Notes: generated from the letters alone by a model not told the origin. 64,000 nt of DNA from Thecamonas trahens ATCC 50062 (GCF_000142905.1 NW_013657645.1:297231-361230); one strand, 5' to 3'. Counted from the first letter of the stretch, positions 1 through 64,000 are shown. Program-made: numbers and translations.

Positions 1-3000
1 GGGCTGAGTACTGTCGTTTCTCTGCTGCTGGATGCGGGAGTGTCGTCTGAAGCGGCGCTAGCACCCGAGATGGCGTCGACGCTTGCTCCTAACATACTCG
101 CTCTCCTCCGCGCGCCCACTTCGCTCGATCTGGCTGGTACCGATCTCGAGACCGACGGCGAGGTGGCGAATGCGATTGAGGCGAGTGGCGGGATGCTTGC
201 CCGTCTCAAGAGCGTTGATTTATCCGGCAACAGCCTTGAAGCGCTACCGATGGGGGTGCTGGAGCGGTGCATGGCGTTGACGACGCTCAACCTGGCCTCG
301 TCTGGGGTGTCGGACTTGGCGCTTGTCGGGCCTTTTGGGCCCGGCGTTCTCGCAAATCTCACGTCGCTCAATGTGGCGAGCAACGGGTTGTACGGGGTGC
401 CGATGGCGCTGCTCGAGTGTGCAACTGCACTGTGCGAGCTCGATCTCTCGGGCAACGAGCTGCCTGGCTTCCCCGATGCGGCGGCAGAGCTGCTTGCGCC
501 CTCGCTCGTCTCGCTCGCGCTTGCCGACAACAACCTCAACACGCTTCCGCCTGCACTGGGCTCACTTACTCGGCTGCGGTACCTCAACGTGGCTGGACAT
601 GCGGCAGTGTCTAGCCTCGAGTGGCTCTCCTCGCTGACCGAGCTTGAGATCCTGATTCTAGACGGGGCACCGCTTGCCGCGCCGGTCTCGGGTGTACTGG
701 ACCGGAGCGAGTGGATGGAGATGGTGAGGGCCAAGCCGTATGCGGTCTGGCTCGACTCACAAGTTGCAATGGCGGCGTTTGATGCGCTTGATGAAGATGG
801 AGTGGGGAGCCTCGATGCGCCGGCAGTGCTGCGACTCAATGCCGAGCTCGCGCATGTGCTTGTGCCCCGCAAGTTGGACGTGACGCCGATTGCACAGCTC
901 AGCTCGCTCCGGCAGCTCTCGATCAAGCACCTCGGGCTTGACGAGCTGTCGCGCGAGCTGCTCTCTGGACTTGGATCTGGTGGGCAGCTGACGCGGCTCG
1001 ATGTGTCGTCAAACGCGCTCGTCCGGCTGCCAGAGGAGCTCGGGACGATGAGCTCGCTGGTACACTTTGAGTGCATGGGCAACCCGCTCGAGTTTCCGGC
1101 CCCATGCATCCGGGCCAAGGGCTCTGCGGCTATCCTGCTGTACTACCAGGCGCTTGCCGGCGGCTCCGTCCCGATTTCGCGAACCAAGCTGTGCGTGGTC
1201 GGTCTTGGCAACGCAGGCAAGACGTCGCTCATTGCAGCGCTCACGCAAGGTCCAGACGCGTTTGACCGCGAGTCCAAGTCAACCGACGGAATCGCCATCC
1301 GCGAGTGGGTGGTACCGGCGGCGGATGTAGTGGCGGCGGCGCCCGAAGCGGTGTTGGAGACGGACAGCATCCGGTTTTCGGTGTGGGACTTTGCCGGGCA
1401 GTCGGTCTACTACAACACGCACCAGTTTTTCCTCTCACACCGTGCCATCTACGTCCTGGTGTGGAACATTCGGCTCGGCGCCGAGCACGGCGGCCTCGAC
1501 TTTTGGCTCAACTCGATCCGGTCACACCATCCCGAGGCGCCAGTTGTCATTGTGGGAACGCATGCGGACCAGGTTCCAGTCTCAAACATCGAGGAGGCAC
1601 GACTGCGGCGGCAGTTTAGTCAGATACGCGGCTTTGTCAACGTGTCGTCGGCCACCGGGCTCAACATTGACGTGCTGCGAGCCAAAGTGCTGGCGATTGC
1701 CGCCGGTGAGCCGTACATGAACCAGATTGTGCCGACGGCGTTCATCAAGCTCGAGAATCAGCTCCGCCAGCTGGCAACCGAGTGCACGACCGAGCTCATC
1801 ACCCAGTGGTCGCGAGTCCGGTGCTTTGGCGCGCTCTGCACCCTCCACACAGAGGAGGAGGTGCTGCGGGCGACCGAGTACCTGACGGACCTGGGAACGA
1901 TCATCCACGTACAGACACCGGCACTGCGGGATCTTGTTATCCTCTCGCCGCAGTTTCTGGCAGATGTGATGGCGTGCGTTGTCTCTGCGCAGCTGCCGCA
2001 GATGGATGCAGCCGGGCAGGCGCCTGCCATTGTGGACGGGATCCTGTACGAGTCGGCCACGGCGTTGGTTTGGGCGCGGTACGACACCTCACTCCACACC
2101 AAGCTCCTGCACCTCATCGCTCAGTTTGAGCTTGTCTACGCGCTCCCGCCGCATCCGACGCGCGGGCCGCGGTATCTGGTCCCGTGTCTCCTGCCCGACG
2201 ACCCGGTGGCGTGGCCTGCCGAGTGGAGAGGCATTCCGCATGGCGCGGAGCGTGTGAGCCTGACGTACTCGTTTGACTTTCTCCCAATCGGCCTCTTCTC
2301 GCGGATCCAAGTGCGTGCGCGCGACGTGCCGGGTCCGGCATCGGGCGCCAACTTTGCCGTGATGTGGCGGACGGGTCTGCGGCTCCGGCGCGGGCCGCAC
2401 GTTGCTGAGCTCACGACGAGTCAGAAGCGCGGGGTGATTACGGTGGCGGTTGCGGGCTCGGCGCCGCACACCCTCCTCAGCCTTTTCTCGCAGATCATAT
2501 CTCGACTTGTCGACGAGCTGTACACCGGACTGGCGTACAGCGTCCACGTGCCGTGTCCCGAGTGCACGGAGCTTGTGGACGGAGGCAGAGGGCAGACGCT
2601 GGTGCGCGGGTTCCATGTCGACGGCGACGAAAGCTTGCGTCGGGCGGCGTCGAGCTTTCTGGTGCGGACGATCCGGCGGGCGGTGACGTCCGAGGTCCCG
2701 TTTTTGCAGTGCGAGTACTTTCACATGGTGCCTGTGCGGCGGCTGGTGGCGTACATTCCGCCACGGTCGGACGTGCAGGTGGCGGACCAGTTTGAGCGCG
2801 ACGTGGCGATGCTTGAGCAGCAGCACGTCCTCCTCACCTCTGCCATCTACATCTCGTACTCGTTTGCCAACTCCTCCGAGGCGGTGGCCGCCGGCATCGT
2901 GCCGGCGGCGCGCGGTAGCTTTGATCCGTTGGCGCTCGGTGAGCAGCTGCGGGCACTCGGGTTCACAGTCTACTTTCGTGATCCTCGAGCGCCAAGCGGC

Positions 3001-4599
3001 GACGACATGTCTCGAATCCTGCAGTCTGTGCGGATCTTTGTGGCCTGTGTCTCGGTCGAGTATTTTAACGACCCGGCGGCGGTCCGCGAGTATGAGTACG
3101 CCATCAAGATCCTGCACAAGTCGCGAGTGCCTGTGGTTGTGGGTGAGTCGTTTGATTTTATGCGGCACCGAGCGTACATGCTCATATCAGGCGAGCTGTG
3201 GATCGACTTTGTGTCGCCTGCAACGCGAGAGGCAAAGCTCGCAGAGCTCTCGTCGCGGCTGCTGATGATGCTGCCGGCCAACTCGCCTGCGCAGGCGTAT
3301 GTTCCAACCGATGACAAAGGAGCAGAGGGGCATATTGAGGTGTACGAGCGTGGGCTTGCCGTCCCGCGACGGGTGCCTCCTCTGGCGGTCAACAGCGCGA
3401 GGCCGGTCTTTGTCTCGTACGCGTGGCGCAACTCTGCGCACGCGTTTGGCGAGGCGGCGGTGGGCAAGGTCGATCCGCGCGGGATTGCCATCGATCTTGC
3501 CAAGAACTATGGGCTTGGCACGTGGCTCGACATCGACTGTCTGGGGCGGAACGGGTTGTTTGAGGACATTGCGGCGGGACTGTCGCGGGCGCGGGTTGTG
3601 GTAGCGTGTGTGTCGGACGCGTATGCGGCGTCGGACAACTGCCGTATGGAATTTCTGCATGCGGCCAAGAACCTGTGCCTTCCGATGGTAGTGGCTGTTG
3701 TTGGGTCGGGCGACTACGCGTGGACACGGAGCGAGGTCGGACTCATCGCAGCAGGGCTTCCGCAGATCAAGTTTGGGTCGGCGAGTGAGTTTGAGGCGTC
3801 GATGGAGGAGCTGGCCGGGGCGGTGTGCGAGGCGATGGCATCGTCGGGCGGGTGCGACGACGAGCCCAAAGCTGACGACGGTAGCAGAGCCGAAGCCGAT
3901 GCGGCGGACGCTGAGTGGGCCGACTTGCGCGAGCATGCGCAGCGCTCGTTTATGCGGCAGCTGAACATGGCCGACGGCCTTGTGGCGCACATTGACGGGC
4001 CGCGGATCTTTGCTGTGACGCAGCTCTCGTCGTCATCGTGCTGCGTGGTGAACGGAGCGTCGCTGGTGGCGCTGTGCGAGAACCCTCAGGGCTGGCATAT
4101 GCCGCTGGCGCCCGAGGCAGTGAAGCTCTCTGCCGAGAACGGGTGCGACGTGGTGGCGGCCGTGCCGTACTTTGACAGTCTGGTCCGGCTGATGCGGCTG
4201 ACGTCGCCCGAGCTGGAGATGGTCCAGTCTGTCGAGTTTGCCGAGTTTATCGCCCGCAAGGGTAGCGTCGGGCGGCATGAGCTCGGAGTTGACGGCGGGC
4301 GTGGAGGCGGGCCGCTCGCGGGCGGGCGATCGCGGACACGGTCGCGGGCGGGCTCGCTCCGGCGCAACCGAGCGAGTTCGCGAGTGAGCGACGGGCATGT
4401 GTCGTCGGATCAGGCGGCGGGCGTAGGCGGCAGAAGCGATGGAGAGCCACTGACCATCCGTGAAGCGTATCGAGTTCTATCCGAAGTCTTCGATGGACAC
4501 GGTGGGCTCGAGCTCGTAGCGTTGACTACCGGCGAGTCGCTCTGGCTCTGCCGCGAGTGCGCGGCTCGATTGGCAGTTGACGGGAGCCAATCGGTGTGA
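1..4599 (+). CDS. Roco-family GTPase, probably 5'-truncated by the window: (ankyrin)-LRR(+EF-hand)-ROC-COR-TIR-TIR-C-terminal Cys/His domain
   Basis: The frame is open from base 1 (GLSTVVSLLLDAGV, ankyrin-like). LRRs LxxLDLSGNxL; ROC motifs GLGNAGKTS, STDG, WDFAGQ, GTHAD, VSS; COR region with CPEC; two TIR_2-like blocks (IYISYS..CVS.EY..E and VFVSYAW..WLDID..CVSDAY..E). Confidence 0.9.
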   Translation, partial: GLSTVVSLLLDAGVSSEAALAPEMASTLAPNILALLRAPTSLDLAGTDLETDGEVANAIEASGGMLARLKSVDLSGNSLEALPMGVLERCMALTTLNLASSGVSDLALVGPFGPGVLANLTSLNVASNGLYGVPMALLECATALCELDLSGNELPGFPDAAAELLAPSLVSLALADNNLNTLPPALGSLTRLRYLNVAGHAAVSSLEWLSSLTELEILILDGAPLAAPVSGVLDRSEWMEMVRAKPYAVWLDSQVAMAAFDALDEDGVGSLDAPAVLRLNAELAHVLVPRKLDVTPIAQLSSLRQLSIKHLGLDELSRELLSGLGSGGQLTRLDVSSNALVRLPEELGTMSSLVHFECMGNPLEFPAPCIRAKGSAAILLYYQALAGGSVPISRTKLCVVGLGNAGKTSLIAALTQGPDAFDRESKSTDGIAIREWVVPAADVVAAAPEAVLETDSIRFSVWDFAGQSVYYNTHQFFLSHRAIYVLVWNIRLGAEHGGLDFWLNSIRSHHPEAPVVIVGTHADQVPVSNIEEARLRRQFSQIRGFVNVSSATGLNIDVLRAKVLAIAAGEPYMNQIVPTAFIKLENQLRQLATECTTELITQWSRVRCFGALCTLHTEEEVLRATEYLTDLGTIIHVQTPALRDLVILSPQFLADVMACVVSAQLPQMDAAGQAPAIVDGILYESATALVWARYDTSLHTKLLHLIAQFELVYALPPHPTRGPRYLVPCLLPDDPVAWPAEWRGIPHGAERVSLTYSFDFLPIGLFSRIQVRARDVPGPASGANFAVMWRTGLRLRRGPHVAELTTSQKRGVITVAVAGSAPHTLLSLFSQIISRLVDELYTGLAYSVHVPCPECTELVDGGRGQTLVRGFHVDGDESLRRAASSFLVRTIRRAVTSEVPFLQCEYFHMVPVRRLVAYIPPRSDVQVADQFERDVAMLEQQHVLLTSAIYISYSFANSSEAVAAGIVPAARGSFDPLALGEQLRALGFTVYFRDPRAPSGDDMSRILQSVRIFVACVSVEYFNDPAAVREYEYAIKILHKSRVPVVVGESFDFMRHRAYMLISGELWIDFVSPATREAKLAELSSRLLMMLPANSPAQAYVPTDDKGAEGHIEVYERGLAVPRRVPPLAVNSARPVFVSYAWRNSAHAFGEAAVGKVDPRGIAIDLAKNYGLGTWLDIDCLGRNGLFEDIAAGLSRARVVVACVSDAYAASDNCRMEFLHAAKNLCLPMVVAVVGSGDYAWTRSEVGLIAAGLPQIKFGSASEFEASMEELAGAVCEAMASSGGCDDEPKADDGSRAEADAADAEWADLREHAQRSFMRQLNMADGLVAHIDGPRIFAVTQLSSSSCCVVNGASLVALCENPQGWHMPLAPEAVKLSAENGCDVVAAVPYFDSLVRLMRLTSPELEMVQSVEFAEFIARKGSVGRHELGVDGGRGGGPLAGGRSRTRSRAGSLRRNRASSRVSDGHVSSDQAAGVGGRSDGEPLTIREAYRVLSEVFDGHGGLELVALTTGESLWLCRECAARLAVDGSQSV

Positions 4600-4773
4600 G
4601 CAGAAGCGGGCCAAAAACGTTCCAGCGCTTCCTTGGAAGAAGGTATTGGTCGTTTTTTGGCGGACGGAACACTCGCCATCCACAATCCCCAAAAAACGCC
4701 ATCCCTCGCCACGGCGCACAGGCCCCCCCACAAACACAACACACCGCACCACTTATCTTAGTCCGAAGCAAAC

Positions 4774-6210
4774 ATGTCTGCTGAGACCTTTGACCCCGCC
4801 CGCAAGCTCAACGTCGTCATCATTGGCCACGTCGATGCTGGCAAGTCCACCATGACCGGCCGTCTCATCTACGAGCTCGGCGGCATCGACGAGCGTGCCA
4901 AGGAGAAGCTCGAGCAGGCTGCTGCCGAGAACAACAAGGCCGGTTTCGCCTTTGCCTACTTCATGGACACGTCCAAGGAGGAGCGCGAGCGCGGTATCAC
5001 CATCGACTGCCAGACGTCGTCGTTCCGCACCACCAACTACGACTACTCGATCACCGACGCCCCCGGTCATGCCGATTTTATCACTAACATGATCACCGGT
5101 GCCGGCCAGGCTGACGTCGCGGTCCTCATGGTCCCGGCTGACGGTAACTTCGAGGCATCGATTGCCAAGCCGTCCGGCATGATGGCTGGTGGCCAGACCC
5201 GCCAGCACGCCAACCTCGCCAACCTGCTCGGCATCAAGCAGCTCGTGGTTTGCGTCAACAAGATGGATTCGTCCGAGGGCGGCGCCTACAACGAGGCTCG
5301 TTTCAACGAGATCCGCGATGAGGTCTCGCGCATGATCGACGAGGCTGGCTTCCACTCGGCCACTGTCCCGATCATCCCGGTTTCCGGCTGGGTTGGTGAC
5401 AACCTCACCTCGCCGACCGAGAACATGCCGTGGTACAACGGCTGGTCCGGCCGGTACGGCTACACCGCCAAGCGCAAGAAGAAGGGCTTCGAGATTGTCG
5501 GCGGCACCGAGATCAAGGGCAAGACCCTTGTCGAGGCGCTCGACAACTACATGCGCATCCCCGACCGTGACGCCAACGGCCCGCTCCACCTTTCGGTTTC
5601 GGGCTCGCGCCTCATCCCGGGCCAGGGTCTCGTGACCATGGGCCGGATTGAGATCGGTACCATCCGCAAGGACGACGTCGTCGCGCTCGCGCGCAACGGC
5701 CTGTCTGGCAAGACCTTCTCGATCCAGATGCACCACCAGGACGTGGACGCCGGTATTGCTGGCTTCAACGTTGGCATTGTGGTCAAGTTCCCGAAGGGCA
5801 CCAAGCCGAAGCAGGTCAAGCGTGGTGACCTCCTGTACCGCCCGGCTGACTACGCCGACAAGCAGGAGCTCCTCCCGCGCCGCGTCAAGTCGTTCCGCGC
5901 CATGATCCGCGTGCAGAACCACCCTGGTGACCTCAAGGTCGGCTTCTGCCCGCAGATGTGCGTGCGTACCGGCCGGTGCGCTTCGCGCATTTCGGAGATC
6001 CACTGGGTGATGGGCAAGCGCACTGCTGGCCAGAAGCTCGAGAACCCGGAGTTCGTCCGCAAGCACGAGATGGCCGAGATCACCTTTGAGCCGCAGGGCT
6101 TCCTCTACTGCGAGACCTTTGAGCGCTCGGAGTCGTACGGCCGTGTTGCCGGCCTCGAGTCGAAGACCCTTGTCTTCATGGGCAAGATCATCGATGTTGA
6201 GTACGCTTAA
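4774..6210 (+). CDS. EFL: Elongation factor-like protein (EFL, EF-1alpha paralog)
   Basis: GHVDAGKS, ERERGITI, DAPGH, NKMD. EFL-type segments MVPADGNF..IAK..GQTRQHA.L.NLLGIKQL and HPGDLKVGFCP. Strong codon bias. Confidence 0.88.
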   Translation: MSAETFDPARKLNVVIIGHVDAGKSTMTGRLIYELGGIDERAKEKLEQAAAENNKAGFAFAYFMDTSKEERERGITIDCQTSSFRTTNYDYSITDAPGHADFITNMITGAGQADVAVLMVPADGNFEASIAKPSGMMAGGQTRQHANLANLLGIKQLVVCVNKMDSSEGGAYNEARFNEIRDEVSRMIDEAGFHSATVPIIPVSGWVGDNLTSPTENMPWYNGWSGRYGYTAKRKKKGFEIVGGTEIKGKTLVEALDNYMRIPDRDANGPLHLSVSGSRLIPGQGLVTMGRIEIGTIRKDDVVALARNGLSGKTFSIQMHHQDVDAGIAGFNVGIVVKFPKGTKPKQVKRGDLLYRPADYADKQELLPRRVKSFRAMIRVQNHPGDLKVGFCPQMCVRTGRCASRISEIHWVMGKRTAGQKLENPEFVRKHEMAEITFEPQGFLYCETFERSESYGRVAGLESKTLVFMGKIIDVEYA

Positions 6211-6272
6211 AACGGACCACTTTTGAGGACTGGGGGAGAGGGGGTTTGATGCTACGTGTCAGGCAGACGGGA

Positions 6273-7001
6273 TTACAACACATACATGTGGGAGCCATCG
6301 GCGGCGGTGTGGACATCGACAGCACCATGCGGCATGGGCGGCGGCGACGGCGGACGCTGGATGGAATGGGGCGGATGGTGGGCGAGGTGGGCTGGAGTCG
6401 AGCGAGTAGCGTGGACCGATCGTCTGGTGGAAGAGACGGTGGGGGGCGGTGCGGCGCGGCGGTCGAGCTTGATCTTTGCCTTTTGCTCGTCGACCAGAGC
6501 ATGGACCAGGGCGTCAATCGCCTGCTGCTCCAGCTCGATCTGCTCAGCCAGCTTGGCCTTGTAAGCGCGGCGGCGGGCACGAGACGAGGTGTCTGTCTTG
6601 GCCTCGACGTCTGCAGTGAGACGGAGGCGGAGAACGCGGATTTCGGCCTCGAGAGCGTCGACCTCGGCAGCCAGGGCGTCGCGCTCGGCTGTCACTGCGC
6701 GGAGCTCGTCAGCGAGTGCGTTCTTTCCGGCAAGAGCATGCTCCAGGACCAGAGCTTGTTCCTCAGCAAGTGCTTGCGCTCGCTCGTACTCCCGCTGGAT
6801 GGCAGTCGTCTTGGCTCGGGCTACATACAGCTCAGACGCGAGGTCAGGCTCCCACCCCGCCTCGCCATGCTGAGCCAGCCAGCTCACATGGTGTGCTTTC
6901 TCAGACTCGAGCACCTCTATGGTCTCCTCAGCCTTGGCGAGCTTGGCTTGACTACGCCGAAAGGCTTGCAATAGCTCGTCATAGCTAAGCCCTCCCGCCA
7001 T
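6273..7001 (-). CDS. Hypothetical coiled-coil protein (~242 aa, starting MAGGLSYDELL)
   Basis: In-frame ATG at 7001; heptad-rich E/A/L/R helices; GC3-biased codons. Confidence 0.6.
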   Translation of the reverse strand: MAGGLSYDELLQAFRRSQAKLAKAEETIEVLESEKAHHVSWLAQHGEAGWEPDLASELYVARAKTTAIQREYERAQALAEEQALVLEHALAGKNALADELRAVTAERDALAAEVDALEAEIRVLRLRLTADVEAKTDTSSRARRRAYKAKLAEQIELEQQAIDALVHALVDEQKAKIKLDRRAAPPPTVSSTRRSVHATRSTPAHLAHHPPHSIQRPPSPPPMPHGAVDVHTAADGSHMYVL

Positions 7002-7382
7002 ACTCGAGCAGCGTTGGGTGTGGCGAGGAGAGGTAGAGGAGGTGGAGGCTGGCGTACAAAGCCAAGCGGGCTTGGTTGGAGGAAGGCGATGAGGAGGATG
7101 AGGAGGGTGAGACCATGGTGTGGTCATCACCGATGATGGCGGGGAAAGAAAAGGTCGTGAAAGTGGCATGCCGTCGACGGGGTTGGTTGCTAGTGATGGA
7201 GGGCCAGGGGGGGAGGGGGGGGGGTTGATCAAGTGGGTTGAACATGCGGTTGGTGATCAGGCACTCTCTCGCCAATGGCGATCGATCGGGTGCGGAGCAC
7301 CGACCGTCAAGGTAGCATGGCGAGGAGGAGGGTGGAGTAGGGGTAGGAGGACAAGAGCGGAAGCGGTACACACCACTCGAGG

Positions 7383-8835
7383 ATGGAGGTTGTGTCGGAG
7401 AACGTGCTTCTTGCGGATAAGATTGCACAGCTCATTGCTGCAACAAAAGGTGACCATGTACGTGGTGCTGCGTGGGCAGGGGGGGGGGGGAAGGGGGCAG
7501 GGCCGCTGACGGGGGTCATGAACAGGCGTTGCAGGTGCACAAGGCAATTTTTCGAAAGGCAGCGGAGGCGACGGTGAGAGCGGCGGAGGAAAGGTGGGGG
7601 AGGGGGGGAGAGGGGGGGAGAGGGGGGGAGGGGGGGAGGAAGGGAGGAAATGGAAGAAGCTCATGTGTATGGTATTGTGGTGGTGATGGCATGTTTAGGC
7701 GACGTGGGAGTCGACGGCCGACCCGGATGACGCCGACATGATTGTGGAGAGCTCCGGGTGGCAAATTATGCGCAAGGACAACACGACCGTGGCCGCGGTG
7801 GCAGAGCAGGAGCTGGAGATTGTAGAGATGGATACAGACAAGACGTGGTACAATGACTACTTTTTCGGCAAGCCGCATGTGACGTTTGTGGGGAAGGACA
7901 AGGCTATGGGAGCGCTGGTGATCTCTGTGGTGAAGGAGGATTTTGGCGACGACTTTCACTTTCGGGTCCGGGTCCTTTCGCAGGCCGGGCGGCAGCATGT
8001 GCTTGTGAGCTCGGACGATGTGAACGTGAAAAACAAGGATCTGAACTCCAAGATGGCGCGCAAGGTGGTGAACGTGGCGCTGCCTGCACTGGAGAAGATG
8101 GCGCTCAAGGTGGCGGACGATGAGAAGTTCTGCAAGCGGCTGGCGACGCACGAGACGTCCGAGCTGGTGACCAAGTACAAGTTTGGCCTGCTGTATGTCA
8201 AGGACGGGCAGACGGTGGAGGAGGACATGTTTGCCAACGACGGGTATGTGATCGACCACTCCCCCGAGTACCAGGAGTTCTGCGACTGGTTGGGTGACAC
8301 GATCGAGCTGCAGGGATGGGAAGCGTACCGGGCCGGGCTTGACGTCCGCTCGGGCGGCACCGGGACAACGTCGATCTACACGCAGTGGCGCCACTTTGAG
8401 GTCATGTGGCACGTCGCCACCATGCTCCCGTACTTTCCCACCGACGTGCAGCAACTTCAGCGCAAGCGTCACCTTGGCAACGACATTGTTATGGTGGTCT
8501 TTGTCGAGGGCTCGACGCCGTACGTCCCGACTTGTGTTTACTCGCAGTTCAACCACGTCCTGCTCATTGTCCAGCCGGTGGACAAGGAGCTGACCGGCGG
8601 ACGGACGTGCTACCGCATGTCAATGGCGTGCAAGTCGGACGTCGGCACGTTTGGACCCAAGCTTCCGCGCCAAAAGTACTTTGAACGCTCGCAAGATCTC
8701 CGCAACTGGCTCTATGCCCGTCTCATCAACGGCGAGCGGACCGCTATCCTCAACGCTGCCGGCTTCCGCATGACTCGCGAGCGGACCGCCCAGCTGTGGC
8801 TCGCTGACGTCTGCAACGACTTTGGCATTTCGTAG
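7383..8835 (+). CDS. Rap/Ran GTPase-activating protein (RapGAP); exons 7383-7457, 7526-7573, 7699-8835
   Basis: YKFGLLYVKDGQ..EEDMFAN, YRAGLD, EVMWHVATMLP, RKRHLGNDIV. Two phase-0 introns (GTACGT..CAG, GTGAGA..TAG) join the exons in frame. Confidence 0.9.
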
Positions 8836-9067
8836 TTTCTTGCTTCCAGCCACATACATCAACCGCCCAACCAGCCCGCCACTCACCAGCCCCCGATCAG
8901 CCTCTCCTGCCACACCGGCCGAGTCATGCCTTTTCGCCCACTCTCACTGTCTACCACCGTCCCCATCATACTCGATGGAGCAGCCGTCGTGCGGAAGAGT
9001 CCGCCTAGCAACTGCCACCAGCCGGCCATCTTCCTTGGTTGGCCATCCGCCCGACATCTGCCACCAA

Positions 9068-9536
9068 GCCCATCATCTGCCCAAGTCAAAGGAGAGACTG
9101 CGGATATGATGGCGTCATTGCGCCAAGCAGCACGCCTCATCATCTACCTAATCAAAGGAGAGACTGCGGATATGATGGCGTCATTGCGCCAAGCAGCACG
9201 CCTCATCATCTGCCAAATCAAAGGAGAGACTGCGGATACGATGGCGTCATTGCGCCAAGCAGCACGCCCCCCCATCATCTGCCCAAGTCAAAGGAGAGAC
9301 TGGGGGATATGATGGCGTCATTGCGCCAAGCAGCACGCCCCCCCATCATCTGCCCAAGTCAAAGGAGAGACTGGGGGATATGATGGCGTCATTGCGCCAA
9401 GCAGCACGCCCCCCCATCATCTGCCCAAGTCAAAGGAGAGACTGGGGGATATGATGGCGTCATTGCGCCAAGCAGCACGCCCCCCCATCATCTGCCCAAG
9501 TCAAAGGAGAGACTGGGGGATATGATGGCGTCATTG
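9068..9536. repeat. Intergenic minisatellite, 7 copies of a 66-71 bp unit
   Basis: Unit CATCATCTGCCCAAGTCAAAGGAGAGACTG(C/G)GGATATGATGGCGTCATTGCGCCAAGCAGCACGCC; CAAAGG at 9087, 9153, 9219, 9289, 9360, 9431, 9502. Confidence 0.95.
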
Positions 9537-9706
9537 GCGGAGAGTGCGCCAAGCAACGTTTTTTTGTCGGCAGCCAACACGACACAGAAGGAGGCCCACC
9601 TGACGAGGGAGGACAGCTCACTCTCGCCACGGGGCGAAGCAACAGAGACGAGAGAGAGAGAGAGAGAAAGGGAGGGAGCAGAGACGCCAAGAGTTGAACA
9701 AAGCTA

Positions 9707-11488
9707 ATGATGTGGATGTCTGGAATGTTTGGTGTTACGGTGGTCGTTGTGGTCGTTCTTGTTGCCGCCATGGCTCCTGATGTCTCTGGCCAGCAGCTGT
9801 CGTGGTCGTTGCTCACGCCATCAACCTCTGCGGCACCATCTCCTCGACGTGATGCTGTGTGGGAGTATGATGCTGGAAGGAATCAAGTTGTTCTCTTTGG
9901 TGGTGTCTCTGCCTCGGGAGAGACAAACGATGTGTGGACCTTTGATTTGACCACAAACGTGTGGACAGAGCGATCCACCTCTGGTACCCGTCCGGTTGTT
10001 CGCTTTGATATGGTCTCGGGCATTGTGGGCAACTCGTTGTACATCTCCTCAGGTCAATCAGGTCCCATTGTGCTCTCGGATGTGTGGGAGCTTGATCTGA
10101 CAACCTACGCATGGACTCAGCTGCCGCAGGCTGGTGCCATTCCTCGCGGACGGTACGGATCGGCTGGCGGCGTCTTCCGCACAGGCACGGGCCTGTACCT
10201 CTCGCACGGCTTCAACAAGAAGGTCCGCTACGATGACACCTTCTTCTACTCGTTTGCCGAGCAAAAGTGGATCGAGGTGACGCCGGCAGGGAATCTGCCC
10301 GGCGCGAGGTGCCTGGTGGGCACCACCATGCTCACCGCCAACTCGTTCACCATGTACGGCGGATGCGGGTCCGGCGGCTACTCGCCGTGCCCGTCGCAGG
10401 AGAGCTTCATCTTTGCCGCCAACTTTGCCGATGGCTCGCGCAACTGGGTCAAGACCCGCAAGTGCCCGCCCAAGCTCCAGCGGGCCGCCATGGCGTTCTT
10501 CCCGGGCGACAGCTCCAAGGCTGTGCTCTACGGCGGCGCCAAGGCGACCGCCGGCGGCGTTGTTAACGTGCTCGACGTGCCATCTGGGGCGTGGACCCGG
10601 GTAGTGCCGGGCGGCAGCGCAGTGCCTGCCGTTCGCCAAGCTCACACCATGACGCTTGTGTACAACACGGCATCACCCTCGTCCGAGTACGTGCTGGTCT
10701 TTGGCGGGCAGGTCAGCGGCGCGCTGACCAACGAGATCTGGCGGCTGAGCGGGACGACGACGGCCGGACTGCCGAACAAGGCCTGCCAGATCGGCTTTGA
10801 CTTTCGGATTCTGCACGGCCTCTTTATGTGGCTCTCGTGGGGTCTCCTCCTTCCGGGAGGCATCTTTGCGGCGCGGTTCCTCAAGCACTCGAGCGCCAAG
10901 CCGCGCGGGCTTCCGATCTGGTTCTTCATCCACCGCATTGTCATGCCGATTGGGCTATGCTTTGCGCTGCTAGGCTTCATCTTTGCGTGGTTCATCACCG
11001 GCAAGCACTTTACCGCCCTCCCACACGCCATTTTTGGCGTCCTTGTCACGCTTCTCGGCCTGCTCCAGCCGGTCAACGCCTACTTTCGGCCGCACCCCAA
11101 CCCGCTCAACTGCAAGCGCAAGTTCTGGCAATACCTCCACTGGTGGGGCGGGCGGACGGCGGCGGTGCTCGGCCTGGTCAACGTCGGCCTCGGCGTATGG
11201 CATCTCAACCAGCACATCTTTGAGAACCTCTCGGGCCTGTACATCGTGTACGGTCTCGAGATGGCGCTGTTTGTCTTTGGCTTCCTCGCCCTCAACGTGC
11301 TCAAGGGCAAGAACGACGCCGAGACCTTTAAGTTCTCGTCGTGGCATGTTTGGTTGCCCAACATCACCCGCAAGGGCGAACCTGTCACCTCAACATCCAA
11401 CTCGGACGACGGCGTGGCCATGTCGTCGTCGTCGCCAGCGCGCACCAAGGGCAGCGAGTCGGCGGCGTCGTCGTCGTCATCGTCATAA
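9707..11488 (+). CDS. Signal peptide + Kelch beta-propeller + cytochrome b561 (ferric reductase-like) membrane protein
   Basis: Hydrophobic N-terminus; Kelch motifs (LFGG..NDVW.FD, YGG, FGG..NEIW); b561 heme His motifs HGLFMWLSWG, WFFIHR, PHAIFG, LQPVNAYFRP, HWWGGR. Confidence 0.88.
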   Translation: MMWMSGMFGVTVVVVVVLVAAMAPDVSGQQLSWSLLTPSTSAAPSPRRDAVWEYDAGRNQVVLFGGVSASGETNDVWTFDLTTNVWTERSTSGTRPVVRFDMVSGIVGNSLYISSGQSGPIVLSDVWELDLTTYAWTQLPQAGAIPRGRYGSAGGVFRTGTGLYLSHGFNKKVRYDDTFFYSFAEQKWIEVTPAGNLPGARCLVGTTMLTANSFTMYGGCGSGGYSPCPSQESFIFAANFADGSRNWVKTRKCPPKLQRAAMAFFPGDSSKAVLYGGAKATAGGVVNVLDVPSGAWTRVVPGGSAVPAVRQAHTMTLVYNTASPSSEYVLVFGGQVSGALTNEIWRLSGTTTAGLPNKACQIGFDFRILHGLFMWLSWGLLLPGGIFAARFLKHSSAKPRGLPIWFFIHRIVMPIGLCFALLGFIFAWFITGKHFTALPHAIFGVLVTLLGLLQPVNAYFRPHPNPLNCKRKFWQYLHWWGGRTAAVLGLVNVGLGVWHLNQHIFENLSGLYIVYGLEMALFVFGFLALNVLKGKNDAETFKFSSWHVWLPNITRKGEPVTSTSNSDDGVAMSSSSPARTKGSESAASSSSSS

Positions 11489-11528
11489 ATCAAACACTCT
11501 ATGCTGCATCCAGCTTTGTCTCCACTAC

Positions 11529-13208
11529 CTACGACGAGAGCGGGCGAACCCAGAGGTCGAGGATGACCAGCGAGATGAGGCCGAGGACGAGAGAGCCGAG
11601 GAGGGCGGCCGAGAGGACAAAGAACGACGCAAACTGCGAGGCGGCAAAGGCGGCGCCGGTCGAGCCGGCCTGGACGGCCTTGAAGGCGGCAAATGCCGCC
11701 TCGCGGTGCTCCGGGAAGAATGAGCCGAGGATGGCGTATAGCTGGGTGTTGTACGAGGCATCGGCAGCGCCGAGCGCAACAGCGGCCGGGAACATGACCC
11801 ACGACGGCCAGTCAAAGTGGGCGACGGCGTTGGCGGCGAGGACACCCACAACACAGGCAAAGGCGCCTGCAAAGAGGATCGGGCGCCGGCCGATGCGGTC
11901 CGAGACCTTGCCGAGAATGAGCGAGAGCGAGGCGTCGGCCGAGCCAAAGCACGCCATCAGCCAGCCGATCATGCGGAGGTCGACCTGCCGCGGGAAGATG
12001 CCGAAATAGTACGTCTGCGTCAGTCCCGAGTAGAACATGGGCAAAATGAGAAGCTGGAGCCGGAGCTTGCCAAACAGATGGAGAGTCTCCAGGACGAGCT
12101 CACGAGTGGTGAGCGTCGGCAGGCCAAGGTCGGGCCCGGCCTCGGTGTCCTGCACAGAGCCGGCTTGCGCAAGGAGCGACTCGGCCGCCGCGGCATCGTC
12201 ACCAACGACAGGCGCCTTGAGCAGCGAGCCCGGATACGTCGGCTTGACTGCAAGGAGCAGGAGCGAGAAGAGCAGCGCAATGCCGGTGAGGATGATGATG
12301 ACCACGTGGACATTGATGCCGACGTGCAGGAGAACGGCAACAAGCAGGTTGCCGGTCACCTGGTTGATCTGGAAGATGGAGAAGAACAGGCCAGACATCT
12401 TGCCCATTTGCCCAGCGTCCGATGACTGCGCCAGATGCGCGCCCTGCGCCGTCCACAGGACGCCGGCACCCACACCCATAATGCCTGCAACAGGCAGCAG
12501 GATGTACGCCTCGACATGGATGTTAGCCGCAATAAACATGCAGTAGGTAAAGGCGCCGATGCAGAGCGAGATCCGGTTGCCGAGCGTCCGCACCACCGCA
12601 GGAGCGATAAAGGTCGAGAGCGCAAGGCAGGTGTAGAGGATGCCGAGCGAGAAGAAGCCAAGTGACTTGTTGAGCGAGGTCTCAAAGTTCTGCAACGAGT
12701 TAAACGAGGTGAAGAGACCACAGAACGCTGTCGCCACCACAATCACGTTGCCCACGTTGTACTCGCCGAGGCCTACACCACAGAGCTTGAACACTTCGGG
12801 ACGGCCCTTCCCGCCACTGCCACCACCACCAGCTCCACCATCACCACCGCCATCATACGCAGTCGACAGGTGACGGCGAGCCGATGATGGCACGACAGAA
12901 CCAGCAGCGAATTTTCCATTTCCTCGCTCGTGCCCAACACGAGAGCGATTGGCATTCGAGTTGTAGGGCAGAGCAGATGTGAGAGCCGTTGCTGAGGAAG
13001 ACCTCGTGCTTGTCGCCGTCTTTGCACCACTCGACGTGGCAGGAGCCATGGCGGTGTTGGTGGCGGTGACGGTGGTGGTACCCAAGCCACGTGGGCTCTC
13101 ACTCGCTACATAGCTCAAGAGAGGTGAAGCAGGTGAAGGTGAAGGTGAAGGTGGAGGTATGAGTAGGGATGGTGAGCCTGTAGAGCCGTGCTCTGGAACG
13201 TTCTGCAT
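11529..13208 (-). CDS. UNC-93-like MFS transporter (start uncertain)
   Basis: FTSFNSLQN, LGFFSLGILY, GVGAGVLWTAQGAHL, FAAFKAVQ; about 12 TM segments. Confidence 0.88.
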   Translation of the reverse strand: MQNVPEHGSTGSPSLLIPPPSPSPSPASPLLSYVASESPRGLGTTTVTATNTAMAPATSSGAKTATSTRSSSATALTSALPYNSNANRSRVGHERGNGKFAAGSVVPSSARRHLSTAYDGGGDGGAGGGGSGGKGRPEVFKLCGVGLGEYNVGNVIVVATAFCGLFTSFNSLQNFETSLNKSLGFFSLGILYTCLALSTFIAPAVVRTLGNRISLCIGAFTYCMFIAANIHVEAYILLPVAGIMGVGAGVLWTAQGAHLAQSSDAGQMGKMSGLFFSIFQINQVTGNLLVAVLLHVGINVHVVIIILTGIALLFSLLLLAVKPTYPGSLLKAPVVGDDAAAAESLLAQAGSVQDTEAGPDLGLPTLTTRELVLETLHLFGKLRLQLLILPMFYSGLTQTYYFGIFPRQVDLRMIGWLMACFGSADASLSLILGKVSDRIGRRPILFAGAFACVVGVLAANAVAHFDWPSWVMFPAAVALGAADASYNTQLYAILGSFFPEHREAAFAAFKAVQAGSTGAAFAASQFASFFVLSAALLGSLVLGLISLVILDLWVRPLSS

Positions 13209-13542
13209 CCTCTCTCCCCGCCTGCTCTCCGGCTGGCCGAGTCAGATGCCGGCCGCCGCCCACCAATGGCACTCTCAGTTTATTGCAATCCAATTGATCG
13301 AGACAATCGAAAGCGGCAGCCGGTCGTGTGACTTGTCCTTTCGGTCAGGGCCTGGGAACTGGCGCTTTTTGCCCCGTCATCTTGGCCTGGGCTTCGGCCT
13401 GGGCCTGGGACCTGGCTCTTGGCCCTTGGCTCTTGGCTCCGGCATCTTACTGTTTCTTTGTGTCATGTTGGTCACGTTGGTCGGTTGATCGGTCGGTCGG
13501 TCAGCCGATCTGGGTGGTGGCTGACGTACAGCTACGGGAAGG

Positions 13543-14982
13543 CTACGGTGACGGAGTGTGATCAAGATGAGATCGGGGCTTGGCTAGCCAGGGAAGGCCG
13601 CCAGGAGGGAGCTTGCAGCAAGCAAAGAGTGGGGAGCCGTGACGGTTGAGGAGGGAGACGATGGACGAGTGGCCGCGCGCGGCGGCGAGTTTGAGCGCCT
13701 TGGCCCGTGCAGAGACGGGGTTGGCAGAAGGCGCAGAGATGAGGGCGAGCACAATGTCGTGGTGGCCGTGCCATGCAGCCTCACACACCGCGCGATACTC
13801 GGCGGCGCTGACATCAATGTGCTCGCACTCGAGGAGGCGTGCCACAACAGCAAGGTGGCCAGCGCTGGCCCCGGCGCACAATGCCGAGGACAGCGCCGGG
13901 CCGTCGGTCCTCCCGGTGCCCGCCAGAACGTCCACCACGCCAACATGCCCGCGCTTGGCCGCCAACCGCAGCGCTTCGTAGCCGCCGGCAGAAGGATCAA
14001 CTCTGGGGCAATCGAGCAAGAGGCGGACGACAGCAAGATGCCCATTGACCGCGGCAATACGGAGCGCTTGCGAGCTGTGCGCCGCGGGATCGGCACCGCC
14101 GCAGCCAACCAGCACGTTGACAACTTCTGCCGACCCGTGCGACGCCGCGAGGCAAACAAGTCGCGAGTTTCTCGCACAAGCATCAGCCGACGGACAGGCT
14201 GCAAGGACTGCCGCTGTGGCGCCCGCGTGACCAACTCGGATCGCAGCCTCCAGCGCCTCGGCCACGACGGCGCTCCCCAGCGGTCTGCCCGCCTCGGCCG
14301 CATCCCGCGCCAGCACCATGATCGCCGGGCTAGCACCATACGCGGCGGCCCAGACAAAGACCGGAACAGGCGCACAATCATCATCACGAAGCGTTGCCGC
14401 CACAGAGCAAGCCGCCAATCGCCGCACCAGGCGGAGCCAGTCCTCGGAGCAACTTGCAGCGCCGTTCTCAAATGCGATCCGAAGGCGGTGCTCCTCGTTC
14501 CAATTCCAACACGAGCAGAGTGGGCGGGAGGCGGCAAACAAGCGGTTGCGGGGCTGGCCTTGGTTGTGCCGTTGGTCACGGTAGTTATGATCATTAAGAT
14601 TGATGCGGTGGTAGTTGTTGCTGTGGTGATCATCGTTGCCGTTGTTGGAGTCGCTGTCGTGGTCGGGATGGTTGTCGTTGTCATCGTTGTTATCGTTGCG
14701 GTAGTCGCGGTCGTGGTCGTGTTTGTTGCCATGATCATCACCATGGTCATGATAATGTGGCTGAAAAAGGGCGCGAAGTGCGGCAGACCATTGCGAGCGA
14801 GCAAGACACCAGTCAAGGCCAGCAAGAGCATGGCTCCGGTCGCGGGCGTATGTGTCGCCTAGGAGGCTGGTATGTACATGAGTACATGTACATGCAAGCG
14901 CAAGTACGTCTTTGTGGGAAAGTACTCCTGTCTCAAACGCTATCGTGTGCAGGAGCTCGGTCGGGAGCTGCTCCATGGCCAA
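13543..14982 (-). CDS. F-box-like plus ankyrin-repeat protein
   Basis: LPTELLHTIA..LSHKDVLALACTC at the N-terminus; ALRIAAVNGHLAVVRLLL-type repeats; N/D/H-rich insert. Confidence 0.8.
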   Translation of the reverse strand: MAMEQLPTELLHTIAFETGVLSHKDVLALACTCTHVHTSLLGDTYARDRSHALAGLDWCLARSQWSAALRALFQPHYHDHGDDHGNKHDHDRDYRNDNNDDNDNHPDHDSDSNNGNDDHHSNNYHRINLNDHNYRDQRHNQGQPRNRLFAASRPLCSCWNWNEEHRLRIAFENGAASCSEDWLRLVRRLAACSVAATLRDDDCAPVPVFVWAAAYGASPAIMVLARDAAEAGRPLGSAVVAEALEAAIRVGHAGATAAVLAACPSADACARNSRLVCLAASHGSAEVVNVLVGCGGADPAAHSSQALRIAAVNGHLAVVRLLLDCPRVDPSAGGYEALRLAAKRGHVGVVDVLAGTGRTDGPALSSALCAGASAGHLAVVARLLECEHIDVSAAEYRAVCEAAWHGHHDIVLALISAPSANPVSARAKALKLAAARGHSSIVSLLNRHGSPLFACCKLPPGGLPWLAKPRSHLDHTPSP

Positions 14983-15631
14983 CTACGTTGGGTGTGGACC
15001 GTCAAACGTGCGCTGCGTTCCAAAGTGAAAAAAACCCGGCCATCAATTAATGTCTCAACAAAGGATCGTCATGATCTCACCGGGGCAGAATTGCCCTCGC
15101 AACGTCCCATCTCATGCTTGTAGCACGAGGACTAGCCAAGACATAGACGAGTGCGATAAAATTGAAAGCGGGATGCCCATACCTCTGGTCTCAGTAGAGA
15201 GAACGGGAGGGATAGACGAGATCGGAAGTAACTAACGTTCAAGCCAAGGTTCAATAATCGTTGCTGAGCCTTAACGTTCAACCGAACGTCTAATAATCGT
15301 TAGCCCCCGTTTGGGCCCCTTTCAGCAAAAAGCAAGTCCTCTCCGCTTTGTCGAAGAAGACGAGTTGGCGCACCACCTGTCGCACGGTGTGGCCTCTTCC
15401 ATGGGCAACAGCTTCAGTCACACAAGCATCCCGGAAGAGGCATACCTTCTCAATGCTGTGGTTACCAAAAGCCTCCAAAGTATGTCATTCCTCCTCCCCC
15501 TCCCCCTCCCCCTCCCCCCCTCCCGTTCCCCCCCCCCTGCCCCCCTCCCCCCCTCCCCCGCTTTGGTAAGCGCTCCCCACCGCGGCTGGTTGGGACAGGC
15601 ATGGACAACGTGATGCCGTCAATGTATATGA

Positions 15632-18600
15632 GTGAAACACTCATGCAGTTTATATTTGGGGGGATTATTGGGAGCAGCGGATGCGTACACTTTTGCCAAG
15701 ATCGTCAATGAGCTGACCTCGCTGGCATCGGTCAGCCCCCTGCCGTACATGGTACAGGCCGACGTGATCTGCGCTCCGGACCAAAGAGGGAAGCCGGTCA
15801 AGTCGAGCTCATCGTACTCGTCATCGGACGAAGATTCATCATCGGAGCTTCATGCCGAGGACAAGGCGGAAGCGACCGCGGCGCTGGTCGAGTATGGCGA
15901 AGCGGTGACGGCGGCGATGTGGAACCAGGCGCTGCGGGCGCTCGGCATCTCGCCGTCCGAGTTTGCGGGGGTGAGCGTCGACGACGCTGCTACGCTGGCC
16001 GGGCCGTCGGCATACAACGACTCTAACGAGTCGTCGAACTCGTCGTCGTCAACTTGCTCGTCGTCATCGGATGTAGAGTCGGCGCAAGTGTCGCCCAAGG
16101 CCTTGCTGCTGGCGCAGCTGCCAGCGCTCAAGATGTTCGATCTAGTGGCAGAGAACGACGGGCTCTCGCTGCGCGAGATGCAGGTCCTTGCGGTGCTGAT
16201 TGTACCTGCGCCCAACGGCGAGGCGGTGGTGACCAGGCTCTCACAGGTGTTTGGGGTGTGGTGGACGAGCGCCGACGGGGTGGAGACATTCTATGGCGCG
16301 GCGGTGCGCGGACTTCAGCGGATGCACCACCTCGGCTTTGCCGCCTTCTCTAAGGACCTCATCCGCAAGTCGCTGAAGGACCAGGCCAAAGCCAAGGCTA
16401 AGGCCAAGGCCATGGCCAAGATCCAGGCCAAGGCCGACGGCATGCGTGCGTCTCTGGAGGAGGCGCGGTCTGCGGCCAAGGCTCGCCTCGAGGCCGAGAT
16501 AGAAACCCGCAAGGCGCAGCTGGCCGAGGCCAAGAACGCAGCCATGGCCAAGGCGGCCGAGAAGAAGGCCGAGCTTGACGCCAAGCTTGAAGCCACGCTT
16601 CCACCTGAGCTTTTGGCTGAGAAGCAGCGGTTGGAGACTGAGTACGAGGCGCAGATTCGTGAGCAGGCTGCCGCGGCCCAGGCCAAGGTCAAGGCGCTGG
16701 CGGTCGAGGCCAAGACGGCTGCAGCTGATAAGATTGAGGATGTCAAGGGCTCGGCCGCGGCCAAGCTGGAGCGCGACCCCAAGATTGCTGCGCTCCTTCG
16801 TGAGCGGGCGCTGGTGCGCAAGCTCTACCGCCGCAACAGCTTTGCTGTCCGTGACTGGACCGTACTGGAGCCGGCTCTTGCCGCCCACGCCGAGCTTGCT
16901 AGCGACGACGAGGCGCGCAACATTGCCGCCGTCGTTGCCAACGTCCCGCCCGAGCTTATTGCGTATCAGGCCATGTACGCAGCTGCGCTCCTCGAGTCCA
17001 GTCGAGTTAAGGACGGCCTGGAGATCTTTGGTCAAGGCCTTGTTGCCGGGCTGGGTATTTACGCCGCCGCCGGTGCGCTGTCCCAGCCGGAGGGTGCGTT
17101 TGACATTGACTTTGATTTTGTCGGCGTTCCAGACCTCGGATCTCTGGGTGGTGGACTAGGAGGACTAGGTGCGGCTGGGGTTGGAGCCCTTGGTGGCGTT
17201 GGTGACGTTGGGGCTGGTGCAGTGGGTGGCATCGGCGAGGTTGGAGCCGCCGGCGTTGGTGGCGTTGGTGACGTTGGGGCTGGTGCAGTGGGTGGCATCG
17301 GCGAGGTTGGAGCCGCCGGCGTTGGTGGCGTTGGTGACGTTGGGGCTGGTGCAGTGGGTGACATCGGCGGTGTTGGCGTCGCCGCAGTTGGTGGTGTCGG
17401 TGACATCGACACCCCCAACGTCGGCACGCCTAACATTGACGCTCCGAACGTCGACATTGATCCGGCCGGGGTCGCTGGAATGGGTGGTGTCGGTGACATC
17501 GACGCTCCCAACGTCGACATTGATCCGGCTGGGGTCGCTGGAGTGGGTGGTGTCGGTGACATCGCCGCCCCCAACGTCGGCACGCCCGACATCGACGCTC
17601 CCAACGTCGATGTCGATCCTGCAGCTGCTGGCGCGGTCGCTGTCGGCGCAATGCAGATCTCGGCGCCAGACGTCGAGGCTGCACCACCCAATGCTGACGT
17701 TGATGTCGAGGCTGCGGGTGATGCGGTGACGGCGGCCGGAGCCGCGGGACTCAAGGCCGGAGCTGATGGACTCGAAGCGCTGGTCAACGCTCCTGTGACC
17801 CCGTTCCGGTGGGGCAACATCCTTAACTACGTTGGGTTCTTCTTTCTAATCGTGGAGCTTGTTCAGCTTATCGCGCTTCCGCTCAAGGATTACGAGGCCG
17901 GGACAGACCTCGGCGCGTTTCCGCAGGTGGTCTACCTCGAATTTGCGCGGACATCAATCTCGTCGCCAATCAACCTGACAACGTTTGGTACGGTTCTCGG
18001 CTTTTCGCTCGTTGGCCTCCTCCTGCTCGTCTTCTCGTTCCAGTTCCTTCGTGAGCTGTGGCAGTTTGAGTTTCTCAAGCGGCTTAGCGCCGAAGAGCGC
18101 GCCGCGCGTGAGTTGCCTGAACCGGCCGACTACTTCTTCTACTCGGTGGCTGGCTCGGTCATTTATGGGCATGGCAAGCCGCGACACGCCGCGTCGACGG
18201 TCAAGGCGCTCATATCGGTCCTCTCCGATGCCGGCTTCCTGCTCGTTGCCAACAAGCTTCTCTCCCTTCTTGCGTGCAGGTATACATCGAGCGGCGCCTT
18301 TCTTCTCATCGACCCGTCGATCCGGTGCTGGGAGGGCTCACACTCGGCGCTTGCCGCCTTTGCCCTGATCGCTCTGCTGTACTACGTCCCGCTCTGCGTC
18401 ATGATTGCTCCGACCCTGGTGGCCGACGACTCGTCCAAGGATACCAACTTTGCCAAGCTCTATCTCATGATTACCAACATCATCAAGTCGCTCATGCTTG
18501 TCTTTGCTACCTTTGCCTTTACTTCGCCAGTCATGCGGCAAGTCTCGGCGCTGTTTGGCTCGGCTGCCCTGGCCGCGCTTACTGCTGCCTGGACTTGGCG

Positions 18601-21028
18601 CTCACTCCGCGACGAGACAGATCCGCACAACGAGCCCTCGCCGCATGCCTTTCTCTCCATCCAGAAGGCCGGCATGTTCTACATCGGCGCCCTCTCGGCG
18701 TTGGTCGTTCTCTGTGCCTCGGGCCAGCTCAAGGGCCTGGTGCTCTTCGCGGTCCTCCTCGGCGGAGCGCTCCTCTTTGTCGGCGCTGTCTTTGCCATCC
18801 GCGCCAAGTTCTTCTCGCCCGAGTCGGCGGCAGCAGGCAAGGGGCCGGACATGATGATCAACCACCTCGACGGTGTCTCTGTCCTCACCGACATCTATGA
18901 CGAAGCCGGCCAGGTCGAGTTCTCCGCCATGCACGACAACGCCCGCAGAAACGCGCATGTTCTCATCTTGGTCTGCTCGATCACCTCGCGGGGCTCGCTA
19001 GAGTGTCTCCGCGAGATAGCAGAGAGCATTGCACGTGTCCGTGACGATGCCATCAGAAACCTGCCGCTTGTTGTCGCCTGCAACAAGATGGACCTCGAGA
19101 GCGACCGGGTCTTTGCGGATGCCGAAGCGGTGGCGCTGGCTACCGAGTTCAACGCCCCGCTCGTTTTCACGTCTGCCAAGACCCGCCTCGGCGTCGACGA
19201 CCTGTTCTCTACCGCCATCTCTGCCGCTGCCGAGAACACGCCGTACTGCCAAGGTTCGTTCGAGGTCAAGATCGTGATCTGCGGGGACGGCGGCGTCGGC
19301 AAGTCGGCACTCACTGTGCAGTACGTCTCCAACCATTTTGTGGATGAGTACGACCCGACCATCGAAGACTCGTACCGCAAACAGGTTGTGTTCACACCGC
19401 GATCGACAGCAGCACCTGGTGGTGCACGCAGGGCAGGTAGTGTCACCAAGGGCGGTCGAGCGAAGAGGTCACGGGCGGCACTCCCAGTCCAGCCGGCGGC
19501 GCCTCCGGAACCACTGTCACGAGACATTCAGAGTAGTTCACGACGGTCAAGCCTGTCTGCGATTGCACCAGCGACACCACCGTCAACTTCACTCGCCCCG
19601 GCACCGCCGCCACCAGCCTTGTCGCAGCCGGCCGCGATCGGCCCCCCTCCGCCGCCATCGGCCCCGTCAGCGCTGTCGGCTCCGTCGGCATCCATGCAGT
19701 CCGCAGTGATGCCGCCTATGTCTGATCTTGATACTTTTGGCGCAGCGCCAGCCCGGGCGTCGTCGTCAGCGCTGCTGGATGATCGCTCGATGGGTCCCAT
19801 ACCCGCTATGAAGCAGAGTGCCTTCTTTGACGAGGAGGACGAAGACGAGTTTGTGGCACTGAACGATCTGCAGATGGCTGACGACGGGATGATCGAGGCC
19901 GAGATCTGCGCCGAGCCGGTTGCACTGAACGATATCTCATCGCTTGCACCGATGCCCGCTCGGGCGTCAAAGTCGGTGGCGGCGCGGGCGCCTTCGGGTG
20001 GCGGGCGAGGCGGCCACGCTAGTGGCAGATCAATGCCGCCGTCGTCGGCGCGCAAGAAGAAGAAGAGGGCTGCTCCGGCGGCAAAGCTGTCAAAACGGAA
20101 AGAGGCGCCCAAGAAGCGTGACCTGGCCAAGGAGCTCGAGCCTGAGATCATACCTATTCCCAAGATCGCGCCCGCGTCTATGTCGGAGTCTGCTTCGTCG
20201 TCTGCATCTGCCGATGACGACGCAGTGTCGGCCGAGTCCGACTCTGAAGTCGGCGCGGCGCCGGTGGCAGACATCAGCTCGGTCCCGGCAGCCTTTCCCG
20301 CCGGGGGACTGTTGGACGTGGCTGGCGGTGAGGTGGCCGAGACTGAAGGAGAGCGTAGACGGCGCGAGCGGGAGGAGCGCTTGGCGGACAAGCGGCGCAA
20401 GCGCGAGGCAAAGCGGGCTGCCAAGGAGGCCAAGAAGCAGCGCAAGGCCGAGGCGAAGCGCAAGCGAAAGGAAAAGATCGACAACATCTACGCCAACATG
20501 GAGAACGCATTCAATGGGATCGGCAAGGCGATGCTGACGGTGATGCCGTCGAAATCCCCCGAACTACTGCGGGGCCGCAACGCAGTGGTCTATGTCTACC
20601 TGCCGTGGGTGCTTTCTGTTGCCATTTTTGCACCAGTCCTCCTCCCGCCGCTCATGGTGGTGCTCCTCCTCCCGTCGCTGTTTATGCTCCTTGTACTGCG
20701 GACCAAGTCGATCGAGCGTGACACAAAGAAGTTTGTGGCGCGGGCCAAGGTACTCGCGCAGGAGACCAAGAAAAAGTCCGCGCTGCGGTGGATGGCGCTG
20801 TTTATCACGGCGCTGCCGCTGTTTGCGGTGGCGGTGATCATTCCGCTCGTTCTCTGCCTAGTGGTCTTCCCCAACGTTCCACGCAATCACCAGCAAGGCG
20901 TCGTTCAGTCGTGTGTCGGCATCATGCTTGCGGCGGTGACCGCACTGCAGATCTTGGGCACCATCCGGGCAGCCAAGACGAACGAGGAGCTGAAAAAGCT
21001 GCGGCTCGCGCCAGCCACTGCTGAATGA
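15632..21028 (+). CDS. Multipass membrane protein with a circularly permuted Ras (cpRAS) domain; true 5' end uncertain (possible upstream exon MGNSFS.. at 15401)
   Basis: Coiled coil, then Gly/Asp repeats, ~8 TM helices (17810-18820), Ras motifs in the order [29 protein letters not shown], a low-complexity linker and 3-4 further TM helices. Confidence 0.85.
17140..17640 (+). repeat. Coding tandem repeats ([20 protein letters not shown]; [14 protein letters not shown])
   Basis: Near-identical ~60-bp repeats inside the 1798-aa ORF. Confidence 0.85.
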
Positions 21029-21048
21029 ACAAAGAGCATGTACATGCT

Positions 21049-22241
21049 TCACCATGTCTGTGCCGGTGCAAGACTGTCGAGCACGAGCGAGAGCTTGCTG
21101 GTTGTCGCGTAGCCGTACAGGTAAGCCTTGGAGTCCTCGGCCCACGGCGAGGTCTCCATCAAGGCGACGAGATCGTCGAACTTGGCCGGATCGACAAAGC
21201 TTTCCACGGAGGCAAGGGTGCCGATGGACCGGGTCTCGTCGTAGATGTTAAGAAGCACGTTGCCGGACTCCTTCCAGTCGATGGGCAGCTGAACCTTGAA
21301 GATGAGCTTGCGGCCGGTGAGGTTGGTAGGTACAGAGCCATTCTTGAGTGGCGTTTCCATGCTCTTGCCAATCTTGTCAATCGGGACGTTGAATGGGGTG
21401 CTCCAGATGTGCTTCTGCTCGAGCTTGTCGAGTTGAACAGAGAACACGTTAGTGCTGATCGGGACGCAGACTTGCTTGTGCGCCTTCCAGTCGATCTTCT
21501 GGCAGCTGCGCGAGCAGTAGACAACCGCCTTGCACCGAGAGCAGCGCGAACGCGACTCACCCTTCCCGCACACCTTGCACAGCGCGAGAGCCTCGGGATC
21601 TGGCACACCATCAGTGCCGTCATGGTACGCCGGAACAATGAACGATGCCTTCCACGGACCATATGCGTCACCGCGGATGGCAGCACGTGACTCGTCGCTG
21701 AGCTGGGTGCCGTTAGCGGCCAGCCACGCAGCCATGTGCTCGACGGCGTTGGCCGAGATGACGGTAGAGGAGACGCCCAGTTCTGAGCGATCCATGGCCA
21801 TAGAGATGGCATCAAGACAGTTCATGGCGTTCTCCCGCTTTGCGTGGATGTAACGGACAGCGATGAGCGGAACAATGTCCCCATCGACCTCGTACTCGTA
21901 GACACCGACCCGCTCGATGGAGATGTTCTGCGTCTGATCCTGGTCCTGGCCAATGTGAAAACAACCATCGCCATCAAATACAGCACCACATGTAGCAGCA
22001 TTCTCTGGCCGACCACGGAGCTTCATGAAGTTGATCTGATCAAAGGAAGACGATACGATGATGGCCATCAACTTTGCGTCGTAGCACACGGGCTCTGTCC
22101 CAAGCTCATGGGTCACGCCCATAGCCTTTTCCGCCACAGAAAACTTGTCAAAAAGTACGTCGACGTAAGCCGCTCTCCACGTCCGCTCCATTCCTTGAGC
22201 TTGCTCACCTCTACCTCCTTCTTCTCGTTGCTGGCTGCCAT
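21049..22241 (-). CDS. MYND zinc-finger protein; likely exon 1 at 22241-22209, intron 22208-22144
   Basis: CKVC..CSRCKAVVYCSRSCQKIDWKAHKQVC. A GTGAGC..AAG intron joins MAASNEKKEVE to FSVAEKAM in frame. Confidence 0.8.
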
Positions 22242-22737
22242 GAGGAGCGGGGTCAAGTGGTGGTGGCGAGCAGAGAGGGGTGTTTGATCAATTTGCATAT
22301 TAATGGTTGGCCGGGGTGAGATGAGGGATGAGAGGAGAAGGTCGTGCATTGTCTGCAATTAAGTGGTGAGGGTGGTGTACTGGGTGCATGTGGGTGGTAC
22401 GGGATGAAAGATAGCATGTATGTGCGTGTGAGTGTCTGCATGTGGTGAAGGATGTGGATGACAAAATGCATGATCTGTGATCAAATGCACTTTTCTGCTC
22501 ATGCACAGATATCACATTTAATACATCGACACGTTACCCACTTTGTCCATACCTTGTGCACAGCACCCATAATAAGTTTTGCATATGGTTACATAGGTCA
22601 CCTGACTGGGTGTTGGTGCGACAGGCTGATGCGGCTCTGGCTGATTGTGATCATCATGATCGATGGACCAGCACAGCCGTCGACCAGGTCGACCCGGTTT
22701 CAATTCGAGTCGGGAGCCGGGGCTACCTGACTCGACC

Positions 22738-24574
22738 ATGCCCAACACGCAAGGAGTGGTACGGAGGCCATGCGAGGTGAGGACAGGAGGGATGGTTGGC
22801 AGGGAACTCACATTGGTGTGGAGCATGCATGGGTTGGGGGAATACCTGCATGGTTGTGGTCGGCGTGGTTGGTTGGCTGTGTGGGGTGGTGTGGTGATTG
22901 TGGTCGGGTGTTCGTCTTGTACGGACATGGTGATCGTCGTGGTTGTCTGGTTGTGATTGTGGTCGGGTGTTCGTCTTGTGTGGGCATGGTGATCGTGGTC
23001 GTGGTTGTCTGGTTGTGATTGTGGTCGGGTGATTGTCTTGTGTGGGCATGGTGATCGTGGTCGTGGTTGTCTGGTTGTGATTGTGGTCGGGTGTTCGTCT
23101 TGTACGGACATGGTGATCGTCGTGGTTGTCTGGTTGTGATTGTGGTCGGGTGTTCGTCTTGTGTGGGCATGGTGATCGTGGTCGTGGTTGTCTGGTTGTG
23201 ATTGTGGTCGGGTGTTCGTCTTGTACGGACATGGTGATCGTGGTCGTGGTTGTCTGGTTGTGATTGTGGTCGGGTGATTGTCTTGTGTGGCCATGGTGAT
23301 CATGGTCGTGGTTGTCTGGTTGTGATTGTGGTCGGGTGTTCGTCTTGTGCGGGCATGGTGATCGTGGTCGTGGTTGTCTGGTTGTGATTGTGGTCGGGTG
23401 ATTGTCTTGTGTGGCCATGGTGATCATGGTCGTGGTTGTCTGGTTGTGATTGTGGTCGGGTGATTGTCTTGTGCGGGCATGGTGATCGTGGTCGTGGTTG
23501 TCTGGTTGTGATTGTGGTCGGGTGATTGTCTTGCGTGGCCATGGTGATCGTGGTCGTGGTTGTCTGGTTGTGATTGTGGTCGGGTGATTGTCTTGTGTGG
23601 CCATGGTGATCGTGGTCGTGGTTGTCTGGTTGTGATTGTGGTCGGGTGATTGTCTTGTGTGGCCATGGTGATCGTGGTCGTGGTTGTCTGGTTGTGATTG
23701 TGGTCGGGTGATTGTCTTGTGCGGGCATGGTGATCGTGGCTCTGGTCGGCTGGTATGGTGTGGTGGTGGGACACGGGCATTTGGTGGCCGTGATTAACTA
23801 TGTCAATGACTGGGTGCCGAGGTGCGAGTACAGCTCCGGTTGCAGCGCGAGTACAAGCGGCTGCTGAAGAACCCGGTGTCATCGATCCTTGCTGCCCCGT
23901 CGAGCAAATCGGTCTACATCTGGTACTATGCCCTGTTTGGACCGAGTGGCACGCCCTATGCGGGTGGAGTCTACTTTGGCAAGCTTGTCTTCCCACAGAA
24001 CTACCCCAATGGTCCCCCGGCCATCTACATGATCACGCCATCGGGCCGATTCCAGGTCAACTCGCGGCTGTGTCTCTCGATGAGCGACTTTCACCCCGAG
24101 TCGTGGAACCCGCTCTGGTCCGTCTCGTCCATTCTCTCGGGCTTGCTCTCGTTTATGGTTGAGGAGACTCCGACGCACGGTTCTGTCTCGCGTTCGCCTG
24201 CTGATCGCCGCCGCCTCGCTGCGCGCTCCATGACATTTAACCGCAAAGATCCTGTCTTTGTCGAGACCTTTCCCGACCTGGTTGAAGCAGCTGCCGATGG
24301 CTCGATTGCGCCGCCGGCTCTGCCACCCAACGAAGCTGCTCTTTGGCACGAGGCGTACGAGCAACATCAGTCTGGAGCCGGCGCCTCCTCCAGTGTCGAC
24401 GGGTGCGGGGGCGCAAGTGGGGGCCGTAGCGAAGACGAGAACGAGGTTACCGTCGTCGCCGTCATCCAAACCGTGGTCCTTGCCGTGTTGGTGAGCGGCT
24501 GCGCCGTCGCCATCGCCTACTACGACTCGCCGCTAGACGCTCTAGCCGATCTGCGCCACATTGTCGACATCTGA
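22738..24574 (+). CDS. UBC6: ER-anchored ubiquitin-conjugating enzyme Ubc6/UBE2J2-like; exons 22738-22758 and 23834-24574
   Basis: RLQREY, TPYAGG, PPAIYMITPSGRF, RLCLSMSDFHPESWNP.WSV and a C-terminal TM. A GTACGG..CAG intron joins MPNTQGV to LRLQREY. Confidence 0.88.
22895..23739. repeat. Intronic minisatellite, ~13-14 copies of a 59-62 bp unit
   Basis: Unit GTGATCGTGGTCGTGGTTGTCTGGTTGTGATTGTGGTCGGGTGATTGTCTTGTGTGGCCATG. Confidence 0.95.
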
Positions 24575-24635
24575 TGCATATCCCGTCTGCTACAGCGCAC
24601 TGGAGCGCCAGGCACCGACGATTCATCCGCAACTG

Positions 24636-24842
24636 GTAAACCCCACGTTCACGCCAACGATTAACCCGACGTTCAGGGCAACGATTAACGCTAGGTTCAG
24701 GGCAACGATTAACGCCACGTTCAGGGCAACGATTAACCCCACGTTCACGCCAACGATTAACCCGACGTTCGGGGCAACGATTAATTGCACGGCGCGCCAA
24801 CGATTAACCCGACGTTCGGGGCAACGATTAATTGCACGGCGC
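24636..24842. repeat. Tandem ~20-24 bp repeat CAACGATTAACCCGACGTTCAGGG, ~8-9 copies
   Basis: Direct inspection: invariant CAACGATTAA core with a variable tail. Confidence 0.9.
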
Positions 24843-25174
24843 CCAGCGGGACAACCTCTCTCGGGCAGCATGGCGTCGCTCCGCATGGCAGCGGTGAGCG
24901 GAAAAGCAGAACAAGTAGAGAGAGAAGCAAGCAAAGCAAGCAAGGATGAGGTTGTGTATGCACTTATAGCATTGTTCTCCACAGAACCACCCCAGTCCTC
25001 CACAGCCATCCATGTCCTCCACCAGTCGCAGGCAGCCGCCGGCAAGACCACCAAGACCCCACCACCGCAATTGACACCGAGTCGCACATCACCACAACAC
25101 AGCCAACAACTGCACCGATAACAGCAACAACTGCAGCAACAACAATTGAGGCATCATCGTCATCCATTCGTTCG

Positions 25175-28100
25175 GTGGGTGACACGCTGCTGGCGAACAA
25201 GTCCGGTACCAGCCAAGCCGACACGGGCTCGTCGGCCGATGCGGGCTCATCGCTCGTCGCTGGCAGCCCCTCGTCATCGGTTTCGGGCAGTGGTGTGGCT
25301 GCAGAGAAGATGGCCATGGCGAAGCTGCTTTTGCAGGCGCACGACATCGACTTGCTGTGGGAGGTCATGATGGCTGATGGCAATGGCTGTGGCGCGCAGC
25401 AGGGGCTCTCCCCGCTCCACGCAGCTGCACAGGCAAGCTACCATGGCGCCGACAAGGTCTTGGGCGCGCTGCTGCAGCTGCTGGCAAAGGCAAAAGTCAA
25501 GGCGGAGGCGCTTGCTGTCTGCGATCATCACGGGCTCACGCCATTGCATCACACTGCACTCGCCGGGACGTCAGCAAGCGTGCGGACGTTGGTCGCGGCC
25601 GGGGCTGACGTCAACGCCCTCTCGGACTCGAACCCGCCGCTGAGCCCGCTGCATGTTGCTGCTCGGGCGGGAAATGTGTCGGCTCTCGACGCGCTCATTG
25701 CTGCCGGCGCTGCATCACCCCCGCGCGAGGGCATGACCTGGCTCGCCGCCCACGAGGCTGTGCTTGTCGGCTCGTCAGCTGCTCTCGCGCTGCTCCTCAC
25801 CTCGTACCCGACGCCATCGGTCAACGCCACCTCGCCGCTGCTCATCCACCTCGCGGCGTCGTCGCCAGCCTCGCTGGCCTCGCTCGAGCTGCTGCTCGCA
25901 ACCGGCGCCAACCCGAACGTCATCGATTCGCGCTCGTCGTTTACTCCGCTTCACACTGCGGTCGCATCGTGCAACATGCCCGCCCTGCACGCTCTTGCCT
26001 CCTGTCCAGCGGTCAACGTGCTTGTGCAGTCGACACTCGCTGGGACCGCGCTTCATACTGCCGCCGCCATTGACTCACGCGAAGGTCTCTTTGCTCTTCT
26101 TGAGCACGTCCCGACGCCAGAGGCTCGAGCCGCCGCTTTGGCGGAGACCCACCCATCGACCAATCACTCGGTGCTTGCCACGGCAGTCACTGCTGGCGCA
26201 CTGGACGTTGTCACCGCGCTTGTCACTGTAGAGCCAATGATATGCGACCCGCCGAACGAGTCGCATCTCTTCCTCGCTGCTGCCAATGGGCACGTCCGTA
26301 TCCTCTCCCTTCTCTTCGATATCATCGGGCGCGACGCGACAAAAGCTCTCGACTCGGACGGCTTCTCGCTCATCCACCACGCTGCCGCCCGCTCCATGGT
26401 CTCCGACGAGCTCATCGAGATCCTCGGCGGGCCGCATGGTCTTGTCACCATGGTCGAAGCCTCGGGGCTCTACACAGATCTTTCGCCACTTGATCTGGCT
26501 GTGCTCGGCGCCGGCGAGGCCCATACCCGCGGCGCTGACGTTGTTGCCTCCGCCAGAGTCCTCATCACCGCCGTGCCTCGCTTTGTCACCACCTCGTCGC
26601 TGCATCTCGCACTGGATCTTCTTGGCTCTGAGAGCTTGCTGGGCGGCACGTTCCAGCTGTTCAATCTGCTCGTCCCGTCGCGAGCTGACATGCTTCCGCT
26701 CTTCTCCTCGGCGGCTGCGCTGGGCAAAGACGAGTGGATCGCCACGCTCGACACACTGTACGAGGCCCGGGAGCCACCACGTACCGATACGCGCAAGGCC
26801 ACGGCGCTCTCGAATGCGCTGCTGGAGGCAATCAATGCCAACCACTTGACCACCACCTGTCTCCTGCTGGGTATGGGCGCCACGGCGCCGACCGCTGTCC
26901 ATCGCGCCGCCGCTGTCGGTGCCACGCAGATACTCATCGAGCTTCTTTCCGCGGGCCCGCACGCGGCTGACTCGGCGCGCCCCGACACTGATGGCCTGCT
27001 CCCTATCCACTACGCTGCCGCTGCAGGCAACATCGAGGCCTGCAAAGTGCTCGCCAAGGCCGAGCCTGAATGTCTCAACGCGCTCGACGAGAACCCAGGC
27101 TCACGGCGGAGCCCGTTGCAGCATGCGCTTGCAACGGGCCCACCGGCAGTTGCCCTCGCCCTCATTCGGCTGGGTGCCGATCCCGAGCTCCATGACGGAC
27201 TCGGGCACACCGCGCTCCACCACGCCGCGCACTCGGGTCATGCCGATGCCGTGCACTACATGCTCGCCAAGCACCCGCACATTGCTAACGTCTCGTCGCC
27301 GTCGGAGCACACCGCGCTCCACGCCGCCGCGGCTGCGACCAAGTCGTCGCGTGCCATCATCCACGCCCTTGTCTCCAGCGGCCTCGCCCCGGATACCACT
27401 GACGCAACCGGTGCCACACCGCTGCACATCGCGGTGGCTGCTGGCAATGCCGCAGCTGTTGCCGGGCTTGTGGCCGTCGGCGCCGACGCCACCAAGCTGG
27501 ACGGCTCCGGCATCTCGGCTCGCGAACGTGCCGACCAACTTGCGGCCAGCGGCCATCCGGCCGGTGCACGCATTGTCAGCATTCTCACCGGAGACGCGGG
27601 AGGAGCCGAGGCGGAGACTGCCGAGCAGGCCGCCGTCCGTGTTCAGGCCGCCTGGCGCGGGTTCCGGGCGCGGCAGCTCTATTGCGGCGCGCCGTCGCGG
27701 GCCGTTTCCCTCGGTCTGGCCACCTCGATCGGCCTTGTCGCGGTCCGCACTCAGCTTGGTGACTCCAAGCCCATCAACGTCTACGACGCCGCAGCGTCGC
27801 GGAACAACATTGGCGTCCTCCGTGAGCAGCTCGAGGACCGCATGGCCTCATTGGACGAGACCGATGAGCTCGGACGGACCGTTCTCGTCCGAGCGATACT
27901 TCGGGTCGGTGCACCATTTGCGTCACGGGCCGACGCGGTTGAGCTGGTGCGGACGCTGGTCGACGCCGGCGCCCCTGTAACTGCCGCTGACGAGCTCGGT
28001 CACAGCCCGCTTCACTACGCTGCTGCGCTCAACGCCGTCGACGTTGTCGAGCTGCTCCTCTCCGGGCTGGTCGACGTCGGCGCACTGGACGCCGGCGGCA

Positions 28101-31100
28101 ACTCGCCGCTTCACTACGCTAATGTCGAGGTGGCCGAGGTTCTTCTTGCCCACGGCGCTTCGGCCATGGCGCCCAACGCAACGAGCTACACGCCAATCCA
28201 CGCCGCAAGCGCTGCCGACAATCTTGCCCTGCTGGAAGTCCTGCTTGACACTGCAGGCGTCACCTTCCCCCTCACCCCATCGGCGCTTGATCTTGCTCTG
28301 CTCTCGCGGGCGCGCCGCACCAGTGAGCTGCTCATGCACCGGTCGTCGCTCACACCGATCTCGCTTCATGCAGCTGCGCTCGGCGGCGACGGCATCATTG
28401 TTAGCAGAGTCATTGGCGCCCAGCGAATGACTAGCGGATACCGCGGCAAGATGCCGATGTCGTGCCCGCCGCAGTTCTCGCCGCTGTTGGCGCGAGCTGG
28501 TGGCGCCAGCTTGCCGACATTGCCGTGCGACCTGCTCTCGGCCCGATCGCCGTCGCCGGCGGTCTCGATCAGCCGCTCGGCAAGATCCCCGGTGCCGAGT
28601 GGCTCCGCCTGCGGCGACGTTTCTATCAACGACGACGAGATTGGGCCGAACGGCATGCAGAAGTGGTCGCCACTGGCCTATGCAGTGTGGGGCGGACGGG
28701 TCGGCGCCGCGCTTGCGCTTCTCAAAGAGTACGGCTCGCACGACTGTGGCCGCCCCTCCACCGCAGGTGGAACATCGGAGCTAGGCGAGACACTCGGCGA
28801 CGACTCGGTGTCGGCAGTTGACGGCGGCGGCGGCGGCGCAGGAGGTGGCGACGAGAGTGTAACTGGACTCGGTCGAAGCGGGCAGACCAACTGCCTTGCG
28901 CCCCGCGGGATGAGCTCACTGCTGCACGTGGCGGCGCGTTCGAGCAACTGCTCTGTGGCGCTGATCGAGCTCCTGCTGACGTGGATGGAGGCGACGCTGG
29001 CAAGCCGCGATAGCAACGGCTGGACGCCGCTGCACGTGGCGGTGGCAGCTGAGTTGTCGACTCGCCCGACGAGCGTATTGCTGCGGCTGGGTGCCGACGT
29101 GACTGCACTCACCGAGCGGGCCGAACACACGGTGCTCCACACTGCTGCACGGCATGCCAGGCTTGCGGTGGTGGAAGAGGTGGTGACTGCGCCGGGTGCG
29201 AGCCTGGCTATGGAGATCAAGGACGGGGCAGGCCTCAGTCCGCGGGACATGGCACTGGTGTGCGGGCGCGAGGATGTGGTCGAAGTCTTTGTCCGCCGCT
29301 TTGGCTGGGGTTCGTCGCGGGGCAACGGGCTTCACGCGGTGGCGCGACTCGACGCCGTCGACATGGTGCCGTTTGTCATGCGGCGGTACCGGCCGGATGT
29401 CAACGGGCGCGACGGTCGCGGCTTTGCGCCGCTCCACTACGCGGCTGTGCAGGCGACGAGCTCGGAGCTACCGCTGACCATCATCTCGCCCGAGTCACCC
29501 GTGCTGCCACAGCAAGGCCGGGTTGTCACTGCTCTCCTTGAGCACGGTGCAGACGTCGAGGTCCGCAATGGACGCGGCGCAACTCCCCTGCATCTGGCGG
29601 CCAAGTACGGTCGGATTGGCCCGGTCGAGATTTTGCTCAAGGCCAAAGCGAGCGTGTTGGCGACGAACGTCGACGGGGCGACCCCGCTCCATCTCGCTGC
29701 CAAGTATGATCACCCTGAGGTGGTTTCTCGTCTTCTTGCGAGCCCCTCGGCGGATGCGGCTGTGGTGGCTGGCGACGCCAGCGGGCGGGCGCCGCAGCAC
29801 CACGCAGCACAGCTGTCTCGGGCAGACGTGGCACGACTTCTACTGGATGCAGGTGGGCATCCGCTGCAGCGCGATGACCAGGAGCGGACCCCATTGCATG
29901 AAGCTGCAGCAGCTCCGTCTCAGTCGACACGCGTCCTTCGGGTGTACCTGGATGCGCTCGGGGCCGGCGCATCGCTGGAGGTGCTGGACGCTAGCGGGAG
30001 GACGCCAATCCACTACGCGGCGGCAGCGGGCTCGACCGAGGCGCTGTCGATGATGATGCAGGCTGAGAACCGGCCGAACCCAGACGGGCGCGACCGAAAC
30101 GGGCAGACGCCGCTAGCGCTGGCTGCTGCCGCCGGTCACCTCGAGGTAGTCAGGATCCTGGTCTCGCGGCTTGGGGTCGACGTGAGCGGCGTTGATGACG
30201 CCGGCAACACGCCGCTACATGCCGCTGTGCGAGCCGGTGCGCTTGCAGTGGTCGAGCTGCTCCTTGCGCAAGAGCAGGTGGCGGTCAACGCGACGAACAA
30301 CTCTGGCGAGACCGCGCTTCACGTTGCCGGCGCCGGTTGCGATGAGGACGACGCGCTGCGTGTTGCGTACGCGTTGCTCTCATGTGGCCGCGAGCCGGCA
30401 TCAGCGCGAGTTCAGGTGGCGGGGACCGGCGAGACGCCAGCCGAGAGTGCACGCACACGGGGCATGCACGAGCTCGCGCACCTCATCGAAGTTGTCGCCG
30501 GGATTCATCGCGAGCGCACTGTCCGGAATGGGCCGCGGATCATGCGTGGATCCCGCGGAGTGCTCCCGATTCCTATTGTGGCGCCCGAGGAGGTGGTGGC
30601 GGGCGTCAAGGTCTACCCATACGAGGCCAAGCCGTTTATGGCTGCGCCCGCGGCTGGCCCGGCCAGTCCAGACGAGTCTGATGCGGCGGGAAAGGTGGCA
30701 GGCCTCGATGCCCGCAAGGCCAAGCAGCAGCGGCGGCGGCGGGTCCGGGCCAGAGTTCGCAATCCCGGAGCAAAGCGGCCACGTCGCGGCATGCGGTTGG
30801 TGATTGTGGAGGAGGAGGCCGGAGGTCAAGGAGACAGAGAGCAGCGAATGCATGAGCCGACGCCACCGATGAGTGGGCGGGCCAAGCAGGTGCTGAGCGA
30901 GGCTGAGATAAGGGCGGCGACGAGCGCGCGCTTGGCTAGATTTCATCGGACCGACGCGGTGCTCGACGGACGGACGGACGTGGAGCTCGACGGGTGGGAG
31001 GCGGTGGACCCGCTGGCGGCCGACAACGTGTTTGGTCTTCCGCCGCTTCCGGCGTCGGAAGCCAACACCGCGAGCCATGGCGAGACAGCCAGCTCGTCAC

Positions 31101-31225
31101 AGGCTGGCTCGATGGACGCGTTGCCCGAGCTGGCGGCGGGGTCCGAGTCGTCGCTGCGTGCAAGTGGGAGTGCGCGCGGGCTTGGTCTGCTTGCAGCGTC
31201 TGTGCTGGCGAGAAAGGTGGTTTAG
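25175..31225 (+). CDS. Large ankyrin-repeat protein with a central IQ motif (start uncertain)
   Basis: More than 25 TPLHxAA-type repeats; IQ motif AAVRVQAAWRGFRAR at ~27630-27675. Confidence 0.88.
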   Translation: MGDTLLANKSGTSQADTGSSADAGSSLVAGSPSSSVSGSGVAAEKMAMAKLLLQAHDIDLLWEVMMADGNGCGAQQGLSPLHAAAQASYHGADKVLGALLQLLAKAKVKAEALAVCDHHGLTPLHHTALAGTSASVRTLVAAGADVNALSDSNPPLSPLHVAARAGNVSALDALIAAGAASPPREGMTWLAAHEAVLVGSSAALALLLTSYPTPSVNATSPLLIHLAASSPASLASLELLLATGANPNVIDSRSSFTPLHTAVASCNMPALHALASCPAVNVLVQSTLAGTALHTAAAIDSREGLFALLEHVPTPEARAAALAETHPSTNHSVLATAVTAGALDVVTALVTVEPMICDPPNESHLFLAAANGHVRILSLLFDIIGRDATKALDSDGFSLIHHAAARSMVSDELIEILGGPHGLVTMVEASGLYTDLSPLDLAVLGAGEAHTRGADVVASARVLITAVPRFVTTSSLHLALDLLGSESLLGGTFQLFNLLVPSRADMLPLFSSAAALGKDEWIATLDTLYEAREPPRTDTRKATALSNALLEAINANHLTTTCLLLGMGATAPTAVHRAAAVGATQILIELLSAGPHAADSARPDTDGLLPIHYAAAAGNIEACKVLAKAEPECLNALDENPGSRRSPLQHALATGPPAVALALIRLGADPELHDGLGHTALHHAAHSGHADAVHYMLAKHPHIANVSSPSEHTALHAAAAATKSSRAIIHALVSSGLAPDTTDATGATPLHIAVAAGNAAAVAGLVAVGADATKLDGSGISARERADQLAASGHPAGARIVSILTGDAGGAEAETAEQAAVRVQAAWRGFRARQLYCGAPSRAVSLGLATSIGLVAVRTQLGDSKPINVYDAAASRNNIGVLREQLEDRMASLDETDELGRTVLVRAILRVGAPFASRADAVELVRTLVDAGAPVTAADELGHSPLHYAAALNAVDVVELLLSGLVDVGALDAGGNSPLHYANVEVAEVLLAHGASAMAPNATSYTPIHAASAADNLALLEVLLDTAGVTFPLTPSALDLALLSRARRTSELLMHRSSLTPISLHAAALGGDGIIVSRVIGAQRMTSGYRGKMPMSCPPQFSPLLARAGGASLPTLPCDLLSARSPSPAVSISRSARSPVPSGSACGDVSINDDEIGPNGMQKWSPLAYAVWGGRVGAALALLKEYGSHDCGRPSTAGGTSELGETLGDDSVSAVDGGGGGAGGGDESVTGLGRSGQTNCLAPRGMSSLLHVAARSSNCSVALIELLLTWMEATLASRDSNGWTPLHVAVAAELSTRPTSVLLRLGADVTALTERAEHTVLHTAARHARLAVVEEVVTAPGASLAMEIKDGAGLSPRDMALVCGREDVVEVFVRRFGWGSSRGNGLHAVARLDAVDMVPFVMRRYRPDVNGRDGRGFAPLHYAAVQATSSELPLTIISPESPVLPQQGRVVTALLEHGADVEVRNGRGATPLHLAAKYGRIGPVEILLKAKASVLATNVDGATPLHLAAKYDHPEVVSRLLASPSADAAVVAGDASGRAPQHHAAQLSRADVARLLLDAGGHPLQRDDQERTPLHEAAAAPSQSTRVLRVYLDALGAGASLEVLDASGRTPIHYAAAAGSTEALSMMMQAENRPNPDGRDRNGQTPLALAAAAGHLEVVRILVSRLGVDVSGVDDAGNTPLHAAVRAGALAVVELLLAQEQVAVNATNNSGETALHVAGAGCDEDDALRVAYALLSCGREPASARVQVAGTGETPAESARTRGMHELAHLIEVVAGIHRERTVRNGPRIMRGSRGVLPIPIVAPEEVVAGVKVYPYEAKPFMAAPAAGPASPDESDAAGKVAGLDARKAKQQRRRRVRARVRNPGAKRPRRGMRLVIVEEEAGGQGDREQRMHEPTPPMSGRAKQVLSEAEIRAATSARLARFHRTDAVLDGRTDVELDGWEAVDPLAADNVFGLPPLPASEANTASHGETASSSQAGSMDALPELAAGSESSLRASGSARGLGLLAASVLARKVV

Positions 31226-31401
31226 CTCGGCTCTCTCACGCTACTACATAAAGCGGGTCGACAGCGAGACGGTGTGTTGTTGGAGGGAGTTGGATTCAGC
31301 TGCAGAGCTCGATGGGGTGGGGACCGGTTGACAATCGGAAAGCCTTGGCCAGGAGCTTGGAGTGGCAGACGGAGCGGAGGCATGCCGGGGTAGGCGAGAG
31401 A

Positions 31402-32268
31402 TCAGCCGAAGAACGACGAAAAGCCAGAAGGCATGTTCGAGGAGTTGGAGGCGGTGGCAAGAGAGGAAGAAGAAGGAAGGCTCGATATCGCCTCTGAAGA
31501 GACGGCCTCACCGTCGATAAAGGTGGTGCGAACGCCGTCAGCCTCGGTGATGACGGTTGTCTGGCCATTCTCAACGATGGTGGTTGTCTTGGTCGTCCGG
31601 CCATTGATGGTCTGGCTGGTGGATGAGACCGAGCGGCCGCCGCCGGTTGTAGACGACGAGAACGATGACGACGAGGCGAGTGGAGCGCCAAAGCCACCGC
31701 CGCCAAAGCCACCACCGCCAAAGCCACCACCGCCAAAGCCACCGCCGCCAAAGCCACCGCCGCCAAAGCCACCGCCGCCAAAGCCACCGCCGCCAAAGCC
31801 GCCGCCGCCAAAGCCGCCGCCAGCAAACGGAGGACCGCCGAAAATGGTGCCAAAGTTGGCAAACGGATCAGAGTGTGACGGCATGGGCGACGACGACGTG
31901 GTCGTCGACGATGTGTGGGAGTAGGTGGTACGAGGGGCGGCAGGCGGGTGGGACACGCCCATGGCGGCAAAGACATCGCCGCCAAAGACCTGTTCAAACA
32001 GATCAAATGGATCAGAGAAGCCAGTGGGCGGCATTGGGCCCGGACCAGATCCCGAGGCGAAGAACGACGCAGCGGGTCTACCACCAGTTGTCGAAGGCTG
32101 CGGCGGCGGGCCATCATCACCAGGCAGCCGACCGGTGGCATCATAGTATGAGCGCTTCTCGGCGTCCGACAGCACCTCGTAAGCCGCCGAGATCTCCTTG
32201 AACTTGGTCTCGGCCTCGGGTGACGGGTTCTTGTCGGGGTGATACTTGAGGGCGCCCTTGCGGTACGC
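31402..32268 (-). CDS. DnaJ/Hsp40 class B-like protein, 3' exon (5' exon probably in the N-gap)
   Basis: [32 protein letters not shown]; (GGGGF)n region; DNAJB6-like [12 protein letters not shown] tail; CAG acceptor at 32269-32271. Confidence 0.88.
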
Positions 32269-32880
32269 CTGCATGTGTGGGCGAAGGGGGGTTGGGGGTT
32301 GGGGGGGTGAGTGTGGGGTTGGGGTTGGGGGTTGGGGAGGGGGTGGTGGTGGTGGTGGTGGTGGTGGTGGGGAGTGGGGAGTAGCTGCCTACCGNNNNNN
32401 NNNNNNNNNNNNNNNNNNNNNNNNNNNNNNNNNNNNNNNNNNNNNNNNNNNNNNNNNNNNNNNNNNNNNNNNNNNNNNNNNNNNNNNNNNNNNNNNNNNN
32501 NNNNNNNNNNNNNNNNNNNNNNNNNNNNNNNNNNNNNNNNNNNNNNNNNNNNNNNNNNNNNNNNNNNNNNNNNNNNNNNNNNNNNNNNNNNNNNNNNNNN
32601 NNNNNNNNNNNNNNNNNNNNNNNNNNNNNNNNNNNNNNNNNNNNNNNNNNNNNNNNNNNNNNNNNNNNNNNNNNNNNNNNNNNNNNNNNNNNNNNNNNNN
32701 NNNNNNNNNNNNNNNNNNNNNNNNNNNNNNNNNNNNNNNNNNNNNNNNNNNNNNNNNNNNNNNNNNNNNNNNNNNNNNTCCTCTCGGAAACCCGGACCCG
32801 ACCCCGACCCCCGCCCCCCGCCCCCTCCCCTCCCCTCCCCTCCCCCCCTCCGCCCCTGCCCCCCTGTCAACCCCAGTCGG

Positions 32881-33450
32881 CTACGTGGTTGTCCAGCTAT
32901 GTTGACAGACATCGGTTGCAGTGATGGCTGAGATGCCTTCGGCTGTCAGCATCCAGTCGACGGCAGCTTGGATGGTTGCGGCTTGGTGATCGTGGGCGAG
33001 GAGCACAAGGGCGATGTCGTGCAGGTGCACAACCTCGCCGTCTCGGTCCGCCTCTAGCTGCATCCATACCCGTGAGGTGTACGGCACAGCGATGATAGAC
33101 CATGCTCCAGCAGCAGACTCAGTCGCCGGCAGCAGTTGGCTGAGCTCGTCGTCATCCCCAGCGAGGGCCAGAGCCATGATACCCTGCGGGAGTTGCAAGC
33201 CGACGACGATGGGCACCCGTGCTCGTGATCCGTCGTTGCCCTCCCTTGCATGCATGCTTGCGTTGGTCACCCACTTTCCCGCAGGTACATACGGCACATA
33301 AACCCCAAGGGTCTCCTTAAGACCCTTTGCTACGGTGGCCGCCACGACGAGCTCGGTGTCGTCACCGGCTACCACCACATGGGACGACGGAGCTAGCGTC
33401 GCACCGCAGAGTTGTGGAGATCCTCTCATAGGCTTTGCTTCGTCAGACAT
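32881..33450 (-). CDS. Hypothetical protein (~189 aa)
   Basis: ATG-initiated, globular-looking ORF divergent from the AKR gene; no family recognised. Confidence 0.5.
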   Translation of the reverse strand: MSDEAKPMRGSPQLCGATLAPSSHVVVAGDDTELVVAATVAKGLKETLGVYVPYVPAGKWVTNASMHAREGNDGSRARVPIVVGLQLPQGIMALALAGDDDELSQLLPATESAAGAWSIIAVPYTSRVWMQLEADRDGEVVHLHDIALVLLAHDHQAATIQAAVDWMLTAEGISAITATDVCQHSWTTT

Positions 33451-33732
33451 GAACGCAGATGGAGCAAGATGGAGAGGGGAGGGTGCAGATGTTTGGCGCG
33501 GATGATGAGAGGGTGGGAGGGGGGGGGGGGAAGGGTGTGTATGTGGGGGAGGGGGGTTGGAGGAGGGAGCGCACGCATGTCGCAAACGAAGGAAAAGAAG
33601 GAAATGGGCAAAAAGGGTCGCAGTTGTTCGGTCTCCGCCACCGGTATTCAGCACCGACATCAGTACAGCGACCAAGCAGAAGACGGAGCAGACCGAGGCT
33701 AGACCACACGACGAGGCCAGAAGCGGAACATC

Positions 33733-34572
33733 ATGGAGAGCGGCAAGAGTGGTATGATACAGCTGAACGACGGGCATAGCATTCCTGCGGTGGGACTGGG
33801 CGTGTACCTGGTGGAGGGACAGGACGGAATCGATGCGGTGGCCCATGCACTGCGGGTCGGCTACCGGCACATCGACACGGCGCAGCTGTACGGGAATGAG
33901 GCCGAGGTGGCGGCAGGCATTGCGGCGTCTGGGGTGCCGCGGGAGGAGGTGTTTATCACCTCTAAGATCTGGAACGACAACCATGGATACGACAAGGCGA
34001 CGGCGTCGGTCCGCGAGAGCCTCCGCAAGCTCAACACCGAGTACATCGACCTGATGCTCATCCACTCGCCGCTCTCCGAGCCCGAGTCCCGGAAGGAGAC
34101 CTGGCGGGCGCTGATCGACCTGCAGAAGGAGGGCGTGGTTCGGTCGATTGGCGTCTCCAACTACGGCGTCCATCATCTCGACGAGCTGCTCGCGGCCTTT
34201 GACGTTGTGCCGGCAGTCAACCAGCTCGAGCTCCATCCGTACTTGCAGCGGACCGAGCTTGTTGAGTACTGCAAGAGCAAGGGCATTGTGCTGCAAGCGT
34301 ACTCGCCGCTCTGCAAGGGCTTCAAGTTTGCCGATCCGGACGCGGTTGCGCTCGCCGAGCCATACGCCGAGTCGGGCAAGACGCTCGCACACTTGCTCCT
34401 CAAGTGGGGCCTGGACCAGGGCTACGTCGTCCTTCCGAAGTCGGTTACGCCGTCGCGGATCGAGGCCAACATCGATCTCTTTGATTTTGAGCTGCTTCAG
34501 GCGACCAAGGACGCGTTCGCAGCGGCCGACGAGGGCTTTGTGACGGGGTGGGACCCGACTGAGGAGCCATAA
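33733..34572 (+). CDS. Aldo-keto reductase (2,5-DKG reductase-like)
   Basis: GYRHIDTAQLYGNE, FITSK, DLMLIHSP, SIGVSNY, NQLELHP, LPKS; D-Y-K-H tetrad intact. Confidence 0.95.
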   Translation: MESGKSGMIQLNDGHSIPAVGLGVYLVEGQDGIDAVAHALRVGYRHIDTAQLYGNEAEVAAGIAASGVPREEVFITSKIWNDNHGYDKATASVRESLRKLNTEYIDLMLIHSPLSEPESRKETWRALIDLQKEGVVRSIGVSNYGVHHLDELLAAFDVVPAVNQLELHPYLQRTELVEYCKSKGIVLQAYSPLCKGFKFADPDAVALAEPYAESGKTLAHLLLKWGLDQGYVVLPKSVTPSRIEANIDLFDFELLQATKDAFAAADEGFVTGWDPTEEP

Positions 34573-34601
34573 GGTACTCTGGCCTAGCATGTATTAAAAC
34601 A

Positions 34602-35756
34602 CTACATGGCGTTGTACCTCGGCGACGACGTGCTCTCGTCGGTGTCGACTGGATCGGCGCTGACAAACGTCGAGCTGACAACAATCGACGACTCGCTCCA
34701 GGTGATACGTGTGCGGGTCGGGTCGTTGGCGTCCGCCTCGACAGTGGGCACAACCACCTCCCACATCTTGCTTGGCAGGATGATTGACTGGGCGTAAGCT
34801 GCAGGGGCTCGGCCGTAGGGATCGGACAAGCGGAGAATAACCCGGTCGACGCGCCAGCGCGGATGCATGTGCATGCCGGGCATCGGTTCGATGGCCTTGA
34901 TGTAGACAAGGCGGAGGGCGGTGGGAGACGGTAGGAAGGCAAAGGTGCCCGGATGGAGCATGCCGGTCGAGACCAGCTCCCATCCGCCGGTCAGCCTCTT
35001 GCGGAGCATGTGCTTGAGAGGGGAGGTGAGGGTGATGCTGCGGGTGATGTCGCACGCGCCGACGGCGTCAAAATGAGTCAGCCTGGGCGCGTAGTGGCGC
35101 AGGAGGTACAGGATCAGGGGCATCTGCTCCTGGCGGTTGCGGAGCGCCGAGACGTCGACGTCGGTCACATTCGGGCAGGCGAGGAGGGAACAGAGGAGGC
35201 CAAGAGCAGTAATCCAGGTCTGCGCAAAGTAGAGCTTAGTGACGCCAGTGCGGGCACTGGCCGGCAGCTGCGTCAGCAGATCGAGTAGCTCCCAGTCGCC
35301 CTGGTTGGGATGAGTGAGGGTGAGCGTCCGCCACAGCGAGGCGTCGCCACAAACCCGCTGCATTTGGCCGCATGTCTGCATCAGTGCAAGCCGCGACGGC
35401 TGGTCCAAGTACGAGCAGATGGCAAGCAAAAGCTCGTCCGGCAGGCTCACCAGCCACATCTCGGCCGGGTCAGCAGGCGGGAGGTCATCGAGCGGCTTGC
35501 CGAGCGCCAGAACTTTGGCCATCCGCATCGCGTCGTGGCCGGCCATGAGCGCCACGCACCCGCGCGACTTGCCGACCACCATGGCACAAGCGGGCGAAAT
35601 CCACTTCTGATCCATGGTGGAGTTGGGATCGTTTGAGCGGACCACAATGACCGCAGCCGGGCCCAGCGCATCAGACTCGCCACCACCGTCGCCCGGCTCG
35701 TTGGCCAGACTCGGGTGCCAGCCCGATGGCGCGGCGAGCGAGTCCAGTAGAGCCAT
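34602..35756 (-). CDS. F-box protein (LRR-like); the frame stays open upstream to ~35945, so a 5' extension or extra exon is likely
   Basis: LVSLPDELLLAICSYLD..LALMQTC..DASLWR, followed by LRR-like CPNVTDVDVS. Confidence 0.75.
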   Translation of the reverse strand: MALLDSLAAPSGWHPSLANEPGDGGGESDALGPAAVIVVRSNDPNSTMDQKWISPACAMVVGKSRGCVALMAGHDAMRMAKVLALGKPLDDLPPADPAEMWLVSLPDELLLAICSYLDQPSRLALMQTCGQMQRVCGDASLWRTLTLTHPNQGDWELLDLLTQLPASARTGVTKLYFAQTWITALGLLCSLLACPNVTDVDVSALRNRQEQMPLILYLLRHYAPRLTHFDAVGACDITRSITLTSPLKHMLRKRLTGGWELVSTGMLHPGTFAFLPSPTALRLVYIKAIEPMPGMHMHPRWRVDRVILRLSDPYGRAPAAYAQSIILPSKMWEVVVPTVEADANDPTRTRITWSESSIVVSSTFVSADPVDTDESTSSPRYNAM

Positions 35757-36402
35757 CAGTTCTTCATCGTTGTGAAAGCGCTTGAGGAGGACAAGACGAT
35801 CAGCGATATGATGATGATCAATGACCTCATCATGCTCGCCATCAACAGAGTCCGAGACCGTCTCCCGATCCGAGTCATCGATGACAGCATGAGCGACATG
35901 GCCTTGGCCTTGAGCACCCGTAGAAGTGCTGCTGTCTCCTCGGGCAGCTCAGCAGGTCCATAAAGAATGGCTGTCGAGTCAAGTTGCCATCGGTAGAGGT
36001 TTGGTGGTGAAGTTGCGTATGCAGCCATGGCCGGCGAAGTTGGCGTGGAGTGGGGTGTGGCGGGTGTGCGTGTGCGTGTGCGTGTGCGTGTGTGGGGGGG
36101 TGACCGACATTCGGTCACAGGCACAATGACCGATGACCGATGGCCGATGACCTCCGAGGGTGGTCGGTTTAATCATGAGAGGAGGTGTACCACGAAGGGG
36201 GAGGTGATGGTGATCGAGATGGAGATGGGGGACAGCAGGCCGGGGTTGGGCTCGCCGATGGGGTTGATCAGGCCGGAAGTGAGCGGATGGGATGTGGCTT
36301 TCGTAGCAAGTGATGGTGGCGGGGTGGCCAGTAGAGACGATATACATCGTATGTGAGATTGTGGCTCGGGCCATGGGGGCAAGCCATCATTTGTCAAGTA
36401 GC

Positions 36403-36675
36403 TCATGATTGCGATGAGGAGGATGCAGATGGATGAGTGCGAGCAGCGGGAGGATCTGAAGCAGGCGATGCAGCAGCCGAGGCGCCAGTGGAAGCGGGAT
36501 CCGAAGCGGGAGCCGTAGCAGCAGCGGCGGCGGCGGCAGCAGCAGCAGCCTCTGCCTGCTCCTTCATCTGCTGCTCGTAGTAGGGAGCGTGGTACTGCTT
36601 GAGCGGCTCGCCCCAGATGTAGACGCCCGAGACGCAGCCGAGGGCAGCGGCGAGAAGAAGACGAGAAGAGGACAT
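36403..36675 (-). CDS. PIGBOS1-like single-TM microprotein (90 aa)
   Basis: LLLAAALGCVSGVYIWGEPLKQY resembles the PIGBOS1 pattern LLFATVLGIAGGVYIF.P.FEQY (recalled, not searched). Confidence 0.65.
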   Translation of the reverse strand: MSSSRLLLAAALGCVSGVYIWGEPLKQYHAPYYEQQMKEQAEAAAAAAAAAAATAPASDPASTGASAAASPASDPPAARTHPSASSSSQS

Positions 36676-36923
36676 AGAGGTGTGCGAGTACAGCGAGAGG
36701 AGATAAAGGGTGTGGGTGATATGTGGGTGTAATCCAGAGTGGTGCGGTAAGCGAGGTGTGCGCGTCTGTTGAGGTCCCGTCCATGGCTTGGTTGGGCGTC
36801 AACGCGTCGTCGGCCAGAGAGGGAAGAGGGGGAAGAGGAAGAGGGAGAGGAAGAGGGAGAGGAAGAGGGAGGAGAGGGAGGCCAAGCCAAAACTGGTGTT
36901 TTACAAACGTGCATGGGCTCGCT

Positions 36924-38515
<1,592 letters not shown>

Positions 38516-38840
38516 TCATTCCTTCCGCCACCGCCGCTCGCCCTCCGCCCCCTTTTTGCCACACTTTCCCCCTTTCGCGAACAAAATCAAGTCGCTTGCG
38601 AAGGAATTGATTGCCTTTTTCCGGAATAGGCAAAGCGGGGGTGCACCGACCAAATTTGGGCGGGGGAGAAAAAAAGATGAAATTTTCCGTGCCGAGGCAA
38701 CGAAAGAGTCACCAAACGAATGAGCGGGGGGGGGGGGGGGGAGCGGGGGGGGGTCACACGCACACGCATACACACACACACACACACACACATATCCATA
38801 TATCGACACACCCACTCACACCCGTCTTCCTGGGGGACAC

Positions 38841-41192
38841 ATGTCCAGGCAGTCGCAACAAGGCTCACTTACTTCTGGCGAAGCACTCCTTGCCTTGCTC
38901 AAGCATAATGCTTCGGAAGCACCGTTCAAACGAAGCACTCTGTCACTTGCTCGGACACCGTCTGCGCATGATGTACTTCAAAGGCGACGAGCACGTCGAT
39001 CAATGAGAAGGAGAGTAGCTACGGGGACTGGCTCACTTGCTCCTAGTTCGAGTGGTGGAAGTGTACCGAGTGATGCTGTCACTGCATCGCATACTGCTCA
39101 TGATCATTCTCTGGCTGATGGTGGTGACCATGACCGACAAGATGGTGCTGGTCATCACGCCGTTGTGCCTGGCGAGACGGTGACGGGGCGGGCCATCTTT
39201 CCCTCCCACGAGACCATGCGGTCGATGTCACTCAACACGCTGTCGGTGCCGGCGGTAGAAGAGGGGTTCGGAAGCGCGAGCTCGATGGGCTCGACCCCGC
39301 CGATGTTCTCGGCACGGTCAACGTCGCGGTCGCCGGTCTCGGTCTCGGTAGCAACGGCAAGAGGGAGCACAACAACAGAGTCGGCGTCGCGGTCGCCACA
39401 GCCGCGACGTGCCAAGCACCGGCGGACCAAGCAGGCGGGCAAGGTCGAGGGCGAGACGTCGCGGTCGCGGTCGCGGTCGCGGTCGCGGTCACCACTCCCT
39501 GTCTTCTCGTCGTCGCTGAGACTGACGGGGCTCAACCGGTCGCACTCGCCGCTGTCGCCGCTGATGGCTGGGGCGGGGCCGAGCCGCGGGCGGTCGCTGT
39601 CTGAGCGGGTCGGGTCGTCGCAGCCGGCTGGGCGGGCGCGGTCGGGATCGACCCCGACGCCAACAGTAGGCGGCGGGGCCGGGCGGAGCGGGTCAGTGAG
39701 CGGCTCAAGTACTGCCGACTCTGGCCTCTGCTTTTCGCCGTCGGAATCGTCAGCGTTCTCGAGCGCGTTTTCGTCGGCCAAGGACGAGCTGGCGACGATC
39801 GGATCGGACGCGGTCTCGTCGGCCGCAACTGAGGAGTGGGCGGACGCATTGAGTGGGACTGAAGAGCCGGCGAGCTCCGATTGGGGCGGGAGCGCGGCAA
39901 CAGACAGCCGGTCTGCGGCGTCGACGGTGTGCGAGCGTGGCGGTAGCAGAGGCGATCCTGTGACCAACGCATGGTCGCGGCACGAGGCGCGGCGGAGCGC
40001 GGTGCGGGCGGCACGCGAGGCCGACGCGGCGGCGGCGGCATTGGAGCGCGCCCGCAAGCCGCAGGCCAAGCCCAAGGCCTCATCGCTCAAGCTCAACGCG
40101 CTGCGGAAGAAGCTGCGGCTGCAGTCGCTCAAGGGCCCGGGCAAGCGTGCCGGAGGGAACAGGCGGCAGAACCTCTCGGTTGACATGCGGATGGGCGACG
40201 ACGAACTAGAGCTGTTCGACACGCTGGCGCCGCTCGCGCCGCTCTCGACCTCGGGCCCGTCGTTTACCGCATCGAGCGGAGCCGGCGGCGAGGTGGTGCG
40301 GCGGCTGACGCCGACCGGCGGCAGCGTTGGCGGGGGCAGTGGGCAGGGCGCATCGCAGGCTAGCGTAGCGGGTCGAGCGGCCACGGCCACGACCGGCGGT
40401 ACCATGTCGTCAACCAAGTCCAAGGCGCCGACGCCGCTGACCTCGCTGTTTGAGGTGGCGCAGGCGGCGCAGGCAGTGTCAGGAGGATCGGGCGGGTCGG
40501 CCGAGCTCTCGCCGGGGAGGGCGGGGTTGACGAGCTCGACGAGCTCAGAGCGACTGCGGATGCGGGCGCCGGCGCCGCTGGTGGTGCCCGGCGGGAGCGA
40601 GAGCGCAGACGGAAGCGTGGTGGCGCTCTCGAGCGGGATGGGCTCCGGCGGGCTGCAGCGGCTGGAAGAGAAGCTTGCGGCGCAGGATGAGGTGCTGCGT
40701 CAGCTGGCAGCGGCGGTGACGCAGCTGACGGAAGAGACGAGCGCGTCGCGGTCGAGCTTGCGCAAGCGATTCGCGGCGGTATCGTCGCGGATTGAGCGAT
40801 CGGAAAAGCTGACGCAGAAGCTCTCGCGCGACCTGCAGATGCAGATTGACCATTCCGAGTCTGTTGTCTACTCATACTCGAACAAGCTGCGGCGTGTGGA
40901 GCAGGCGCTGATGGGGCGGGCGTCAAAGAACTCGACGATTGCCGACGCGCTCATCTCGTGGCTCATCTCTGTTGTTTTTATCCTCCTCTGGGTCGTCCGG
41001 CTCGTGTACCGGGTGCTGACCTGTTCATGGTGCCGCGGCAAGGGCGGTCCGCGCTGGGACTTGTACGATTCTCACGAGGCCGTGGGCGGCGACGACGACG
41101 GGGTGGGAGGAGGCGGCGAGAGTGACGATGGCGGCGGCGGTGTCGGCGGCGGTGGGTACTCTGCCGAGTTGGAGGAGGTAGAGCTCATGTAG
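38841..41192 (+). CDS. Ser/Arg-rich disordered protein with coiled coil and C-terminal TM
   Basis: Long ORF with RS repeats, coiled coil LQRLEEKL..LRRVEQAL and hydrophobic LISWLISVVFILLWVV. Confidence 0.7.
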   Translation: MSRQSQQGSLTSGEALLALLKHNASEAPFKRSTLSLARTPSAHDVLQRRRARRSMRRRVATGTGSLAPSSSGGSVPSDAVTASHTAHDHSLADGGDHDRQDGAGHHAVVPGETVTGRAIFPSHETMRSMSLNTLSVPAVEEGFGSASSMGSTPPMFSARSTSRSPVSVSVATARGSTTTESASRSPQPRRAKHRRTKQAGKVEGETSRSRSRSRSRSPLPVFSSSLRLTGLNRSHSPLSPLMAGAGPSRGRSLSERVGSSQPAGRARSGSTPTPTVGGGAGRSGSVSGSSTADSGLCFSPSESSAFSSAFSSAKDELATIGSDAVSSAATEEWADALSGTEEPASSDWGGSAATDSRSAASTVCERGGSRGDPVTNAWSRHEARRSAVRAAREADAAAAALERARKPQAKPKASSLKLNALRKKLRLQSLKGPGKRAGGNRRQNLSVDMRMGDDELELFDTLAPLAPLSTSGPSFTASSGAGGEVVRRLTPTGGSVGGGSGQGASQASVAGRAATATTGGTMSSTKSKAPTPLTSLFEVAQAAQAVSGGSGGSAELSPGRAGLTSSTSSERLRMRAPAPLVVPGGSESADGSVVALSSGMGSGGLQRLEEKLAAQDEVLRQLAAAVTQLTEETSASRSSLRKRFAAVSSRIERSEKLTQKLSRDLQMQIDHSESVVYSYSNKLRRVEQALMGRASKNSTIADALISWLISVVFILLWVVRLVYRVLTCSWCRGKGGPRWDLYDSHEAVGGDDDGVGGGGESDDGGGGVGGGGYSAELEEVELM

Positions 41193-41242
41193 ATTGCAGT
41201 GAAGAAAGTGCAGAATGTGTGGACAATCACGAACAAGAGCAT

Positions 41243-42013
41243 TTAGTTGGTCTTGGATGCCGGCTTGCGCGGAGGGCGCGGGCAGAGGAGCTTGGAAAGG
41301 ATGAGATAGCCCCAGTAGAGGTTGAGAGCGCGGGAGAGGACAAGAAGCACGATCTCTGTCCAGAGGGCGTAGTAGCGGTACGGCGGCTGGAGGGCGCGCT
41401 CCGTGGCGGGATCAAGGAGGAAGGGAATAACAGTAGAGGTGATGCACGTTCCGCCGATGATGCGCGAGAGGAAAAAGGTGAGGGCAAAGAGGTTGGAGAA
41501 GACAGTGTGAAGAGCCGGCGATGCGCGCCAAAAGTAGCGGGCGTTGAGAAAGACGGTGGAGAGCTCTTCGATGAGGAAGAGAAAGTGATATGGAGTGGTG
41601 ACGCCGGCGATGAGACCGATGGCAAAGCCGCCACCGATGACCAGATGGTGAATGACCGACTCGAGAGCCCAGACGTCCGAGTTGGTCATCATGACCACCA
41701 TGTCCGAGACAAAGTAACCGACGGAAAAAGCGACAGCAAAGGGAGCGACCCAGTCGCCGTCTTCAACCACACCTTGAATGAGCCGATCCATAGAAAACAT
41801 GTCCAAAGAGCAACTTGAAATCCACCAGATCAAGCCCGCCAGGCCGACCAGAGCATGGACGTTGGAAGCCACCCGCGAACGAAAGGGAGCAGACTTTGAG
41901 TCTGTCGTCGGCCACAAGGAGAAGACGCCAAAGTGGAGCACAGCCGAAGTACCCACCATCGCACAGAGCTGGTTCAGTACTTCAGCCTGTCTCGTATACT
42001 CGAAGAGGTACAT
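41243..42013 (-). CDS. TLC (TRAM/LAG1/CLN8) domain membrane protein
   Basis: SNVHA, FSVGYFVSD, VIHH, EELSTVFLNARY, FALTFFLSRI, LNLYW. Confidence 0.9.
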   Translation of the reverse strand: MYLFEYTRQAEVLNQLCAMVGTSAVLHFGVFSLWPTTDSKSAPFRSRVASNVHALVGLAGLIWWISSCSLDMFSMDRLIQGVVEDGDWVAPFAVAFSVGYFVSDMVVMMTNSDVWALESVIHHLVIGGGFAIGLIAGVTTPYHFLFLIEELSTVFLNARYFWRASPALHTVFSNLFALTFFLSRIIGGTCITSTVIPFLLDPATERALQPPYRYYALWTEIVLLVLSRALNLYWGYLILSKLLCPRPPRKPASKTN

Positions 42014-42606
42014 GTTTGAGCCGAAAGTCAAGTCTGTCGTACAATGCCTATGGAGAGTGGTCGTAGCGCAGAGCGGAGTGGGGGCGCGGTGGACAGCGGG
42101 AATTTGCGGCGGAGAGGGAAGTGCGCCTGATACAGGGGCGATGGGGGAGGGGGGGGGGGGGGGGGGTTTGGATAGAGAGTAAGGGGGACAGAGTGGGTGG
42201 ATGTGGTACAGTTGGCACTCGATCGATCGAGCGAGCGATGGAGCAGGCAAGAGGGCGCTCGATCAAGCGGGCGAGTGAGCGAGTGGGCGAGTGGGCGAGT
42301 GGGCGGGAGAGCGGGCGAGTGAGCGAGTGGGCGAGTGGGCGAGCGGGCGGGGGCGAGCGGGCGGTTAGTGGGCGGGCAGCGAGCCAACGGCAGCCAACCA
42401 CCACCACCACCACCACCACCACCACCACCACCACCACCACCACCACCACCACCACCACACTCATTACAGGTTACTTGTAGTTGACCTGCCCCTCCTTAGG
42501 CCCCAGCACCTCGACCAGCCAAGCCAAGCCAAGCCCAGGACAGGACAGGACAGGACAGGACAGGACAGCCCAGCAAGACCAGCAAGCAGAAGGAGCACCC
42601 ACCACC

Positions 42607-45600
42607 ATGCGCCACAAGAAGCGCAAGAAGCGCAAGTCACCCGACCCACATGTGGTGGACCAGGAAGTGGCTGCTGATGACGACACATACAGGGTCGACC
42701 TTAGTACGTGTGACTTGTGACTGTAGGGGGAGGGCGGGGGGGGGAGGGGGGAGGGGGAGGAGGAGGAAAGGGCGCCAACCGAGGGGAGGGGGTTCGGCGG
42801 GTTAAGGCCATTGATCCGGCTACTGCTGCGGATGCTTGAAGCTATCGGTTCGGCGGGTTAAGGCCATTGATCCGGCTACTGCTGCGGATGCTTGAAGCTA
42901 TCGGTTCGGCGGGTTAAGGCCATTGATCCGGCTACTGCTGCGGATGCTTGAAGCTATCGGTTCGGCGGGTTAAGGCCATTGATCCGGCTACTGCTGCTGA
43001 CTGCGCCTGCTGCTGCTGCTGCTGCGCCTGCCTTCTCCTACTGCGCCTACTGTACCTGCTTCTCTTGCTACGCCTGCTACACCTGCTTCCCCTGCATCAT
43101 TCCGATCCTCACTCACTCACTACTGGGACTCTGTTTTCTGTTCCGTAGCCATCACGGTGACCCAGGCACACAACCTCAAGAAGCTGCCGTCGCCGCTGTC
43201 GGCAGCAGCGGCTGCCAAGGGCTCGTCGGCCAAGGTCGGCTCGTTTGTCAAGTACACTCGGTTTCCGGGCTTACCCGAGGCCGGAACCGAGATGGTCTCG
43301 CAGGCCGTGTACGATGGCGTGTATCACCTGACGACGACGTTCACACACGTGGCGGTCACCGAGGAGCTGCTCAACGCGCTTGTGGCCGAGCCGCTCGAGT
43401 TTGAGGTTGTCGAGACGCTCAAGAAGCACAAGTCGCCGGTCGGCGCCGCCCGCCTCGACCTCGAGCCGCTTCTCCGCGGCGAGACAAGCCTCGCGACAGT
43501 GCTGCCGCTGGCGCTGGCCTCGGCACCATCCGGCGATCTCACGCCACACAAGGGCTCGCGCGCCGCGCTCCTCGCCGACTCGCCGACCTTTACCATCGGC
43601 GGGTACGATGATGATGAGAACGCGTACGACGACGGCGGCTCACCCGGAATGCGCGGCGGCGACGCCGACGATCCCGAGGTCGACAACATTCTTGGCGGCC
43701 GCCCAGGCCTCTCGGTCTCGGTCGCAGTCTCAGCGCCGCTCGTCGCGCCGGGCGAGTGGGAGGCCGCGCGCGTGGCCCAGGTCGCGGCTCCCGGCGTCTA
43801 CGCCCTTCCGCCCGGCTGCATGCTCCCTTCGCCGGACGTCTACCGCTACGCCCTGGCGGTGACGCTGCCGTCGGGAGAGCGCATCCCGCAGCTCGTCATG
43901 CTTCCCGACTGCGAGGTTGTGGTCCCCGCCAGCGACAACGGCTCAGTCGACGGCTCGGACGCGCCGTCGTTCGAGTCGCTCGACTCGACCGGGCGCGTCC
44001 TGTCCAAAGCCTCGCTCCCGGGCGTCCTGCTCCCAGAGGAGCAGGCGGCGGTCGATGAGGCGGCACGCTACAAGCACGCCGAGCACGCCGAGCCGTACAT
44101 CGACTTTTCAGTCCTCTCGCAGCGGATCTTCCTCGTTCCAGCCGCCGCCTCCAAGCTCCTCGCCCTCGCCAAGCACAACATCCCACTCAAGCTCGAGCTC
44201 CGCCGGACGCTGGCGCCGGTCCACGCGTCGGCTGGCGTCGTCGACCCGAACGAGGCTCGCTACGCCGCCGAGGCCTTTCTCTCGCTCGCGCCTCTGCTCG
44301 AGCCTGGCACAACCCGGCTCCTCGCGCGGGTCCCGCTTGAGCGCCCGCAGGAGCCTTCTGAGGAGGAAGCCGCCACCGCCGCCGCCGCCGCTGCTGCCGA
44401 AGCCGCTCCGTCGTCCAAGTCGGCGCGCCACACCCGCGGTGAGCGCGGCTCGCGGGCCAAGGGCTCCAAGAAGCGCGAGCGCGAGGCCAAGAACGCGCTG
44501 GAGCTCGTGGCCGAAGACTCAACCGCACCGTGGCCGTGGACAGCATCGGGTGGCTACGTCAAGATAGAGCTCCAGCTCTCGGCGCCGCTCGTCCCACGCC
44601 CGCCGACGCCCAAACCGGTGTACTCGGTCCGCGACTTTGTGCCGGCACGGCCGGCGCCAGCGCTTCCGGCACGGCCGCTCCTCACCGCACCCGAGGAGTT
44701 CAAAGCCGAGATTGAGGCCGCGACCGACGCACTCGTCGAGACCTATCGAAAGCTCTACGGCGAGCAGCTGCTCAACGGCGAGTTCTCCAACGCACCCGAG
44801 GCCGTCGAGGAGCGCAAGGCGCGGTTCATCTACGAGCTCAACTCGAACGGCGCATACTTTGGGCTCAAGGAGCAGCTCAAGGCTCCAGTTGTTCGCATCG
44901 TCCGCGAAAAGTTCCAGCGGACGTCGCCGTTTGCGTCCAAGGCTGAGACGCAGACCTTCCTCAACGATCTGTACATGTACCTCATCGACCGCATGCATGA
45001 GGCGCTCAATGGAGTCTTTTCGTCAGTCCACGAGATCCCCATCCCGACCACCGTCGAAGACACGTCTACACTCAAGCGCTACGCCGCCGAGGCCGAGATC
45101 AACGGCGCATACGAGCTCGCCGCCCGCCACTACCAGGAGCGCATCGCGCGGGCCTCGCAGAACGTCGAGTTCTGGTACGACTACGGCGTCTTTTGCCTCC
45201 GGGTCAACGACACGTACAAGGCCGACGAGTGCTTCCGTGAAGCCATCTCGCTCGACGACAAGCACATCCCGTCACTTAAGGTCTACGGCATGCTCTGCGC
45301 CACCCTTGACAAGTTTGCTGAAGCCCGGACCATGGTCGAGGCCGCTGCCGCCGAAGCCGGCAACGACCCAGTCGTGCTCGGCATGTTTGCTCTTGTCGTC
45401 GCCCTCGACGATGGCGACAAGGGTGAGGAGATGTGGGCTGCCGCCGAGGCCGCCTACACCGCCGCTGCCACCGCGCCCGAGCCCGCTGCCGCCGCCGCTG
45501 CCGCCACCGCCGACGACGAGTTTGACGAGCGGTCTGAGCCCGAGAGCGAGCTGGGCTCGGCCGGGTCGGCCATCGACGAGACGCCGCAATCCACGCTCGC

Positions 45601-46801
45601 CATCACCATTGCCCGCGAGCTGCTTGGCGTCCATTTGCCAGCGATGGCCGAGCGTGCCATTGCCCGCGAGGTGCTCGATGCCGGCATGCGGGCGGCATCG
45701 CCCGACGCCGCCGCCGCCGGCGAGCTGGGTGACGCCGGCGAGTCTGAGCTCGACGGTGAGCCGTCGTCGGCGGCGGTGACGCCGCGGGCTGGGCCGGGCT
45801 CTGCCGCCGGGGGGGACGACGATGGCGAGGCGCCCGAGGTGCTCCCCGAGTCTGTCGACGTCCTCCTCTGCCGGGCGGAGCAGTTTATGCAAGAGGCGGC
45901 ATACGAGGACGCGAGCGAGGCGCTGACGCGGCTCTTCCTCATGGCAAACGAGCTCGACTCGGAGCGCGGCATGCGGCTCCACGCACTCTGGGGTCATCTC
46001 AAGCTCGTCCTGCAGGACTTTGAGGCCGCCGAGAGCGCGTACGAAAAGTCGCTGGCGCTGACGCAGGACGACGCGGCCGAGGCGACCGACTCGGAGGCTG
46101 CGGTCCGCGAGCTGCTCGCCGTCTACCTCCGGCTCGGTTCGCTGTACGTGACCAAGGCCAAGTTCTCGGATGCCAAGTACGTGTATCTCAAGGCGTGTCA
46201 GCTCTCGCCATCGGCGTTTACCTGGCTCGGTGTCGGCGTCTCGTGCTACCGGCTCGGCGAGCTCGACCAGGCCGAAGACGCGCTCTCAGAGGCCAACATC
46301 CTCAACAACTTTGATGCCGATGTCTGGGGCTACCTCACCCTTGTCTGTCTCAAGACCGAGCGCGTGACTGAGGGTGACCAGGCGTTCATGCAGGCGCTCA
46401 AGCTCGACCTCGCCAACGGGGCCCTCCTTACCGAGATTGGTGAGGCCTACTTTGAGGTTGGGCGCTATGCCGACGCCGAACAGTGCTTGCGCCGGTCGAT
46501 CGAGCTCGAGGAGGCCCCACACGCCCACCGCATCCTCGCCCAGGTCCTCAACGCCCAGGGTCAGAAGGAGGGCGCCGTCGCCGAGTACATGATGGTCCTC
46601 GCGTCTTCGTTTGACGAGGAGGACGTCAAGGCCTCGCGCGCAGGCCTTGTCGACATTCTGATGCGTCTCGGCAGGGTCGAGCAGGCCCAATTCTACCTTG
46701 ACGAGATCGAGCGCGAGCACGCCGAGGCTGCCGCCGTCAAGGAGGCTGAAGTCGAGGCTGCCGCCCGCGAGAAGCGTCTTCTCCAGAGCGAGTTTGAGTA
46801 A
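42607..46801 (+). CDS. CFAP70: Cilia- and flagella-associated protein 70 (TTC18)-like; exons 42607-42703 and 43149-46801
   Basis: C2-like N-terminus, FIYELNSNGAYFGLKEQLK..VVRIVREKF, TPRs, AEDALSEANILNN..VWGYL. A phase-1 GTACGT..TAG intron restores the frame. Confidence 0.88.
42791..42997. repeat. Intronic perfect 56-bp tandem repeat, ~3.7 copies
   Basis: GGTTCGGCGGGTTAAGGCCATTGATCCGGCTACTGCTGCGGATGCTTGAAGCTATC at 42791, 42847, 42903, 42959. Confidence 0.95.
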
Positions 46802-47044
46802 AACGACGCCATACGGCCCACGGCCCACGGCCCACGGCCCATCACATGTTGTCGGGCATGGCCATCCCTCATCGCATCAGATCCCCATCGTTAGGATCAA
46901 ACCAAGTAAGTGGCGGAGGGTGGCGGAGAGTGACGAGGTTGACGAGTCCACGCAGCGAGTGGCGGAGGCGGAGGAGCGACACCACTTGTCGCACACGAGA
47001 GTGAGAGAGACCGTGTGCCACAGTCGGGCGAGGAGGGAGAGACG

Positions 47045-49783
47045 ATGGAAGCTGTGAGTGCGGCAGTTGTGTTGAGACAAGAGACAGGAGATGCTGTTGC
47101 TATTCCAAGTACCACTGACCCTACCGTCGTCCGTCTCTTGCCTATGTTTGCCTTTGCCTATGACTCTGGTCGACCTGAGCTGACTGAGCTCATGCCGACG
47201 AGACTGACTGACGGCAATGACGATGGTGGCCACAATGGCAACGATGGCGGCAATGACGATGGCGGCAATGACGATGGCGGCAATGACGATGGCGGCAATG
47301 ACAATGGCGGCAATGGCGGCAATGACGATGGCGGCAATGACAATGGCGGCAACGATGGCGACAACAATGATCGTTGCGGTCGTCAGCTTCGTCGGCTTGG
47401 CCAGCGGGCGGCTACAGTGGATGATCTGGTGGGGAAAGGGTGGAAAGGCTTTGGTCGGACGCCGCAGATGCTGGAAAGAGAGCATCTGTATGTGCTTACC
47501 TCAGAGACCGGATCTCGGCTGCATGTGCTGTTTCGCAAGCTCGATAGCAACTCCATCCTCGCCCTCCTTTCACCGCATCGCATGTACCGGATGCTGGAGC
47601 AGGTGGCAGACTTTGGATGCGAGGTCTACGCCCGCGGCGGAGAGGATGCGCTTCTGGCGGCAATGGCAGCGGTCGTCGGCGCGCTCCCTGTTCCCCCGAC
47701 ACAGACCACTGTCGGGCTCACGGTTACTACTCGGGTTGGATGCGAGCTCGCGCTCACTGTCGACTGCTGCGACGAGACCCGGCTCGGCCCGCTTCTCGCC
47801 GCGCTCGCTCCCTGCGACGTGGTCCATCTAGTGACCTGCATCCTCACGGAGACACCGATTGTGTTCACAGCTAGCTCGATGGCGCTGCTGCCGGCGGTCT
47901 CTGAGGCGCTGCTCTCGCTGGTGGCGCCGCTGGCGTGGCCGTTTGTCTACATTCCCATTCTCCCGCCAGACCTCCTCGACTGCGTTGAGGCGCCGACCCA
48001 GTTCATCCTTGGCGTCCTTGACTCGGCGCTTGCTCACAAGATCGCCGCCGAGGGCGTGGTCCTCGATCCGTCGATTGTTGTTGTCGACCTTGCACACGGC
48101 CGGCTCAGAGCCCGCCAGCCGACCCGCTACTGCGGTCTCGCGAGCAAGAGGGCGGCGGGCCTTGTGGCCCACCTCCGCGACGCAGGCCTCCCGCGGTCGA
48201 TCGCCGACGATCACGCCATCCGTGCCGTCTTCCACGACGAGCTCGTCGACATCCTCAACGGCTACCGTGACCACTACGTGACTGACACGAGCGGGAGCGG
48301 GAGCGACGACGGCAACGAGCTGGTGTATGACTTTCAAGGTTTTGTCACCTCGCGCGCGCCTCGCGACCGCGGCTTTGCACACGCACTCACCAACACCCAG
48401 ATGTTTTACCAGTTTGTGGCCGATCGCGAGGCAGTCGATGAGGTCAACGCGCCGCTTGCACCGCTTCGACTTGACTTGCATGTCGCTGCCGGGTGCGGCG
48501 GCGATGCTGGCCGCGACGCTGCGCGCCGCGCGCTCGTCTCCAGCCTCGCAACTTATACCGTGCCGCAGGCCCAGCTCCTTTCGCACCTCGCTGTGCTGAG
48601 CCTCGAGGTCTCTGAGGCGCACGATACCTCGCTTGTGACGCCCATCCTTTCCAAGCTTGAGCAGCTCGCCGCCGACGTGCCGGCGCTCCTTGCCAGCGGA
48701 CACGGATACACGGCCGCGAGCGTGCTTGCGCCCCTCTACGCTGAGCTCAACGACAGTCGCGCGAGCGAGCTCGACGTCTCAGCATCGTCCGCAGGTGGGC
48801 TCGGCCTCGCTGGGCCGAGTACCACAACGTCGCCAGTGTCGTCGGTAGCAATGACGCTCTCCACGTCCAACGGGCTCAAGCACGTGCTCAACATCCGCGG
48901 GGTTGCGGCGGCGGCGGCGGCTGTGGCGCTGGCGACTCACCGCCACGAGATTGACGGCGATGCCCACAGCGGCACGGCCGGGCTCGACGACTCGCTCGAG
49001 GCGCTGCCACCCATGCCAGAGCATGGAACGCCTGTCGCACTCGCGGCGTCACTAGTCCGACTGCTCATCGGCATGTTCAAGGGCGTTTGCACGCCCGAGC
49101 CAAGCACCGGGCGGCTGACGCTGACGTCGGCGCGGCTGGTCTCGCGAAGCTCGGGTGTAGCCAAGTCCGGCTCTTATACCCGAGTCTGCCAGCTCACCGG
49201 CAAGCTTGTCATGATTGCCGACGACGAGCTTGTTGCGCTGAGCCACGACGAGCGTGCGGTCTTCTTCCTCAACCTCCACAACGCGCTCGCCATGCACGCC
49301 TGCATCGCATTGCGAGCGCCGACGTCGTCGGCCGCGCGGGCAGCGTGGTCCAAGGCCGCGTACCTCGTCGGCTCGCAAGTCTTTAACCTGCTCGAGCTCG
49401 AGCACGCCGTCCTCCGTAACGCATCGGCGCTGCCCTCGGTCCTCGGCGTCCCCTTTCTCCCGTGCCCCAAGTTCAAAGCCGGGGACGCCCGCGCTGCGTT
49501 TGCGCTCTCGGCTCCGGTCCGCTTTCTCGACTTTGGCCTCGCTGCAGCCACGCGATCGTCGGCTCCGGTGAGAGTCTTTGACGTGCCCAGCTACCGCAAG
49601 GCTCTCCGCGCAGCCTTTGACGCCGAGCTTGCTGCCACGGCTCCAGTCCTCCCGCGAGTCCTCCAGTGGTACGGCCCCGACTACCACGGCGAAGATATCC
49701 TTTCCGGGCGGCTAGGCTGGGCCCGATACGACTGGAGCTTTGGCTTTTGCTTCGAGTCTGATCTGTGGTCCGCTGCCCCGTAG
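47045..49783 (+). CDS. DENN-domain (Rab GEF) protein with C-terminal DUF547
   Basis: ILTETPIVF, PLAWPFVYIPILP..EAPTQFILG, F..TQMF.QF; DUF547 motifs AVFFLNLHNAL.MHA, LELEHAVLR, VLQWY..D. Confidence 0.85.
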   Translation: MEAVSAAVVLRQETGDAVAIPSTTDPTVVRLLPMFAFAYDSGRPELTELMPTRLTDGNDDGGHNGNDGGNDDGGNDDGGNDDGGNDNGGNGGNDDGGNDNGGNDGDNNDRCGRQLRRLGQRAATVDDLVGKGWKGFGRTPQMLEREHLYVLTSETGSRLHVLFRKLDSNSILALLSPHRMYRMLEQVADFGCEVYARGGEDALLAAMAAVVGALPVPPTQTTVGLTVTTRVGCELALTVDCCDETRLGPLLAALAPCDVVHLVTCILTETPIVFTASSMALLPAVSEALLSLVAPLAWPFVYIPILPPDLLDCVEAPTQFILGVLDSALAHKIAAEGVVLDPSIVVVDLAHGRLRARQPTRYCGLASKRAAGLVAHLRDAGLPRSIADDHAIRAVFHDELVDILNGYRDHYVTDTSGSGSDDGNELVYDFQGFVTSRAPRDRGFAHALTNTQMFYQFVADREAVDEVNAPLAPLRLDLHVAAGCGGDAGRDAARRALVSSLATYTVPQAQLLSHLAVLSLEVSEAHDTSLVTPILSKLEQLAADVPALLASGHGYTAASVLAPLYAELNDSRASELDVSASSAGGLGLAGPSTTTSPVSSVAMTLSTSNGLKHVLNIRGVAAAAAAVALATHRHEIDGDAHSGTAGLDDSLEALPPMPEHGTPVALAASLVRLLIGMFKGVCTPEPSTGRLTLTSARLVSRSSGVAKSGSYTRVCQLTGKLVMIADDELVALSHDERAVFFLNLHNALAMHACIALRAPTSSAARAAWSKAAYLVGSQVFNLLELEHAVLRNASALPSVLGVPFLPCPKFKAGDARAAFALSAPVRFLDFGLAAATRSSAPVRVFDVPSYRKALRAAFDAELAATAPVLPRVLQWYGPDYHGEDILSGRLGWARYDWSFGFCFESDLWSAAP

Positions 49784-49902
49784 TTGACGTAGCCCGAGTC
49801 GACGTGTCTGTTGAGGGCTGGCGCGGGCGATGCTCGCGTCTGTGCCGGTGGAAGCAGCCGCTGCAGCAGAGCTCGCCAGACGGCGCAGTGCTTTGCGCGA
49901 GC

Positions 49903-51306
49903 TTAGCTTCTGTTTACGTAGCCAAAGGCGATGCTGGCGCCTACCAAGCCGACGACGACGGCGAGAGCAACAAACGACCACTCGAGGCCGACGGCATCGG
50001 CGACCGACGAGACCGAGAGAGCACCGACGGCGAGGCCAAAGTCGCGAATGGCGCGGTAGATGCCGAGAGATGAGCCGCGCCAGGCCGGCTCGACTTCGTC
50101 AGCAGCCGCGGCTTGCATGGTCGGATAGATTGAGGCGGTGCCGATGCCGAGCAGGACCATGGAGAGCGACCAGAGGATGATCCGGAGCGGGAGCCAGGGG
50201 GTGAGGTCGGGGGTGGCCACAAAGAGCAGGATGGCGACGGTGTTGGCGGCCATGCCGCCAGTGAGAAAGAGCTTGCGGCCGTAGGTGTCGGAGAGCGAGC
50301 CGAAAGCGAGCTGCGACAAGCCCCACGCTCCGGTGTAGAGGCCAATGATGAGGCCGGTGGCGGCCAGCGAGAGACCGTGGCGGGTCTCGAGGAACTCGGG
50401 GGCGAGGCCCCAGATGACGGCATCCTGGCCCTTGCTCACCAGCCCGCAGACAGCCACCAGGATGAAGTTACGGTTGGTGGCGAGGCCGAGAATGGCACGG
50501 GTGACGGTCGGCGAGGAGGCGATAGCGCTGGCGTTGGCGTTGGCGTTGGCGTTGGCGTGCGAGACGGGAATGAGCCCGGTCTCGGCCGAGGTAGCGGGAT
50601 CGATGGAGCCCATCTCGGCCAGGGGCACCTCCTCGACAAAGCCAGCATCATGAGCAGCATCTAGAGTTGCGCCTGTGGCGGCGGCCTGCTGAGCAGCGAC
50701 TAGATCCATGGTGTCTGTGACAAGGAACGAAGCCGCGAGGCCGATGGCACCGACGAGAGCGCCGATGAGAAAGGGGATGGGCCGATAACCGTAGGCGTCA
50801 GCAAGCGCAGCGGCAGCGATAGAGACTGTAGCAACCGACGAGTAAATGGTACACTCCGAGATGCCAACAGCAGTACCTTTTGCGGAGAGACCAAAGACAT
50901 CGACCATCATAAAGATGAGGGAAGAGCCAATGAGGCCCTGAGAGACGCCAAAGAGAACGTTGACGACGACGACGAGCGACCACGATTGAGCGAAGAGAAC
51001 GACGATGGGAACAGGAAGACCAAGGATCATACCTGCAATGAGAGTCACACGTCGACCATACCAATCAGCAAGTGGACCAACAATGAGATTGGTTGCAGCC
51101 TTTGCGCAGCCAAAGGAAATGATGAACATGACCTTGCCCTTGTAGCTCTCCTCACCCCACACAGCCGATGCCATGAGAGGGAGCAGACTCCGTTCCAGTC
51201 CCAGCACTCCGCCCATCACCACAAGTCCCACAAGTAGTGGCGTCAGTCGCCTCCACCGCATTTGGTAGAAATCCCATGCTGCCGTCACCCTTCTCCGAAG
51301 GTCCAT
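49903..51306 (-). CDS. MFS transporter, bacterial-like family
   Basis: Motif A GPLADWYGRR / GSLSDTYGRK; GGVLGLERSLLPL; YPT.QAA.AD..WRGS.LGIYR..RDFG. Confidence 0.88.
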   Translation of the reverse strand: MDLRRRVTAAWDFYQMRWRRLTPLLVGLVVMGGVLGLERSLLPLMASAVWGEESYKGKVMFIISFGCAKAATNLIVGPLADWYGRRVTLIAGMILGLPVPIVVLFAQSWSLVVVVNVLFGVSQGLIGSSLIFMMVDVFGLSAKGTAVGISECTIYSSVATVSIAAAALADAYGYRPIPFLIGALVGAIGLAASFLVTDTMDLVAAQQAAATGATLDAAHDAGFVEEVPLAEMGSIDPATSAETGLIPVSHANANANANASAIASSPTVTRAILGLATNRNFILVAVCGLVSKGQDAVIWGLAPEFLETRHGLSLAATGLIIGLYTGAWGLSQLAFGSLSDTYGRKLFLTGGMAANTVAILLFVATPDLTPWLPLRIILWSLSMVLLGIGTASIYPTMQAAAADEVEPAWRGSSLGIYRAIRDFGLAVGALSVSSVADAVGLEWSFVALAVVVGLVGASIAFGYVNRS

Positions 51307-52416
51307 CCCTTTGTGTGTGTGTGGGGGGGGGGGGGGGGGGTGGGGGGAGGGGTGGTGGTGGTGCTGTGGCGGAGGGAGGATCGGGGAGGGAGAGGAGGGA
51401 GAGGGGGGATCCGATGGGGGTGATAGAGGGGGTGATCCGATGAGGTCAAGAGATGATAGAGGTGATAGAGGAGGGGGGAGGGAGTGGTGGGGGGGAGGGG
51501 GGAGGACGGGGGGCGAGGGGACGAGGGGACGAGTCGGTCAACGACGACGACGACCACCACCAACCACCACCACCACCACCACCACCNNNNNNNNNNNNNN
51601 NNNNNNNNNNNNNNNNNNNNNNNNNNNNNNNNNNNNNNNNNNNNNNNNNNNNNNNNNNNNNNNNNNNNNNNNNNNNNNNNNNNNNNNNNNNNNNNNNNNN
51701 NNNNNNNNNNNNNNNNNNNNNNNNNNNNNNNNNNNNNNNNNNNNNNNNNNNNNNNNNNNNNNNNNNNNNNNNNNNNNNNNNNNNNNNNNNNNNNNNNNNN
51801 NNNNNNNNNNNNNNNNNNNNNNNNNNNNNNNNNNNNNNNNNNNNNNNNNNNNNNNNNNNNNNNNNNNNNNNNNNNNNNNNNNNNNNNNNNNNNNNNNNNN
51901 NNNNNNNNNNNNNNNNNNNNNNNNNNNNNNNNNNNNNNNNNNNNNNNNNNNNNNNNNNNNNNNNNNNNNNNNNNNNNNNNNNNNNNNNNNNNNNNNNNNN
52001 NNNNNNNNNNNNNNNNNNNNNNNNNNNNNNNNNNNNNNNNNNNNNNNNNNNNNNNNNNNNNNNNNNNNNNNNNNNNNNNNNNNNNNNNNNNNNNNNNNNN
52101 NNNNNNNNNNNNNNNNNGGGGGGGGGGGACTGGTATGGCTGGTGGGGGGGGGGGACTGGTATGGCTGGTATGGCTGGTGGAGGGGAGGGGACTGGTATGG
52201 CTGGTGGAGGGGAGGGGGGACTGGTATGGCTGCTGGCTGGCAGGTTGGGTGGCGTGACGAGGGTGCTGGGGATGACGGGCATACTCATGCAATTGTGTGG
52301 ATTGGGTGCGGAACGAACGGGTTGGTTTGGATCTGGGGGGGGGGGGGGGGGGTCTTTTGTCATCGTCATCGTCGGTGCTGGGGTGGTGGTGGTCGGTGGT
52401 CGGTCGACGAATACAG

Positions 52417-52833
52417 GTCAAGGATCCGGAGGGTGTGGTTGTGGTCGACGAGACCAAGAAGTCAGAGGGCTCGTACGCATTCCGCGCTGCGGTTGATGGC
52501 ACGTACTCAGTCTGCTTCTCCAACCGCATGTCGACTATCACCGCCAAGTCGGTCTCGCTTGCCCTCATTGCTGGCAAGACGGCCGATACCTCGGAGGTTG
52601 CCAAGCTGGAGCACCTCACGCCCCTGGAGAACTCCATCCTGGAGCTCTCCACTCTTCTCACCTCAATCCAGGAGGAGCAGCGGTATCTCAAGAACCGCGA
52701 GGCCATCCACCGCGACCTCGCCGAGGACCTCTTTGAGCGCGTCCACTGGTGGGCCATCTTCGAGACCATCGTCCTGGTCGCCATGTCCATCGGTCAGGTC
52801 GTCTACATCCGCAAGGTCGTCGGCGGCAAGTAG
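52417..52833 (+). CDS. p24/emp24 GOLD cargo receptor, 3' exon (5' part probably in the N-gap)
   Basis: GTYSVCFSNRMST, EQRYLKNRE..HR, RVHWWAIFE, GQVVYIR; CAG acceptor at 52414-52416. Confidence 0.9.
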   Translation, partial: VKDPEGVVVVDETKKSEGSYAFRAAVDGTYSVCFSNRMSTITAKSVSLALIAGKTADTSEVAKLEHLTPLENSILELSTLLTSIQEEQRYLKNREAIHRDLAEDLFERVHWWAIFETIVLVAMSIGQVVYIRKVVGGK

Positions 52834-53027
52834 ATGCCGCTCGCCAAAGAGTGAGATAAACTCAGCGCAGCAGACGACGCCCCTGCCCCCTTCCGCGCGC
52901 TGGCGCTACTGACCGTGATCTTTGCTCAAGACAGCCCAAGAAAACATCCACGAGCAGAGACAGAGTAGTCCAACAGATAGCATCCTTACGCAGCAGCTGC
53001 TTATGGTGCTGGCAGCTGCATGCGGCT

Positions 53028-54655
53028 TTAATCTTGACGCACGCAGGTAGCTGCCCGCAGCTCAAATCGAGATCTCGCAAGATCAATGAGCACTCGAAAA
53101 GGAGCTGACGGCCGACCCAGACAGACGGGTATGTTTACTATGTCACCATCTTTGGGCTGTGGAAAGTTGCCTCTACACTCTAAGCATGCGGAGAGGAATT
53201 GAGGCGGCTGATCGCTGTCTACAAGCCTAGTGTCTGATATGCATAGTGTTGGAGCTGTCGATGAGGGTGGGGAGGATGATATATACAATACACAACTACA
53301 ACTTGGTTTTGAAAAGGTGAGGACCTGCTGGAGATCAGGGCGGGAGAAGTTCTGGATGTGGTCGACAGGGTGGACTGGGCCACGCTGGTCGTCTTGGCGC
53401 ACGCCCGAGTCCGTGACAAGCTGCGACTCGGCGAGGAGGTGGAGGAGGTTGTCGTCGGCGTAGCGGATGATGACCTCGACAGTGTCTACAAGGGCGGCCG
53501 ATGGCATGTCCAGAACAGCCTCGATGCCCGGAACGCCGCCGGCGCTGATGACGTAGACGGCGGCGGCGGCCATGAGCGAGGCCGGGACAATCGCGGTGAC
53601 GCGCAGATCGAGGATGACGGCGTCGACGGCGGCCATGGCGGCACGGAAGCCTGCGCTGCGGTCCTGCAGCAGTCGCGAGGTGAGGCCGTGCTGGGCGCGG
53701 CGGCGGTGACAAGGTCGAGGTAGATTGCGACAAAGGCCGGGACTGTGGGCGGGTGCAGCTCCCAACGCAGGGTGGCGAGCAGCGCCCGCTCGGCGCCGCG
53801 GATCTCGTCCTCCGAGTACGCGCGGTCGGTGACGTCAGCAAGCTCAGAGACGGTCGGCGGATAGACCTCCTCGAGCTTTGCGGCGATGAACAGGGCCGTG
53901 ACGCCGATGAGCTGGAGCTTGTTGCGCGGAACGTTGCGGGCGGCGGCGAGGTAGTTGTCAAAGAGAGTGATGGCGAGGTGGCAGGTGCCTGGGGTGAGCC
54001 GATACTCGGCCGAGACCTCCATCAGCCACGAGACCACAATAGCGCGCATCTTGCAGTTGAGACGGACATGGCGACTGGTCAGCCGCGACGGCGTCAGCTG
54101 CCTGCGCCGCATGGCCGAGTACTTGCGCTCAGCTGCGAGCAGAGCCGCCAGCGCCTCTCGACCGTACCGTCCATCAAACGACGGCATTTCCCGACGACCA
54201 GCGACAGCAGCAGGTGTGTCAGCGACAGGCGTCTCGGACTTGTTGTTGTTGTTGTTGTTGTTGTTGACGTTGTTGACGTTGTTGACGTTGTTGTTGTTGA
54301 TGATGTTGAGCTCGTTGTTTCTACGATCCTCCATGGCAGCGAGTCGGACTGCAACAGCTCTGGCTGTGAGGACCTCCATAGAAGGCATGCTTCCAGACGT
54401 TGTGTCCTTTGTTGTCGTGCTTGTGCTTCTGCCACTCGAGGCAGTGGTGGATGGTTGCAGAGGTGCGGCTCCTTGGCGCCTCGAGCTCGTCTCGGCAGAC
54501 TTTGAATCTACCCTCCGGACCACCCCACCCCCTGTCCGGCGGCTGGTATGGGCAAGGTGCGGTGGGTTCTCTTCCAAAGGCGCTTCTTCTGTTGTACTCT
54601 TGCTGTTGTACATGCCCACAGACTGCACAGGCGATACCTGCATAAGGTGCGCCAT
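53028..54655 (-). CDS. Cyclin A/E-type; split across two frames near 53690 (probable intron 53710-53664)
   Basis: MRAIVVSWLMEV, KLQLIGVTALFIAAKLEEVYPP, E..LL.TLRWEL. The second cyclin fold (PASLMAAAAVY, HIQ) continues in another frame. Confidence 0.8.
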
Positions 54656-54730
54656 GCTCGCCGCTTTGCTCTCCTGCTGCTTTGCGTCGAGTGGTGTTCC
54701 CCGCGTGGTCGGCGGTGGTAGATTCTGGCC

Positions 54731-54757
54731 TTTTTGGCGCCGTCCTTCCCGCCAAAA
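54731..54757. promoter_or_regulatory. Paired E2F-type sites upstream of the cyclin
   Basis: TTTTTGGCGC (54731-54740) and TTCCCGCCAAAA (54746-54757), 75-100 bp upstream of the ATG at 54655. Confidence 0.55.
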
Positions 54758-55245
54758 TTCTACCCGAGCCGGCTCGCCCAAACTGTGCATCGCCTCACCG
54801 CTCGACTCGTCGAACGAGAGCCTCCAGCTCGGCCCGAACCATCCAAGACGATTCCTCGGCAAGTTGCTCAACGTCTCGACGCCTCGATCTCTCGGCCTCT
54901 CGAACTCTCGAGCCAGTGTAGGTGTGGGTGCGAGGAAGAGACTCGGGATCCGGGGTCTTGTCGGCCTCTCGCACTGAGCCCCTCCATCAATGGATTCTGT
55001 ATTGTTGCACGAGTCCTTGGGCAAAGCTCGTAGCCTAGACGAGCTTGTCATGGGGCTGATGCAGTTGGCGACCGATGCGGCGGCGGGTGGCTGATGCAGC
55101 CGATGGGACGGCAGCTCGGTCGAAGCGGGAAGGCGGGCCGCGCGGCCAGGCGCCGCAGACTCGGCCGGCGATGGCAAGCGGGCCAGCGGGCAAGCGGGCA
55201 AGCGGGCAAGCGGGCAAGCGGGCAAGCGGGCAAACGGGTAGGCGG

Positions 55246-55605
55246 CTACTTGGGCGGGTTGTCGACCCAGTGAGCCAGGACCTGGTTGTGGCGCCACTCG
55301 ATGATGCGCTGGCGGAGCTCCGAGTCCGACTCGAGCTCGTCCGAGGCAGGCATGGACGGCTTGTTGGGCATGGTGTCGTGGAAGCGGAGGTAGAGCTTGA
55401 TGCACGAGCGCTCATAGACGATGCCATCGATGGCCTTGACCGGATCGATGAGAAGGTCTTTGGAGAGCGGGCCAAGGAACTCGGCTGGAGGCTTGGTGTT
55501 GTTGGCGCCAGCCACATCGCGCCAAGCCTGGTTCTCCATCCGGAGCGCCTCCTGGACCCGCTCCAGCCGAGTCTCGAACCCCACGTTGTCCAGCTCCTCT
55601 GCCAT
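55246..55605 (-). CDS. Small U-box domain protein
   Basis: PAEFLGPLSKDLLIDPV..DGIVYERSCIK..L....LRQRIIEW. Confidence 0.8.
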   Translation of the reverse strand: MAEELDNVGFETRLERVQEALRMENQAWRDVAGANNTKPPAEFLGPLSKDLLIDPVKAIDGIVYERSCIKLYLRFHDTMPNKPSMPASDELESDSELRQRIIEWRHNQVLAHWVDNPPK

Positions 55606-55778
55606 ACTTGCGTTCCTGGGCCAGAGGGGGGCACGTCGTCGCGTCGAGTGTCCCAACCCGTGGCTCTGCCTGCTTCCTTATCTAGGCATGCGGGTCACGG
55701 TTGGCGCCAATAGCCGTCTCGTCCAATACAATGTAGCGTTCAAGTATGCCAGTTTGCTTGTCACTTCCAAGCTTCGCT

Positions 55779-55851
55779 GGTTCCGTAGCTCAATCGGAAG
55801 AGCATGTGCTTCACACGTACAAGGTAGCCAGATCGAAACTGGCCGGAACCT
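55779..55851 (+). tRNA. tRNA-Val(CAC)
   Basis: Cloverleaf GGTTCCG/CGGAACC, anticodon arm TGTGC-TTCACAC-GTACA, oligo-T terminator. Confidence 0.92.
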
Positions 55852-55879
55852 CATTTTTTTTCAAGCAAGCTCATATATC

Positions 55880-55952
55880 GGTCCCGTAGCTCAATTGGAA
55901 GAGCATGTGCTTCACACGTACAAGGTAGCCAGATCGAAACTGGCCGGGACCT
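55880..55952 (+). tRNA. tRNA-Val(CAC), second copy
   Basis: GGTCCCG/CGGGACC, a compensatory pair change relative to copy 1; same anticodon arm. Confidence 0.92.
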
Positions 55953-56207
55953 TTCCTTATAATTTTTTTGCCTCTGCGACGTCCCTCCCCATCCTCCCCT
56001 TCTTCCTCTACATCCTCTTCTGATTCGTACGTGCGTGTGCTGGTAGTGTCTGATGTGACGATTGTGGCATGAAAGTCTGTGGTTTTGTCGATGAGTGGCG
56101 GTCGACGTGGCGATTTGGGCCAACCGCTCTCCACTCCGCCACTCGGCGGACGAGTATGATTACGAGCACGAGCAGCACACTCGACTCACTCAAAGGCAGT
56201 TCGCGGC

Positions 56208-57539
56208 ATGGAGGGGGGACACCATGGCGGGTTCGACCACTTGGGTATGGGTGGAGAGAGCCACGGGCACGGACAGAGCCACGGGCAGAGCCACGGGCAC
56301 GGGCATGGACACGGCGGCGAGTGCGAGAGAGACGGAGACGGACGTGCCCATGGACACGGTCATAGCCATGGAGGAGAAGATCATGGGCATAGTCACGGAC
56401 AAGGGAATGGACATGGGCATGGGCATGGGCATAGCCATGGACACGACGACAACCATCATGGACACAGCCACGGCCACGGAGGCGGACACGACCACGGAGG
56501 CGGACACGATCATCATGGTCACTCACATTCTGGTGGTGGCAGTGGAACAGCGTCCTCCAACGGCATGTCGCTGGCGTCGGCATTGGCGTCGAGTCGGCAC
56601 CACATCCGGGTCTTGTGGAGCACGCCATCAACGCGAACACTGCTCCTCTTTGCCGTCATGGAGTTTGTCTTTCTCTGTGTGGAGCTCGTCTACGGCATGT
56701 GGGCCGAGTCGCTTGCTCTTGTCGCCGACGCTGTCCATCACACACTGGATGTCTTTGCGCTCACGGTTTCGCTCCTTGCGGCGGTTGTCTCGCGCCTCCC
56801 GCCGACCTTTGCCTACTCTTACGGCTTTGAGCGCGTCGAGGTCCTGGCCGGCTTCACTGTAGGGTCGGCCATTGCCTTTATCGGCCTCTTCCTTGTGGTC
56901 GAGGTGGTGGAGAAGGTGCTCGAGCCTACGGAGCCGTCGTCAGCACACGTCATTCCCATTGCGCTTGCCTCGCTTGCGCTCAACCTGGCGCGATGGGCGC
57001 TGATCCAGGACTACGCCTTCCTCCGGTCGGAGCGGCTGACGCCCAACGCCGCCGCGAGCTCGTCGACGCTCCTCCGGTCCGAGCTCGCGGCGCGCAATGC
57101 GGCCACGCCGCTGCCTGTCCGGCTTGCTCGCGAGAACGCCGCGTCGGTCGCGGTCATGGCTGCCGCCACCGCCGTCGAGTGGGGCTATCCCACCGCCGAC
57201 GTCATTGCCGCCTCGTTTGTCATCGTTCTCCTCATCGTCACCATCCTTCCGCTCATGCGCGACACCGGGCGGGTCCTGCTGCAGGCCAAGCCGGCGTCAA
57301 TCCGCGGCGTGCTGGACAAGGTCATGCGCGAGGCGTCGACGCTCGACGGGGTCCTCGAGGTCCGCCCGGACAAGTGCCACTTTTGGACGCTCTCGCCAGG
57401 CACCTTTGTGGGCAACATCTCGCTTCGCGTTCGCGAGGACGCCAACGAGCAGGTCGTTCTCCAGCATGTCCGATCCATGTTTGATCCGTTTGTCACTCAT
57501 CTGACAATCCAGATCGAGAAGGACGAGTGGGGCCAGTGA
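56208..57539 (+). CDS. Cation diffusion facilitator (ZnT5/6/7-like) with His-rich N-terminus
   Basis: SLALVADAVHHTLD, YSYGFERVEVLAGF, TGRVLLQ, HFWTL, HLTIQIEK; ~110-aa His/Gly tract. Confidence 0.92.
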   Translation: MEGGHHGGFDHLGMGGESHGHGQSHGQSHGHGHGHGGECERDGDGRAHGHGHSHGGEDHGHSHGQGNGHGHGHGHSHGHDDNHHGHSHGHGGGHDHGGGHDHHGHSHSGGGSGTASSNGMSLASALASSRHHIRVLWSTPSTRTLLLFAVMEFVFLCVELVYGMWAESLALVADAVHHTLDVFALTVSLLAAVVSRLPPTFAYSYGFERVEVLAGFTVGSAIAFIGLFLVVEVVEKVLEPTEPSSAHVIPIALASLALNLARWALIQDYAFLRSERLTPNAAASSSTLLRSELAARNAATPLPVRLARENAASVAVMAAATAVEWGYPTADVIAASFVIVLLIVTILPLMRDTGRVLLQAKPASIRGVLDKVMREASTLDGVLEVRPDKCHFWTLSPGTFVGNISLRVREDANEQVVLQHVRSMFDPFVTHLTIQIEKDEWGQ

Positions 57540-57828
57540 CTCCCATAACACCCCTGCTGCCATAGTAACCATTGGTACCGGCCGCACTACCGCTGCATCG
57601 ACTGCCTGCCTGCCTGCCTGCCCGCCTCCATCTGCCGATCACGATGCTCTCACTCTCTCCCCCGTCCCTTCCCTCTCTTTAAATTTCTACGATGACATCG
57701 CCATCGCCTGGCGTCTTCCTGGGCATGGCGTGTGTCTGCTCTCGCGCGACTGGAGTCGACAACCTCAGCACGGCGGCTGTGACTGCGGCAGGCCGGCAGC
57801 AGGCAACCACGAGCACCTCACCCCGACC

Positions 57829-59163
57829 ATGGCGGCGACAGTGGCTTGGCTCAGCAAAGCAGGGCCAGCAGACTACCTCCCACGGGAGCTCATGTTTATG
57901 ATCTTCTCGTACCTTCCGGGCACACACCTCGCAAAGGCGGCACAGGTCTGTTCAACTTGGCAGAGTCTGGCATACGACCCGCTGCTCTGGCGCCGGCTGC
58001 TGATGGCTGCTGCGGCTCCGGTGGTACTCGCGCCCAATCCATCGCCTCGAAAGGCGTTTATCACTCTGTTTCGTACTCGCAGGATCTGGCGCCGGAAGCT
58101 AGCTGGCGGTTCGTCACGGCCGCCACGGCCGATGGCCAAGCTCGCCGCTGCGGCCCCACCGCCGGGTTCTCAGGCCGCTCTTGCTGTGGCTGCCTCCCAC
58201 GAGCCCGATCCGAACCGAGTCACACACATTGCGGCTGCTGGCGATACGCTGGTGGTTGCCACCGAGGTTCATCCGGCGCTGCGGGCGTCGGCATTGGGGT
58301 CATCGGGACCGTCGGGCTCATCGGCGTCGTCGTTCCGCCGAGATGCACCGCGGATGGTTCTCGCGGTCTATGCTGGCGGCAATGTGCGGCGGCCGGTAGC
58401 CACGGAGCTTCTACCGGTTGTCGCCGGAAGTGTGTGCGTGGCGCAAACAGCACGCGGTGCTACGGTGGTTGTTGGCTGCGGCGGCTCGATGTATGCGTAC
58501 ATGCTGGCGAGCGGCAAGACCGAGCTGCGCCGGATCGGCAAGCTTGTTGCGCACCTCGGGCGAATCATTGCGCTCGCTGCCAGCGCAGGGCGCGTTGCAT
58601 CGGCAGGAAGTGAGGGCTCGATCAGTGTCTGGGACGCGCCACGCGGCACCATGCTCTTCCGCCACGAGATCGAGGCCGGCTTTGTGGGCCTTGTGGGGAG
58701 CAAAGTCGTTGTCGGTGAACCGTGCGCGGCGGCGATGACCGTGCTTGATGGCGAGTCTGGCGAGCTTCTTGCGCCTGCCGCCTTGCCGGACGACGCTGAA
58801 GGACGGATGGTGTCTTGGTGCTGTGTCCCGGGCGCCCCACGTGTTGCGGCTTCAACAACCCGTGGCCAAGTCGTTGTCTTTGATGTCACCGACGGCGCAC
58901 CGGTCGTTGTCCACAGTGTAGCCATTGCCTCGTGGCCAGACGCGTTTTTTGTGTCGATGGCGTTTGACAGTTGCGGGCACGCCCTCATCCTGGCTGATGA
59001 CACCAACGGACTGCACGTGGTGTCGACTGACGGGCGGGCGGTGCTGGGGGTCTCGACGGTGCCGGGCAAGTCATTGGCGGCGGTGGCGACTTGGCGCGGG
59101 CCCGACAGCCCAATGCTCGCGTGTGCCGGGCGCCGCGGTGTTGTTCACATCTACCGGACGTGA
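57829..59163 (+). CDS. F-box plus WD40-like protein
   Basis: LPRELMFMIFSYL..AQVCSTW..DPLLWR; AH.GRI.AL..VASAGSEGSISVWD. Confidence 0.85.
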   Translation: MAATVAWLSKAGPADYLPRELMFMIFSYLPGTHLAKAAQVCSTWQSLAYDPLLWRRLLMAAAAPVVLAPNPSPRKAFITLFRTRRIWRRKLAGGSSRPPRPMAKLAAAAPPPGSQAALAVAASHEPDPNRVTHIAAAGDTLVVATEVHPALRASALGSSGPSGSSASSFRRDAPRMVLAVYAGGNVRRPVATELLPVVAGSVCVAQTARGATVVVGCGGSMYAYMLASGKTELRRIGKLVAHLGRIIALAASAGRVASAGSEGSISVWDAPRGTMLFRHEIEAGFVGLVGSKVVVGEPCAAAMTVLDGESGELLAPAALPDDAEGRMVSWCCVPGAPRVAASTTRGQVVVFDVTDGAPVVVHSVAIASWPDAFFVSMAFDSCGHALILADDTNGLHVVSTDGRAVLGVSTVPGKSLAAVATWRGPDSPMLACAGRRGVVHIYRT

Positions 59164-59177
59164 GCACATTGTGTTGT

Positions 59178-60059
59178 TTAGTTGGGCATCTGAGCCTGAG
59201 CATCAGCAAACGGATAGACGGCCTCCATCTGGTTGGCGAGACTGTCAAGAGCGAGCTGGATGTCGGCCATCAGCTCGGCGACGCGCTCGCGGCGCGGGCG
59301 GGGGTCGTCGACATCGAGCGCGAGCGGAATGGGCTCGCCTACAATGACATGGACCCGCGTGGCGGTCCACGCCGGCAGCTTCCCGATCGGCTTGACGACC
59401 TGCATGCCGCGGTGGTAGTACGGGATGACAACGAGCTTTTGGCTGTGGTCTTCAGCGGCGGCAACGGCGGTTGCAGCAGTGACTGCGATGTCTGCTGCGC
59501 CGAATCGCAGCTCGCCAAGCGGCACGTTCTGCACCACCTTGCCCTCCGGGAAGATGTGAACCCAACCGCCGCGGACAAGCACGTCTGCCGCGACCCGCAG
59601 CGAGGCCTGGCGGAGCCCGCCGCCGCGGACGACAGGCAGCGCATTGCCGAGCTGAAAGTATGCCGCCAGCAGCGATCGCTTAAAGCAAATCTCCTCTGCG
59701 CACAGCACGATCCGCATCTTGGCCGGGTCGCTCAGCACGTCGGGCGGGATCATGGCGGCGATGAGGACTGGGTCGTCGAGGACCGAGTTGTGGTTGGCAA
59801 CGGAGAGCACGCCGATTGACTCGTCCCGGAGCGCGGCATGCATCGTCTCCACCGCGCCGTCCATGGTCACCTCATGTCGCCCCAGCAAGTACATCTTGGA
59901 CACCGCTGCCGTGCCTGTCAGCACCACCCGCCGGCCACGGGTGTTGTACCCGCCAGCCTCGGCCGAGGGCACGTCGAGCCACGCCGCCGTCTTGAGCGCT
60001 GCTACTGCCGCCACGGCACACGCGCCTACGGCTGCCACTGCCCCCGTCACCACCCGCAT
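59178..60059 (-). CDS. TAZ: Tafazzin-like phospholipid transacylase
   Basis: SVANHNSVLDDP, AEEICF, PVVRGGG, WVHIFPEGKV, PYYHRGM. Confidence 0.88.
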   Translation of the reverse strand: MRVVTGAVAAVGACAVAAVAALKTAAWLDVPSAEAGGYNTRGRRVVLTGTAAVSKMYLLGRHEVTMDGAVETMHAALRDESIGVLSVANHNSVLDDPVLIAAMIPPDVLSDPAKMRIVLCAEEICFKRSLLAAYFQLGNALPVVRGGGLRQASLRVAADVLVRGGWVHIFPEGKVVQNVPLGELRFGAADIAVTAATAVAAAEDHSQKLVVIPYYHRGMQVVKPIGKLPAWTATRVHVIVGEPIPLALDVDDPRPRRERVAELMADIQLALDSLANQMEAVYPFADAQAQMPN

Positions 60060-60311
60060 CTGCTGTCCATTGAAGTCGAGTCTCCGTCATGCGAGCTTGA
60101 GTCGGCGCTCAGCACTTGGGCTTGGGGCGTTGCTTGGCGAGATCGCTCTCAGTGTGAATCAACGTCATTGATGAATGTCGACGAAAAGAAGAGAAGAAAG
60201 AGGGGGAAGGGATGGAGGTGTGGGACGGTATGTGCGGAGGGTGTGAGCTGATTGTGGGGATGAGAGTGATGAAGTGGGTGAGGGTGTGGGGAGGAGCAAA
60301 AAAAATCAGTG

Positions 60312-60384
60312 AGATCCGAGAGGGTTTCGATCCCCCGACATTCAGCGTGTTAAGCTGACACTCTTCCAACTGAGTTATCGGATC
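60312..60384 (-). tRNA. tRNA-Val(AAC)
   Basis: GATCCGA..TCAGC-TTAACAC-GCTGA..TCGGATC, oligo-T downstream. Confidence 0.92.
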
Positions 60385-60409
60385 AGGAAGATATTATGGA
60401 AAAAAAGTG

Positions 60410-60482
60410 AGATCCGAGAGGGTTTCGATCCCCCGACATTCAGCGTGTTAAGCTGACACTCTTCCAACTGAGTTATCGGATC
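60410..60482 (-). tRNA. tRNA-Val(AAC), identical tandem copy
   Basis: Identical to the 60312-60384 copy; T7 terminator. Confidence 0.92.
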
Positions 60483-61409
60483 CTGTTAGAGACGATGAAA
60501 TTTTCAGTATTTATCTTGTTCATTGCTTTGCTCTGGATCGACTCTCCTCGCCGACCGCATCACACCGGCCACACGAGACGACCGGCCGTCGACGAGTGCA
60601 TGTGTGGTCTACCCGTGCTGGTCGTGTAGGTTGTGCAGCTCGTTTTCCGGCACAGCAGCCAATCTGGGCTCTCATTGTCGGCGGCGGGAGGCGCCGAAGA
60701 CAGGCAGACAGTGGCCCGAGATGGCTCGTGCGATCGAATCCGCGGCTTGTTGGCAAGGAGTCGAGCTCGGAGTTCCGAACTCTGCTGACTCCAGGCGGCT
60801 TGAACTCGGGGCTCTGCCTTGGTGCTGCAGTCAGCCGGCACCATCGGAGACGTGATCAACCGCTGCACGTCTGGTATCCATGAAGGATGCACGGCTAGGG
60901 TTTGCGGGAGGATGAAGTGATGCGGTTGAGACGGCTCAAGAGGACGATCCTGCGTACATACTACGGAGAGGGGGGGGGGGCGCGCTCAATCCACATGGGC
61001 ATTGCATTGAATTACTCAGCAACCGCGTGAAGAACCATGCTACAGCGACGAGAGCTGGCAGGGCCGTCGGCAACTGACGCGATAGGGACGAGTGCGACCG
61101 CCTTGGAGCTGGTGCAATCGCTAAGTGCCGCATCGTCATCAAACGCCAAGTTGGTGGTGGCGGTGATGCTGAGCGCGTCAAAGTCGTGGACCGTAATCGT
61201 GTCGCTCCGCGCGTCGCGCCTCTGGACACGCGTCGAGGTGAAGCTCTGGATGGCGGCTTCGGCGGCCACGGCACGCTCGACGTCAAGGTCAGCGACCTCG
61301 CGCTCAAGCGACGACGCAATCCGCCGTGCGCGGTCGTCCAGCGCCGAGTACGCGTGCTTATTGGCGCGCGTGATCTGCCGCATGTCGGTCATGATGGCGT
61401 GGATGGCGT

Positions 61410-61729
61410 GGGTTCCTCTACGGCATCATGTGGTCCGTGACGTCGTACATTACCCGCTTTGCTCATCCCGTCACGAAAGACGTCGGCGACTACTGGCAGA
61501 TCCTCATGAGTGTCGCGAGCCCGTCCGCCATTTTCACCACCGCCGCGTTCGGTGCTGCCACCGGTGTCGCGCCGGTGAGAACAGCTGCGACGGCAAACAC
61601 TGCTTCCGCGACTCGTTCCTCATGCTCGCGGTTGCCTCCGCAGTCCTCCTGGCCGCCTCGCTCGCCCTCACCCTCATCAACACCGTGTTCCAGGAGCGTG
61701 ACGACGGCAAGCGGCAAGCTCACTCGTAA
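61410..61729 (+). pseudogene. Frameshifted C-terminal fragment of a nodulin-like (NFD4/MCH1) MFS transporter
   Basis: GFLYGIMWSV..DVGDYWQILMS in one frame, then CDGKHCFRDSFLMLAV in another; no N-terminal half. Confidence 0.5.
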
Positions 61730-62089
61730 ACCAGATTTTGTCTTTATCCACAGAGGACGACGACGTCGACTCACCCGAGCTCGGATGCAGCACAGTCCAC
61801 TCCGCCACCGCGGAACCGGCCGATGTCCCGCACACTCTCGGTTGCCGGCCGAGCGGTCGCTCCGCTGGCTCGACGGCTTGACATTTCCTCGCATTTACTG
61901 TGCTGGCCAAGATGGCCAGCACATCGTGCCGATTGGCACGGTGATCCACATGTACAAGAGCGCCGTTCGATAGCCCGCGTACACACGAGATCAAGGTGAG
62001 AATTGGGCGCTCAGAGGGCGCCCCGTCGTCGTCGTCGTCGTCGCGCATCGTCGATCGGAGAGCCGACTGTGTCGAGGCCATCAGAGCGA

Positions 62090-62347
62090 GGTGGCAGCCG
62101 CTTTGATTCGCTCCGCTGGCCGGGGCCGGTGGCGTACATGGCGCCGGAGCAGCTGCGCGGAGCCGAAGAGGGTTTCGAGGGAGGCATCTTCACCTTTGGC
62201 ACGCTCCTCTACGAGATGCTCATGCGGGCGCCGGCGTTTGATGGCAGCAACGCCATGGAGATTGGCCGCCAGGTCCTCACCAGCAACGCTGCTAGTGCGA
62301 TGGCGGGTGATTCATCAAGCGGTGTTGGTCGAACGATCCGCTGGTGA
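62090..62347 (+). pseudogene. Protein kinase C-lobe fragment (subdomains VIII-X)
   Basis: G..AYMAPEQL..IFTFGTLLYEML..AF.G. The subdomain IX Asp is lost, and HRD, DFG and the N-lobe are absent. Confidence 0.6.
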
Positions 62348-64000
62348 GGCCCATGGCGCAGGAGGCTGCAGATGTGCTGGCGGCGGCGAGGATGCGGGCG
62401 CGGTGCTGGGGGGAGTAAAGGCGGTGGGTGTTATGGGTAGCGGCGGAGGATGATGGGGGGCGGTTGGAGAATACGGTGAGGAGGCGGTTGGGGTCGGAGG
62501 GGTGGGGATGGAGAGGCCGGTGTGGTTGGCAATGGTGATGCAGATGGAGCTGTTGCGTGAGTGGGTGGGATGGAGCGGCGGGCGTGGAGCCAGAAGGAGG
62601 AAGGGTGGCGGGCGTGGAGGGTGTAGCCGGTGGGGAGGGGTGCCACTCGAACGTCTCGCCGGAGTATGAGTGGGAGACCAGGACCGGCAGCTGGCCATCC
62701 GCACTCGGCAGCGCAATCACACCCCGCACACTGTTGGTGTGGCCCTCCAGCACCTCACAGAATGCACTGTCCGCGGTGTACTGCATGGCTCCCGTCTCGT
62801 CGTCCGCAGCATGCCACACCCGGATCGTGTAGTCCCACGACCACGAGACCAGGACAGGCTGCTGGCCATCCGCACTCGGCAGCGCAATCACACCCTCCAC
62901 ACGGTTGACGTGGCCCTCCAGCACCTCACAGGAGGCACCGTCGGCGGCGTACCGCATGGCGCCCGTCCCGTTGTCCGCAGGATGCCACACCCGTCCCGTC
63001 TTGTCGCCTGACCACGAGACCAGGACAGGCAGCTGGCCATTCGCACTCGGCAGCGCAATCACCCCCCCCACACGGTTGACGTGGCCCTCCAGCACCTCAC
63101 AGGAGGCACTGTCCGCGGTGTATCGCATGGCGCCCATCCCGTCGTCCGCAGCATGCCACACCCGGATCGTCTTGTCCTCCGACCACGAGACCAGGACAGG
63201 CAGCTGGCCATCCGCACTTGTCAGCGCAATCACACCCTTCACATACTTGGTGTGGCCCTCCAGCACCTCACAGGAGGCACTGTCCACGGTGTACCGCATG
63301 GCGCCCGTCCCGTCGTCCGCAGCATGCCACACCCGGATCGCGTTGTCTGTGTTCCGAAATCCACCAGACCACGAGACCAGGACAGGCAGCTGGCCATCCG
63401 CACTCGGCAGCGCAATCACACCCTGCACATACTTGGTGTGGCCCTCCAGCACCTCACAGGAGACACCGTCCGCGGTGTACCGAATGGCGCCCGTCCCGTC
63501 GTCCGCAGCATGCCACACCCGGATCGTGTTGTTCTTCGACCACGAGACCAGGACCGGCAGCTGGCCNNNNNNNNNNNNNNNNNNNNNNNNNNNNNNNNNN
63601 NNNNNNNNNNNNNNNNNNNNNNNNNNNNNNNNNNNNNNNNNNNNNNNNNNNNNNNNNNNNNNNNNNNNNNNNNNNNNNNNNNNNNNNNNNNNNNNNNNNN
63701 NNNNNNNNNNNNNNNNNNNNNNNNNNNNNNNNNNNNNNNCCGCACTCGGCAGCGCAATCACACCCTGCACATCGCTGGTGTGGCCCTCCAGCACCTCACA
63801 GGAGACACCGTCCGCGGTGTACTGCATGGCGCCCGTCCCGTCGTCCGCAGCATGCCACACCCGGATCGTCTCGTCCTCCGACCACGAGACTAGGAGAGGC
63901 AGCTGGCCATCCGCACTCGGCAGCGCAATCACACCATTCACCCAGCTGGTGTGGCCCTCCAGCATCTCACAGGAGGCATTGTCCGCGGTGTACCGCATGG
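62292..64000 (-). CDS. C-terminal part of a protein with highly conserved tandem WD40 repeats (HET-E/NLR-like), 5'-truncated by the window
   Basis: 171-bp (57-aa) units CEVLEGH..V.GVIALPSADGQLPVLVSWS.D.TIRVWH, at least 8 units with one inferred in the N-gap. Confidence 0.88.
   Translation of the reverse strand, partial: MRYTADNASCEMLEGHTSWVNGVIALPSADGQLPLLVSWSEDETIRVWHAADDGTGAMQYTADGVSCEVLEGHTSDVQGVIALPSAXXXXXXXXXXXXXXXXXXXXXXXXXXXXXXXXXXXXXXXXXXXXXXXXXXXXXXXXXXGQLPVLVSWSKNNTIRVWHAADDGTGAIRYTADGVSCEVLEGHTKYVQGVIALPSADGQLPVLVSWSGGFRNTDNAIRVWHAADDGTGAMRYTVDSASCEVLEGHTKYVKGVIALTSADGQLPVLVSWSEDKTIRVWHAADDGMGAMRYTADSASCEVLEGHVNRVGGVIALPSANGQLPVLVSWSGDKTGRVWHPADNGTGAMRYAADGASCEVLEGHVNRVEGVIALPSADGQQPVLVSWSWDYTIRVWHAADDETGAMQYTADSAFCEVLEGHTNSVRGVIALPSADGQLPVLVSHSYSGETFEWHPSPPATPSTPATLPPSGSTPAAPSHPLTQQLHLHHHCQPHRPLHPHPSDPNRLLTVFSNRPPSSSAATHNTHRLYSPQHRARILAAASTSAASCAMGLTSGSFDQHRLMNHPPSH

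Follow-up and report, generated by a model that had tools for sequence, protein, structure and literature searches.

A Thecamonas trahens gene for a membrane protein with a circularly permuted Ras domain between membrane modules in swapped order

How a Ras-type GTPase with its motifs in permuted order is joined to multipass membrane segments, and what kind of protein results, is the question raised by a locus of the apusomonad Thecamonas trahens. The window, the whole stretch of DNA that was analysed, comprises 64,000 nucleotides of strain ATCC 50062 (GCF_000142905.1, NW_013657645.1:297231-361230). Its plus-strand frame 15632-21028 has 1798 codons with no internal stop, and amino acids are numbered here from 15632. 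A first-pass annotation made from the DNA alone had placed a circularly permuted Ras domain (cpRAS) and a multipass membrane domain in one frame, which is borne out by the frame being open throughout. Of the span it gave, 17810-21028, the right edge is the stop codon, but the left edge lies inside a gene that starts at 15401. The NCBI annotation at the locus is a single gene model (P0151, 'Ras oncoprotein', 100% identity). We consider it likely that this is one gene for a polytopic membrane protein which carries cpRAS in its cytosolic middle and which is a module-permuted member of an undescribed eukaryotic family. The features are, from 5' to 3':

15401..15479, + strand: putative exon 1, encoding MGNSFS at its start, with a GT donor at 15480
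15480..15677, + strand: intron 1 of 198 nt; C-rich tract; acceptor AG at 15676-15677
15678..17773, + strand: N-terminal cytosolic region of ~700 aa, in-frame GC3 0.70
17774..18823, + strand: 8-helix membrane module ('TMblock'), aa 715-1064, family HMM positions 287-656
17828-17884, 17993-18049, 18206-18274, 18350-18412, 18464-18526, 18548-18607, 18668-18724 and 18737-18799, + strand: predicted helices of the 8-helix module
18824..18862, + strand: junction of 13 residues, read from the sequence, from the tail of the last helix to cpRAS
18863..19399, + strand: cpRAS GTPase domain, aa 1078-1256, from Pfam and PDB matches and AlphaFold2
18899-18913, + strand: G3 motif DEAGQ, aa 1090-1094
19082-19093, + strand: G4 motif NKMD, aa 1151-1154
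19172-19180, + strand: G5 motif SAK, aa 1181-1183
19283-19306, + strand: G1 motif GDGGVGKS, aa 1218-1225
19349-19384, + strand: G2/effector stretch [12 protein letters not shown], aa 1240-1251
19400..20326, + strand: cytosolic linker of low complexity; parts rich in Pro/Ser/Ala, parts acidic, parts strongly basic
20327..20989, + strand: conserved juxtamembrane helix and 4-helix membrane module ('C3TM'), family HMM positions 53-271
20582-20695, 20789-20869 and 20900-20962, + strand: hairpin and two further helices of the 4-helix module
21026..21028, + strand: stop codon, 21 residues past the last helix

The gene starts with a 79-nt first exon, followed by a 198-nt intron without coding GC3 signature, and P0151 opens with the exon-1 peptide spliced onto the main frame; RNA contigs gave no joint at this intron, the repeat 15483-15561 being left out of their mapping. 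The MGNSFS N-terminus is a possible N-myristoylation site. The N-terminal region is acidic and rich in Ser in one part, resembles a coiled coil of Lys, Ala and Glu in another, and has repeats rich in Gly and Asp. It gave zero Pfam matches and zero phmmer matches among 150 relatives, and no remnants of cpRAS or of the 4- or 8-helix module were found in it. Within the linker, the NCBI model splices out about 19436-19771 as an intron; RNA-library contigs continue across both proposed splice sites with no joint. The in-frame GC3 of this supposed intron is just 0.59, and it is in frame, the architecture being the same with or without its removal. Environmental RNA-library contigs of at least 99% identity, from libraries that could include DNA, cover every part of the gene and have no joints within 17800-21028. 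Among the contigs listed none bridges 18805-19259, so that the single mRNA is a presumed one. In-frame GC3 over the junction of the 8-helix module with cpRAS (18800-18862) is 0.90. Exactly where cpRAS begins, this junction carries a Met-Met pair (aa 1074-1075, 18851-18856); a GTPase-first ancestor may once have started there, or the pair may serve as an internal start. The C-terminus is without a CaaX box; a convergent minus-strand gene ends 20 nt beyond the stop codon.

Sequence comparison and structure prediction confirmed that the GTPase is a true circularly permuted Ras. The whole frame holds each Ras G motif once, in the order G3-G4-G5-G1-G2 (18899-19384) that had been described at first pass, and the structural elements run beta3-alpha2-beta4-alpha3-beta5-alpha4-beta6-alpha5-beta1-alpha1-beta2, with the chain break between strands beta2 and beta3. 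The Pfam Ras profile PF00071 (E 1.2e-32) aligns as two segments of exchanged order, with profile positions 42-159 at aa 1078-1198 and positions 1-40 (via the Roc model) at aa 1213-1252. The PDB matches are best for KRas/HRas, and the top one, KRas (E 7e-39, phmmer), likewise falls into two stretches of swapped order. Comparison with KRas also confirmed the earlier statement that the equivalents of G12, G13 and Q61 are intact; substitutions are A11 to D and T58 to E. The effector stretch, which includes the TIE motif of G2, is identical to that of Ras. In the AlphaFold2 prediction the permuted sequence folds as one domain (pLDDT 88.8, pTM 0.86), and a helix at model residues 123-135 is followed by a strand at 144-153, i.e. 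helix 5 is predicted to lead directly into strand 1. The top Foldseek match of this model is KRAS (110-111 columns at 1.3-1.5 A). With its motifs for nucleotide binding and catalysis intact and an effector loop identical to that of Ras, cpRAS probably cycles between GTP and GDP and would engage Ras regulators and effectors. The maximum-likelihood GTPase tree was poorly resolved. With all cpRAS constrained to one clade the likelihood was 9.2 lnL above the quick free tree (AU test, p 0.595), and with the membrane-type cpRAS constrained to one clade it also lay above that tree (AU p 0.787). A single origin of all cpRAS is not rejected, and the independent permutation considered in the first-pass annotation is favoured by nothing in the tree data.

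The earlier estimate of about eight transmembrane segments before and three to four after cpRAS agrees with hydropathy and the positive-inside rule, which predict eight helices at aa 733-1056 (17828-18799) and four at aa 1651-1777 (20582-20962); the 8-helix map derives from AlphaFold2 modelling of relative P0022. The positive-inside count is consistent with 8+4 helices that leave every module end in the cytosol and an invariant Cys pair outside. The outer loops are predicted to have at most 36 residues and there is no ectodomain, for which reason the term 'receptor-like' was dropped. The 8-helix module contains YGHG and the C...CW..H loop and retains 16 of 16 family-invariant columns, with the invariant residues Q745, F836, S838, G841, Y845, H847, C882, C899, W900, H904, Y918, P920, P927 and K952. 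In the 4-helix module, which occurs once in the Thecamonas genome, the invariant E1711, R1719, P1738 and R1779 are retained, and the juxtamembrane helix has the motif [11 protein letters not shown] at 20480-20512. LRR regions occur on distant Thecamonas paralogues of the 8-helix module. For the membrane domain of a canonical relative, AlphaFold2 gave a model (pLDDT 80.1, pTM 0.81) with 11 long helices, not 12, in which the first hydrophobic stretch of the 4-helix module forms a single 36-residue helix, so we infer the even helix count. No Pfam family covers the membrane domain, and searches for a solved structural relative found none, with a best E of 0.18 in Foldseek and a best Z of 7.8, on generic helical bundles, in VIA. 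Six-helix tetrameric TRP channels of animals were absent from the Foldseek and VIA matches of the relative's model, which is weak evidence. That the domain is channel- or transporter-like is a guess.

Alignment to relatives shows that the membrane blocks on either side of cpRAS make up one domain whose halves have exchanged places, a point overlooked in the first reading. A search of 1.84 billion representatives, combined with piecewise phmmer, found the same membrane domain of 4 plus 8 helices in Capsaspora CAOG_08748, in two proteins of the foraminifer Nonionella stella and in ~30 environmental proteins. All relatives (33 of 33) are collinear, with an N-terminal region or GTPase, a linker, the 4-helix module and the 8-helix module, whereas the Thecamonas order of 8-helix module, cpRAS, linker and 4-helix module is the sole such arrangement among the 34 family members. 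Correspondingly, a family HMM of 662 positions aligns to 33 of 33 relatives as one collinear piece and to the Thecamonas protein in two, aa 715-1064 matching HMM positions 287-656 and aa 1566-1786 matching positions 53-271; the break is clean, with 15 loop positions missing. BLASTP against the Capsaspora protein shows the swapped order directly (E 2e-37 for the 8-helix module and 2e-33 for cpRAS). Filastereans, foraminifera and apusomonads share about 20 invariant residues (polar, Cys, His, Pro). The N-terminal partner in the family is usually cpRAS and sometimes a canonical or degenerate GTPase, and some members keep the membrane domain without any GTPase. The architecture had been called unrecognised, and we found no published description of a family of GTPases with 12-helix membrane domains; it is not unique, being shared with the Capsaspora, foraminiferan and environmental relatives. 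The joining of a GTPase to this membrane domain thus already exists in other protists and is not Thecamonas-specific. New is the module swap that places Ras between the 4- and 8-helix modules, seen in Thecamonas alone. By these alignments the protein as a whole is circularly permuted, cleanly and around a Ras domain that is itself permuted, as represented in one assembly of a single apusomonad.

The 8-helix module would have been relocated ahead of the GTPase, and since both modules are predicted to have their ends in the cytosol, the swap would leave the membrane topology unchanged. Complex prediction suggests that the separated 4- and 8-helix modules still pack together: for the two modules of the window protein ipSAE was 0.71, the best of 3 controls reaching 0.00. 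The value of 0.71 was attained by 51 of 78 solved complexes and 2 of 108 mismatched pairs, and for eukaryotes by 39 of 65 solved pairs without a similar older complex and 2 of 126 unrelated pairs. Contact agreement between the prediction runs was at least 54%, with a partner pLDDT of at least 56.

The loop C..L.IDPSI.CW.G.H had been taken as a TRP-like signature. Comparison of the membrane core by hhalign with PF06011 proteins of Thecamonas, which has at least 47 PF06011 loci, gave probabilities of 84-87% (86.9%, E 4.2e-6; 84.1%, E 7.5e-6), as against controls of 0.2% for reversed and 3-36% for block-shuffled sequences, the latter reaching 36% because one loop motif supplies much of the score. 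The alignment of ~130-140 columns covers the two-Cys loop (C...C[WY]EG), the preceding helix and about three helices after it. The PF06011 Pfam model gave no match above the gathering score in the window protein, in 29 relatives or, in a six-frame genome scan, at the locus. The resemblance is one at a distance and not membership, the 8-helix core appearing remotely similar to the TRP-like PF06011 proteins (Flc/Pkd2) of fungi and protists.

In the protein as we picture it, its own helices and not a lipid tail would hold the Ras switch at the membrane, cpRAS being tethered at both ends, 21 residues off the last helix of the 8-helix module. The state of the GTPase may then control or report the activity of a channel- or transporter-like membrane domain. 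It is possible, if rather doubtful, that the membrane domain is instead a mere anchor which replaces the prenyl tail, for which Rheb-TM is a published precedent (PMC5869587), and that the Ras domain signals to soluble effectors. The lack of a CaaX box and the Ras-identical effector loop fit this, but 12 helices and ~20 invariant residues across filastereans, foraminifera and apusomonads exceed the needs of an anchor, and family members without GTPase have kept the membrane domain.

Unlikely, in our view, is a one-component receptor or channel with its G protein, in which the chain ends lie beside the switches and the membrane domain drives the switch mechanically. The last helix indeed ends only 21 residues ahead of strand beta3, the membrane core has its remote TRP-like signal, and the LRR regions on distant paralogues would suit a receptor. 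However, the short outer loops leave no ectodomain, and the distance from GTPase to first helix in the relatives is roughly 100 residues (Nonionella) to more than 400 (Capsaspora). With the GTPase this far from the membrane domain, coupling between chain ends and helix is not a family feature, and of the tight coupling once proposed only the Thecamonas spacing remains. Moreover, the beta2/beta3 turn of Ras sits at the distal end of the interswitch hairpin, away from the nucleotide, and Ras is not known to shift this hairpin.

A functional role of the nested permutation itself, with cpRAS between split TRP-like halves acting as a nucleotide-gated clamp on a channel or transporter, we regard as improbable. 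The chain ends of cpRAS would exit the beta2/beta3 hairpin that leads straight into switch I and switch II, so that the GTP/GDP state would alter the packing of the 4- and 8-helix modules. If so, a single polypeptide would combine a membrane protein with the Ras that gates it, and the wider family would be a previously unrecognised class of GTPase-regulated membrane proteins from early eukaryotes.

Slightly more improbable still are two products, the N-terminal region with the 8-helix module and cpRAS-linker-4-helix module from Met1074/1075, which would form a split family protein. The Met-Met pair lies exactly at the cpRAS start, the Capsaspora relative begins at the equivalent point, 6 residues ahead of beta3, and no listed RNA contig crosses the junction. 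Against this, there are zero stop codons between the parts, the junction has its in-frame GC3 of 0.90, and the NCBI model is a single gene; absence of a full-length product would need translation to end upstream of the junction, where the frame is without stop. A mis-joined contig hiding a gene of canonical order is barely credible: the assembly is single and the arrangement unique among 34 family members, but a 361-kb contig carries both junctions in frame, cpRAS and the 4-helix module are single-copy and hence offer no duplicate that could be mis-joined, the break in the HMM match is clean with its 15 missing loop positions, and near-identical environmental contigs cover the region.

The single-gene, module-permuted membrane protein can be compared with several known systems. 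The cpRAS-VWA proteins (CPRas1 type) described by Elias and Novotny in 2008 have the order G3-G4-G5-G1-G2, the beta2/beta3 break and the TIE effector motif (PMC2430557). Their permuted Ras domain is the same as that of the Thecamonas protein (40-47% identical), but they have a zinc finger, a VWA domain and a Sec23-like part that the 12-helix protein does not have, and their cpRAS lies near the N-terminus, not internal and membrane-embedded. The literature agrees with the first-pass annotation that cpRAS has been described only in VWA and alpha-2-macroglobulin-like types (PMC2430557); in the 1798-aa frame neither partner domain had a Pfam match, the partner being the membrane domain. Thecamonas also has a classical cpRAS-VWA copy of 916 aa (G000:C59). 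In Dictyostelium DdiCPRas2 (PMC2430557), cpRAS is likewise internal between halves of a larger conserved protein, but that host is soluble and A2M-like whereas the Thecamonas host is an integral membrane protein, where the 'insert' came from a module move and not from insertion of a GTPase. The YRG/YlqF proteins are also naturally permuted P-loop GTPases, but of a separate family, broken at another point (G4-G5-G1-G2-G3), that acts in ribosome assembly (PMC2430557).

Rheb-TM of the SAR clade is a Ras-family GTPase without prenyl tail, followed by four transmembrane segments (PMC5869587). Compared by description, it has a canonical Rheb and four helices only, unlike cpRAS with 12. A Rheb orthologue was rejected as identity of the Thecamonas domain, given its best matches to KRas/HRas and its Ras-identical effector loop. 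The PF06011 'TRP' family (yeast Flc1-3 and fission yeast Pkd2; PMC9600462, PMC9727806) has an apparent remote profile similarity to the 8-helix core. Its TRP_N-type N-terminal domain is absent from the Thecamonas protein. We know of no GTPase in Flc/Pkd2 proteins. Capsaspora owczarzaki CAOG_08748 and its relatives, in databases 'hypothetical protein' or 'Ras family protein', have the same cpRAS, 4-helix module, 8-helix module and invariant residues; CAOG_08748 has them in the order cpRAS-linker-4TM-8TM, whereas the Thecamonas protein is arranged as 8TM-cpRAS-linker-4TM behind an extra N-terminal region of ~700 aa.

The Ras domain of the window protein (cpRAS, 18863-19399, aa 1078-1256 as counted from 15632) lies between an N-terminal module of eight membrane helices (8TM) and a C-terminal module of four (4TM). 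The frame at 15632-21028 (+) is uninterrupted over 1798 codons in the ORF listing, and Ras is the sole Pfam family matched in it, as two stretches in swapped order: positions 42-159 of the Pfam Ras profile correspond to aa 1078-1198 and positions 1-40 to aa 1213-1252. The same two swapped stretches match KRas with 45-50% identity (E 7e-39, phmmer against all PDB chains). A regular-expression scan located the motifs as follows:

18899-18913, + strand, G3 motif DEAGQ
19082-19093, + strand, G4 motif NKMD
19172-19180, + strand, G5 motif SAK
19283-19306, + strand, G1 motif GDGGVGKS
19349-19384, + strand, effector loop of 12 residues (G2)

Two truncated Ras copies are ruled out, since each G motif occurs exactly once in the frame. 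The equivalents of Gly12, Gly13 and Gln61 are retained. AlphaFold2 modelling of the product of 18827-19411 with a 35-row alignment gave one domain (pLDDT 88.8, pTM 0.86) with the element order beta3-alpha2-beta4-alpha3-beta5-alpha4-beta6-alpha5-beta1-alpha1-beta2, and Foldseek aligned this model to KRAS structures over 110-111 columns at 1.3-1.5 A. The break point is the one that defines cpRAS (PMC2430557). The first-pass annotation had proposed a circularly permuted Ras domain and a structure prediction to check it; the permuted order, the single motifs and the predicted one-domain fold bear this out.

A 100% identical database protein, P0151 ('Ras oncoprotein [Thecamonas trahens ATCC 50062]', 1706 aa), is based on a gene model with these elements:

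15401-15479, + strand, exon 1 (MGNSFS...)
15480-15677, + strand, intron 1 (GT...AG), joining exon 1 to the main frame
about 19436-19771, + strand, second annotated intron, removed in the model and located within a low-complexity linker

The protein was analysed by way of the open frame and the P0151 model. A long C-rich, CCCT-like tract at 15483-15561 fills most of intron 1 and was treated as a repeat in read mapping. The second annotated intron, 19436-19771, is in frame and without stops, and RNA-library contigs cross both supposed splice sites unspliced. Its in-frame GC3 is only 0.59, as compared to 0.70-0.79 in every conserved part of the gene and 0.90 over the junction of membrane module and cpRAS. 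Contigs of four environmental RNA libraries (subsurface and seawater), most of them ≥99% identical, cover the gene in all its parts, with the caveat that such libraries can contain DNA. These contigs, of 150-460 nt each, show no splice joints within 17800-21028, and none of those listed crosses 18805-19259. Because GC3 is high across the conserved parts and the junction, the sequence lends good support to a single coding unit for the membrane modules and cpRAS. The eight environmental variants, five of them non-synonymous, all lie outside the conserved cores and are too few to judge selection. Just 20 nt separate the cpRAS stop codon from the end of a convergent gene with a MYND-type zinc-finger motif (21049-22191, - strand), so the two genes must have overlapping 3' untranslated regions.

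Searching 1.84 billion representative proteins with aa 720-1260 brought up cpRAS-VWA proteins of the classical type, ordinary Ras proteins and proteins that match the membrane part. Piecewise phmmer searches and a 662-position family HMM showed that two membrane modules are common to 33 proteins: a block of about 220 residues comprising a conserved juxtamembrane helix and the four-helix module, and a block of about 350 residues that corresponds to the eight-helix module. Matches that apparently had the eight-helix module alone are N-terminally truncated fragments. The named sources are Capsaspora owczarzaki (CAOG_08748) and the foraminifer Nonionella stella (two proteins), the rest being environmental, and two environmental relatives sit on compact, intron-poor metagenome contigs. 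Word-index protein searches with the membrane region or the family alignment gave only the query itself or one extra match, and a blank from these searches carries no meaning.

The Capsaspora and Nonionella members carry cpRAS, the N-terminal region varies across the family and some members have no GTPase at all. The environmental protein P0143 (L022:1331-4390) is a fusion of 4TM and 8TM with a Rab-like GTPase in canonical order (GDTGVGKS ... DTAGQ), so small GTPases of more than one type occur as partners of the membrane domain. Other environmental relatives (P0020, P0025 and P0045/P0160; L021:3001-6627) combine an R-SNARE with a degenerate Ras-like domain that lacks both G1 and G3. The R-SNARE of P0020, P0025 and P0045 matches Synaptobrevin with E-values down to 3.8e-18 and has its own hydrophobic anchor; P0025 additionally carries a C2 domain. 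These combinations hint at a role in membrane traffic. Thecamonas also encodes a classical cpRAS-VWA gene (916 aa, contig C59 of the genome). Among the papers searched, none describes a membrane-type cpRAS protein, and of those that use the word cpRAS only the 2008 paper (PMC2430557) describes cpRAS architectures. The earlier view that the architecture is undescribed holds for the literature searched, but the protein is not a one-off, as its membrane modules are shared by the 33 proteins.

What is new here, as read from the sequence, is that the whole Thecamonas protein is circularly permuted around its permuted Ras domain. In 33 of 33 relatives the family HMM matches as a single collinear stretch, with 4TM and then 8TM following the GTPase or N-terminal region, whereas the Thecamonas protein matches the HMM in two swapped pieces, with aa 715-1064 corresponding to HMM positions 287-656 and aa 1566-1786 to positions 53-271. 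The same swap is seen directly by BLASTP against the Capsaspora protein. The cut point is a short variable loop between the modules, only about 15 HMM positions are missing, and the invariant residues of both modules are all kept. An assembler mis-join would require a second copy to be joined: the 4TM module and the window cpRAS are single-copy in the genome and the 8TM module has distant paralogues only, so no such copy is available. Two such paralogues (C45:35693-39040 and C18:320874-324098) share 28-35% identity over about 75-110 residues and stand behind leucine-rich-repeat regions in a receptor-like layout. Two Met codons are found exactly at the cpRAS start, where the Capsaspora protein begins. 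This would agree with a proposed origin in which the gene was duplicated in tandem, the end of one copy was fused to the start of the next, and the outer parts were lost. A search for a duplicated copy found no remnant of cpRAS or the membrane modules in the N-terminal 700 aa or in either flank, and the 'AP.T' residues common to the C-terminus and the start of 8TM are too short to count as a remnant. An exact-pattern scan of metagenome contigs did not find the junction.

The cpRAS domain and the membrane domain of a canonical relative were folded separately and not from combined alignments of 8TM plus cpRAS or of the C-terminal 1079 aa. Since the relatives have the opposite module order, combined MAFFT alignments were rejected: they set the cpRAS of the relatives either against the membrane module or ahead of the window sequence. 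The model of the canonical relative P0022 (703 aa) is confident overall (pLDDT 80.1, pTM 0.81). Complex prediction of the window 8TM against the window 4TM scored 0.71, with 0.00 for the best of three controls. Of 78 solved complexes 51 reached the mark, as did 2 of 108 mismatched pairs; for eukaryotes the figures were 39 of 65 solved pairs that lack a similar older complex, and 2 of 126 unrelated pairs. Contacts agree between runs to at least 54%, partner pLDDT is at least 56, and the confident interface joins the last two 4TM helices to the region with C882, C899, W900, H904, Y918, P920 and K952. This modelling supports, short of proof, that the split modules pack together. Lys and Arg counts of the loops agree with 8+4 helices whose module ends are all cytosolic: the YGHG loop carries 8 positive charges and the loop that follows the first hydrophobic stretch of 4TM carries 11. 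The invariant Cys pair, C882 and C899, is thereby placed in an outer loop. With all ends cytosolic in this predicted topology, the swap would leave the membrane orientation undisturbed. AlphaFold2 draws the first 4TM hydrophobic stretch, of 36 residues, as one helix, which gives 11 helices; we read it as a hairpin because the Thecamonas connectivity requires an even number. In Thecamonas the stretch has Pro-Pro in its middle.

No Pfam family covers the membrane domain in the window protein or in 29 relatives. Foldseek found nothing below E 0.18 in the PDB for the relative's membrane model, and an all-against-all VIA search gave only generic helical bundles (Z 7.8 at most). ESM-Atlas features led to eukaryotic clusters that are uncharacterised and, weakly, to PF06011. 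PF06011 TRP-like proteins are greatly expanded in the Thecamonas genome, with at least 47 loci (e.g. C43:258785-259591), mostly in very long frames of 500-2700 aa, and none of these falls at the cpRAS gene. With hhalign, family profiles matched Thecamonas PF06011 alignments at 86.9% (E 4.2e-6) and 84.1% (E 7.5e-6) over 129-141 columns that span the two-Cys loop, the preceding helix and about three of the helices that follow. Controls gave 0.2% when reversed and 3-36% when block-shuffled, the latter because much of the score comes from the loop motif by itself. On these profile matches the membrane domain is probably a remote relative of the Flc/Pkd2 group, which gives a lead to function rather than family membership. 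This group has been linked to calcium homeostasis and to the stretch-activated entry of calcium (PMC9600462, PMC9727806). For the TmcB-like resemblance proposed in the first-pass annotation, a literature search gave nothing relevant.

An independent origin of the Ras permutation, for which the first-pass annotation had proposed a tree, finds nothing in its favour. Trees of cpRAS sequences re-ordered to canonical topology, built with canonical Ras-family matches, were poorly resolved. AU tests (LG+G4) were done on 55 rows reduced from a 124-row tree, the 69 canonical and VWA-type sequences left out being dropped randomly or manually. Neither one-clade constraint was rejected: for all cpRAS as one clade p was 0.595, with the constrained tree 9.2 lnL better than a quick free tree, and for membrane-type cpRAS p was 0.787 (28.4 lnL better). 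A 2026 paper states that CPRas may already have been present in the last eukaryotic common ancestor (PMC13393502). P0154 (Pelomyxa schiedti 'Ras GTPase', 997 aa) and P0037 were compared with L020:3804-6551. Here a full-length homologue of the cpRAS-VWA family, whose zinc-finger, VWA and C-terminal parts align (E 2e-60), has a Ras domain in canonical order, with G1-G2 at 56-105 and G3-G5 at 107-220. Such a protein could represent CPRas1 in its ancestral state before the permutation, or a reversion.

With its motifs intact, the Ras domain of the window protein is predicted to be an active switch. Helices of the same protein would keep it at the membrane, and its effector loop, identical to that of Ras, would be accessible to the regulators and effectors of Ras. 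It may regulate or report on a channel- or transporter-like membrane domain. In Ras, the beta2/beta3 turn adjoins helix 5, the exit of the normal lipid-bearing tail, and is not next to the nucleotide. A tether through this turn would keep a Ras-like membrane orientation. The direct coupling of membrane domain to switch suggested at first reading is speculative, because the turn is not beside the nucleotide; the short tether, moreover, is found only in Thecamonas.

The anatomy of the protein, its family, the nested permutation and the predicted folds are shown here. The finding is real, and its main interest lies in the nested permutation and the unrecognised membrane family, not in the reasons first given. 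The membrane domain is conserved, without a Pfam entry or solved relative, and is repeatedly paired with GTPases and sometimes with R-SNARE and C2. The predicted protein would add a third, integral-membrane architecture to the little-studied cpRAS group and would present a switch of the Ras family whose membrane anchor is made of its own helices in place of a lipid tail. It would also be a rare natural case of one circular permutation nested in another. The module swap amounts to a free experiment by nature, implying that the 12-helix domain consists of two separable modules with their ends on the same side of the membrane. All of this is at the level of prediction as regards the transcript, the GTPase activity and the membrane function.

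Another Ras-plus-membrane architecture, unrelated to the 4TM+8TM family, is found in P0156 (EukProt 112152_1, 1287 aa), which has an N-terminal canonical Ras, WD40-type Pfam matches and about six or seven C-terminal hydrophobic segments. The nearest published parallel to the Thecamonas protein is Rheb-TM, in which Rheb is followed by four transmembrane segments (PMC5869587).
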